Source: Lama guanicoe
Lineage: Eukaryota
Assembly (NCBI GenBank): GCA_013239625.1
Contig: MU053629.1
Span: 2,259,567 to 2,323,566 of the forward strand
Direction of reading: 5' to 3'
Length of the DNA stretch: 64,000 nucleotides
The position numbers were made by a program, and so were the translations under genes. The notes beneath the pieces were generated by a model, which saw only the letters and a program-made list of their open reading frames with translations, had not been told where the DNA came from and did no database searches. Shown here one piece after another: positions 1 through 64,000 of the stretch (the stretch's first letter is position 1; every line of letters starts with the position of its first letter).

Positions 1-68
1 ACTTGTGGGCTGTTAGGGAAATTTATACCCTAAATGCTTATATTGGAAAATAAAGAAAGATCTAAAAC

Positions 69-335
69 AGGGGTTGATGAACCTTCTCTGTAAAGGGCCA
101 GATAGTAAGTATTTAAGGTTTTGCGGGCCATGCAGCCTGTTACACATACTCAGGCTGCTACACATGCCTTGTGGTGAGATCAGGCATAGACAATGGGCAA
201 ATGAATAAATGTGGCCATGTTTCAGTAAGACTTTATTTCTGAGCTATATTGAATTTCATGTAATTTCACATGACATAAAATATTCTTCTTTCATTTTTTC
301 TACCACTAAAAAATATAAAGTCCATTCTTAGATTG
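69..335 (+). mobile_element. MER58-like hAT-Charlie DNA transposon remnant
   Basis: Begins GGGGTTGATGAACCTTCTCTGTAAAGGGCCAGATAGTAAGTATTTAAGGTTTTGCGGGCCA, resembling the MER58 5' end as recalled; boundaries approximate. Confidence 0.6.
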
Positions 336-479
336 TTAATTAATCTTTAAAATATCTTTTTATGACCTTGTGAGAAGACATAAAAAACACAAACCACAAA
401 GGCAAAACTTGATATGTTTGACTTCATTAAATGTAAAACTAGCCAAATATACTTTAGAAAATAAGCCACCAAAAAAGAA

Positions 480-1520
480 AATGAAGAAGTTAAGTCCATG
501 TCAGACATTTTATACCAGGTTAAATTCCATATGGATCAAAGATTTAAATATTAAAAATTAAGCCATAAAAATACGAGAAGAAACCATAAGAAAAAACTGT
601 TAATAAAGTGATGGAATGGGGAAAGCCTTTTGAAATATGACAAAAATTCTGAAGCAATAGAAGACTTACAAACATAACAACATAAATAATTCCTGCAGAG
701 TATTAACCATTGTTAGCAAATGACAACTGGGGGAAATATCTGATTTGTATCACAGATAAAAGGCTTACTTTAGTATATTAAGAATCACAAATAAGAAAAA
801 GACTATAATTCAGTAGAAAAATGAGCAAAGGATATGAACAGACAGTTCGCTAGAAAGGAAATACAAATGTCTTGTAATGGTATCTTGTAATGAAGTACAA
901 ACTCATAATAAGAAACATGACATTAAAACTACATAAAACACCCGTTTTCCCCATCAGATTGGCAAAACCAAAAAGTTTAAAAACACTGTGTTGCCAAAGG
1001 GAAAGAACAGCAGGTGTTCTCATGCGCTGCTGATAGGTGTATAAACTATAGGGCGTTCTGGCAGGCTTAGGAAAAAGCCAAATACAAATGCTCTATGATT
1101 AGCAATTTTACTTACAGGAATTTATCTTACAGACATATAAATGTAAGCAAGATAAAACATTTGTACAGGTTATTCATTCAGCATTATTTGTAATAGAAGA
1201 GTGAACCAACCTGTATATCTGTCAACAGAGAACTGATTAAATAAGTAATGGTACAATTTGAAATCATTCAAATACAGCCAGTGAAAAGAATGAGGTAATT
1301 CTGTGTATACTCATATAGAATGATCCAAAATATATGGTTACATGGAAAATGTGCAGAACATTGGTGTGTGTTGCTACCCTTTGAGGAAGAATGTATAAAC
1401 ATATTTGCTAATAAATATATGAAATACCTCTGGAGGAATACATGGATATCCATGGATGTTTCTGAGTAGGGGACCTGAAAGGCTGAAGAACAGTGACAGG
1501 AGGGACACTTCATTTTATAT
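480..1520 (+). mobile_element. Old degraded LINE-1 (L1M-type) fragment in a ZNF609 intron
   Basis: A-rich, with L1 ORF2-end/3'UTR-like phrases (aaattccatatggatcaaagatttaaat; aaaatgagcaaaggatatgaacagacagttc; ttattcattcagcattatttgtaatag); no intact ORF. Confidence 0.6.
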
Positions 1521-2298
1521 TGGGGTTTGCTTGAGGGGTTTTGGTTGGGGTTGTTTGTTTTTATTTTTTGGTTTTTTTGCTACCTTTTAAATTTTGGAGT
1601 GTGACCATATTGTCTGTTCAAAATTATGTTTAAATAAAATGAACATACCGGGAATGTTCATTGTGATGTCATATAAGAGTGGAAATGTGCCCCCCAAAAT
1701 CTAAATTTCCATCAGCAAGAGTGTGTAAAGTGTGGTCAAATAATGCAGTGACATACTTAAGCACAGTTAAAAATAGTTTAAGCTTTTCATGAAATTCGTA
1801 GATAAATCTCAGATGTGTAATGTTAAGTGAGATAGGTAAGTTACACTCCCAGCATGGTCCTGTCAATGGAAAGTTTGAAAATAAAGTAACCATTGCTTTT
1901 CAACTATGATATTATAGTCTTTAAAAAAGAAATTTCATGTAAGTATAGCACAAAATCTTAAATCCATTGAGCTGGGTGGTGGGTACATGAGTTTTTGTTA
2001 AGCTGTCCTTTGTATTTTTTTAGTGTGTTTGAAATATGGCATAATTTTTTAAAAGTTAAGAAAATGTTTCTTAACTGGACCATGAAATCCGTGCAACTGT
2101 TGCCCATCCTCAAGGACCCAGCAGTGTTGTAGGCATCTCCAGCGGGGCTGTTCCAGCCTAATCCTGTTAGGCCCTCTGGGACCCAGAATACCCCTAAAGC
2201 CCTCCTACAGGAGCCAGAACACTATTCAGGTGGAAAACACTCTTCTCAGCAGCCAGCATGGCCTCTACTGTCTATATCTGAGTGTTCTTGTCTTCCAG

Positions 2299-2386
2299 GC
2301 ATGTTGGTGGTCAATGTAACATGGAGGAACAAGACTTACGTAGGTACCCTTCTTGACTGCACGCGGCATGACTGGGCACCCCCCAG
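2299..2386 (+). CDS. ZNF609: ZNF609 internal coding exon, (G)[28 protein letters not shown](R)
   Basis: Acceptor tcttccag (AG 2297-2298), donor gtaagc at 2387; peptide is the conserved ZNF608/ZNF609/Scribbler motif; phase 2 matches the next exon (AG|G = Arg). Not in the ORF track. Confidence 0.92.
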
Positions 2387-3101
2387 GTAAGCATTCTGTA
2401 GCTGTTTAGTTGACACTTATCTGAACCGCCCTCGCCAGTGACCCCTTATACCTTTATCCTGCTAGAGTTGGACAGCTTTTAAAAGACACCCAGCTTTTAA
2501 AGGACATAATGGTATAGAGACAAGGGAAGGCATTGTATTCACCTGGCGTTCAAGAATAATAAATGAATTAGGTGTTGATGGGTTGGGTAGAAATGGTGAG
2601 GATATCCTGTTTAAGGCTTTGTCTGCAGTTACTGAATTCTGGCTTCTACCTGTGGTCACCTTGAGAGCAGGTGAACAAACATTCATTGATGATGCTTTTT
2701 TGATAGTAGCTGTCTCTCAGAAGTGTAAACTCAAGAACATTTTCAGTTCTGTAAACTCCATTAGGCAATCTGGGTTTCACAAGGGCCTGTTCACATTGCA
2801 GTTGACCATAAGACTGACATTTCAGTGAATATCATCTTACAGCTTGTTCCTAACATTAGTTTCCAGTTTGCCAGGGTTTGGGGAACCCAGATCTTGGGGA
2901 GTAATTGATAGTCAGCATGCAAGTAATATCCTAGGAGCTCACCAGTTAATGCAGTTGCCATGCTTTTAAAAGTTCCTTTAACAAATCATATTCATTCAAG
3001 ATGATAGTTACCATCTGGGCAGTTCTAGAGGTGGCAGCTAAACTGGTTTGAAGATAGCTTCTTTTCTTAATACTATCCTGTTGTGTTTGTCCTTTGCCAA
3101 G

Positions 3102-5442
3102 GTTCTGTGACTCTCCCACCAGTGACTTGGAGATGCGCAACGGTCGGGGTAGAGGCAAACGCATGCGTCCCAACAGTAACACCCCTGTCAGTGAGACAGC
3201 CACAGCCTCTGACAGCAAAGGGACCAGCGGTAGCAGCAAAACCCGAGCCGGAGCCAATAGCAAAGGCCGTCGGGGCAGCCAGAATTCTTCAGAACATCGC
3301 CCACCTGCCAGTAGCACCTCCGAGGATGTCAAGGCCAGCCCTTCCTCAGCTAATAAGCGGAAAAACAAACCCCTTTCAGACATGGAGCTGAATTCTAGCT
3401 CAGAGGACTCCAAAGGGAGCAAGCGTGTCCGTACAAATTCCATGGGCTCAGCCACTGGCCCCCTCCCTGGGACCAAGGTGGAACCCACTGTTCTAGACAG
3501 AAATTGTCCCTCCCCAGTCCTGATTGACTGTCCCCACCCAAACTGCAACAAAAAGTACAAGCACATCAATGGGCTTAAGTACCACCAAGCTCATGCCCAC
3601 ACAGATGATGACAGCAAGCCAGAAGCAGATGGAGACAGTGAGTACGGAGAGGAGCCCGCCCTCCATGCAGACCTCGGGAGCTGCAATGGTGCATCTGTCT
3701 CGCAAAAAGGTTCCTTGTCCCCTGCCCGCTCAGCTACCCCCAAAGTTCGGCTCATAGAGCCCCATAGCCCTTCTCCTTCAAGCAAATTTAGCACAAAAGG
3801 CCTCTGTAAGAAAAAGTTGGGTGGGGAAGGGGACACAGATCTCGGGGCCCTATCCAATGATGGCTCCGATGATGGACCCTCCGTAATGGATGAAACGAGC
3901 AATGATGCCTTTGATTCTTTGGAAAGGAAATGTATGGAAAAAGAAAAATGTAAAAAACCCTCTAGTTTGAAACCTGAAAAGATTCCTTCCAAAAGTTTAA
4001 AGTCAGCCCGGCCCATTGCCCCTGCCATCCCCCCACAGCAAATTTACACCTTCCAGGCAGCCACCTTCACAGCCGCAAGCCCAGGCTCCTCCTCCGGCTT
4101 GACCACCACGGTGGTCCAGGCCATGCCCAGCAGCCCCCAGCTCAAGCCCATTCAGCCCAAGCCCACTGTGATGGGAGAACCTTTCACAGTCAACCCTGCC
4201 CTGACTCCAGCCAAGGACAAGAAAAAGAAGGACAAAAAAAAGAAAGAGTCTTCAAAGGAACTTGAAAGTCCTCTGACCCCTGGGAAGGTGTGTCGAGCAG
4301 AAGAAGGCAAAAGCCCCTTCAGGGAGTCATCGGGAGATGGGATGAAGATGGAGGGGCTCCTGAACGGCTCCTCAGACCCCCACCAGAGCCGACTGGCCAG
4401 CATCAAGGCCGAAGCTGACAAGATCTACAGCTTCACCGACAACGCCCCCAGCCCTTCAATCGGAGGCAGCAGCCGCCTGGAGAGCAGCACCCCTACCCAG
4501 CCCATGACGCCCTTGCACGTAGTGACCCAGAACGGAGCCGAAGCCAGCTCGGTGAAAACCAACAGCCCTGCCTACTCCGACATCTCCGACGCCGGGGAGG
4601 ACGGGGAGGGCAAAGTGGACAGTGTCAAATCAAAGGACCCTGAACAGCTGGTTAAGGAAGGGGCTAAGAAAACCCTTTTTCCCCCTCAGCCGCAGAGCAA
4701 GGACTCACCCTATTACCAAGGCTTTGAGAGTTACTACTCCCCAAGTTACGCACAGTCCAGCCCAGGGGCTCTGAACCCCAGCAGCCAGGCAGGAGTGGAG
4801 GGCCAGGCCCTGAAGGCAAAAAAGGATGAGGAGCCTGAGAGCATAGAGGGGAAAGTGAAGAACGATGTCTGTGAGGACAAGAAACCCGAGCTGAGCAGCT
4901 CCAGTCAGCAGCCGTCCGTCATCCAGCAGCGCCCCAACATGTACATGCAGTCCCTGTACTACAACCAGTATGCCTACGTGCCCCCCTATGGCTACGGTGA
5001 CCAGAGCTACCACACCCACCTCCTGAGCACTAACGCCGCCTACCGGCAGCAGTATGAGGAGCAGCAGAAGCGCCAGGGCTTGGAGCCGCAGCAGCGGGGC
5101 CTGGACAAGAAGGCCGAGCTGGGCCTCAAGGAACGGGAGGCGGCGCTCAAAGAGGAATGGAAGCAAAAGCCGTCAATTCCACCAACTCTCACCAAGGCCC
5201 CCAGCCTGACAGACCTGGTGAAGTCGGGACCCGGCAAGGCCAAGGAGCCAGGGGCGGACCCTGCCAAATCAGTCATCATTCCCAAGTTAGATGACTCTTC
5301 CAAACTCCCCAGCCAGGCCCCGGAAGGGCTTAAAGTGAAGCTGAGTGACGCCAGCCACCTAGGCAAGGAGACCTCCGAGGCTAAGACAGGTGCTGAGTGT
5401 GGCCGCCAGGCAGAGGTGGATCCAATACTCTGGTACCGACAG
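3102..5442 (+). CDS. ZNF609: ZNF609 large coding exon (2341 nt) with the single C2H2 zinc finger
   Basis: Lies in the 789-aa ORF 3094-5463; acceptor AG 3100-3101, donor CAG|gtaact at 5443; finger CPHPNCNKKYKHINGLKYHQAHAH at 3529-3600; basic tract KDKKKKDKKKKE. Confidence 0.95.
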
Positions 5443-6331
5443 GTAACTTCTGGAGGGAAATAGAAATACTGTGTGATAGTCTTTCTCTCTTTCTCACTAA
5501 TTAGAGCTGTCCTTATGTAGGGAACCAACAGAATACAGATTAGAGAGGAAATCTATAATTTCAGGGATTCTTCACCTTTGTAAATCATTTTAATGTTTTT
5601 TAAAAGCACTGTGACACCAGTAAAAGGTGTTATTCCCATTTGACAAGAGAGGCCCAGGTAGGTTAGCGTGGTTTGCCTGGGGTTACTTGAGACGTCACTA
5701 GGAGAGCCAGAGCTAGAACCCAGGCACCTTGATTCCTAGTCCAGTGTCTCTTCCGCTGTTTGGTTCCTAATGGAATGGAGTGGTGATCCCATTTTTTTAG
5801 AGTAGGCCGAGAGCACGCAGCTCAGACTGAGCTACTCTCAAGAAGGGTTTTACTGGCAGAGTAAGAACTGAGAACTTGGTCTTACGTTTTGCTCTGTTCA
5901 CGCAACTAAGAAAGACTCCTCTTCCCTCTTTGTGCCGCAGTTAGACCGCCCCCCTGAGCCGGGCAGCACCATCAGCTCTGTGCCCCGAGCTTGCTCTGAA
6001 GAAGTGACAGCCCACATACCCCTGGAGAGGGAGTGGCTTCTTGTAGTCAAGGAGCCGTTTCCCCAGAATGCTCATCTCCCAGCGAAGACCCACGGGTGGA
6101 TTTTCCTTTTCTTTCCCCACATCTTGTTTCCTTTGAAGGGGCTGGGGAGGCGGCAGGCATTTAAGCAGGAGGGACCAGAACTGGTTGTAAACGAAGATCA
6201 AATAGAGGCCAGGGTCCTGCTCCGGCCCAGGTGTCTAGTACTATCTGCTGTGGTATTTCTACTGGGACCCAGGGCTTGAAATCTCCCTCCCATCTGTGCA
6301 ACACTCAGAGCTCCCTCTGTGATTGCTGCAG

Positions 6332-6698
6332 GAAGCAGAGCCCCGGATGTGGACGTATGTTTACCCTGCCAAGTACTCAGACATCAAGTCAGAGGATGAG
6401 CGGTGGAAGGAGGAGCGGGACCGCAAACTGAAGGAGGAAAGGAGTCGGAGTAAGGACTCTGTTCCCAAGGAGGACGGGAAGGAAAGCACAAGCAGTGACT
6501 GCAAGCTGCCCGCGTCCGAGGAATCCCGCCTTGGGAGCAAGGAGCCCCGACCGAGTGTCCACGTGCCTGTGTCCTCCCCGCTCACCCAGCACCAGTCCTA
6601 CATCCCCTACATGCACGGCTATTCCTACAGCCAGTCGTACGACCCCAGCCACCCCAGCTACCGGGGCATGCCTGCCGTGATGATGCAGAACTACCCGG
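6332..6698 (+). CDS. ZNF609: ZNF609 coding exon EAEPRMWTYVYPAKYSD...MMQNYP(G)
   Basis: Acceptor tgctgcag (AG 6330-6331), donor gtacgg at 6699; within ORF 6323-6808; phases match both neighbours. Confidence 0.92.
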
Positions 6699-8119
6699 GT
6701 ACGGCACCTCGCTCCCGCTGCGGTTCCATCCGCCGGGGGGCGAGTGAAGCTCAGGTTCAGATCCAGAGTTTTCTTGCTCAGCTCCAAGGCTCACTGAGGC
6801 TCAGGTAGATGACAGCCCTTGTTTGAAAGTGGCGCTCTGTGAAGTGGTCACTCTAACCGTGAGCTCCCTGAATGACCCCCTAATTACAGTCTGTGGGACC
6901 TCCTCTCCCTCATTTGCTTCAGCTAGAGGTCGACTCCACAGCCAGTTTTCGTGGATAACTAACTAGAGGCAGAACACCCTCTCTGCTGTCTTCCCTCAGC
7001 TGGGATTTTTTAAACACATCCTGTGCATTTTGCAATTTGCTAGGCACTGTGGGGAATACAAAAGAAATGGAGAAGATTAGTTCGCCCCCCACAAGGAACT
7101 TACAACTTAATTGTAGCCCAGGAGACACATGGAACAAATAGAATTCAAACCAGGACGGTACATGTATTCATTTGCAAGATCATGTTTAGCTGTGAGGTCA
7201 GGAGGCAGTCGGTGAGAGGAAGAGCAGCTGGAAGTCAGACGGAGGGGAGAGTCCAGCCAGAAAAGGTTCAGTTTGGGAAAGATAAGCTGTTTATACTGCC
7301 ATCCGTGAGTTCTTGGGGAGGGGGCCACAAAGTAGGAGTCTAAGTGTTTCTTAACTTGTAAGAAGAAAATGCTTTTCAATTCCCCTCACTGATTTCTGCT
7401 GCCTGAAGAGCCACGTGGGATGCTTCTGGGGTGGAAGGGCCCTTCTTTCCCTCCTTAGAGCTCCCACCTCCCTGTAGGAGAGCAGCCGAAATAGTCTGGA
7501 TACTGACATTATAAGGCAAATTCTAAATAGGACGAGTAAGCTCTTCAGAGATAGGAAGCTGTCTCGCCCTGTAATATTCCTTCCTCCTGTCCCCCCAGTC
7601 CTGCTGTGTAGCAGCAGCAGTTCCACTCGAGTGCCTGCTCGGGCCAGACCGGACTAGGTGGTTTATGTACATCAGCTTATTTAATCCTCTCCGTCACCCT
7701 GTAAGTCGGTATCTTCATTTTGATGATCAAGAAACTGATTAGCTCAAAAGGCGATTAATTTGCTCAGGGCTACCCAGCTGGAAAGTCTCACAGGTAGGAT
7801 TTTAGCCCAAGGACATCTGACTGCAAATCCAGTGATCTTTCAGATCCTATGGCTGTCTGTCACTTACAGATGGAGCTCTGAGATTGGGGCTCTAAGGAAG
7901 TTGATTCCCGAGAAACTGAGGGCCACGTTCCTACATCCCATAGCTGTTTGCCTCCGGAGCTCAGTAAAGGAGAGATACACTAAGTCTCAGGCTGAAGACA
8001 CTGTGGTAGAAAATAGCCCAGCCTGTGCCTAGGAAAGCTGGTGCCCACCTAACCAGGCTCAGGAAAGCGGAGTTTCTTCTACCTCTCTCATTTCTGACTG
8101 CTTTATTTCTCTCCCCCAG

Positions 8120-8295
8120 GATCCTACCTGCCTTCCAGCTATTCTTTCTCCCCGTATGGCAGCAAGGTCTCAGGGGGTGAAGACGCTGACAAGGCACGAG
8201 CCAGCCCCAGCGTCAGCTGTAAATCCAGCTCCGAGTCCAAAGCTCTGGACATCCTGCAGCAGCACGCCAGTCATTATAAGAGCAAGTCTCCCACG
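8120..8295 (+). CDS. ZNF609: ZNF609 coding exon (G)SYLPSSYSFSPYGSK...ALDILQQHASHYKSKSPT
   Basis: Polypyrimidine acceptor ctttatttctctcccccag, donor gtaagg at 8296; open frame, phase-consistent. Confidence 0.92.
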
Positions 8296-8526
8296 GTAAG
8301 GAAAGTGCAGTGACACTGGCTGTTGTCACAAACCGATAAGGCCAGATCCAGGGTCTAGGAGAAGGTGGGCGAGTTCGGGTCCTAACCACAGTGCAGTTTG
8401 GCTGACCTGACATAAGTTCCACCGGGTACCTCTTGTATCTTAGGAGGAGTCAAATGTGGGCTGTGGGCACCTTGCTTTCATGCGTGTGTCTCACAGTAGT
8501 GCTTTTGTGTCTGCTTTCCTTTCCAG

Positions 8527-8743
8527 ATAAGTGATAAAACTTCTCAGGAGAGAGATCGGGGAGGCTGTGGGGTGGTTGGGGGTGGTGGCGGCTGTAGCAG
8601 CGTCGGGGGAGCAGGTGGGGCTGAGCGGAGTGTTGACCGGCCGCGCACCTCCCCGTCTCAGCGCCTGATGTCCACGCACCACCACCACCACCACCTGGGG
8701 TACTCGCTGCTCCCGGCACAGTACAACTTACCCTATGCAGCAG
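8527..8743 (+). CDS. ZNF609: ZNF609 coding exon ISDKTSQERD...STHHHHHHLGYSLLPAQYNLPYAA(G)
   Basis: Acceptor ctttcctttccag (AG 8525-8526), donor gtgagc at 8744; overlaps ORF 8572-8790; His6 tract. Confidence 0.92.
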
Positions 8744-9229
8744 GTGAGCCTCATTCCCCGCTTCCTGTCTTTCCTACTCCATCTCAGTAGCATTGCCCAC
8801 AGCAAGGGGCCCATGGCAAGAATCCTTTTTTGGGGGGGGGGTTGGTTTGGTTTGTTTCCTTGAGCTTCAGATCTGTCCAGAATCCTAGCCTCCTGCAGAC
8901 AATCATTAAAGCATATGAAATTTATTTCTTCCCTCGGTGCGTGGGGATTCTCAAACCCCTCCAGAAAATTGGCTTTGATACTCAGAAGAATAAGGAACAG
9001 GTGTTCCCACAGACAACGAGAAACCAGCCACTGAAAAATAGAGCCTTACTATCTATCCCCAGCCACTGTATCTGACCAAGTATCAGGGTTCCTTCTGTCG
9101 GCACCGCAAAGCTCAGTGGAGCTAGGAATGTAAAGAGGAACTCCTCCCAAGAGCCCCCTAGCCGGCCAAGAGAAAGCGCTTCACGGGCGGGTCCTGGGAG
9201 TGCGACTAACGTGTCCTCCTCCTCATCAG

Positions 9230-9303
9230 GGCTTTCTTCTACAGCCATTGTTGCCAGCCAGCAAGGCTCAGCTCCCTCACTCTACCCACCCCCCCGGAGG
9301 TGA
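9230..9303 (+). CDS. ZNF609: ZNF609 last coding exon (G)LSSTAIVASQQGSAPSLYPPPRR-stop
   Basis: Branch-point-like GACTAAC (9204-9210), pyrimidine tract, AG 9228-9229; TGA 9301-9303; exon continues to 9308, then donor gtaagt. Confidence 0.9.
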
Positions 9304-12300
9304 GAACGGTAAGTGACTTTTCCATGTGGGGCAACAGAGAGAGCAGGGGTAGTTGATACCTGGATCACAGAATCCCTGGGAACCTCTGTGAGGGACAGCT
9401 CTGTGGGCTCGGTGGTCCAAGCCGCCCGTGAAGCCACGTGCCTCTGGGGGGAGCTGTGGAACATCTCCCCTGGGGACCAGGACCGGCCTCCCCTGCAGCT
9501 CATGTTCTTGGAGCGCCACCTTGTGGTTGTTTTACCAGCAGGCCGAGTGCCTGGTTATCTGTCCATGTTTCCCTTGCAGAACACCAAGTGCCCGGATAAA
9601 GTCAGCTTCACGGGCCCGGACTGGCTCACCCAAGGAGGTGCTGGAGGTGCCATTTAGACATCAGTTAAATGGTGTTGGTCATCCTGTTTGCCGTTCCCAC
9701 CATGACTGAAGGCAGACCCTTGGCTATCTCGCCTCCACCAGACCCCTGGACTCCCTGACCCTCCCTCTTCCTCAGGACCTGGAGACTGGTACTTAGCAAA
9801 AATATTTATTCTCTCGGCCACAGCTGTGACTGTTGTGGCCTCTGTGGAGATGAAGGCGTGGGGAGCAACCAGGGGAACATGGCCTCAGCCCAGAGAAGTC
9901 ACTGCTCTGTTCCCCAAGCTACTGGTCAGCTGCCAGAGCAGTAGCAACCCCCTCCCCGCCAGGGAGGGGCCCTCAGCACTGGGCAAGGTCTGAAGACAGC
10001 ACAGCAGCCATACCCCGTCACCATCATTACCATCATCACCAGACCCTGCATCTCCCCAGTGGTTTGGGCCCTGGGAACTGGCAGCACATGGAGGAATTAG
10101 AATCTCAGGAAAGAAATTGGGGGCTGTTTTCTCTGCAGTTGTGAAGACAAGGTCTTCAAACATGAAGACTTCTCCCCTCTCACATGAGCACATGTAAACG
10201 CTCAGAGCCCAGCCTCGAGAGGGAGACCAAGGCATTTGCTCCACCGTGGCCTTGGGCTGCCTGTCAGGCAGAGGGCCGGGGTCCCAGTACCGCCCCAGGG
10301 CTCCCCGGGGACACCGGGCGGGAGCTGGAGCCGGAGCACGATGGAGCCTGGGAACTGGGAGCTGCACCCCGCTGCGTCCTGCGCTGCTTAGCCCCCACTC
10401 CTTGCCCTTTTCTCACTCCCCTCCTGACCCCTTGGTGCCTTTCCCAGGGGGATCCCCACGCTGATCTCTCCTCTCTTCCACTGCTTGGCTCTTAAGACTC
10501 AGGCAGGTAAAACAGTATCCCCCAGCTGGGGGAGCTTTGGAATCTGCCAGGTCACCTGAGGGCAAGCCCGCAAGGCAGGCCCTGGGAGCACCCAGCCCTA
10601 CTTAGAGATGTGCTTTCCATGCAGCCGTCCAAGTGTCATCCTCATGTAGGGCCACAAATCTATACAGCCCAGTTTCTCTGTACACAACTGCACAACTTTA
10701 CATAGCTCAGTCTGTAACCCGTGTGTGTGCCAACATAAGCCGTGTTTCTTTGTAACACATGTTTTTGTTTGAGGGGCCACTGACCACGGGAGGTTGTGTT
10801 CCTTAGACCCTGGGAAAACACATGCAAGCCATTACTCCTTGGAGCCACGGAGTACACTCACTGGAGCTGTACTCTGAGGCAGAGATGTTTCTCTGTTCTT
10901 AGAAATGCAGCCCCAGTCCGGGCTTTATGCTCTTGTACTAGGAAAGTGACAATGATTTGGTAACTTTATTGAAGTCACTTCTTCCCCAAAGTGTGGGGAG
11001 CTTTAGCTCTTAACTTTGTTTTTGAGGTACCATCCCTTTGCCCTCCTCCTGTCCTGTCTTTCCTTGACCTTCTGGATTGAGAGAGAGATGAAGACTGACA
11101 GGCACCAGCCTAGGTCAGAGACAGGTGTTTGTGACCAGAGTGCCAAAAGTGACTATGTGAGAGCAAGGGCTTGGCCCTGGAACAGTTGGGGGCATGGGGA
11201 CCGAGGGCAGTAAGCACAATGCCCAGCGGAAGATGCTTTCCGAGATCCCCAGAGCCCCACTCCAGAGAGGCTCAAGGTTATTTGCCCAAGATGAGCCCCT
11301 CGGTCCTATAGCCCTTTCTTCTAGGTTTCCATGTCCTTGTTTTTGTTCAAGTTGGGTTCTGAGCCCCTCCCAAAATACCCACTGTTTTAGACCTCTTAGC
11401 AGGCCCCAAGCAGCCTCTCCCCCCATTATTCCTTCTGCCTCCTGCTGCCCCAGCGGGCAGAGCTCTGAGCAACGACTTCCTGTTCACCCATGGAAGTGGT
11501 TGGTGTGGACACCTTGACCCCACCTAACCTGAGTCATCCCCAGCAAAACGATGGCTCGCAACTTCAGTCTGATTATGCCCTCCCAGGCTCCTGTGGGGTG
11601 GAGCCAGGGGCCCATCTGTTCCTGTTTGTTTTTAAATATTGCTGTGTGTTTTGTATCTGTGGCGCTAGCTTACAGCGTGCTCTGTACATATTGTGAAGAA
11701 ACTGTTCGGAGTAATTTTCTTTCCCATTGGACAGGAATGGCCCCACATTCCTGCCCTTTCCACTTTATTCTGTAACAGAGAAAAGGAACTTCTGTATTAG
11801 CAGGGCAGCCTTGGGTTCTGCAGAAGGGAACAGCCTTTTCTTTTTCTTTTCTTTTTCTTTTTTTTCCTTAAAAAACACTTGGCTCTTGGATCCTTACATC
11901 CAAGTCTCCCTTGAAGAGCAGGAGCTAAGCTGCCCAGAAAGGCAGGTGGAAGCAGCAGTGGCAGCATGGCACTCCTTTTCCTGATCCCTGGTCCCCCGGC
12001 CCCTGACCCTGGCCAGGCCCAGCCTTCCCTCCCTGAAGTAACACGCAGCAGCAGTGATGGATGCGAGAGATCCTTGACGAGAGCTGAGTCGAGGACTTGC
12101 TGTCCACCTCTAGCCTCTCCACATGGATGGGGAGGGAGGAGCACGGGGCGGCGGGCGGTGTACCTGTGGCACCTGTGACCTGGGCCCAGGGTTCAGACAC
12201 TCATCAAGGATTCCCACCCCACCCCAGCAAAGGCAGGAAGAGTTTGCTGCTAAGAGCCGAGACCACCAGACCAAGGCTCTCTGTGAGCCAGCCCTGCCCA

Positions 12301-13109
12301 GTTCTCTTGACAGACGTTGCTCCTCCGGGCCCCGACAGAGAAGCTAGAGGGAAGAAGCCTCGTCCCCAGGTAGGACAGCCGAGGCTCGGAGAGCTGCTCT
12401 GGAGGACTCACGTCTGCTGCTTCCTCATTTAAGGTGTGCCAGTTCCCTTCATCCCTGCTCCCTGCCCGGGCATGTACGTGCACACGTATGACATTTCCTC
12501 CTCTTACCTCACCCTCTCCACACATCTCAAGGTCAAAGGACCACATGCAGAAGGGTTAAGAGGGCACTCTATGAAATGAAATGATGCTTCTGAATCTCTT
12601 CTCTCCAGGCTCCAAGGAAGTGGGGGCGGGAGGGCTTGGTTTGGGAATGGGAGGGGAAGACTGCAGAAGGGCTAGAGTCATTGTATACGGGCTTTGACGT
12701 CACCTGTGTCACTTACTGTCCCATACACCCAATCACCATCTCAGTGTCTACTCTGATGCCCCCGAGACTCAACTGGGCAGCTAGCTGGCCCCATAATTCT
12801 GGGCCTTTGTTATTTGTTTTATTATTAGGGCATCCCAGGAAGCTTTCTGATGATCCTCTGCCATGGGCCCCTCCTGGGATGGAGCCCCTCCCAGGCCGTC
12901 CCCAGCCCCTCCTGCCCCAGCCCACCCGCTTGCCTTGGTGCTCAGCCCCCCACTGGGAGCAGGTTGGGGCGAGCTGGAGGCCCGGGCTGGAGGGGCAGTG
13001 TTGCTGTTCATAGCTTTTGTTCCATTGGTGTTGCTCTGTTGAATTTAATTTCAGTCTTCCTGATTCTTCCCTTCTGTAAAGTGTACATTACCAAGTTCCT
13101 TGTTTTTTT

Positions 13110-13141
13110 TATATATATATATATATAAATATATATATATA
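13110..13141. repeat. Interrupted (TA)n microsatellite in the ZNF609 3'UTR
   Basis: tatatatatatatatataaatatatatatata read directly. Confidence 0.9.
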
Positions 13142-13984
13142 AAAACTGTACTCTTTTTGCCTTTGTACATTCAGGCAAGAAGAGAAAATAAATCTTTTTA
13201 AGAGACAATCACAAATCTGTGAGGGCTGCTGGTTATTTCTCCCGGAGTTTGCTGCTGAGCTGCCTCCTGCCTCCCCACTTTTCCGTTCTCCCTCAGCTTT
13301 CCTGATCTTCCTGGTCCTGCTCCATATGCGTCCTGAACTCCGCCTTCCCTGGCTGACGGCAAGCTGTTGAATCCAGTGTCCAGACTACCTGCCCTGCAGC
13401 CCTTTCCTGCCCAGCAGTGTTTCTGGCTTGGCCACAGGCCTACCCAGGAGCTTTGTCCTGTGCCTGGGCCTCTCCTGTCTTCCCCCATAGATCCCATTCA
13501 CCAAAGTGGCTTTGGACCCTGGGTACCCTGGGACCTGTCTCCCAGAAGCCCTGGCTTTGGGCACTCACCTGTGAAAACTATGCAGCTGGGAACTCTGCTT
13601 AAGAGTTTGCACTACTTAAACCTGCCTGGGAGCTAGAACAGATGGTTTTTAGGAATGAGTAGGAAACTAGCCCCTAATACTTCCCCCAGATTCCGGCCTC
13701 CAAAGTTCTCTGATCAAGAGCCCAGAGACTCATTCCCGGCTGGTGCGCTCCTGTGGCTACCCCATCAGAACAAGGGCTAAGGGTTTGTGGGTCAAGAGCA
13801 TTTGATCAGAATTTCAAAGGGTGGTACATTCTGAAACACAACCCACCCAAACCACTGTTCCACCTCTTGAACTGTCCCCCTTTCCTCTGATTTCCTCCTT
13901 CCCTGTTTTTCCCTCTTTCTATTTCCTTTTCTTAATTGGCTTTGGAATTGAAATATATTTTTAAATTATTTGTTGTATTTATTG

Positions 13985-13990
13985 AATAAA
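13985..13990 (+). terminator. Distal polyadenylation signal of ZNF609
   Basis: AATAAA preceded by TGTA and a U-rich tract (ttgttgtatttattgAATAAA), with U/GU-rich sequence downstream. Confidence 0.7.
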
Positions 13991-15296
13991 GTTTTTAATG
14001 TCCCTGTTCTTAAATTTAGACTTAGTTTGCCTTTCACATCTCTCCCCTCTGCTACTCCAAACCTCCCACCTCCAAGATATTTCACCTTCTAAGTTGTTTT
14101 TTAACTGGAGTACAGATCTGGGGTACCATATTTCTTTTCTGCCAGTGGTGTTAGTAGCAAGTGTTTTCTTTTTGAAAGAGAAATCTTAGCTGAGTGCCTT
14201 CCTAACTCCAGCTGTATTAAAGAGGATCCATCAGCAGATGGCAGCAGACCCCCAGGCATGCTTCCGGTCCACTCAGCTGGCTTTATGGACAGTGACTAAG
14301 TTTTCCTTGTTCTTTATCCCTGTATTGTAGAGTCCTTGGGTATGAATTTAGTATCTGAAGCCTGAAGTGCCTACATTAATGTGGCCACTGTCGGCACTCA
14401 CGTGGATCTGTTGTAAATATCTCACCGTAATGACCACTTTCAGTCAGACTTTGTGCTGCCGCTAGGGTTTATCTGCCCGGTGGGAGGCAGGTCAAGCCCT
14501 TCCCATGTCAGTTGACTGTCTCCAGGCGCAGGCCGTGTACAATTCTGTGTGGGGTGGAGGTGCTGAGCGCAGTTCTCTTGATGAATACCAGTGGAGTCCA
14601 AGGTTAATGACTTGGCCCAGCGTGAAAACACAAGTAAGCTCCACACAGAACAATGAGAAAATGGGCCAGAGACTCAGAAAACCTAAGGACAGCCACAGCT
14701 CCACAGTAAGTGGTTTCAAAGCTGCAGGAGGTGGAAGAGCATGCCCAGGCACTTCATTTGGGAAAACAGAAGCAAAAGGAAAAAAGTACTAGTTAAACCC
14801 TTGAGAAAGTAAAAAAAACAGAACACAGGTGAGGGGAATTCCAGCCCCGCTTGGGGCCCCGAGACCTCAGCCACCAGGCTGGTGGTGCAGGGGGGTGGGA
14901 GCCGCACCTCAGGGCACTGGGCTCCGAAAGGAGGAAACTCTCTTCCTGGGGAACCCAGCTTCAGGCCCCAGCCTTCTACACAAAAGGAACCACTGAGAAG
15001 GGCTTGGGTCCTGTGCAAGTAGCCTCAGTTCTGGATGAAGCTGTGTGTACGTACCGGGCTCTAGAGGGCTCTGGCATTCTGCCCCGGCCTCCTAGCAACC
15101 CCACGTTTTGCGGTGTCATGTGGCCCCGGAGACCTCGGCCTGCCCCTTCATCTGTCCTGATGCGCTGCTGCTTTTTTCCTGAGAAGCATGTATCACACCC
15201 CTCGCTGGGCTGGGCTCTAGGTTCAAAACACAGTAGGAGAAGGAAGCTGGCCCTGGTACAGGAATAAAGAACAGACCAACCACAACTTTAAATCAG

Positions 15297-15302
15297 TTTA
15301 TT
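15297..15302 (-). terminator. Distal polyadenylation signal of OAZ2
   Basis: TTTATT on + (AATAAA on -), followed on - by GU/U-rich GTTGTGGTTGGTCTGTTCTTT. Confidence 0.75.
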
Positions 15303-16390
15303 GACACAGTAACACAACATACTTGCCTCCCTGACACCCCCACCCCCCTCACCCAATCTAGATCTCTCCCCCTTAGAACAAGCTGTTCAGTGAAACCAGA
15401 AAAGGGCAGGCCGCTTCTACACCCCAGTCCCAGCCCTAAGCCCTGTGAAGCAGGGGCTCAGGCACCTCTCAGAACCTGTTAGGGAGGGAGGGGGGCAGTC
15501 AGCACAGAGGCATCTAGTCCCTAAGAACAAATTCCCCCACAAGCCCCAGGCCCTGAGTTGCTATTCCTCTTCCTCTCTGCTCTTTGTGACCCTAGGAAGG
15601 AGACACCTTGGGGCCTGAGCCTGTAGCCAAGAGCAAGAGCTCGCGGCTGTCATCTGTGAATTGGAGTTTGGCTAGTGTTTTTTAAGGCCCAGGCACCCCA
15701 GAAAAAGCCCTGGTGGTGGGAGTGAACTTCAATGTCCCTATTTTAAATGCATTGAGAACATGAAACAGATTAAGCCAGCTTAACCAAATGCCAGAGTAAC
15801 ACTAAGCTGTAAAGAAGGAGGGGAGGGGTCAGACCTGCCTTCTCCAGGCCAGACACAAAAGCACGGAGAGAAGCCCAGGCGGAGTGTCAAGAAACAACTC
15901 AAGGACACGGCCCAGGGGCTGAAAAGCCTGTACGCAGGGCCCCCAGGGTGACAGGAAGCAAGAAGAGAAAATACACAAGTCTTAAAAACCAAAAGAGAAA
16001 GTCCAACACCAGGGGAACCTGAGCCTGACAGTGCTGTCCGCCAGCCCCCCAGGCCTTGCCCCTCGACCCAGACAGCCCCTCCCCCTCTAGGCAGTGTCCT
16101 CCCCTAGGCTAAATAGAGCACATCACACAGCGCAGTTTAAAAAGCTTCTAATGCCAGTTCATAAACATCTTCATTTACTATTGGTGATTACATGTGAATA
16201 ATATGTTTATACTGTTCTTTATGGAAAACAATTTCAACAAGTCAACTCTGAGAACACAACAGGCAACCCTCACCCTGAGCCCCTCAGCGTCCTTCCCTAG
16301 ACGGCAAGAAGCCCCCTCCTCTGTCCCAGGGCTGCCTAACTTCCCCTCTTCCCCCACACTGGCTCTTGGGCAAAGCATCCTCTGTGACCA

Positions 16391-16521
16391 TTAGTCCTCA
16401 TCGGACAAGTTCCGGTCCAGGGGGTAAACCATGAACATCACATCTGGCCGAGAGGGGACACAGGGATGGCCTGGCTGCACAATCTCAAAGCCCAAGAAGC
16501 TGAAGGTCTTCAGGAGTGGCG
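16391..16521 (-). CDS. OAZ2: OAZ2 last coding exon (A)PLLKTFSFLGFEIVQPGHPCVPSRPDVMFMVYPLDRNLSDED-stop
   Basis: Acceptor ctcttctcttctgcag on -; antizyme C-terminal signature F.FLGFE; TAA at 16393-16391. Confidence 0.95.
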
Positions 16522-16759
16522 CTGCAGAAGAGAAGAGTGTAAAAAGAACTCTGATAAGAAACAAGGGAATATTCAGGTCAAGGGAAAACCCAAGACAAAG
16601 ATGGAATAAATAGGCGGTAGGTCTTTACTAACTTTGAACTCTCCCAGCCCCGTGCTTCCCCGGGGTCTGCGTGGCAGTCAGGAGCCCAGCTCGCCACCCG
16701 GGAGGCCCCTTGCCCCTCCCCAGCCCGGGCACTAGGTCTCGGGCTGCTCGGCCCCTCAC

Positions 16760-16845
16760 CTCTGTCTTCCCGGCCCTTCCTGAAGCAGATGAAGACATAG
16801 TTCACTTTCATCTTCTCTTCAGCAAACTCTAGCAGTGCTAACAAT
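16760..16845 (-). CDS. OAZ2: OAZ2 coding exon (G)LLALLEFAEEKMKVNYVFICFRKGREDR
   Basis: In ORF 16578-16844; ctgcag acceptor, gtgagg donor; antizyme LLEFAEE motif. Confidence 0.95.
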
Positions 16846-17631
16846 CTGCAGGAGGCAAAGAAAAAACATCTCAGCCCACTGCCACCCTCCAGACGCCCAC
16901 CGCCCCTGCGAAGGCCTTCCTGAGGCTTACAGCCAGCACTGTACAGGGGTTTTAGGGAGAAGGCTCCTACTTCAAGACCCCAGGAGTCCTAACTAAATTC
17001 AGAAAAAGATAAGCCACAATCCTTCAGAAAAATGTTATTAAACTATCTTTTCCTGGAATAAGAGTTCTTCATCTGAAATTAAAAACTAACCAACTTAACT
17101 AATGCAGTTCACAAGCACGTATCGGGCCTCGAAGGGGAAGCCAGTTTCCCAAGGGTCCTCCAGGGTTGCCAGGTGTGGTGATGACTGCCTGCTGCGGAGA
17201 GGGACTCTGGGCCCTGACACTGTCTGAAAGGATTTCCTCAAGCGGCTGGAGCCACTCAAGAGAACTCCATCCTCAGGACTGTTTCTTAGATAACCTGGGT
17301 GCTTGGAGGGCCTTGCCCAACCCAGTGAAGCCCCCCCAGTAAGAGCTGCTGGCCCACAGAACTGCACCAGTGTCAGGTGGCTCGAGGGGGATGTGACGTC
17401 CACTGGGAAGAGCGAACCACTGGGTGACTACATGACAGGAATCGGGTTAATGTGATAATGATCTGCTGTCATCATAACCTAGAGCAGGCCTGCTTTACTG
17501 TTAAACAGTATCTGCCTGGGCAGCCTACAGCTGGGGGGGAAGGCAGGCTCCCGACCCACCTGTTGTCCCCAGTGAGCATGCGCCCTTCTGCACCACAGGC
17601 TTCCTGCCCTTCCCCGGCACTTGCTCCTTAC

Positions 17632-17807
17632 CCTTCTTTGCTCCCATCAGCTAATAATCCATCTGGGATTTCTATAAACAGGCTCTGGCTGGACAGGACT
17701 GCATCCCAGGAAGAGACCTTCACCTCGGTGACCTCATACTGGAAGTGGACGATGTGAGGTTTTCCATCGTTCACAGGGAGGTCCTGGGTCACAGTGAGCT
17801 TCTCGTC
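17632..17807 (-). CDS. OAZ2: OAZ2 coding exon DEKLTVTQDLPVNDGKPH...GLLADGSKE(G)
   Basis: In ORF 17628-17840; CAG acceptor, gtaagg donor; phase-consistent (176 nt). Confidence 0.95.
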
Positions 17808-19050
17808 CTGGCGAGCGATGAGATCAGAGGACCAGGTCACTACTGCTTCTGGCCACGTCAGAGGCTCCCTAACCTAGACACCAACCTCAGGGTGGCATGG
17901 CACAGAAGGCACACTGAAAACATAAAGCAGCATTGTGGCTAAATGGAACCACCACTCATTGGGCACTGAGACCAGCTGATGTTGGCCAAAAGCCAGCATG
18001 ATGGGAAGGGAACTATTTACCAAGAGTCCACTAGATGCCAAGTCCTGTGCAAGGTACTTTCTCAGTCTTCAGTCACCACAGCAAGCACCTGAGGTAGGCA
18101 CCAGTATCCCCACTTTAAATCTAAGATACCAGGGGCCCAGAACAATTAAGCAACTGACCCAAAGCTCCATAGCTAATAAATGGCAGAGCTGAGATTCACA
18201 TCAGGCCTCCCTGACTGAAAGCCCATAGCTGTCTCCCCAACCATGCTCCTTCCCTTCCCTTCCCTCCCTGAAGGAGAAACCTCAAAAGCAAGTGTGGGTG
18301 TGCGTGCGGGCTCGGCTGCGGCCCAGGGCAACCAAAGCTGGCTTCCAGGTGACCACAGAGTCCATGCTGCCTCTCCCCTGCCAGCCTCAAGACACCAGGA
18401 CTCTGCTGCCCCGCCACCCTTCAACGCCAGCCTTAGGGAGAAACTAAACCAACTTCTAGGCTCGTTCATGGGAGATTAAAAGGCAGCAGAGGGCTAGCTG
18501 CTCCAGCCCAGATCACTCTCGGGACAGATTCCCAGGGCCCTCTACAGCTCCTGGGCTGTGCTCATGCTGCCAAAGTGACAGGTGACTGAGATGCAAGGCC
18601 CCCTCTCCTTACCAATCCCAACACTGCCCTCCCCACCACCTTCAGACTGGTAAGGGACAGAAGGCAGAATGCCCACGAGTCAAGGACAACGGGAAAACTC
18701 CTGGCCCTTGGTATTTCTCAAGAGAAACTGCGGGGTAGCACCAGGAAGAGCTCTCACGTTCCTTCACGCCTCGCTCCCACTCCTTCCCCCTCCACTCAGG
18801 ACCCAGAACCAGCACAGAAGTGCTGACCACTAAGCTGAGAGGACGGCAGGGTGTTTGCTCGGTGCTAACATCTTCCTTCTGGGACTCCCCAAAGGCCTCA
18901 CAGCAACCTCAGTTCAGAATGTCCTTCCCAACCCCACTACTGACCCGGCCTAAGGCTCAGGAGACTAAGGACAGTGATCACTGCCCTTAAGCAGACGCTC
19001 ACTGGTGTCAGAGGCCGCTGCCCCAAGCCTTCCACCCGAGTCCCCCTTAC

Positions 19051-19208
19051 CTTATATATTAGAGCTGAGAGAGAAGGATCCCTGCCGCCCCCTCGCCCAC
19101 CGGGGATCTTGGACAGTGGGTGAGGGGCATCAGGAGCACCACAGAGGCCCCGGAACAAGGTGCCTGCAGCGCTGGAGCTGGGGACAGTTACTCAAAGGCA
19201 AAATACTA
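19051..19208 (-). CDS. OAZ2: OAZ2 exon 2: end of ORF1 (...VPGPLWCS-UGA) and, in the +1 frame, start of ORF2 (DAPHPLSKIPGGRGGGRDPSLSALIYK)
   Basis: Acceptor tctctcttgcag, donor AAG|gtaagg; the two frames overlap at TCC-TGA-T. Confidence 0.95.
19077..19150 (-). promoter_or_regulatory. Antizyme +1 programmed ribosomal frameshift cassette (5' stimulator, UCC-UGA shift site 19135-19130, 3' pseudoknot)
   Basis: On -: GGGCCTCTGTGGTGC-TCC-TGA-TG-CCCCTCACCCACTG...GATCCC-CGGTGGGCGAGGGG...GGGATC. Stem 1 pairs CCCCUC.CCCAC with GUGGG.GAGGGG; stem 2 pairs GAUCCC (19108-19103) with GGGAUC (19082-19077). Confidence 0.95.
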
Positions 19209-22200
19209 CTGCAAGAGAGAGAAAGTGAGACAGTAAACACAAAGACTGGAAGATTTAACTCAGCATCCCAGCCGACCCCTGCCCTGGCGCTCCCTAAGCA
19301 AGTGCTCCCTCGACAACTGCCTCAGTGTAGCCCAGCCCCAGCGCCTTTCCTTACGCCAACAGTGTGTCAACAACCTGCGTGGCAGAATCACAAAGCCTCC
19401 ATGGTCACTTCAGGCTGGAGAGGCATGTGGGCCTCAGGAAGTCACTCTGGCCTGGGTACTGTGTCCCTGAGGGACTCCCAAGGCCACTTCCAATGATGGC
19501 TTCCTCCCTGATCTGAACAATGGAACTGGACAAGAAATTACTCACCTAAATCCCTCTAGGGTCAAAAACAGAATTAAATCCAGGGATTTACCTCCCCAAA
19601 AAGAGGAGGTGCACTACAGTACGGAGTATTACGGTACATGAGTTTGTCCCTTCTGTGCCACGAAATGCTGTCTTCTTGCCCGTCTTTGTTGGAATCTGGC
19701 CTGGGCGTGGACATTCAGGTGATACTGACCTGGTCAGAATGGACACTGAACTTCCTGTATGTTGCGGGCGTGGGAAGGAGGTATGCATGCTTACTGAGTA
19801 AGGAAGCCAATTATCAGATGGACCACAATTACAAGACTCCTAAAAGAGCGCCTGTCACCTCCAGGTGTGTCCCTTTCTGACCACCATGATTTTCAGGTGG
19901 ACCCACCAAGGGCTCCAGATCTGCTCCACTGCTTTTGAATCTAATTTACGGGCTCTTTAGGCTGAGATGTAGCTTATTCAACAGGCCCAGGGCAAGTGAA
20001 ACAAGGAAAGAGGAAAACTGTGCATGTGACACCATGACTCAGCAGCAGGCCTGGCCCTTGGCCCCCGCACACCAGCCTCAGGGCAACTGGAACACCAGGG
20101 GTAACATTTATGGGAGGGTGTTGCAGTGAGGTGCTGGAGCCAGCTCACCCAATATTGCACACCTCTTCCCAACTATGCATTCAGTGACGGCATGTTGGTA
20201 GCCATGAATCAGCCAGTGGTGTACTTAAACCATAGAAATCAGCCCATGCTATAAATCAAGGCCGTTCCCCCCTGAAAACCATCTGTAAAATGACGTGAGG
20301 CACCCTTCTGCTCACTGTCCTGCTTTAAGTGGTATGCCAGACTGAGGCTCAGAGTGACAGAAATGAACTCACACGTAACGTGGCAACGGTACGATAACCA
20401 GAGGTGCAGCCCACTGAGACAGACCCTCAGTACTAGGAGACCCATGCCAGCATTCCAGCTGAGACAGGAGGTCCAGACCCACCCCTGCTCTGGCTCGGTT
20501 CCTCCATTCTCTCAGGGATTTCAGTTGGTGCCTAAAATTACACTTGGAAATTTCACCGGGAGATCAAGTTCCCAGGACAGTGTCAGTGGGCCCAGAGCCG
20601 CATCAAGGGATGCATCACCTCCAGCCTCCTCTGGAAAGCCTCAGGGCATCCTCACCTCCCCTACTCTTGGCCTCACCACCAGCCCCTAGGAGAAGGGGCA
20701 TGACAGAGGACTGTGCTACTGTTTTCAAGAACAGGACTTATTTTCTACTGGAGACAATGAGCTGTTTAAAAAAAAAAAAGCAAAAAACCTTCCAGTGTGT
20801 TAAGGGATAGAATCATAGAATGTCCAGGCCAGAGAAGAAGGGCGGAGGTTTCCCCAGGCAAAGGTGCACACATGCCCCTAGTGAGACGGTTCCCTCCCCC
20901 GCTCCCTAGTGACCACCTCTCGGCCTCTGCTGAGGTTCATGCAGAAACACCAGGAAGGCCAGGCCATTGGAGACAGCTGGCTGGCTTGGGCAGTGGAGCT
21001 GCCTAAGGACTGGGCGAACCTCTGGGGTAGACAAGATGAGATACAGCCTTGGACACCAGGAGGACTGCATGGGTTCACACAACCGGATCACCAAGGCCCC
21101 TGCAGTCCTAGAATTCTGGTGCTAACTCACTTCCAGAGAAATTATCCCTCAGTAGTCTTTAGCAGGGAGAGCTATATTCAACCCCTGACCTGCATTCCAA
21201 CCACCGTCTTGATTCTGAACTAATTTTTCTTGAAAATAGCAGAAGTAATGGGGCCAATCCAATGAAAAGATCAGAATAAGATGGGTTTTCTTTTTTTAAG
21301 ATCCAGAATCCCGTGTCTTCCTAGAAGTAATCCCTAGGGTTACCCTGTGTCCAGCACTAATCTATGAGCGTGTGATATTTCTGGTATCACGATCTCACTT
21401 CTTTTCAAATAAAATGTAAGAAGTCTGTTCCATGGTAAAATACCATTTACTTCCCCACTCACACACAAGGATCCAGGGAACTCTTTCCTCCTCCACAAAG
21501 TCTGCACAGAAGGCAAGTGTGAGTGAGTAACAGGTAGAAGGGTGTTCCAGGTCCCCACCCTGGGATCCAGTTCCAGTTCCGTAAGAGAAGCAGCTGGGGT
21601 TTGGGATAAGCTTAGTACACAGATCACAATCAATAGTTATTTTCATCATCCATCATAATGGAACTGTTTTTAGTTACTTGCTGTGTCAATGGCAAACCGC
21701 TCTCTTTCAAAAAAACAAAACAAAACAAAAAAACAACCTGACTGTCATTTCTGGCATGAAAAGGGAAGGGATATGAGTACATATATGGTGGGTAAAGAAA
21801 TCAAGGGGCATAAAATCAGTCAGCAGTGGCCTTTCCTTCTTGTACTGACTTAAGTGTTCAAAATGGTATTGTGGCAAAGCACGCCACCAACCTCAGTAGG
21901 AATAGTGAATCCTGGAGGAACATGAGCACAAGACAAAGTGGCTTTTAAACACAAGTCTTCCTGTCACAAGATCCATGCCAGGTTAGGTTTCACATTCAGT
22001 TCGGTCATGTTGCTACTGGCTCCTGTGCCCAGCTTCTTCCATTCATTCCTTCCTCGCATCCTGCTCACTCCACTGGGGGGCAGGCATACTTTAATCCCTA
22101 CCACCAAAGGATGATTTAAGCAGCTCAACCTAGAGACTGAAAAGATCAGGCTGATTAAGGAGAATCAAACGTATTAGACTGAACTCAAACATCCAGCTGA

Positions 22201-25200
22201 GCTGGTCCTGCTTCTGGAGAAAAATATAAACCATGCTGGAAATGAGGGCGTTAGCTACCCAAGTTAATACGGAAGAGAGAGGAGATTTGAGCCAAATCAA
22301 AAAAAGCCAGTGCCTTTTATTTTCCCAGCTGTTATCAGACATGCCCTTGGAAACACTCCTCAGGATACTTAAGAATGCTACCAGCTTCCCACATCCTGCT
22401 GCCTCTAATTCACAGCATTCTGTGAAACTGGTGTCTGAAAAGTCCTTAGCAGGTTATAATTTCATACACTGGCTACAAACAGGCAGTGTATGCAGCAGGT
22501 GTATTCCTGGGGAATGCTGCTGGTAAATCAAATTTTTATCATTCAAATCTGATTTTTAAATCTCTAGGGTGCTTACTATTTAAAGAAAGTAGCCTAAAAT
22601 CTCTCGAGAAAGTAAAGGATCTCCTGTTAAAGAATCACTTCCAGTAGACTTTATGTCAGTTTTGATTTTTACATTTAGTTTGCTCAAAGCAGGGTACAGC
22701 CTGCTACATAGAGGTTTAATCAAAGTAATTCCATGGCTAACTTCCACTCAGCTACACTTAACAAATATTTGAATTCATATTCTCCTTGATACACTTTTGA
22801 TCATCTCTCTCTTGACTCAGTGGCCTGAGCTTGTTCAAGCCTGCACCCTTTCTGCTGGTTTCCATTCCCTGCTAGAGGAGGGTCAGATGGCCTTGCATTA
22901 CCTACCCTGTAGTATCGAGTGAAAAGACATAAAAACCACACTCCCAAACATTCTACATCCATTCCTCTCTCTCAGCCTCGTCTGCCCCATTCCGGTCTCA
23001 GCCCGGCCTACGGAGAACTCTCTAGGGCGCCCTAACTTCCCTCACATGGGCTGCTTTTACTCCGAGGCTAAGAAGGTCTCTGATGACTAATCCCTACACA
23101 GCAAAGAGGGACCAACCCAGGGCTGCCATCGCATTCAGCTACAAAGAAAAAGGAAGAAAGGTGGGAGGTGAGTGGCCACCTCCAGTCTAGTGTGAGCACA
23201 GAGCCTGGTTTCCAGCTGCCAATTCCCTTTTCAGATGAGAAAGGAGCCCTGGTCAGATGCCAAGTGTAAGTCATTTCACCAGGGCTGTTCTGTGCGCCAA
23301 AGGGAGTCTACTGGGTAAGCACGATTATAAAGAAAATGACATCACCATTCTGAATCACAGACTGAAAGCAAAACTGGGTTCTGGTTGATTTTCCACAAGA
23401 AACGCACTTATGGTGGCAGCTAGAATCTCCGTGCCTCTGAGGTTTGTTTATCTTGTTACACAGCTGATACCGATAATCTGCCACCAAAGGCCGGCACAGC
23501 CACACGTGCTGCCAGAGGTGGGTAGAGAGCAAGGCAATCGGCTTCAGTGTAAGACCTTAATTTTACATTTCAAGTACCTCAATCTTGTTTGTATAGAAAG
23601 CCCATCAGCCAGTTCAGCCCCTCTTCCCAGGATAAAATTACTTCATTGTTTAAACAATACCAAAGGCCTAGGAAATTTTCTTATGGCTTACCGTATACAA
23701 AGCACTTTATTCTGCTGCTGCTACCCGGAAACTACCTGTTTTGTTCACTTCAAGTAACAAAATTCTTGTCACCGACTTGGCTACTTCTGGTCTATAGATT
23801 TCAATTAGGCTTCATAGCCTTCCGAACTATGGTACCAACCTGAATCAACACTGTGTACTGTTTCAAAAGGGATGAATTACTTTTTTTTTTCTAGAAATGC
23901 ACATACAGAACATCCCTCTACCCAACTCCTCAGTCCCCTTTTTTATATTTCTGAGCTGCTCTAGAGCTAAACTTGGATTTCTTGGCAGAGTGAGGAATTA
24001 CTATTTTTAGTCTACACAGCTTTCCGAAGCATACCTCCAATTTGGGGGGGATTCCTGACGACACTAGGAGTGTCTTTCTCCATGGGATGACCTTGAAGGC
24101 ACATCACAGGAAAACTTCCTCTCCCTACCACCCCACACCCAGCGAGCCGCAGAAGGAGTAGTCACAATCAAATTCTTTGGGGGAGAGACAGGAACTCCAT
24201 CACCCAGGGAGCCACCGGTGAAGATGCTCGGGATAGCTAAGGCGTGCCTTGTACCCTGGCTGCCCCCAAGAACCACCACCTGTGGAACCAGCTGCTTCTC
24301 CTCAAAGCCCATCAGACACACACTGATCACAACACGGATATCAAGCCAGGGCAAGCTCTCCTCCGCACACCGTACTGTCACAAGATACTAAGCAAGCCCA
24401 AGGCAGAGACTATATTCCTGCCTCCGCAAATCCAGGGAGAGAAAGGTCATCCTTGGGTTTCAACCTGTTGTTCAAAAACCATAATAAAAGTTCTTGTACT
24501 TGGGTCTTCTTCCCTCCCCCACCATCAGAAATTTTTGACGTTTCTGAGGTAATCTGAACAAAACCAGAAAGGAAGAGCCTGGTTTTCAAAACATGCTGCA
24601 GGGCTCCTCTGCAGCTACTTCTTCCAGGAAACCAAGCCTCCACCTCGAGTATTTCACTGGGGCCTGGGAAGCTGGAAAGCCCATCCCCCACCAACGGGCC
24701 CTCAACTCCCAGCCGGCTCCCCGCTCTGTGAATACAAAACACCAAGGGCACAGACTGGGAAGAACATCCGGCTCTTATCGAAATCCCTAGTTCGAGCTCT
24801 ACCAGGATTCCTTTTAGAAAGTTAGGGGCAGGCCTAGAGGAGGCTCAGAAACACGCTATGGAAACAGGACTGCCATAACTCAAAGAAACCAGACACCCGG
24901 CACACACCACCCCACCCCCAGGCCAAAGTGGAGGAGCCTGATCCAAGGCCCTGCTCCTGCCCAGGCCCTGGCAGGCCAGCTGGCTCCTCCCTCCACCTGC
25001 CTTTCATACAGCCAAGCCCCTCAAATTACCAACACACCAAGCAAGGGCCCTGGAGACAAGCAAGCCTGTTTTGCCACTTAGGAATCTGGAAGGAGGCTTC
25101 AAAGCGAAGCGAACCCCACTCCCTCTTTTTACGTGTCATCCCGCTGGCAAAGCCAGAAGTAGAGCGCGGGTCTCTCAGCCTCACAGTGGGTGGAGACCCT

Positions 25201-25975
25201 TACGTGTGTTGGTCCCAAGTGCTCCACTCTCAGGGCTCGGCCTGCAAAGGACTTGGCACCCAGACCAGTTCAGTCCAGAGGACTCCAGAGAAGGCCGCCT
25301 GAGACCATACCACTTTCCAAACCCCAGTGCAAAGACAAAACCGTAAGACTAGGTAAGAAAAACCCATCTCACATACCCCTGGGTTCTCCTGGAGGTTCCT
25401 CTGCTTCCCTCCGCCCCCGCACTTCATCCTACCCTCTCATATCTGCGATCTACCCTGGGCACACAGAGCCTCCTGTACCACAAGTAACACCTCTTGCATC
25501 CAGCACCATCCAAGTATATATCCATCTCCACCTCCTCAGCTCCAGAGGGGCTGGTTTAGAGAAGATGAAATAAGAGGGGACTGCAAAGGGCGATGGACAT
25601 GGAGGGTCTCGGGAAAGGAAAATAGAGCAGAGAATGGGACTCTACTAAGAGGGCTTGGGAGGTGGGTGTAATGGGGTCACAAGAAACCAGAAACGAGGAG
25701 GGAATTTTCCTTCTGCATGGAGGGAAGACACGAGTGTGTGGGAGCCAGGTGAGAGTCTTAAGAATTTAGGGAAGAAAATGGGTAATGGCTGAGAACTGAG
25801 TGACTGGAGGCAGGTGAATTTAAGAGGCTGTTACCTCTTAAATCTTGGGTATTTCTGGATAGTACCTGGGAGAGAAATACCGAGAAATCCGAAGACCCTT
25901 TTCAGCAGAGAAAGGGCTGACACCCACTAAAGGAATATGACGGGAAGGGTCTTCTGGGGTGAAGGGAGGGGAAGC

Positions 25976-26132
25976 AGTGTTTCTCAACTCCGATTGCCCA
26001 TTAGAATTACCCAGAGAGCTTCAAAAATACACACTAATAACCAGGCCCCACCCTAGGCTAATTACACCAGATCTTTGAAGGTGGGGCCCAGGTGACTGAT
26101 TTTTCACATGTGCAGCCAGGGTTGAGGCACTG
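25976..26132. mobile_element. MER5-like DNA transposon remnant in OAZ2 intron 1
   Basis: Ends CAGTGTTTCTCAAC...GTTGAGGCACTG form imperfect terminal inverted repeats; internal ccaggccccaccc and gtggggcccagg are typical of MER5. Confidence 0.6.
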
Positions 26133-27732
26133 AGACATAAGAAAAGCGGAAAACCCAGCTGGAACATTTAAGGATAGTGCTGCTAAAGGAGTGGGAAATG
26201 GCAACTTAGAGATCATTTCTGTGAGAAGGGAGCCCGAGTTTGAGAGGAACCTTGAGTGATAGAGCCGTATGTGAAGAAAAGCAATTAAGGAAGGCTCTGT
26301 TTACAAGAAGAACTAAAGTCCAGTTTTGGATAGACCAGGGCACAGTTTAAGGAGGATCTGCAGGGAAGGGATCTGCTTGCAAAACAATGAGGCCCAATTG
26401 AGGGGCAGAGGCCATAAGGCCAAATCTGGAGACAAAGGGTCTGGTGTGGGGAACTAATGAGCTTCGGACTCATTTTGGAGGGGACAGCAACAAGTCTTGG
26501 GAAAAAATGAGTAAGAGAATTAGAATCCAAACTCTAAATGAAAGCCATTCTGATGTGTAAGCAGCAGCTGGGGTTAAAAATTGTGGGGAATCAAGAAATT
26601 AAGGGAACAGATTCACAGAAGAGTTTAGGGCAGAAAAATGGGTTATGTTTGAGGGAGAGCTGCATGACGAGGGCTGCCTTGGACAAAAAGAGGAGCGGGA
26701 GAGAGAAGAAAACTGAATAATGAATTTTGCCTACTTTGGGCAGGGAGGAAGCAAATATGAAGCAAGTTTAGAAAACTACCGTTGCTCATTTTCAGAAAGA
26801 TGCCCAGCCTTTCTCTCCAGTTAATGGGGGGAGGCTGGGGTCAGGTTTTGAGGGAGGAAACTTGCAAAGGCCCCGTGTCCTGAGTATGGGGACTGATTTG
26901 AAAGCACTGGAGGTACATACAGGTAAGAGGGTAGGCCTTCAACAGAAGTAGGATGGGCTGAGTTCTGTGATCTAATGATCTAGAGATGTGGTTCAGGTAA
27001 GATGGGAGGAGTAAGAGTGGAGATGACAGAAAGTGTTTAAAGGGTAGGAATGTTTAGAAGCGTGTTGGGGGGAACATCATTAGCAGAACAGGATGGAGGA
27101 CAGGCGTCCAAAGGGTTTGAAAAATTAAAGGAATGAGGTTGGGAGACAGGGAAAATGGGGCCTAATTGGGAAAGGGGTACCGAGGGAGGAAGGGAAGGAA
27201 AAGATGAAGCTGGACTTAGGGACCAAGGGGAGGAGTGGGCATCACTGTAAAGACTATTAGGCCTGGGGGTTGGGGGAGAGGATGACAGGTGGGGGTAATG
27301 GGTCCAGTTGAGAACTGAAGGACGGAGTCTCACCTGGGGAGAGGGGTAGTGATAACAGAGATATCTGGTTGGAGAAGGCAGTTTGAATTAGGGAAGGGAT
27401 TCAAAGGGAAGGGCTAAGTGACTTACAAGGGGGAAGAAGAAAGATTTGGGGAAGATGGGAAACAATTCAGGGCGGGATGAGAGAGAAAGCACAATTTCGG
27501 GAACGGGGCGCCGTTTGGCGGGGCCCGAAGGGAAATGGGAACTGGGTTAGAAGGCTGGGTCCAGGTTTGTGGGGGCTTTACGAGAGGAGGAAGCCCGGAT
27601 GAGGGGGATGGGCCGGGCTAGGGGGAGGGGGTGGCTAAAGGACGGAAGGAGGCCCACTTGCGGGGCTGGGGCTCAGACTAGGGTGGCTGAAGTAGGGAAG
27701 GGACCCAGTGGGGGGCGGATGGGGCCCTGTAG

Positions 27733-28314
27733 NNNNNNNNNNNNNNNNNNNNNNNNNNNNNNNNNNNNNNNNNNNNNNNNNNNNNNNNNNNNNNNNNNNN
27801 NNNNNNNNNNNNNNNNNNNNNNNNNNNNNNNNNNNNNNNNNNNNNNNNNNNNNNNNNNNNNNNNNNNNNNNNNNNNNNNNNNNNNNNNNNNNNNNNNNNN
27901 NNNNNNNNNNNNNNNNNNNNNNNNNNNNNNNNNNNNNNNNNNNNNNNNNNNNNNNNNNNNNNNNNNNNNNNNNNNNNNNNNNNNNNNNNNNNNNNNNNNN
28001 NNNNNNNNNNNNNNNNNNNNNNNNNNNNNNNNNNNNNNNNNNNNNNNNNNNNNNNNNNNNNNNNNNNNNNNNNNNNNNNNNNNNNNNNNNNNNNNNNNNN
28101 NNNNNNNNNNNNNNNNNNNNNNNNNNNNNNNNNNNNNNNNNNNNNNNNNNNNNNNNNNNNNNNNNNNNNNNNNNNNNNNNNNNNNNNNNNNNNNNNNNNN
28201 NNNNNNNNNNNNNNNNNNNNNNNNNNNNNNNNNNNNNNNNNNNNNNNNNNNNNNNNNNNNNNNNNNNNNNNNNNNNNNNNNNNNNNNNNNNNNNNNNNNN
28301 NNNNNNNNNNNNNN
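27733..28314. other. Assembly gap (582 N) at the GC-rich start of OAZ2 intron 1
   Basis: Run of N; flanks are very G/C-rich. Confidence 1.
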
Positions 28315-28680
28315 GGGGAGCCTGGGCCGGGCCGTTACCTGTCCTGGGTGTTTATCATCCTCGGCGGCTCTGCTCAGGGTGGGAGGAGGCGGCGCAGGGA
28401 GTGGGTAGGTAGATGAGTGGGTGGGTGTGGGGTCGCGCGCGCGCGGGGCCGATCTCTGCGGGCTAAGTCCCTGTCAGGCCGCGGGCCCAGAGCCCTCCTC
28501 CTGCCTCAGCGAGCGCCTGCCTCATGGGGGTGGGGGCGGGGGGGAGGGGTGGTGGCGGTGGCGGTGGAGCAGCCCGAATGATGCGTTGTATTTAAAGTAA
28601 AGTTTACTGAGCGTTGACCTGACAGTCGTCGTCCCCAGCCCTTGTTTGCCTGATTGGGCTGAGTAGGGCTGTGTCATTTG
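28315..28680 (-). promoter_or_regulatory. OAZ2 CpG island and promoter
   Basis: CpG-dense (cgcgcgcgcg); GC boxes ~28530-28550; TATA-like TTTAAATA on - at 28596-28589; CCAAT on - at 28657-28653. Confidence 0.7.
28339..28358 (-). CDS. OAZ2: OAZ2 exon 1 coding part, MINTQD(S)
   Basis: On -: GCCGAGG-ATG ATA AAC ACC CAG GAC AG|gtaacg; matches the antizyme 2 N-terminus and splices in phase to exon 2. Confidence 0.93.
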
Positions 28681-30344
28681 TAGGCCTGGTAGGATATTTT
28701 ATTAAACAAACACAATCGGTACTACACACATTCTAGACTAAACCAGACCCACAGATCCCAGTTACCGCAGCTCATAGTGCAGATCAATAACCTCAGCTGT
28801 CAGCTGAGCTCAACAGTCTCTGCTGGGGGTCATCTGAAGCCAAACCTCCGTGGGTCAAGATCCCAGTTACCAGACAGCGGTGGTGGAAGGCCCAGATGCT
28901 GACCTGCTTACAGTCACTTCAGATCACAATCATGCAAGGTTACTAGTTAACAGTCACCATCCCTGTTGGTCCTGAGCACACATCAGTGCCAAGAGGTCAC
29001 AATCACTGGTGCACAGACCCCTCAGGTCAGTCATTCCAGGCCACAATCACAGGCACTACAACACCATCATCAGAGCTTCTGACTCTGTTCATAATCAACC
29101 CAGACTACAAACAAGAGAGGTCACATGATCTCAGGTCACAATGGGTTGCTGTCACCTCAAATCCCATTCATTGATTTATTCAACCAGTAATTATTGAGCA
29201 GACACTTACTATGTGCTTCTGGAGTCCAGGAATACTCAGTGATCAACTAGGCAAAGTTCCTGCCTTGGATGTCACAATCTGATCAGAGGGAGGGACACAG
29301 AAAGTCCATCATAATGAGGTAGGTGCTCAACCTGAGGGAGGCCACAGAAAAAGTAACTAGGGAATTAGAGAAGGCTTCAAAGGAAAGGTAATCACAATCA
29401 CTCCAGATCAAAGGTCACTATGACTCCCAATTGATAACAGCCCCAAGTCACAGATATCCCACATTAGAGCCATCTCTGGTCACTGTAACTACTTCACAAA
29501 CAACATGCTTTTGGCTTTTAGATGAGGGGAATTTGGGGATGGAACAAAAATTGGAACTGCCAAACTAAGGCTTTTTCAGCAAAAACTGAAGTGGTAAATA
29601 ATACCAGAACTGCCAGGTCATCACTGATATTAAGCAAGACTGGTCCCATACTCTGCCTCACTGCTTCTACCCTGTCCCCTTGACTATCCCTACCTGCTTT
29701 CCCAAGTTCAAGCCAGCGATGTTCTTACAGTAGTACACAGCAGACTGAACAATTAAATCCAGCCCTGATCCACCCCATCTCATAGTCCCAGAGACCTGGG
29801 CAATCCTCCTGGTCCCAAAAGGGAGCTGGGGTGGCTCCTTTCTGCCAGCCCATCCCTGGATAAGTAACCCTGTGGTCCAAAGGACAGTTTCTGACCAACC
29901 AGCAGATACAAACTCACTATGTCAGTAATAGCCACCCTTTATTGAGCATCACGCTGAAGCAGTCATTTTTACAACCGCTCCCCCATCCTGCTTCATGGAT
30001 AAAAAGAATTAAAACCTCAGTGAGATCTTGGCCAGCTAATATTTTTGTGGGCCTATATATACACCAGCAAGTTAATTTTATTTGCTCTAATGCAAAGCTA
30101 GTAAGTGGTAGAGTTAGAATTTGGGCCTAGAGTTGCCTGCTCGGCTTTGTCTGGATTCATGCAGGAGATGAGTGAGAAGGTCTCTGCCACAATTTGCTAC
30201 TTGAAGGAGTGACCATCCTGACGGCTGCCTGGGCAGCAAGTGAAAAATTCACAAAAATGGGAGCCATATTCCTGTAGTCTGTACCGTCCAATGCGATAGC
30301 CACTAACCACATGTAGCTATTTAAATGTATTATTTTTATATTAT

Positions 30345-30481
30345 TTATTATTGTATCATTTATTTTATTTTGGGGGGAGGTAATTAGGTTTATCTATTTT
30401 TAGAGGAGGTACTGGGGATTGAACCCAGGACCTCATGTATGCTAAGCATGCGCTCTACCACCTTAAGCTCTATCTACACCC
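30345..30481 (-). mobile_element. tRNA-Ala-derived SINE (camelid vic-1-like)
   Basis: On -: ...GGTAGAGCGCATGCTTAGCATACATGAGGTCCTGGGTTCAATCCCCAGTACCTCC, then AAACCTAATTACCTCCCCCC and an A-rich tail, shared with the other copies. Confidence 0.8.
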
Positions 30482-30699
30482 TTCTCTCTCATTTCTAATA
30501 CAACCTGCAAATCTATCTGCCTCGCCACCCATCTGTATCCTTACCCCGAGAAGTGCTCCCCTCCCTTACCAAAGACCAGCCAATCCCTTTCCCAGAGCTA
30601 TGGGGCCCATCGTTTCTCCCCTTTTCAAGGACCTGGCTTCTACAATCTAATTTTACCCGTTAGCACACAAACGTGCTCTCCAATCCTTAAAAAACAGTA

Positions 30700-31330
30700 A
30701 CACAGCCATTCTGGAAAACAGTTTTGTCAGTTTCTTAGAAAACTGGCCATGCAACTATCAGATGACCCAAGAATTGAACTCCTGAGCATTTACCCCAGAA
30801 AAATGAAAACTCATGTTCCCATAAAAACTTGTACTTCTATGTTCCTAGCAGCTTTATTCGTAATAGCCAAAAACTAGAATCAGCCCAGATGTCCCTCAGC
30901 AGGTGAATGGTTAAATCGCTTGGTACATCCAAACTGTGGAATATAAGTTAACAATAAAAAGGACAACTATTGACTGATACACACAACAACCTGGATGAAT
31001 CTCCTAGGAATTAGGCTGATTTTTAAAATGTTACATACCGTATTATTCCATTTATATAACATTTTTGAAATGACAAAAATTTTAGCAATAGAGGACAGAT
31101 TAGTGGTTGCCAAGGGTTTGAGATGGGGGGTGGAAGAAGGCAGGCAGGGAGGGAGCATGTGTGATTATGAAAGGGCAGCACGGGGGAGCTGGTGGGGGCA
31201 GAACTGTTCAGCGTCTGACGTCTGACAGTGGTGGTGGAAACATGGACCTACAGAGGTGCTACATTGTACAGAACTAAACACATATAGGCACATGCTAATG
31301 GGCACAAGGAAAACCGGTATAGCCTGGATT
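30700..31330 (+). mobile_element. Old L1M 3' fragment
   Basis: gcagctttattcgtaatagccaaaaactagaa, gacagattagtggttgccaaggg and other L1M 3'-end phrases. Confidence 0.65.
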
Positions 31331-31356
31331 AAGATAGATGTCTTACATGAATGTCG

Positions 31357-31795
31357 ACAGAAAACAAACTTCTGGTTACCAGTGGGGAAAGTGGATGAGG
31401 AAGGATAAATTGGGAGTTCAAAATTTGTAGGTACTAACTACTCTATATAAAATAAATAACAAGGTCCTACTGTACAGCACAGGGAACTCTATTTAATACT
31501 TTGTAATGGCCTATAATGAAAAAGAATACGAAAAGGAATATATATGGGGGGGGAGGGTGTAGCTCAAGCGGTAGAGCGTATGCTTAGGTCCTGGATTCAA
31601 TCCCTGGCACCTCCTCTAAAAATAAATAAGTAAACCAAATTACCTCCCCCTGCCAAAAAAAAGAAAAGGAATACACACACACACATACACACACATTTTA
31701 TATATATATATATGTAAATGAATCACTATTCTGTACACCAGAAATTAATATAACATTGTAAAAGGACTATGCTTCAATAAAAATAAATGAATAAA
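31357..31795 (+). mobile_element. Younger L1 3'UTR fragment (artiodactyl-type), interrupted by a SINE
   Basis: aacaaggtcctactgtacagcacagggaact...aatcactattctgtacaccagaaattaa...aataaa tail. Confidence 0.7.
31546..31662 (+). mobile_element. tRNA-Ala-derived SINE (vic-1-like) with an internal deletion
   Basis: GGGGAGGGTGTAGCTCAAGCGGTAGAGCGTATGCTTAGGTCCTGGATTCAATCCC...; flanked by duplicated GAAAAGGAATA. Confidence 0.8.
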
Positions 31796-32786
31796 GGCTA
31801 TATGCTGCCATGTGGCTCAGACAAATCTGCGTTGGCTATTTCCTGGCTGTATGACTTTGGACTAGTCACATGGCTACTGAGGGCCCGTCTCCTCCCCAGT
31901 GAAAAATGAGCCATGGCACTTGCCCTCCAAGACCGTGGTCGGATTAAATAAAATCGTGTATGTGAAAGCACCCAGCCCACTGTCTAGAAGATGTTCCGTA
32001 AATGTAAATTCTGTGTGAAAATCTCTCCAGAAAAGATTTGATAAAAGCTAACTTATAATGATGAAATTCATGAGTGCTCATTAATGCTCAGAAAGAAAAA
32101 GCAACAGAAAGGATTAAAAAAAAAAAGAAATCATTGACTACCTTTAGAGAATTCAGAGGAACCAACTCCTTTTCTGAAAACTGGTAAATAAAAGGAGAGA
32201 ATCAAATCAAGCATCTAACTTGCCTTTCTTACATGAACTGTACTTCTGGTTAACAAAATGGTTGATGAGAGATAAAGATTTGGAAAACTGGTAAGTGTAG
32301 GACACAAGAATTCAACCTGATTTTCTTCACGAAGATGCCTCAAGACAGCCAGTTAGGTAATAAATGAAGAAGGAACAATAGAACACCACCATTTTGTAAA
32401 CCCTTAACGAGATCGTGATTACCAATAGCTGTTAATATTGCAAAAGAGAGACACATGAAGCTTATGTACCTCCCGAGGACAGGAGACATCACCACCTATG
32501 AAATATTCTTGAAAAAACCTTGAACCTGAATCAGAGCAAGCCTAACAACAGTTTACAGAACATAAAAGGAGACAAGGAACTTGTTGGAAGGCATCACAGG
32601 AATGCAAAATACAATCACCAAAATCCCAAGTGTTGGAAACTTTTACAGGACAAAAATTTCTATTTCTTCAAAAGAAAAAAAATAAAGGGAGGAGAAACCT
32701 AGATTAAAACAGACTTAAGAGACTTACCCACCAAATGTACCAGTGGACCTTTTTAGATGATGACTCAAAGAAACCAACTGTTTAAA

Positions 32787-32788
<2 letters not shown>

Positions 32789-32817
<29 letters not shown>
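32789..32817. repeat. (CA)n microsatellite
   Basis: About 14 AC units read directly. Confidence 0.95.
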
Positions 32818-32824
<7 letters not shown>

Positions 32825-35800
32825 CTGATGGTGCGCCCCGAGGCACTCAATGAAATTTTTTTTAATCGTGGTAGAATTCAATCAACCTTTTGTGAAGCAC
32901 TAAGGCTTACAGTGTAATTGGAGAGCATGATTTCCATGTATGAAGCAACTAGGAAGAAATGCGGGCGGCATGGTTTGTGCAGAGGTGTGTTGCTCAGCGG
33001 AGTGTAGAATCAGCCATAGGTTCTTTGCTAAAAACACAGTTCAAATACCACCTTTTCAAGGTGGAAACAGAGCCTGAGGCAATGAAAAAGGAGATAAAAA
33101 GAAAGGTCCTGAAAGGTCCAAGTGAGAAGATCAATATACCGAGAGACTGACACTTCTTTTCTGTTGCCTCCCAGAGTTATGCCAAAGCTGCCTTTGAAAG
33201 TCATAGAAGGTTACAGAGAGACATTGCCTAAGAGGTGGAAAACTGAGCGAGCCACCCCCCCTCCTTTACTGGCTGTTGATCTCCGGCAAGACGCCGGAGG
33301 TCTCTGTGCCTCGGCGTCTCACCCAGAAGCCAAGGCTGGGAGCGGGCTCTTGTGGGCTCCTTCCCACTCTCAAGAGCTTTTAGGTTTCCGAGTGACAGCT
33401 TGTCTACTGTTGAGCGACACAGGGAGGGGCAGAAATCACTCACAGGGTCACGGGAAAACCACTGGGATTCAGGACTCATGTCACCACGTGGTGGAATCAC
33501 ACTGGGTGTGGCAGGAGATGGGCCTATTGTCACCCAGCCAGTGAGCTGCGTCCATCCCACTCCCGGAGTCAGGACCCAGGGGAGAGAGCGGACACTGGCT
33601 TTTGGATGCGGCAAAAGATTTGTGAGGAACCCCGCCCCCGGGCTGCCAGGGCAGGAAGTGGTTGAAAGCACCAGAAATGAGAGAGCCAGTAAGGGGCAGG
33701 CCGGCCTGGGGCGTGGGGTTCCGGCTCAGGCAAAACATTATTTTAGGCCAACAGGAAAAACAAAAGCCGTGGTTCCCACCGGCTTCCCAGCCCCTGGGAA
33801 CTGGGCATCGCTAGTGAGGCACGGGCCTGCGGACACTTCCACCCGCTCCCGCCCAGGCCTCCGTCCTGGGGGGAGAATGAGTCCCCGGGCGCACTGTTCC
33901 AGCTCCATTCTCCGGGTTTGCTTTCACCTCTGGAGAAAAACTTTAGGGAAAAAATGACCCTTTCTTCCTACCCACCCCCACTGGCCGAAGTTTCTGCTTG
34001 GCCTCAGTCCCTCATATTAGGAAGCGCACCCAAGTGGGAGTGTGGACACCGGGGGCTACCACACAGTGGGGGCGGGGAAAGAGAGGTGTCAGCCCCCTGG
34101 AGTTCCACGGGGATGGAGACGAGATAGGGAGAAAGGTCGGAGAAAGGTCTCAGGAAGACCGACCTGCGGGGAACCCGACGGAGGGGCGGGCTGTGCAGTG
34201 CGAGGAGGGCGGCCGGGCGGCCAGGCGAGGGGGCCAAGGACCGGCCTGGGCCTGGGCTGGAGCCCGCTCTCTGATCTGCCACATTGTTCAGCTATTTCCT
34301 TCCCTGGACATAGTAAGCGGGTGGAGGGGGCCGGGGATCGCAAGGCCGGGAGTGAATGGAGCAGGATGGAGCTTCCACTGGGGGAGGGGACCGCGGGTCC
34401 ATTCCCATGACCAGCTGCCCTTCCGGCGGCCCCGGGACTGCGTGGGAAAAGGTCTTGGAAGTGCTGGGGACATTGTGTGTGTGTGTGTATGTGTGTATGT
34501 TTTCATTTTTGTCTGACTGCCTTGCTTGGCTTTAGTCACAGGACAAAGTCCTTTGAGAAATAGCTACCAGTCTATGTTCCCACTGGGCTGTGTCCTGGGA
34601 GAGGCGTAAGGACCCGCCCCAACGCCTGAGAGGAGGACACGGAGGCCTGAGGTCCACCTCCCTGGAGGAATCTTGGCTTCTAGTGAGTCTAGATTGGCTG
34701 ACTTCCTGGATTTATGAAGATGCTTCTGGAACCTTCTGCTAAGCTCCCAGCTTATGGACAGAGCTCTGTTACTAGCTGGATATTGGAAAGCAGGTAGGAA
34801 TTGGACATGGACAGTGAAGTCAACCATTCCCAAAGCAGCTCCCTAAGAAGCCCAGACTCCTTCACGACCACTTAGACCTCAGCGCCAAGCGGCCTGCCAG
34901 GAGATGATATGGCAGGCCAGCGCTCTGCCTTCAGGCAGGACGCCTTAAAGCAGAGATCACACAGGAGCAACGCACAGGCCAAATGCATCCTGCAGACACA
35001 TGCCTTGTTTGGCAAGCACGGCGCGTAAGAAAGTTTTGAGCCAATATTGAGAGATTTCACACAGAAACCCCAATTTCTAGTCTTTTGAAAAACCAGGCAA
35101 TATGACTAACACTGATGCCACATTCTCCCAAGACAGCAATAGCCACTGACCCCCTGATAAAGCCGAAACTCCTCAGCCTAGGGGTGTCTCTGGAAGAGAG
35201 CTGCAGCATGTGCACGTGAATCCATGGAAACACATCTGAGGGAGTCAACACCAAACTGGAAACCAGGGTCACCTCTGGGGAGGTGGGGAGGGGACCAGAA
35301 ATGGAGGAAATGGTCCCAAGCACATCCATAAAGTTTTACTTTTGTACAAGGAGATTATAATCATATGTAACTTGCATCATTAAAATTAACAAGAAGCAGA
35401 AATGCCTTAGCCTCATAACTGTTAGTTTGACCTCAACTTACCTTTCCAGTTTGTCTCCGATGACTCTCCTCCATGAACTGGTCCCTCCCAGTTCCCTGTA
35501 CACGCCCTCTTTCTGCTTATCTTTTCTCTCTTCTCCCCACCCACAGTGCCTCTCTCCTCCTCCTCCTCTGCCAAGCCAAATCCAGCCCATCCCCAAGGAA
35601 GTAAGTCTCTCAATAATCTAGCTCACGCACACTCTAAACAAAATTTTAAATTATGTACCCCTCAATAAAGATGGTTTTTTTAAACTATGTGTTCTCTTGA
35701 AATTTTTAAATTAAAAAAAATTTTTTTTCTCGAACCAGGTTTAAATAGTCGCAAAGAATGTGATTTGCAGTATCCTGGAAATACTGACATTTTAAAATAC

Positions 35801-36069
35801 AACTGACGTGAAATGTATCCAGTGATTTGATTCCCATCATCAACCATTCGCAAAATACATAAACAAGCTCCCCTTTAACAGAGGAAAATTGACATCATCT
35901 GCTTTTCCCCCTTGAACTCCTATTTTTCTCCACTTCCCCCACATAACGCTATCCTATTGTCATGTGTAGTTTATGCTTGAAAATCTCTTACTGGTCATCA
36001 AACCATAGTTTTCTGCCATAAAATATATATAAAGTATATATATATATATAAATTAAAACTGTAATAAAT

Positions 36070-36530
36070 GAATAAACTGTGGTGTGTGTATATTTATATA
36101 TATACATACATACACACATACAATGCCATATTTTTCAGCCATAAAAAAGAGTGAAGTTCTGATACATGTTACAGACTTTATTATAACTAGATGAATCTTG
36201 AAAACATTACGTTAAGTGTAAGGAGTCAGGCACTGAAGGTCACATTATCGAATGAGTCCATCTATAGGAAATGTCCAGAATAGAGAAATCCACAGAGACG
36301 GAGCACAGATTGTTGGTTGCGAGGAGCTGAGCAGAAGAAGGAATGGGGGTGACTGCTTAGTGGATATAAGGTTCTGTTTTGGACGGAAAGGCTTTGAACA
36401 AACAGAGGTGATGCTGTGAATATACTAAACTGTGAATATACTAAATGCCACTGAATTGTTTACTTTAAAATGGTTGATTTTAGTTTATGTGACTTTTACC
36501 TCAACAAATTATTTTTTAAAGCTTAAAAAA
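36070..36530 (+). mobile_element. Old L1M 3' fragment
   Basis: ttcagccataaaaaagagtgaagttctgatacatg; atgaatcttgaaaacattacgttaagtg; actaaatgccactgaattgtttactttaaaatgg. Confidence 0.65.
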
Positions 36531-36978
36531 ATTAAATGCATATTCTTTTCTTTCTTTCTTTTTGTGACCATAGGCTCTAGAGTTTAACATTTCCTTCCGG
36601 ATCGACTTACCATTACAACAACACATACTGCAAATATTGATAGGGAATTGTTAAACATTGAAGTAAAATTGTATAGGAAATGCAACTTGTATTGAGATAG
36701 ATGCTGGACTGAGATAATGACCAGCATCGATTTTATCTTCACATTTCATTTTTATAGATGCTAATGCTGAAATCTTGTTCACACAAGAAAGTACATGGGA
36801 ATGGGAGAAATGCTGGCAGAGCTGCGCAATGCCACCCAATCTTTCAGCAGGTGACAACTGAATTTGTTTTACCTCCTTCAACTGTTGAAAGCAAAATACT
36901 GGGAAATCTTTGATTTGCAGGATTCATTACCCAGTCATTTTGAGTATTCATTTTCTCAATATTGAAATCACCATTTTA

Positions 36979-37063
36979 TTTTATTATGGAGGTACTGGGG
37001 ATTGAACCTAGGACCTCATGCATGCTAAGCACGTGCTCTACCACTGAGCTATATCCCACCCCC
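36979..37063 (-). mobile_element. tRNA-Ala-derived SINE (short form) with target-site duplication
   Basis: On -: GGGATATAGCTCAGTGGTAGAGCACGTGCTTAGCATGCATGAGGTCCTAGGTTCAATCCCCAGTACCTCCA; 16-bp TSD tgaaatcac(c/t)atttta at 36963-36978 and 37064-37079. Confidence 0.88.
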
Positions 37064-37169
37064 TGAAATCACTATTTTAAATCGTTTCTTGTTTTGGAGG
37101 CTCAGAGATGTTTACACACTGAGGCAACGTACCAAAGTAAGATTTAGGATGAGTGAGAGATAAGCCCGT

Positions 37170-37560
37170 TAGATAGTGTAGGCTAAATTATGCTGTAGTA
37201 ACAAGCAATCTCCAGATCTGGGTCCCTTAAACCCACACAAGTTCTTTTCTCCTCCACCCCATCCCCCAACTCACGATACACGTCCATCACAGGTTGGTTG
37301 GAGGTTCTGATCCGCACCATCCTCACTCAGGGATCCAGACTCCACCATCTGAAATGCCATCCATTGGTCAGCACAGCAGAGGGAAGGTAAGAAAGCGAGT
37401 CACGCACTGGCTCTTAAATGCTTCCACCCAGAAGAGACACACTTTGCTCCTATTTCATTGGCCGAAGCAAGTCACACGGCCACACCTAACATCTAGAAGT
37501 TGGGAAAGGACTGAAGGAGGAGAATGGGGAAAATGGGTGAACAGCACCCATGATCACCAC
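37170..37560. mobile_element. Possible MLT1 (MaLR) solo LTR
   Basis: ggctaaattatgctgtagtaacaa and tttcattggccgaagcaagtcacacggccacacctaac resemble MLT1-family LTR sequence. Confidence 0.5.
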
Positions 37561-40324
37561 ACCTGCCTTCTGTGAAGAAGTTGTTTTCAGGAAGGTGGAG
37601 AGGCACTCTCAGGCATGGATGGAATCGTACTTCTTGACGATGTGTTCTGGAAGTGCGGTCCCTTCAACACAACCCTGCCACTTACCCTTGGTATCTCCAG
37701 GGAGACACGTGTCCAAGTGTGAAGACCACTGCTGCCTTTGGCAAGCCTTTCACCTTTCACCTTTCAGGCCCTGGGGCCTCTCCCTGAGCGCCTGCTGCCA
37801 TTACTGCCTGTACTGCCAGCAACTGGGAGTTAGTCACCTTTTTCTATGTGTGTATCATGTTTTCCTAACAAGCTGTAGTCTCTTTGAGGATGAGAACCAT
37901 ATTGTCAAGTTTTTATAACCCTCACATCACCTAACAAGGACGGTCAGAAAACATAGGAGTTCTGCTCGATGGCTGCGTTGCTCACTTTTCCCTGTGTGCT
38001 TCAATCTCTTCTGTGAAATTGGAATTACGAGACTTGCCCTTATCATCCTACAATCAAGATGATCGAAAAGCCCCTCCCACTCTCCTTTATTCAACAGGGA
38101 TCTGCATCTCGACACTGCAGCTCTGAAAAGCTGTATAAGATGACGAGCCATTGAAGGCTCTTGGAAAGGTCTGTGGGAAGCGGGCTTAGGCAGATCAGTC
38201 TGGCATCAGTGATCGCCGGGTGGTGGGGGGCATGGGAAACAGTTTGGGGCTGGGGGAGCTAAGGGCAGGAGGTCCAGGTAGAAAGTTTCTCCAGTGATAC
38301 AGAGGTGAGGTAATAGCACCCACTGGGAGGTGAGGTGGGGAATGGCAAGACACTGCACTCACGGGGAACTGACCCCAGATGCCTTCTCGAACCCCCAGAC
38401 CTGAACTCAAGATGGATCTGCAACCTTGGCAGAGTCATCACAATCCTCACGCCTCTGCCAGCCAAAACCAATGGTTTCCTGCGCCCTGCCCCCTGGTGGC
38501 CTTTGGAGGCATTGCTGATACAGTGTCTCAGGGAAGCTGCATTCTGGTTCCTTATGGGGAGATCCGGGATTGATGTGGAGGGAAAGATGGCCAAAGTTGC
38601 TTCTGTAGAAAAAGAAAGGAAAAAGAAGGGGAGAGGAGGAGGCCATATGGATTGGGGGTAACTGGGCTCTTGGGGGCAGTTTGTGTCCCCAGACTCACTG
38701 CACAAAGTGAAAACTAGAAGGACTCTCTGAATTGCAAACAGACAGCACATGGATTGTGGTTTAGCCCCTGCAACAGTTTTAAATATTTTTGGTCAGTTGT
38801 CAACATCCAGAATTAAGAATTTCCACATTAAAATCTTAACGTCCGGTTTCTCTTGAAATATCAAGCCAGTGGGGCCCCAATCCTGCTGAGCAGGTGACCG
38901 GGGCTGAGAAACCACAGCCCCTTTCAGTGGGGCACGAGATCTCCTGCCACCCAGGCACCCAGGCTGCCTCCCTCAGTCCCATCGCCCCCTGCTGGGAGAA
39001 TACAACTCCTAACTAAGGTGGGTAGGTCATGGCGGAGAACAAGGTCAAAAAACATCAGGACAGGGGCCAACCAGTCATCCAGTATTTGACCCTCCTTCGG
39101 AACAGCCCCACTAAGCATCGTCCAGCAAGCATATGCTTGAAGACCTTCTGGGACAAGAAAGTCATTGCCCATTAAGGCGGCTCACAGCACCTTCAGATAG
39201 CTCTGACCGCTTTCACAGGGTGGGAACCTCTGTGGAGGCTTCATTCCCATGAGGACACTTGGGAGGCTCCAAGGAGGTCTAGCCCTGCCATCCCCGGGGG
39301 TAAAAGGTCTCCCAGGTATGAGAAAAGCTCTGAAAATATCAACTGTGGTTATTAAACCCTGTGCCATTCCTGGCTTATTACTATGGACATATTGGGAGTT
39401 TAATCAGTGAGATGGAAAGGGATGCAGGTAACTGGATAATCTATGAAACTGAGTCAGGACACCTGCATAAAGGATGAACTTGGGCACATCTCTTTGCCTC
39501 TTTGGGCCGAGGCTTCTCCATCTGTGAACTGAGGTTGGTGAATCCCATTTCTTGGGACCTAATATTCACTTTCACATCCCCAGTGCCAGGGCAGGGACCG
39601 GCTATGTAGAATATAAACTGTGAAGGAACCCCGTAGGTGCTCCGTCCATGTCTGTGAGTGACTGCCGACTCAGCCTCTGAGAGCACTGGTCAGAACAGAG
39701 GCGCCCAGACAGCCCAGAACAAATGGACCCTGGAGAACTCTTTCAGGCAGAGTTCCTCCTGGAAGATCAAAAAGGGAAAATATCTGTGTGAGGCGTGTGA
39801 GCATTTTTGACCACAAGAGGGTGCCCCAGCCTCATTCCTCCCACCCGGCACCTGGGAAGAGAGATGCTCTATCAGAGGCCAAATGGATATAGTGCTGTCT
39901 TCTGGGAGCAGAAACCTCACCTTGGGTACCACTGGCCAAGAAGAGCTGCCTGAGATATAAACACAGGTGGACACGAGACAAAGGAGCAATGGAGGATGCA
40001 GGGGACGCAGGACCAGGAAGGGGCCAAAGCGAGATAAAGGGACTTGCTGGGGTCATAGAGAATGCCTAGACCTGGGGTGAGGTCACGCCGAGTTCCCCCT
40101 CAAAGATGAATGTGATGCTCAATCTCATAGGAAAAAAAAATCTCTCCTTGTGAGTATTTCAGAGCCCACACAGTGGTCAGTACATGTCCGGACTTGAATG
40201 CACAGGGAAGGGGCCAGAAGCCAGACTGAGGTGGGTCCTATACACCTGACTCTGGCCATCAGCCCATACGCCCAAGAGAACCATGAAAGAAAGTTCCTTG
40301 AAACTATGAAAGTCTATTTTGGCA

Positions 40325-40456
40325 GGGGGAGGATATAGCTCAGCGGTAGATCACATGCTTAGCATGCATGAGGTCATGGGTTCGATCCCCAGTACCTCCA
40401 TTAAATTTCTAATAATAATAATAAGTAAACCTAATTACCTACCCCCCCCCAAAATA
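40325..40456 (+). mobile_element. tRNA-Ala-derived SINE (vic-1-like)
   Basis: GGATATAGCTCAGCGGTAGATCACATGCTTAGCATGCATGAGGTCATGGGTTCGATCCCCAGTACCTCCA with A and B boxes, then the family tail AAACCTAATTACCT. Confidence 0.85.
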
Positions 40457-43400
40457 GTAATACTTTGGCTTCTGGTGGTTATAGGCAAGAGAGATTTAAA
40501 TACATATGTCCATAGGAAGTATATGCAAAGAAATACTTGGGAGCATGGTTTTTTGGGAAAATCCTAGTGGAGATCATTGCTCTGGGGGCTGTCGTTCCCT
40601 CCTTGTCCCCCTTTTATGGTGCTTCTCCCTCCATCTCTTCTGAGACCCAAGCCAGTTTCCAGGAGGCACACTCTGCTGGTTCCAGGAATAAGAACCCGGG
40701 TCTGGAGAGAGAAACAGGCATAGCTGAGAAGCCTCTGTTTTGAGAGCTCACCTTCAGCAGGGGCTGGACTCTGAGTGTCCTGCTCTGGAAGCTGTGGGGT
40801 CGCCTCAGGGTGAGAATGAGGCCTCTCCCTCCATGCCCGCCTCTTAAGCCACCCACATAGCTGGCCCAAGAAGCGAAGCACAGAACTGCAACAACACAGG
40901 CCCACAGTAGGGTCTGGACTCCTGCGGGGAGGAGGCAATAGGGCAGCATCCAGGGGGAAAAGGAGAAACAGCCACTTGGAACCACTAATTCTTAAGTCTT
41001 CCCCATCCTGGTTACCTCTCACTTTAGTAGCTCCACAGCCCAGCCCCCCAGACCCCAGGCCGTGCCCCTGGGAACAACGACTATGCCTTGTCCTTCACCT
41101 TGGCACCAAACACAGGCTCCAGAGAGCAGATACCCAGCAAGCGTTTGCCAGGAGGAAGGAAGACTGAGGAGAGGACAAATGGGCAGACACCAAGGGGCTT
41201 CCCGGGGTGACGGGGACCCAGAGCTCAGGGCCTTGGCTTGGCTCCTTATTGCCAAACAGGACTTCAGCAGCTCTCCAAACCTGAACCTCCTGCCCACGAA
41301 ATGGAGGTGGCTGGTCCCCAGACCATGTCCCAGGGCAACCCAGAGAATCAGAGATGGGAGGGCTTGTGGCTAAGGCTGCAGACTGAGGTCCCTCCTAGCC
41401 CCGGGATGTTACTGAAAACAACAAACTCAAATAATTCATTGTGAGCAGTAAAAACTAGTCATTTGGGCAACACTGCCAAGAAGCAGCCGCTCACAGACTC
41501 TAAGGAGATAATCAGATAGAAGGAGTTGATGTTGGCACATGAATAATCCTGCTCTGGCCAGACTGGGAAACAAGTCCACCTTAAGCGCTTTCTGAGTTCT
41601 GCTCACCCCTGTGCAGGTCCTGTTACCCCTCCCACATACCCACGTGGTAGTAGCCTTTGTTTTGTTTTGGTTTTTTTTTTTTTTTTTTGCTTGTTTGTTT
41701 CATCTATTTCTTAGCTAGGTTACTGGAGAGGTTTGGGTAACACTGGCCCTTCTTCCTGCCCAAGCGGGGCTCCTCTAGTCCCCGTGAGGCTCTCCCAGAG
41801 GCCTCCAGGAGCCCTGGCCTTCATGGGACTCTGAGGCCCAGAGTCCCTGAGAATCACTTAACTCTGGATGGGAATACCAGCAAGCCAGGGTCTTGCCATT
41901 TGCTTTCTGTGGGACCTCTTTAACTTTGGTTTCCATAGCTGCAAAAAGTAGATAATAGCGCCTTTCTTGTTTATCTCATAGGGTTTTTGAGGATCACCAG
42001 AGATGGCATATATGAATGTGTTTTGTAAACTATCAAGCAGTGTATGAAGGTGTTACTGTTACTGCTGCTACTGTCGGCAGAACTCTGGAATCCTCAGTGG
42101 TTTAATCGAAAGGCTAGAGTTAGATCTGAAGCTGCTGAGAGCGAGTTCTGCAGGGGCTTGTAGGCACGCCCTGCCCTCTGTCCCCTCCCCCTCTCCTCAG
42201 GTAGGGAAGGGGCTGAACACCTTTTGAGGACTAGCACCCCATTGGAAAAATAATCAGGGAGGGCGTAAATTAGAACCAATTCAATTTCATTTCTTGTTAA
42301 GGATGAAAGAACTAGGAAACTGTGTTCTTTAAGAAATAACTTTAGCCAACATTTACTGAGTACCTACTCGGTGTGTGGTATGATCCTGCGTTCTCATTAA
42401 CCTGCACAACTGCCCTTAAGAAAAGGGCAAAGTTTCATAAAGAAGTAGATACACATTCCAAGGAGGAAAGATGGGCCTTCATGGAATGATGGAGCCACTC
42501 CTCAGCTCTTATTAGACTCCTCCTAAATTGTGTTGGATTTTTTCTACCATGAGGAGAAATGGATACACTGTCTTGGTTCCTGCATGCCCAGATGGGTCTT
42601 GCAGGTCCAATGACCCTGCTCCCTAGGTTAAAAGGCCAGAGAGACTGCATGGGGCTGGGCTGAAGCTAGACAAGTCCAGAGGGCTTCTCTGTGCCCCTTA
42701 ATCAGGGAGCAGCACCCAGGAACCCAGGGAAAGATCAGGCCAGAGTGTCGCAGGCAGGAAACCTGAGCTCTAGTCCTGGAGCTGTGGGAAGAGGCCCCCA
42801 GCCCGCGGCCACCCTGAGTCTGCTGCCCGTCTGCCTGTGTGCCCGTGTGTGTCTTTGTGGTTCCAGAACGGCCACATTGGGTGGTGAAGGCAATGGACTG
42901 GGAGCAGGAGACACACCGGGAGCAGGAGTGCACATTGGCCATGGTCTTCGTGACCCTAGAGCAAAGCACTTAACCTCTCTGAGCTTCAACTTCCGCAGTG
43001 GGAGAGGGGACTGGTTGAGAGGCTACGTGCCAACATTCTGATTCTGGTGGGCAAGAGCCCTACGGGGTGGTTTGCTCTAAGGTCATGAAGACCACGGCCA
43101 AGGGGCACCTGACCTTACTCAGTGACCTCCCTTCAAACTCCCAACCCAACCAGAAGCCATTCTGGCTTCTGAACCAGAAGAGGGCAAGGGAGCCCGTCAG
43201 TGTTGTCCACACGGAGCAGAGGGCGTGGGTGGGCAGGGTGACGAGCAAGGAGGCGGGAAAAACAGGAACCTCTCTCCCCTCACAAGGGGGGTCCTCAGCT
43301 CCTCCAGCCCCTCCTCTGTTTCTGAGGGAGCAGGGCCTGCTCTCCCAGAGGGGGTTCCCCTGTCCGTCCACCCGGTGCAGGCCTTGCTGGATGGACAGAG

Positions 43401-45424
43401 GCAGCGTAGGCTGCAGCTGGGTGGAGAGGTATTTGCTCCCTCCTCCCGATACTTTGCAGGAAAGTATTTCTTACCCCATTTTTACTTCTCTTTTCCAGGG
43501 TCCCCTTCTGGCACTTTCCCTAATCCTGCTGTGAGGGGCTTTGCCCCATTTCTCAGGGATATCTGCATTCTGAGAGAGCTCCTAGAGACCAAAAGGCTTG
43601 ACTCCAGACCTCAGCAAAGGGGGCGAAGCAGGGAGTGACAGGCAGGGCAGGGTGAAAAGGGTGAGGGGCAAGGGAGCCTGGTCCCTCCTGAGACCACTGG
43701 GCCCCAGAGAGCCTGAGCCCTTGCCAGCACCGAGTCCCATGGGAGCTCTGGGAACCTGCTCACCTGGGAATGCTCCACAGTAAGTCACATGCCTAAAAGT
43801 GCTGGCCAGGCAGCCGCACTCAAGAATGGCCCGGTTCGGGTGATAAGCATCATTCCCCGTCCTGGGAATTACAGAGCCGGCTGCAGGCCAGGGCGCACGG
43901 TGCAGCCTGGGCCCCCCCGGGGCCTCAGCAAGCATCCACTCAGCACCAGCCTCAGCTGCGTGTGAACCTGCGTGTGAAGCAGGACGGGAGGCGTATGCAC
44001 CTGTGAAGACGAGCCGGCCGCCTCTGCCGTGGGGGAGACTTCAGCGCTGCTGGAGCAAAAGGACCCTGGTGATTCCAAGGCCTAAGATCTTTCCAGAAAG
44101 GACAGCAGCCTTTCACCTGTCATCAGAGCAGGAATAAACACTTCTGGAAAGGAAGAAGGTGCTTTTGGGAAAGAGCACTGGATGGGAAGTCGGGACCTGG
44201 CTGCTTCTGACCCCAGCATACTGCGTCCTTGCCAGGAAGCCCCGTAAACTACTCAAGGCCTGTCACCTCCAAACTCAGTCCCAACACAACTGTCCACCAA
44301 GGCCTTTTTGCAGAGGCCTCACACTGAAGAAAGTCCCCGTCCAGCTGGAGCGCCCGCTCTGGGATGGCTTCAGAGCCTCCCTCCCCTCCCCGACTCCTCC
44401 TCTCAGACGCAGGCCCTGCTCAGTAAAGCATGAAGGAGGCCCCCCAGGGAAGCCGGAGGAGCAGGGGCCTTTAAATTATGGAGTAGCTTTCTTAGCCCCT
44501 CTCAGAAAGGCCCAGGTGCCCCAGCTAAATAATTCACCACCTCAGGAAGACCCAGTGGTTCCTGCCACAGCTGAAGTAGGTCAGGCATCGGCTCGGCCCT
44601 GGGCGGGGGCTGCGGGCCTCTGCGCAGCTTCCCCACCAGCACTGGGAGGGGCGCAGGCTGGGAAGGCCTCGCTTGCTGGGCACGCGCTTGGCTGGTCCAA
44701 ATACTGCAATGAGGCGAGGACTACAAGGCAGGAAAAGCATCAGCCCTGCCCCCAACACCCCCTTGCTGGAATAAACACTGCCACCAGCACCTCCCCACCC
44801 CAGCCTCCCTCTGGAGTCCAGATAGCCCACCCACCTGCCACCCTGTTACCTACAGGGCCAGCGGCTGGCCGGGCTCCTCCTCCCTCACAGCACCTGGCCG
44901 GGGTGGGGCGGGGTGTCCTCTCTTCACACGCAGGTACCAGCTGGGGCTGCAAATGTCACCCGTGAGCCTTTAACAGCGGACATATCCATCAGCAGAACAC
45001 CTTAGACACAAGTTGCCCAGCACAGGCCTGGGATTCAGGAGAAGGGGTGAGGCAAGGAGTGAAGGGCACCAGGGCCACCCAAGGCGCAGGTGAGGGCGTG
45101 ACCAGGGCCAGCCACAGCCACTTCAGATCTGCTCAGAGCAAGGCTGGAAGGAAACCCAGCAGAAGCCAGGCTCGGGGCCTCTCCTGTCCTCCCTTTCTAG
45201 GTTGGGCTCTGCGTCAGCTGTGAAGGGCGTGGGGGTGGGGGCAGGGGGCGTAGACGTGACAAACAAACAGCCATCAGTCAGGTCAGTGCTCCAATCCTCC
45301 AGGAGCTGGAAAGGACTTCAAACCACCATTTCACAGATGAGGAGACTGGGGCCCCAAGTCACAGATGGGCAGGATCAGGGTCAGCTGCTGGCATCCTGAC
45401 TGAGCCCAGTGCAGCGCAGGCTCT

Positions 45425-45470
45425 CACACCCACACCCGACCCCCACACCCACACCCGACCCCCACACCCA
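45425..45470. repeat. 19-bp tandem repeat CACACCCACACCCGACCCC x2.4
   Basis: Units start at 45425, 45444 and 45463. Confidence 0.85.
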
Positions 45471-45994
45471 TCTGCTCTGCCACCCAGCAAAACCCCTCTC
45501 AGCAATCAGAGCGGCAGCTGCCTACAGGGTGGGCAGGCTTAACCCCTTCCAGGCCAAACTCCTGGGTCCTCTGCTTCCCTCCAGCACAACCTCTTGTGAC
45601 ACACACCAAGGACACTACATGGAGGAGCCCCACCTCTCAAACCAGTCTTCTACTCTAGGGCCTGGAAAGGCCACAAAACAAAGAATAAGATGGAAAGAAT
45701 TAGGCCTACTAGATAACGCATCCGGACAGAAAGAAAGTCCCAAGCAAGTGCTCACTCTGAGTGCAGGGGACCCCCGCCCCTACCCTCAGAACAGAAAGCG
45801 AAGAATGAATTAAACCCAGGCTGCATGGACCCTGATGGGTCACCTCCCCTCCAGACTCAAGACGCACAGAACTGGGCAGGAGGGAGAGGTAACGTGGGCT
45901 CTGAGGTGGGGCCCACCTCGCTTCCTCCTGCCTGTAACTCCCGACACCTCCGGGCGGCTGTCTACGTCCCATGAAGCAGAGGTCAGAGAGCAGT

Positions 45995-47144
45995 TACTTT
46001 GGGTGATTTTTTTTTTTATTTTGCATTTCATATATTATCCAGTTTCACATTCTCACAGGATCAGCAATTACAACAGCCACCTCATCTCCCACGTCTGAAA
46101 ACGGCAAGACGGCCACGGCTGCGGCCAAAGGCAGAGCACTGACGTGCTCATGAAACAAAAAAAATTGCACAATTTTTCCTTCATTTTCCTTAAACTAACG
46201 GCTGACGCTGAGGCTCACTGCTGGAGAACGGAAACCCTTTTCCTCTTCACGCCTCAAACTAAACGTTAAACTTCTCTGACAGGGCGGACAAGGTCTCTTC
46301 AATAATTAATTGCACACGCACACAAAAAAAATCCTTTATGATGCATAAATATTTTGTTACACAGGGTACAAAAATACTTTCACTTTTTGGTTGGTTTCGA
46401 AGTTTGGAAAGAATGCGGGGCCATGGCAGGGGTGGGGCGCGCCGTGGAGAGGTAAGTAAGACGGGGGGGAGAGAGGGTTTTCTGATCGGTTGGCCCATCT
46501 GAGGAGGAGGAAGCGGAGGACCCCGATTTGAAATGACCAAGAAAACACTCTGCCTTGGCTGGGTGGTCCTTCCTGTTCAGCCTGGAAGTGTGGGGGGTCG
46601 GGTGGGGGGTGCCGAGTGGAACCGGCTGTAGGGCTTGGTCCTCAGGGAAGCAGGGTGGGTGCTGGGAGGGGTGTGGGGAGAGGCACCCGGAATGATGAGC
46701 CATTAGTGGCCGGGACCTGTTGCTATGGCGACACAATGTGAGAACAAACTGTACACTCACATACACACAAGTTTAAGTGTCTTAATTCATGCCAGAAAAC
46801 ATGCAAAATTAAACGCCTCGTTTCTTTGAGGTGGAGTTTCAGAAGCAAATTTGGACTGGAGGTCAGGCCTTGCTCAGTCCCAGTGAGGCCTCCGAGCTGG
46901 GTCTGGGGGTCCCAGCAAGAAGGCCCCTGAATCCTACTGTGAGGCCTTGGAGAGGGGCTTTGGGGGCACGACAGGGCTGAGGAAGGGGAGAGAAAGGAGA
47001 CAGGAAGCAGTCCACTGAGTCAGGCTTAAAATTCACAGTCTTTGGAGGGAAGCAGCCGCTCTGCACAGGCCGACTGAGGGCAGTGGAAGCTCAGGGCGGC
47101 TTCCTCCCCCGCGGGCTGGGGGCTTCGAGCTGTGGTGACAAGAC
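45995..47144 (-). other. RBPMS2: RBPMS2 non-coding terminal exon (3'UTR)
   Basis: Acceptor ctctctcccctccctccag on - (AG at 47146-47145); AU-rich distal part; AATAAA on - at 46020-46015. Ends are inferred. Confidence 0.7.
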
Positions 47145-47395
47145 CTGGAGGGAGGGGAGAGAGGTGGCCATGAGCAGAGGCATGGGACTGGAGCTGAGCC
47201 CAGGCCTTCCCCTTGTCTGGAGGCTGCAAGACGGAGGGCGGGGGGTGGCAGGGTCGGGGTGCCCCAGGCACAAGCTCAGGTGGGGGCGTAGCGCCAGCAA
47301 GCTCCTTGCTCAGGCAGAGGAACCAAGGCCCTGCAGGACACCAGGCTCTAGGACACCTTCTGTCTCAGACCTCTGGGCCAGCACTTACTGAAGAA

Positions 47396-47458
47396 CTAAC
47401 AGAACTGCCGGTATTTCCATCCTTGCTGGGTGGGATCAGAGGAAGGGTACCAGCGCAC
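47396..47458 (-). CDS. RBPMS2: RBPMS2 last coding exon VRWYPSSDPTQQGWKYRQFC-stop
   Basis: Acceptor cttctcttgcag; RBPMS-family C-terminus GWK.RQFC; TAG at 47398-47396; donor gtaagt at 47388. Confidence 0.93.
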   Translation of the reverse strand: MRWYPSSDPTQQGWKYRQFC

Positions 47459-50400
47459 CTGCAAGAGAAGCCACGGTCAGGAGCTAGCTGTGCAGTCCTT
47501 TTGCTTGACAAGGGGGCTGGAAATCATGGCCTTCAGCGCCCCTGCCGGCGTCCTGGTCCTGTCACTGCTGGCAGAGGTCAGGCCTGTTACTCACCTCTGG
47601 GCATCAGTTTCTTCTTCCTGAAATGGGAAAGCACCACCTGACCTGCCTCCTCTGCAGGATGGAGGTTCAAATGAGAGGATGCTTAAGAGAGTGTTTACTC
47701 TCCACTGAAACCGCGTGTACCGGGTGGAGTCCTGGCAGCCCTTCCCCCGTGACTGGGAGCGTGCAGAATTCCTAACATTAGGAGGATCACTCTAACCCAT
47801 TTTCGCTCAGCTTCTCTGAGTCTCAGCGTATCCACGAGGATCAGACACGATGGAATGTAAAAACACATCAGAAACCCAAGTCAGTGTGGTCTCCAAGGGG
47901 TCCAACGCCCAGACGCTGGTCCTGTCTTTGATTCAAGGAAGTCACAGATGCAAGCCAGCTGACGTTCCTCACCCCGCTTCTGGGGTTCCTACCCCATTCT
48001 GACTTCTCCACCCATTCTTTTCCCCACTGCAAGCCTCCTAAGTCTAGAGATTTGTCACCTACCAGCTGAGCCCCCACAGTGGGGGCCTGGCAGCTACTTC
48101 AACCCCACCACTTGCCAGAAGGCCCCACAGAGCAGTAGCCCCAAAGCAGGATCCCCAGAGACAGGCCAGGAAACGACAGGCACCCCCTTCCTCATGGATG
48201 GTGAGCTGTGCTGGGTGCCAAGCCAAGGCTGCATGGAGGCTGCCTGCCCCAGTTAGACAGCACGTCTGCCCCAGCCTGACCCGTGGTTGCCTGGGAGGGG
48301 TGGGGACAGGGCATTACAGGACCTTGAGTGAAGGGGCAGGAAGAGAACCCAGAGATCAGAGCTGGGGTCCCCTTAGGCACAGGAGAGCTGATGTGGAAAC
48401 TGAGCAGCAGCTGAGCACATAGATGACCTCCTTGAAATCGGAGCAGTCGGACCCAGTTACCCAGTTAGCTGCCCGGATTCCCTGCCTCTGAAAGCAGAGA
48501 TTTTGAGCAATGCCAGGCTACTGGGGGATTGATCGAAGCTTCCTCAGAACTTGCTCCCGTGCCCCATCCAAATTCTACGTGCTGTTCCGTAAAGCACAGG
48601 ATTCTGACCATCCCATACTCGGCAGGAAGTCAGCGGCTGATTACTCTGAGATGCCAGGACACTTGGCACATAGCAGGACCCGGTAGGTCCAAGGCACCTG
48701 ACCATTGCCGGGATTGTCCCTGGGCTCCAAGGATGTGCCACTGCTGACCGGACCACAACAGCCTCTTCTCGCCTTTGAGACGTCCAGTCTCAGAGGCCAC
48801 TTTATTTTCTCTCCTGTCTCTCCAATTTCTGGAGGCAGTTCCCTTCTTTCCTGGCTGACAGCTCAGTGGGAGGAAGCCTCTCCTTCCCTTTGCTGAGCCC
48901 TGGGCTGCCCTGTCGGCTAGAAGCCCCGCTGGACAGCAGAGCTCACTCCCCAAGAGGGAGGACGAGGAAACCAGCCCTGCTGTCGCCAGACGAGCCTGCG
49001 CTGGCCCAGCTCAGGGAAGGCCCCAGTGGGCCCTGACCACCGCTCTTCACCTGGCCTCCGGCTGGAGCAGCCCCCCGGCAAGGAAGTGCCTGGCAGGCTG
49101 GGTGGACCAGGCAGGGGAGAGCACTGGGCAAGAGTGGGAGGGACCCTGGAGGCCTCTGACTCACCCCCTCCCACCCCTGGCTGCTACAGGGCCCCCGCGG
49201 CAAGCTCGTCCCATCCGGCCCACTCCCGCCACTAGGTGCTGCGGCTCAGGCCCTGAAGCAGCGGCTTTCCCTCCAGCCCGAGATGGGCCTGCCGCCTCCT
49301 TGGGAGGAAGCAGAGGAAAGCCCTCCTTCCTGAGCTCGGGATGGTCGTGCCACTGAAGTGGTCAGAGCTTACTCAAGGGGCTTCCTTTCCGCCTGGCAGA
49401 GGCCAGCCGCCCGGGTCCTTTAAAGAAGCCTGGTCCCTTCCTGGCCTGGCCCAGGACAAGAAACCCCAGGCCCAGGGACCCCAGCAGGGAGCACGCGGCC
49501 AGTCCCCTCTCAGGGCCTCCAGTCGTTCACAGGGGTCTCGGGAGTCCTAAGAGGCCTCCCCACAGGGACAGGCCTACAGGCACCCAATGACCACGGCTCC
49601 AAGAGGGGCAGCAGCCAAACAAAAAGAAGGGGGGCCCAAACTTGGTCCTCTCAGACCTGAGGATGGACCGACTGAGGAGATACACCAAGGAGACAAAGGA
49701 ATGAATCCACAAGAGAAGAAATATGTGCAGCCAACAAATACACAAGCTTCACTCCTCGCAAAGTCAATTAAGACGATGCCCATTCTCACTTAACCCCAAC
49801 TGGCACGTCTCCATTCTGACCTGCACAGTTCCTGGAATCTGCGATAAGGAAACGAGCAGGACAGGTGCCCAAGGAGGTGTGCACACGGGCAGGTGGGCGC
49901 TCAGCCTGTCGGGAGCAAAACATCGTGCAAACAACCTCATTTGCCATCTTCAGGGGGCTGGACACACACACACAGAGGGAGGCCAGCCAGGCAGCCCGGT
50001 GCAGAGCCACATGCACTGACATGGGGTCACACCCTCATATTTAAGTTTTTAAAAGATTAAATGTGTAATTTTTGTAAAAGGTTCATACCTATGGACTTCA
50101 TTATACACTTGTGCCCAACTACTGACCAAGTCTAAGGACTAAAGTAGTGATATTCTGAGAGCAGGATGATAAGCAAAGGGAAAAGAGAGAAAAAAAACCC
50201 TGTCTTTTTCCTCCCGTAAGTGCAGACCTCTAACAGCTAATGCTCAGAGAGCACTCGGCAGGCGCCCACGCTGCTCTCAGCAGCTTTCACGTACTAAGTT
50301 CATTTAAACCTCAGGAAAACCCTGTGATGTCGATGCTGTCATCGCTGTCATCCTACAGGGAAGAAAACAGAGGCAGGGAAGTTCCTGTAAGTTTAAGGTC

Positions 50401-53014
50401 ATCAATAAATGGCTGAGCCAGTGTAAGAGGGACGAAAGGGCTGCAGCGAAAAGACCCTTGGGTTGAAGTGGAAAAAGAAGTCCAGACTGGGAGGACCCTG
50501 GGGTGCGAGGGGACGTGGAGAACCCCTTCTGCCAGGCCACCATCTTCATGTGCCAGGCAGACCCCAGTGTGCCCCTGCCACCCACTCCCTCTGCAGATCA
50601 GAGGGTCCGGCAAGATGGCCTCATGCCAAGACACAGCAGGACTGAACCATCTCCCAGCCCCTTCCTGCAGGTCTGGTCCCTGCAGTCACACGCCAACGCT
50701 CCAGCTCAGGCTGAGCTCCCGGCAAAGGGCATGAGGTCGGCGTGTGCATGTTGGGGTACAGAAAGAATGAGTTTTCACCCTACTTTGTCCATTAGCTGCT
50801 GCCTTCTCTCTAAGTCACCTCCTTACCCCCAGGCACAGAAAAAAGCAGTGTTCCTTGTCCCCTGGGTTCAGAATAATCCCGAGTATCAACAGTATCCACT
50901 TCCCACATTCAGGCACCTACAGCCTCCACCTCTGGGGCTAGAGGAGCAGGAGGCAGGGAGGGGCTCTTAGAAGATAAAGAAAACATGCCACTACTCAGGA
51001 CAGAACTAGTTACCACCTGATCCAATCGCCTGTCATTAGCCTGTCTCCCCGCGAAAAAGCCAGTATCCTTTGAGATGCCCTCTTCTCCTTCCCAGGGAGG
51101 CCAGAAGACAGGAACTCAGGCACAATGAGGCCTCTAGCCTCAGAGAGGACCCGGTGCGGGGAGTGGGGGACCTAGGAAATCATGATATTAAATAATAACC
51201 AAGATACTCAGCATTTCTACAGCACTCCCTCTATGCTAACATGCTACCAACAGCCCCATAAAGTAGCCATGATCATCATCATTCCACAAAGAAAGCGAGA
51301 CAGAGAAGTCAAGTCACTTGCCCAAGGTCACACGGGTGTTGAAGAGCCAGGATTTGGACCGAGGCAGATGGACTGGGCGTGGACAACCACGGGGCGTGGG
51401 TAGCGGGAAAAAGCCGGAAAGGAAGACAAGAGGAGGGCACACAGCCCTGCGGCGTGGAGCTGAGGGACAGGTACCAATGCACCACTCCCAGCCAGCTGGG
51501 GGCCGCCCCACAAAGGGCAGAGGCGGCAGCTCTCCTGAATAATCTGACACCCTGACTGTCCCTGGCTCCCAACCTCTGCCTCATCATTGTCACGGCCCAG
51601 CATCTCAGAGCAGATGGGGTAGGACCTCCCCATCCGATCTGATCTTGCCCTCTCGTTTTACAGATAAGGATACACATGAGGCTCAGAGGTGAAGTTACCT
51701 GCCGAAGACCAGGAGGCTAACTGGTGACAAAGCTGGGATCAGAGGCAAGGAGTCCAGCAACACCTCGCAGGGCCTCTGGGGCTAAACTCCCAGCTGGGCT
51801 GGGAGCATCATCTGCCTTCTACACTCCGCGAGGTCAGAGAGGACCAGGACTGTCTCCACTCACCGTTCTGTGCCCACTGGAGAACGGGCTTGCGGTAAAT
51901 ACCCAAACACTGCCTCTTGAGAGGAAGATCCTTCCCAGCTTCCTACCCCCGATCAATGTTTCCGTTGTATGCGGTGCGCCACTGGGGACGAGTGCCAAGC
52001 TGACCCATGCATCTGCCTGGGTACCACCCAAGTTGCCAAGGCAGGAAGGACTTCACTGCAGGGGGAGCAGTTCGAGAGGGTAGCAGCCAGGAATCTGAAC
52101 TTTCCACCTGGAACTGGGCGATCCCAGGTCACTAAGCCCTTTAGAGGACCTGGGATGGACGCATACTTGGCCCTCCCTCAGGTAGAGCCCCCGATTCCTC
52201 CCACTTCAGCTTCCAGTTTCTGCCAACTCTCCCTCCTGGCTTTTCATGTCCTTTAATTCCTCATCCCTTTCCACTGTCCTGGCCAGGTGACCTGTCCCCT
52301 CCCTCTCAACAGCACAGCATACCCTGGCCCGGCCACCAGGCTGCTCTTCCTGAGCCTCAGCCCTTGGTCACTTGGCTGATGAGAGGCTGAGGTGGACTCA
52401 CCACTCTCCCTGGCCCTCCTGTGCTGCTGGCGGTGCCCTGTCACTGTGTCACAGAGGCACGGGCCAGTGTCTGACCACCTGCTCATGTCACAGTGGACAG
52501 CACCCACTCTCCATGAACACAAGAGCAGACACTCACCGGGCACCCCAGATGTTCCAGGCACAATCCCAGCACTTTACACATCTTAGCAACAACTTGAGGC
52601 AGATAATACTATTCTTATTTTTCCAGATGAGTTAAAAAAAAATTCCACACAGAAATCTTCCAGAGCATTCTAAAGTTCATAAAGACAGGAGGAGGCAGCG
52701 GCAGGTGGCCTGGCTCCGGGGACCACACTCTGGTTGGGGTCTGAATCACAGCCCTGTCACCACAGGCAGAAAGGGGCACAGCCTGCCCGTGGGTGTTTGG
52801 GGGCCGTGCAGCCACGCCGAGTCTTTCCACACTCAGCCTCCTGCCAAGAATCCTCGATGGGGTCTCACGCCTTATCCTCTCCTTCTTCTGTCAGATCCCA
52901 AACCCTAACAGTACTGTCCTGGAAGTTCCCCGGCAGCCCTGGGGAGATGGGTGGCCCTGGCCAGCTTAGAGCCTTCATTGTCCCCTTTCCTGCTTCTCCT
53001 CCAGACGGGCTTAC

Positions 53015-53160
53015 CTGAGTGTGGAGGGCGGCGGCGGCAGTGGCAGCTGGGTAGGTGAACGCAGCGTGTGAGATGGCTGGGGTCAGCTCTGTGGTGTAGA
53101 GAGGGTAGGGGGCCCAGGCCTCTGGGGATGCGGGGATCAGAGCAGCTCCCATGAGGTCAT
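53015..53160 (-). CDS. RBPMS2: RBPMS2 coding exon (Y)[21 protein letters not shown]...AAAALHTQ
   Basis: In ORF 52865-53215; ttttacag acceptor, gtaagc donor. Confidence 0.93.
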
Positions 53161-53669
53161 CTGTAAAAGAGACGACAGCCCCCAGCGTCAGACCACTGGT
53201 GCCTCCCTCTGCCACTCCATTCCAAACAGAGAAGGGGACCCAGCACTATGGTTGAGCACAAATTCCCTACTCAGGCCAGGCTCCCCTCAAGGACCCCAAG
53301 ACCGGGCAAGAAGCCATGTTAACTTGGCCAGGCTTGGTGAACATCCTGTCTGCTTCAAGAAGCCCACAAAAGGCCTCCACTCATCTCAAACAACAGAGAT
53401 CAGAGAAGGCTTCTGGGAAGCTGGGCAATGCTGACAGCTCAGGAGCTCAGTCTGAGGTCCAGCAAAGGCTGCAGGGGAGGAAGGAAGTGTGGGCCCCGCA
53501 GGGATGAGGGATGATGGATGCAAGAAGCCTCCTGGAAAAGGGGCAGGCAGGCAGGACTGATTCCCTCAGTGAGAGCCCCAGCGTCACCCTCTATGTGCAA
53601 CTCCACCCACTAGGGCCCACAGCTCAGCCAGCTCAAGGGCCGCAGGTGGCTGCCCTAAGTGCCACTCAC

Positions 53670-53820
53670 AGGGGTCCCGTGCGATGAAGTGTGCTCCTAG
53701 GGCGGGGTGAGCGTTGGTGGGATTTGGTGTAGCCATTAGCTTGTTCTTGGCCATCTTGGTGTTGGCTTTGGCAAACTCTAGCCTCAGGGTCTGCGGGTTC
53801 TCAGGATCAAAGCGAATACC
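53670..53820 (-). CDS. RBPMS2: RBPMS2 coding exon [22 protein letters not shown]...GAHFIARDP
   Basis: Acceptor ccttctcacatag, donor gtgagt; end of the RRM; 151 nt, phase-consistent. Confidence 0.93.
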
Positions 53821-54142
53821 CTATGTGAGAAGGAAAGGAAGAGAAAGACTTCACTCTGCGGGACCCAGACTATCCACTGCAGTGGGTACCAAGGGGCCTC
53901 AGAAATAATCCAGCCTGGACGCCCCACCCACATGAGGGCCAAGAGAGGACACGCTGCTCGGGCCTTGCGAGTAGTGGCGTTTGGCACAGGTGGGGCTGCC
54001 AGAGACTCTGCCCTGGGATGGCTGGGGAAGGTACAGCCGTGGGCCCTTCCCATGGGCGTGGAGTGGGGGAAGGTTTGCAGAAGACACCCACTCCCTAGAA
54101 GTCTGTGGATCAGAGAAGGGCCTGTTCTCTCCACCTACTCAC

Positions 54143-54205
54143 GTTCAGTGCATTCTTGGCTGCTTCTGCTCCTGCCCGGCTGTCAAAGATCACAAAACCA
54201 ACAGG
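54143..54205 (-). CDS. RBPMS2: RBPMS2 coding exon [21 protein letters not shown] (RNP1)
   Basis: Acceptor ctttttcctactag, donor gtgagt; 63 nt. Confidence 0.93.
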
Positions 54206-54923
54206 CTAGTAGGAAAAAGAGAGAATACCCTTGCATCTCTCCCAACATCCGTCTCCCCCTCAAACACACAAACAACAAAGTACAAAAAATATGTAATTCT
54301 TGTCCATGTCCTCCCTATGTTCAGCTGGAACAGAAGAAGGTTCTCGGGCACCAAAACTCTCCCACCCAGGTACCACGCTGTGGGAAATGATGCCCCAAAA
54401 GCTTCCTCCCACTGTATTAAACTTCACCCTTTCAGTAAGAAAAAAATTTTTTAAACGCATGCAGAGAATTATGAGTAGATTTCAGTGTCTTCTCCAGCAA
54501 GAACAAGGACACCAATGTATCAAGGACATGGGAGGGCTGCAGGTCAATCAAGGGGCAACAGGTTCAAAACTTCTCCAACTTCAATTTGCCAAAGTTCAGT
54601 CCAGACCCGAAATGGCCCCTGAAGGCTCTAGGCCCAGGACTTCTGGTGTCAGAAGCCAGAGCACAGTCACCACCTCTATGATCTGCAGCCTTGGGGCCAG
54701 GCTGTGGTTTCTCAAGAGCCAGAGAATGAGGACCAGGAGCTGACTGGTAAGGAGAAGGGACCAATGGAGGCCACCCTTTCGTCAGCCCAGGACAGAGTCG
54801 GGGTGACAGGGCACAGGTCTCAGCTGCCAGATGCCTCAAGATTGAGGAAAAGACAACAGGCTGGGTTCCAAGCCCAGCAGTCGACCTGGGCTGGCAGGAA
54901 GGAAAACCTTGGAGAGAAATTAC

Positions 54924-54962
54924 CTGTCTTGATGTGAGCTTGATCAGGGACCCTTCATACCC
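54924..54962 (-). CDS. RBPMS2: RBPMS2 39-nt coding exon GYEGSLIKLTSRQ
   Basis: Acceptor ctctctttgcag, donor gtaatt; matches the start of ORF 54564-54968. Confidence 0.92.
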
Positions 54963-55542
54963 CTGCAAAGAGAGGTGGTCATTAACAGGGAAGGTCGGAA
55001 ACCTTTGTTGTGCTCCCCTGGCCCCCCGACCCCTGACAGCAGCCCCACCTTTCCCCAGCGCTCGCCTGTATCACACTCACTCTTCCCCTCACGAAGGCGA
55101 CCCTCCCTGACCTCCACTGCTGCTGAACGCCGTGGCCCTCACGTCCCACATCACGCGGCCCAGCACACGGGTGAGCATCACGCGGTAGCATCCATCCTCT
55201 CACGCGTAAACTCCCCTTTGCTCCATTAGCCTGTCATCTGGAAGCAGACCTTACCTTTTTAAGCTTTCTTATCTGCAAATTGGAAATGCTACACTGAATC
55301 TCGAAGATTTCTTACAGGGCAAAGCCTACTGAGAGTCTCCTTTACAGATGAGAAAACAGAGGCTCAGAAGGGTTTTAAGCAACTGATAGAAAGCAGTGTG
55401 TGAATCAGCAGCACCAGGACAGAGAGCCAGGTCTGCGATCAGTTTCTGATAGTTTCCTGCTACCCAATCCAGGTCTGAGATTTACCGCGGACACTTCTCC
55501 CCCATCCTAGGCTCTGCGCTCGGTGGCTGGGTCCAGACTCAC

Positions 55543-55620
55543 CTTGAACGGCCTGAAGAGCAGGTAGAGTTCTCTGGGTTTAATGTCCACAGGAAGGCCA
55601 CTGACGAACAGCGTCCGGAC
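55543..55620 (-). CDS. RBPMS2: RBPMS2 coding exon [26 protein letters not shown] (RNP2, start of the RRM)
   Basis: Acceptor tgtccccag, donor gtgagt; in ORF 55507-55767. The first exon with the ATG was not found in the window. Confidence 0.94.
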
Positions 55621-58600
55621 CTGGGGACACAGACGACAGTGGTCAGAGCCAGGCCGACAGAAGAACAAGGATGACAGCTCTCCCTTCAAGAAGGAACTGG
55701 AATCCTTCCAGAGTTTAAGGAAGAATTCAGGATTTCCCGGGACTCCTTTGGAGGCCGAAGCGAACAAGCACCCAGAGTCTCACAGCATGTTACTTTGCAG
55801 AGCCCTTTCTGCACACTCTCCTTTCTCTGGCTCATCCTGCAGGTGTCACAAGAAGCCCAGGTGAACTCGCTGAGCATCTCTGTGCAGACTCTCTGCTGCC
55901 GAACAGAACAACTAAGTGCACAGGCCAAGGACCCCTCTGAGCCCTGAAGAAAGCCATGGTGTCTAACCTCCAAGAAATGCACAAACAGGAACACTGTTTT
56001 TCAGAAGATGCCCACGGACCCCTGGTGGAGAGGCTCTGTGTGGTCTGGGGGAGAGGCAAAGCTGTGAACTCGTGCCCGGGAGTGAATTCGGAGGGCCCAG
56101 CACCGTCACGTCCAGCTCCTCCTGCTTCCTGCACTAGATGCAGGCTCTTCAGTGGCCGGGAATGCACTGTATTCCTGCCTCTGTGCCTAGCTCTTAGCAT
56201 GGTGCTGGTACCGTTTACTGAATATGGGACCCGGGGAAGGAATCAGAGATGGAACAATGATGCTAGCTTTTGAACAATGAGTAGGATCTCATCAGCTCCA
56301 AGAGAGGCACAGAGAAGATGCTGTAAGTTATGAGCCTGGCCCTCAACATGGTTACAAGTTGGTGGTGAAACCAGGTCTCGACAAGACATCAGGTGTCCAG
56401 CCTGTGACTCCGGCCAAGCCTGACCTCCTGAACTGTGGATGAGGTCCAAGGTCCAGGAGAGGGCTGGCAGCAACACCTCCCTAATTCTCCACTGTTGGTT
56501 AAATGCTGCTGGCACCCAATGCTAACTAGTGAGGCCAGATCAGCCAATAATTATAATGGGGGAGAGAGGATTCTCCATAGTTCAGATCCATTAAAAATAC
56601 ATCTTGAAACTGTGCTTTCCTGAGCAAGGAAAAATCGGAAAGAGTAGAGCCCCATACACTGAACTCCTGTTTCAAGTCACATCTCCTACCGCTAAAGCCA
56701 AACTTGGGTCTTATCAACTCATCACTGTTGGTTTAACAAGTTCACGGGCCGCAGCCCACTCATCCCATGGCCATTCCTGAAAGCATTTAGATGCCCTTCA
56801 GTGGGCCACATCCCTCTCCAGAGGCAGCAAAGAACTTCCTCCAAACTCTAGTGATGGCGGGCCGAGTGGGCCCCAGGTAATAGCCTTTTTGGGGATAATA
56901 GCTTAAATCAGGGACCCCGGGGCAGTCAGGTAAAGTTACACCTGACAGACAGACACACACACCAATACACATGTCAACAACAGAGCCAGAGACGGCAAAG
57001 GAAACCAGCCCCGGAGCCACCCATAACCAGTGTCGCCACCCCGACCCACAAAGGAATGGCTCCCAGCCTGCAGCTGGTAGCAAACAGGCAAGGACGGCTT
57101 CTTCCCTCATGTGAGTTTTTGCCAAGAAGCAAACCCAGCAGAACCCCTTGCCAGTTAGGGTGCCTCTCCCCGCTTTGGTGATGCCTTTCCTCGCCAGACA
57201 CGCCTCTGCTCCCAGCAGCTCTGTGTCCCTACACGCACAGCTCTCAAGTGCTACCCTGTTTTAGAGCATCAGGGAGAAACCGGGGAGCCCAGGCTTCAGG
57301 AGCTCTGGAGCTCCTGGAATCCAGACAAACACCCAGCTGTCCTTGGAAGGAAGGCCTTTACTTTATATGTAAGCCCCTAGACAGAAGTGACCCGCTCAGG
57401 TTACACAGCTTGTTTTTTTAAAGGCAGCAGACTTAGGACTCAAAACCCAGGTCTCCCTCCTGACTACTCACCTGGACTGGTAGAGATGGCACTTGCTTCT
57501 GGGTGCCAGGACTTGGGTGCCCGGCCCACCAGAGAGGATGGAGTACCAGCCAGTCCGCGCCCTGCTGGACGGGCCTGGATCTGCGCTCCTCCCCCTCCCC
57601 GGGCTGGTGGGACGTGCTCTGGGTCAAAGACGTGGAGCCAGCGCTGCCCCACAGAAACCTCTCCTCGGTTCTCCCCAGTGGCCACCCATTTCACGCAGGC
57701 TAATTTTAAACCCTTCCTCAGATGGCTCCTTTTTGGCCAGACCTCCCCAGAGGCCCCCTTAAATAGAAAGTTCTCAGCACAAAGTTTCCTGCTTAGGGCA
57801 GTGAGCACAGGGACTCTTTCCCTCATTCCCAGCTCAGACCCTTGTTTCCAGCCTTCTCTCTGGGCGAGATGGCGCTTTTCCTCCGCTTTCCACCTTTCAG
57901 GTTGTAAAGGTGCAATACAGGTCTCATCTTACCCCTGGCCACCCCCCAGGAAACAAGCGGACTTCAGTGCAGTTACGGGTTAGGTGGTGGGTCTGTAGCG
58001 CCAGCTCACAGACCCTTGGCTGGGTGGCTAAGTCACAGGGAGTCTGACCTGAAAGCTCTCCTTGCTTCTTACGTGACCCTGGACACCCCAGCAGGTGACA
58101 TGCCCTCTGCCTATCCCCTTGTGCAGTCAGGGAAACAGAGGCCCAGAAAGGGCTCATGCAGCTTGCTTCAGCAAGGAGCAGAGCTGGATGAGCCCCAAGA
58201 ACGCTGGCTCGGCTGTCTGTGCTGTCCACCTGGCTGTGGGGACAGAAGGAGCTGCAGCTGGGCAGCATCGTCGGCCCCGTGGATGGGGACCATGATGCCG
58301 CACATCTCTTCAGTAGCCAGTTCCTTCCCTGGGTGCCTGTTTAGGATGACAGCAGAGCTGGAGGGACGGTAAGCACGAGCTCAGCAGGCTGGCCAGCCAC
58401 AGGCTGAGAGGACAAGAAGCTCGAGTCGTCCCCCCTACCCCAACCCTGCCAGCCCATCTACTCCAGGCTCCCAACAAGCACCCCCACAGGCCTGCTGCAA
58501 GGCAGCTGCTCACGCTGCCCCTCCCCCCTCCCCTTCCACCTTCCTTTAAAAGGGCACCCATCCTTCAGGTCCCTCTATTTCATCTCCCCCTCTTCCTTCC

Positions 58601-59204
58601 TCTAAAGTCTTACGGGGCCCTCAGGACCCACCAGTCTGAGCTCACCCGGACAGGAGGCTAGTCTCAAAACTCTCCTACTCTCCGAGGTGCCTAGCGTCTC
58701 AATGTTCAACCTCCCCTATCCCCAGACACCTCAGGCCCTCCAAAGAGAGGACTCACGGGCAGAGACAGACGTGGCCCAGCCTGGCAGAGAGATGCCATAA
58801 ATGGGAACGGCTTTAGTTAGTGAGACCAGAGTTTGCACCCCGGCTTTCTGCTTGGCTTGGCAAAGCGGTGTCATCCCTCTGAATCTCAGTTGCTTTATCT
58901 GTTCCACACGGATACCATCTACCTCCAGGATGAAGAGCACACTTTCCTCTAGGCCCAGCACCCAGGAGAGGCTCCACAAAATGCTCGCTCACTTAGGGTT
59001 TCTATAATCTCAGCATTCACCCGTGCAAAAACTTCACCTATCAGGCACTGCAAGCCATTTAGATAAAAGGTTGCCTAGTGAGGCTGGATTGGGTCCAGAC
59101 CAGCCTGGAGCTGGAAATGTGGGTGAGAAGACCTAAGGTAGTCACTGGATTCTTTAGTGACCCTCTTCCCCAGGGAGGTCATGTCCCAAGTGGAAAGCAC
59201 CATG

Positions 59205-59300
59205 GAGATTAGCTAGTTCAACACTCCCATTTTACAGATGAGGAAACTGAGGCTCAGAATAGGAGGTGACAAGGCAAGCTAGTGGCACAGTCAGGATCCT
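59205..59300 (+). mobile_element. MIR SINE fragment (one of many; similar cores near 5630, 7700, 18100, 51650, 55340)
   Basis: MIR core cccattttacagatgaggaaactgaggctcaga. Confidence 0.7.
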
Positions 59301-62300
59301 TAGGGATGGGAGGGGCAGAGACATACAGTTACTTTTCCAAGGCCCAGCTAACTAGTCCTGTGTCCCAGACCAGCACTGGAGACCACTCCTCCCACGCTAC
59401 TTGCCGGGGCAGCCCCAGGGCAGTCAGCTACAACGTTCAGCAAAGAGACTGGGTACAGACAAGGATTCAGAATCCATCCACTGTTGATGCCAAGGCAGAA
59501 AGATCAACCAAAGAGCCCGCATCCTGCCTACTCCACAAGTTTATCACAAGAACTCAACACAAAAATGTTTTAAGGTACTTGAAGGAAGTGTAAGGGGAGG
59601 TTCACACCATCCCAGGCTGCTGGAAGGCACCTGGGCCCTTCTTCCATACATTCACCCTTTTCCAGAAGCATCCAGATAACCCAAGGGATTATCTCCCTCC
59701 TCTCCTGAAACATGGAAAGCAACCACAGTCCTGTTAAAATGGTCACCTTCGTGGCAAGTACCCGCAGACGGGGCTGGACCATGGCCACATCCCTGGCATA
59801 GTTGGAAGTCTGGAACAGGGTAGAGAGAGAGGGTTTTGGGGAGAGGTAGAGAAAGGGTGGAGAATCCTTAGAGGCCAGTGAAAGAAGATACATGTTGAGG
59901 AACCCACCAGAGGTACCAAATTCAACACGGACAAGTAGCTTAGCCAGACAGGTGTCCCCACACAAAGCATCACAGGCATGCTGTGTGGCCTTCATGATGG
60001 TCAGGAGCAGCCTTGGCCTTGCTGGAGGTCCCAGCCAGAGCCAGGCCTGCCTAGGGCAAATCACCTGGCCTGTGGCACAACCGTCCAGCACAGCTTTGGG
60101 GGCTCCCAAGGCTGCTCTTCCCTCAAGCAATCCCGGCTGCCTCTCTTTCCCTGGGGTTGCTGGGAGGGCGAGGTGGGGATCCAGACCGCAGGCTCTCACC
60201 GTGGGCAGACTCCCTGGGCTTGTCCAGGTCTTTGCTGTGTGCTCTTGGGCCCTTGCCCTCCAGCCAGTGCTGGATCTCCAGTGCCTGGGGCTCCTCGCCT
60301 CCTCCTCGAGAGTTCCCCCATCTCACTCCAGGGCTCCAGGCATGGGGAGAGAAGGGCGGCCCCTGAGCCTCAAAGGAAACGGCGGCCCCCACCCTCAGCC
60401 TTATTCTTGAGGCCCTCGGGGAGGAAACAGCCCCTTCAAGGAGCCCCTCCAGCACATTTTCAAACACAACAGAGGACCAGGCCCCCGCGCTGTGCAGCCC
60501 TTCCCTTGTCAAGTCTTCCTCCTCCCGCTGCAGCCCTCCCCAGCCCAGGGGCAAGATGACTTTCTAGAGAGAAGCAGAAAGGGGCTCTGACAAACTCATT
60601 CCTACCTGTGTGTCAGTAATGTTCTTCCTCCAGACAAACTGACAGTTGTTTACAGATCTTCAGAAAAAATGAAATCAAACAAAAGCCTCCAGGAGCAAGG
60701 TGACAGTGACACCTGAGGCATCAGCCTAAAAGCACAGATCCAGGCTTCTGCAGAAGACGCTTCCAGGCAGGACTTGACCTCTTTTTATCAGCCCAGGTGG
60801 ACAACTCTCTCGGCCTGGACACGCTCACCGGCACGCCTGTAATTCCGGTGCCCCCGGGCCAGGCCAGCTCCCTCGGCAGTGGCTGCCCAGAGGTCTCCGT
60901 CCTCCCCTGGGTCCACACAGGGCCCAGCTCACCCTGGGGCCCTGCAGGAGTCAAGGGAAATGGGCTGTCGGGCGGAGGAGAGGGCAGGGGGTGTTCTACA
61001 CAGAGGAAAGCCTCTGTGGGACAGGACTGGGGCATAGGGGCCATGGGGCCATGCCATGGGGCCCTTCCTCCTGTAGCGGAGGGGACCCCACACTCAGTCC
61101 GGTCAGGCTGGGGCCCAGCCGTTCCACCTGCCCCAGGTGTGTGCCCTCCTCTGTACGGCTCTGTAGCTCTGCCTGCCCCAGCCTTCCTGACACAAAAGAT
61201 TTCCTTCATACCGAGCAGTAAGTACTCAACTTCTCAGTTAAGAGGGGCGGTAGGATATTGTGGCTGAGAGGATGGGCTCCATAGGTACCAACTTTTAATA
61301 GAGACAGAAAGGGTAAATACCTGTCAAAACCTGCGGTATATCCATTGATATTAACCCCCTTATCCTTTAACTCCAAAGGACAAACACAGCTTCCTCCCAA
61401 CCCCTGGCCTTGTACTCTCCAGGACAGCACCCAGGACTCCAGGGACCTTCCTCCTGGGAGACAGACCTTTGTCCACAAAGGATGCTGCGGTAGGAAAACA
61501 TTAGGGCCACCTTCACCCTTCCCCCACCCCCAGATAAATCCCACAGTCCACCAGGAACACTCCCCACTAGAAGACAGACTCTTAGCTTCTAGGTGAATCG
61601 TTGCCTCACAAGGCTGGGAAACTTGACTCTGGGCAACGGAAACATCATACCAAAGAGATAAAAATGGTTTTTGAAAATTGATTCTTTGTAAGCAATCCTT
61701 TAGCATCTCTGAAAGTTAGCATCCAATGTGCAAAGGAAACTATTTCAATTGTCCACTCCATCAAAATGTTCAAGAAGCTGCTGGCTTTGAGCCCTGCCTA
61801 CCAGCCGCTTAGTGGTGTCATCCGCATGGAAAACACCACTTCCCGAAGAGGGAAATCCCAATAGGGAAAAATAAGCCTCTCATAAGCCCCTCCCACATCC
61901 TTTCCCAACTCCCAGCCCTCTGCAACAACCAAAATGCAGAATATCTGAGTTGGAAGAAACTTTATTTTTAGGTGAAGAAACCAAGGACCAGGGGCCCAGT
62001 GAGTCGCTGGCAGTCACCGAGCATGCCAGAAGCATCCCCAGTATCCCCAGGTGACTGGCTCCCAAGTCAATGCTCTTGCAGACCTTGATCTCACACCAAC
62101 CCACTCAGACCCCCATGGGGTCAGCCTTAGGCGCCCAGAACAAGTGACCTTCAGCTTCTGAGCCAAAAGGGCAGAAACAGTCCCCAGCAGAAGGCTGACT
62201 GGGGGTTGGGAGCAGGGCTGCAGGGTCCCACTGGATGATCCTACGGTCAGTCCTAAACAACTGGTTACAGGGAGGTCAAAGGGAAGACTTTGACCTGGGA

Positions 62301-62584
62301 GACAGCCAACTCCCAGCAGCTGAGTGGGAGCAGCCTTGCGGGGCAGGGGGCTAGAGTAGGGCCCCCTGCAGCCCCAAGAAGCCCTGAGTCCAAACAAAAG
62401 CCTGGGCCATTGCATCTCAGTGTCTCACTGCCACCCCCCACCAGCCAGATCACAGGAGTTTACGAGCTGCAGGCTGCATTATAGAAAGCTTGCAGCTTTT
62501 GTGATAGAATGATACTGAAGGTCCTTTTGAAACTTGTACCAGCCATCGTCACACCCAGCTCAGCTCTGGCTTCTCCAAGGGCAA

Positions 62585-62711
62585 GTGTGGAAAAGTCTAG
62601 ACTTAGGGGCTGCTCCACAGTGTCTGACTGCCCCTGCTAATTCCAGCCCCAAATCCCATGTATCAGGGCTTGGCTCTAAGGCCCCGCCCTGGGCAGTACT
62701 CTGTAGTTCCA
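62585..62711 (+). repeat. Local direct duplication, copy 1
   Basis: 127 bp matching 63644-63770 with 7 mismatches; 62616-62703 is identical to 63675-63762. Confidence 0.92.
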
Positions 62712-63643
62712 GTTCCTTTATACCTACCATCGGCATGTGAGCCTGACATGGAGAACCAAGACGTGGAACTCAGGCTCTGCAAACAAACCAGATGTGGAAG
62801 CAAACAAACAAAAAAGAATTTTAAACCAACTGTCAGGGAGGCTGGGTTGCAGTCCCAGCCCTGCCGCCAACCAGGCAGGTGGCTTCATGGCCTTCCCCGC
62901 TGCCTCAGCTCTAAAGAGGAGGGGTGGGCTAGACTCTGGGTCCTTCACCCTCTGAACTTCTAAGATACCAGGGAATTGGGAGAAGGTGATGGAGTCTCAG
63001 GATAAGGCTCAGGCACTGCCCTCCATCTGCTCAGAGCTCCGATGCTTTCCTCTTACCCACAGGAAGGCAAAGAAAGTGGTGAAGAAGGAGACAGACTGAG
63101 AGGATGAGAGAGCAGGATGTCAGGAGCCAGGCCCCGGGCCGAGTTGGGTCTGGGGGTTTGAGAGGGGTCTCTGCTGGGGCAGCAGTGTGGCTGCCAAACA
63201 GAAGCCTCAGGGCCATCACTCTACCCCTGTAAGATCTCAGTGGTCCGTGCGTTTCCTTTTGTGCATGTACGTAGGGGGTGGGGTGGGGGTTGGGTTCTGC
63301 CTGGGTCTCATGCTTAGGCTTGGCACTGGCAGGTCACTCTTACCCCTCCCTGGGGAAATAAGTCCCTCTGAGTGGGGCCACTTGACGAGAGGTGGATGGA
63401 ATGTGGTGACATGGCCTGCAGACCCAGGACTTATAAGGGCTGAACAAGGACACAGGGAGAAAGAGCAAGCAGATACAGCCTGACAGTACAGCAAGCAGAT
63501 ACAAACACACATGCTCCCAGAGCCCTGTGCCTCCCGGGTCCCCCAAGGGGCTCTGGGCTGCTCAGCTCCCAGGCTGGGACTGCCCAGATGCCCTCCAGTC
63601 AGCTCCCACTAGGATACCACCAATGTCATCAGAGTCTGACCTG

Positions 63644-63770
63644 GTGTGGAGAAGTCCAGGCTCAGGGGCTGTTGCACAGTGTCTGACTGCCCCTGCTAAT
63701 TCCAGCCCCAAATCCCATGTATCAGGGCTTGGCTCTAAGGCCCCGCCCTGGGCAGTACTCTGCAGTTCCA
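63644..63770 (+). repeat. Local direct duplication, copy 2
   Basis: See copy 1; offset 1059 bp. Confidence 0.92.
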
Positions 63771-64000
63771 TGGGCACCTGAGCCTGACCGACCTCTGACG
63801 TCACAGGCAGAGTAGCGTGGGCCCATCCTACGGATGAGGAAACCAGCTCGGAAATTAGGTGCCTAGTCAGCCAGCAGCAGAGCTGAGGGTCAAGTCCAAG
63901 CTGCCTGGAAAGTTGAGGCTCTCCCTCTAGGGCCTGCAATGTGTCCTAGAGTTCCAGTGTGTGTGCAGGGGTGGGAGGAACCAAGCTGAGTTAAATAAGG

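Follow-up and report, generated by a model that had tools for sequence, protein, structure and literature searches.

Antizyme recoding is the textbook example of metabolite sensing by a cellular gene through a ribosomal frameshift. The antizyme 2 protein binds and inhibits ODC, and it also limits the uptake of polyamines. A similar logic is found in bacterial prfB (release factor 2), where an autoregulatory +1 shift occurs at an in-frame UGA and where, as in antizyme, slow decoding is sensed. In prfB, however, the sensor responds to the level of RF2 and not to polyamines, an internal Shine-Dalgarno sequence is found instead of a pseudoknot, and the two systems have no homology. The primary papers on antizyme frameshifting are said to be those of Matsufuji et al. 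1995 and Ivanov et al. 1998.

The events on antizyme mRNAs are outlined in a part of Ivanov and Atkins (2007; PMC1874602): initiation is at the AUG of ORF1, and once UCC has been decoded and the A site contains UGA, some ribosomes shift to the +1 frame and read GAU next. The same text describes the antizyme pseudoknot as unusually close to the shift site, presents the pseudoknot and 5′ modules as stimulators of the shift, and states that the pseudoknot 3′ of the ORF1 stop is nearly the same in all vertebrate antizyme 2 homologues. Mammalian OAZ1, the experimental prototype (solved structures 4zgy, 5bwa, 1zo0, 4zgz), has the UCC UGA U site, a class I pseudoknot, the ODC_AZ fold and the proximal 5′ block in common with the locus described here, whereas its ORF1 is given as 68 codons with two AUGs (PMC1874602), compared to 32 codons and one AUG. 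Mammalian OAZ2 (OAZ2_HUMAN, P0080, and curated NP_ entries from horse, rat, pika and others) has the same 189-aa product, the same 32-codon ORF1, the same WCS/DAPHP trans-frame junction (the slash marks the junction) and the same tandem acceptor at exon 2; a 3′ UTR of ~1.1 kb and an RBPMS2 neighbour are also common to both.

A 64-kb stretch of guanaco DNA, hereafter referred to as the window, was analyzed. A locus on its minus strand is almost certainly the mammalian OAZ2 orthologue, with the known antizyme +1 frameshift anatomy. Its shift site, pseudoknot and gene match the pattern described for vertebrate antizyme 2, and the mechanism is already known.

Gene model and reading frames of the OAZ2 locus

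The following pieces of the gene were delineated (window coordinates):

28339..28358, minus strand: coding part of exon 1, ATG plus 17 nt, encoding MINTQD and 2 nt of a Ser codon; donor gtaacg
19051..19208, minus strand: exon 2, 158 nt, containing the end of ORF1, the shift site, the pseudoknot and the start of ORF2
17632..17807, minus strand: exon 3, 176 nt, encoding the N-terminal part of the antizyme fold
16760..16845, minus strand: exon 4, 86 nt
16391..16521, minus strand: coding part of exon 5, 131 nt including the terminal TAA
15297..16390, minus strand: probable 3′ UTR, ~1.09 kb, with AATAAA at 15302-15297

A six-frame search of the window finds MINTQD a single time; its ATG lies at 28358 on the minus strand and has an A at −3. 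All five exons have GT-AG borders, with exon 2 following an acceptor that ends in ttgcag and ending in AAG before the donor gtaagg. The coding pieces add up to 20+158+176+86+131 = 571 nt, which leaves a remainder of 1 upon division by three. The same total of 571 nt over five spliced exons had been given in a preliminary description of the window, and it was reproduced here.

Translation in frame 0 from the ATG yields a 32-codon ORF1, MINTQDSSILPLSNCPQLQRCRHLVPGPLWCS, which is followed by TGA at 19132-19130; a TCC at 19135-19133 directly precedes the stop. Both the length of ORF1 and the position of its stop had been proposed earlier and were obtained again. The antizyme domain was found, as had also been claimed, in the +1 frame starting from GAU (19131), with no AUG nearby: this frame extends upstream of the shift point through 20 stop-free codons, none of them ATG, and its first Met, at index 117 of 178, falls within the C-terminal domain. 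When one base is dropped at the ORF1 stop, a 570-nt sequence results that encodes 189 aa and a single terminal stop, in agreement with what the preliminary description had predicted for skipping U19132. Reading TCCT as a single four-base step in exon 2 gives 52 residues without a stop (...GPLWCSDAPHPLSK...), and the terminal TAA is the only stop in ORF2.

The poly(A) site is probable and was placed by the AATAAA at 15302-15297. The length of the resulting 3′ UTR agrees with the '~1100 nt' stated for antizyme 2 mRNA in a passage of Ivanov and Atkins (PMC1874602). Twenty-three of 24 listed public sequencing runs share part of 15290-16521, a region made up of the last exon and the 3′ UTR and lying outside the shift site, and 17 of the 24 contain at least half of the words from the last exon and 3′ UTR. 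Six runs among those that match 15290-16521 are recorded as RNA.

An upstream ATG (cccccATGagg) opens a short frame ending in TAG at about 28526-28464 of the minus strand, some 170 nt before the OAZ2 start. Intron 1 contains an assembly gap of 582 N at 27733-28314, beginning 25 nt past the exon 1 donor. The gap adjoins the GC-rich promoter and exon 1 region, of a kind where draft assemblies often break.

Identity and orthology of the product

Pieces of the product were searched separately. In Pfam, the exon 4 piece alone matched PF02100 (ODC_AZ) at 25.6 bits (cut-off 24.2, E 1.2e-05), and the exon 5 piece alone scored 19.1 bits (E 0.0012), under the cut-off; no Pfam match was obtained with the exon 3 piece alone or with the part of exon 2 that belongs to ORF2. 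The exon 3 piece did match four solved antizyme 1 chains with E values from 1.3e-08 to 1.5e-05, the best being 4zgy_B (E 1.3e-08), followed by 5bwa_B, 1zo0_A and 4zgz_B. By the Pfam ODC_AZ and antizyme 1 structure matches, the predicted ORF2 product is an antizyme.

When exon 3 was compared with a large protein collection, 78 proteins at E <= 0.001 were found among 102 candidates. Almost every named protein of the 78 is an antizyme 2, and mammals, birds, reptiles and amphibians are represented; identity of exon 3 to proteins named antizyme 2 is 96-100%. The whole 189-aa product is identical at 184 of 189 positions (five differences) to P0080, the cluster member named OAZ2_HUMAN, and shows 5 to 18 differences from 12 full-length 189-aa orthologues. 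A tblastn search that used bat and hamster gene models in which RBPMS2 and OAZ2 are fused located exons like those of RBPMS2, an RRM protein, upstream on the same strand (52985-55623, minus), the best pieces being 86-100% identical. With RBPMS2 exons upstream of OAZ2, the neighbourhood is therefore conserved. Judged by sequence identity together with the RBPMS2 neighbour, the locus is orthologous to OAZ2, and the identity given to it in the preliminary description stands on both counts.

RBPMS2 and OAZ2 are wrongly fused in several public gene models (P0013, P0014 and P0017).

The guanaco assembly (2.05 Gb) that contains the window was searched with the Rfam antizyme frameshift element RF00381. 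At least two matches were obtained, the window OAZ2 and an OAZ1-like locus; the number is a lower bound, the best candidates having been scored. The OAZ1-like paralogue (contig C2899, locus L003, about 1297-2204 on the plus strand) has an 82.7-bit Antizyme_FSE match. Its ORF1 ends in ...PRWCS with the stop at UCC UGA U, and its +1 frame runs through ...DVPHPPLEIPGGRG... into an antizyme-1-like exon; a Pfam search of this exon gave no match. The OAZ2 product and the paralogue are 45% identical over exon 3. The two loci differ in the exon border after the pseudoknot and in the linker between stem 1 and stem 2, which is 3 nt shorter in the window OAZ2. Among the best candidates scored in the 2.05-Gb assembly, no processed OAZ2 copy that keeps RF00381 was seen.

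The shift site and its predicted RNA stimulators

Exon 2 carries the following elements:

19133..19154, minus strand: 22-nt block TCCGGGGCCTCTGTGGTGCTCC, directly 5′ of UGA
19130..19135, minus strand: shift site UCC UGA; U19132 is the skipped base and GAU (19131-19129) the first +1 codon
19077..19132, minus strand: Rfam RF00381 Antizyme_FSE, a class I pseudoknot; the match starts on UGA
19115..19127, minus strand: stem 1, 5′ arm, CCCCUC, bulged A at 19121, CCCACU
19089..19101, minus strand: stem 1, 3′ arm, GGUGGG, C, GAGGGG
19103..19108, minus strand: stem 2, 5′ arm, GAUCCC, inside loop 1
19077..19082, minus strand: stem 2, 3′ arm, GGGAUC

The sequence UCC UGA U is the same in three other antizyme loci, two from metagenome contigs (L001 and L002) and L003 from the guanaco genome itself. 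A comparison with the Rfam frameshift element had been suggested by the preliminary description as a check, and it bore the proposal out: in an Rfam scan of the 64-kb window RF00381 matched over its full length (model positions 1-59 of 59), scoring 70.9 bits (gathering score 40; E 3.1e-14). No RF00381 match was found in 14 control genomes. Given this E value and the absence of matches in the controls, the Antizyme_FSE match is therefore not due to chance.

The Rfam model encodes the nested stem 1 only, and the full pseudoknot was mapped by hand with stem 2 checked separately. The structure begins 2 nt past UGA. Stem 1 is made of 12 pairs, one of them U-G, with 19127-19122 and 19120-19115 pairing with 19101-19096 and 19094-19089. 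In stem 2, all six pairs form in each of four aligned antizyme sequences, namely the window, the same-genome paralogue and the two metagenome contigs. In the window, 18 of 18 pairs of the pseudoknot are standard. Across the four-locus alignment, 95.8% of 72 cells pair; shifting the 3′ partners by 1-3 columns lowers this share to 44-61%.

Covariation among the four loci is uninformative either way, nearly all pairs (16 of 18) being constant; shuffles scored at least as high as the real alignment in 359 of 500 cases. A single compensatory change was seen, from C-G to U-A in the outermost stem 1 pair. Taken by itself, the nested fold exceeds shuffled sequences in stability by only a modest margin (−32.4 kcal/mol, z −2.03), with 9 of 200 shuffles folding equally well.

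The 22-nt block at 19154-19133 is identical in the two independent metagenome antizyme contigs and has two differences in the OAZ1-like paralogue of the same genome. It likely corresponds to proximal 5′ stimulator modules A and B, as these are described in a part of Ivanov and Atkins (PMC1874602), where distal 5′ module C is called the less conserved module.

Evidence bearing on the extra base

A break of frame in a draft assembly could also be an assembly or sequencing indel, or the mark of a decaying pseudogene, with no recoding involved. The assembly has 55,231 contigs and the 582-N gap in intron 1 of this very gene, and four residues of the product are absent from the 12 full-length orthologues. 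The break, however, falls exactly on a conserved UCC UGA U that coincides with a full-length match to the frameshift element, the five exons have GT-AG borders, and ORF2 has no other stop. Identity of 184/189 to the human-type protein is atypical of a pseudogene, and the presence of introns argues against a processed copy.

Comparison with other genomes bears on the base itself. A total of 97 database proteins were fetched, 61 of which span the shift site. The trans-frame junction GPLWCS/DAPHP, the same as in the window, is present in 40 of the 61. Another 16 read the ORF2 frame straight through (GLCGAP/DAPHP), and five have other contexts; the straight-through models also require the extra base. 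A pattern that allowed zero to two bases at the position of the U found exactly one base, T, in both metagenome contigs (2/2). The same extra base is thus present in two of two independent contigs and in the paralogue from the guanaco genome, which speaks against an indel. OAZ2 ESTs with a complete coding sequence are mentioned for mouse, rat, zebra finch and fathead minnow in a section of Bekaert et al. (2008; PMC2375905).

On this evidence the extra base appears not to be peculiar to the assembly of the window, the case against an indel being one of conservation. We consider an indel or a pseudogene very improbable as the source of the frame break.

The preliminary description had further warned that naive annotation would stumble at this gene, and the databases bear this out: 28 of the 78 matched proteins are labelled 'LOW QUALITY PROTEIN', and the 16 straight-through models among the 61 site-spanning proteins were noted above.

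Routes to the second reading frame

The frameshifting of guanaco OAZ2 and its response to polyamines would follow from the established work on antizymes 1 and 2 that is summarized in parts of Ivanov and Atkins (PMC1874602). On the established antizyme mechanism, ribosomes would start at the ORF1 AUG and reach a point where the P site holds peptidyl-tRNA-Ser on UCC while UGA, a slowly decoded codon, occupies the A site. A proportion of them would then skip the U, read GAU (Asp) and continue in ORF2 to produce the 189-aa protein. This fraction would be raised by free polyamines, and raised further by the 3′ pseudoknot and the 5′ modules. The product would bind ODC monomers, inactivate them, promote their ubiquitin-independent degradation and curb polyamine uptake, so that ODC inactivation and lowered uptake would close a negative feedback loop. 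Binding of ODC by the window product, and its inhibition or destabilisation, are predicted from membership in the antizyme family.

Translation of ORF2 might instead come about with no frameshift at all. Alternative splicing, RNA editing and transcriptional slippage are conceivable routes, as is non-AUG initiation in the +1 frame. Splicing deserves mention for the exon 2 acceptor, which is a tandem NAGNAG (cag/TAG, the slash marking the exon border; 19206-19211, minus strand). The tandem acceptor accounts for human and marmoset records of a 188-aa 'isoform 2', in which one Ser is missing (MINTQDSILP... in place of MINTQDSSILP...). Use of the downstream AG would remove one Ser codon, however, and a change of length by 3 nt leaves a total of 568 nt, which is still 1 mod 3; the frameshift would therefore still be required. 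Non-AUG initiation could draw on the 20 codons over which the +1 frame is open upstream, which include a TTG seven codons before GAU, but the ORF1 peptide is conserved in all 12 full-length orthologues, as fits a start at the ORF1 AUG. For transcriptional slippage, CCUGAU offers no homopolymer run. Against all such routes stands the protein sequencing of antizyme 1, which, as stated in a passage of Ivanov and Atkins (PMC1874602), showed the UCC-GAU junction. We regard access to ORF2 without a frameshift as extremely improbable, and the +1 shift at UCC UGA is retained below.

Residues of the window product absent from 12 orthologues

Four residues of the window product, R20, L24, Q162 and R183, occur in none of the 12 full-length OAZ2 orthologues. 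The corresponding substitutions are C20R, I24L, R162Q and Q183R, and they are the one unusual feature of the gene. Positions 162 and 183 are encoded in exon 5; the other two lie in ORF1, where the replaced residues are invariant in 12 of 12 full-length orthologues:

19171-19169, minus strand: codon CGC of C20R, 39 nt upstream of the skipped U
19159-19157, minus strand: codon CTT of I24L, 27 nt upstream of the skipped U

All four residues may be either lineage-specific changes or sequence errors of the draft assembly. If the bases are correct, OAZ2 of the window, with 97.4% identity to the human-type sequence, would be somewhat divergent for a mammal; human-mouse identity of OAZ2 is given as 99.5% in a part of Ivanov and Atkins (PMC1874602).

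The codons of C20R and I24L are located in the region of the distal 5′ stimulator, farther upstream than the invariant 22-nt block. The upstream reading of the +1 frame, VTVPSSSAAGTLFRGLCGAP, is the same in the window and in the pig model P0008, which fits both changes being silent in that frame. If each arose by a single base change, C20R and I24L appear to be silent in the +1 frame.

If genuine, the two substitutions might retune the set-point or the polyamine sensitivity of OAZ2 frameshifting, a suggestion that we consider unlikely to be correct. A stronger version would have them weaken or abolish regulated frameshifting in the lineage, with the 32-residue ORF1 peptide as the main product. 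In favour of such an outcome, R20 and L24 replace residues invariant in 12/12 orthologues and fall within the region of the distal 5′ stimulator. The shift site, the pseudoknot and the proximal 22-nt block are all intact, however, the distal module C is described as less conserved in the text cited for it above (PMC1874602), and ORF2 is under evident constraint. We assign a loss of this kind a negligible probability, and the reading kept here is that of a gene with the known frameshift anatomy.

Other features of the window

An open frame of 801 codons at 3058-5463 on the plus strand, convergent with OAZ2, is rich in Ser, Lys and Pro and contains one C2H2-like zinc-finger motif. We take it to resemble the large exon of ZNF609. 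Pfam searches of this large ORF (3058-5460) and of one RBPMS2-like exon gave no match.

Three tRNA-like matches to Rfam were found, at 36987-37058 (minus strand), 40328-40400 (plus strand) and 30404-30477 (minus strand), with scores of 48.8, 40.3 and 39.7 bits, respectively. Several of their stem pairs are non-standard, and two of them are named tRNA-Ala(AGC) by ARAGORN. These two Ala-like copies, which hardly differ in sequence, most likely represent heads of tRNA-derived SINEs rather than tRNA genes.

Implications

The practical value of these results lies in the gene model: the correct OAZ2 model of the window is a five-exon join with a +1 slip at 19132, encoding 189 aa. If C20R and I24L do alter frameshifting, they would provide a natural variant for probing the poorly understood distal module. 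Where the recoding is recognised, annotation will not mistake this essential polyamine regulator for a broken gene.
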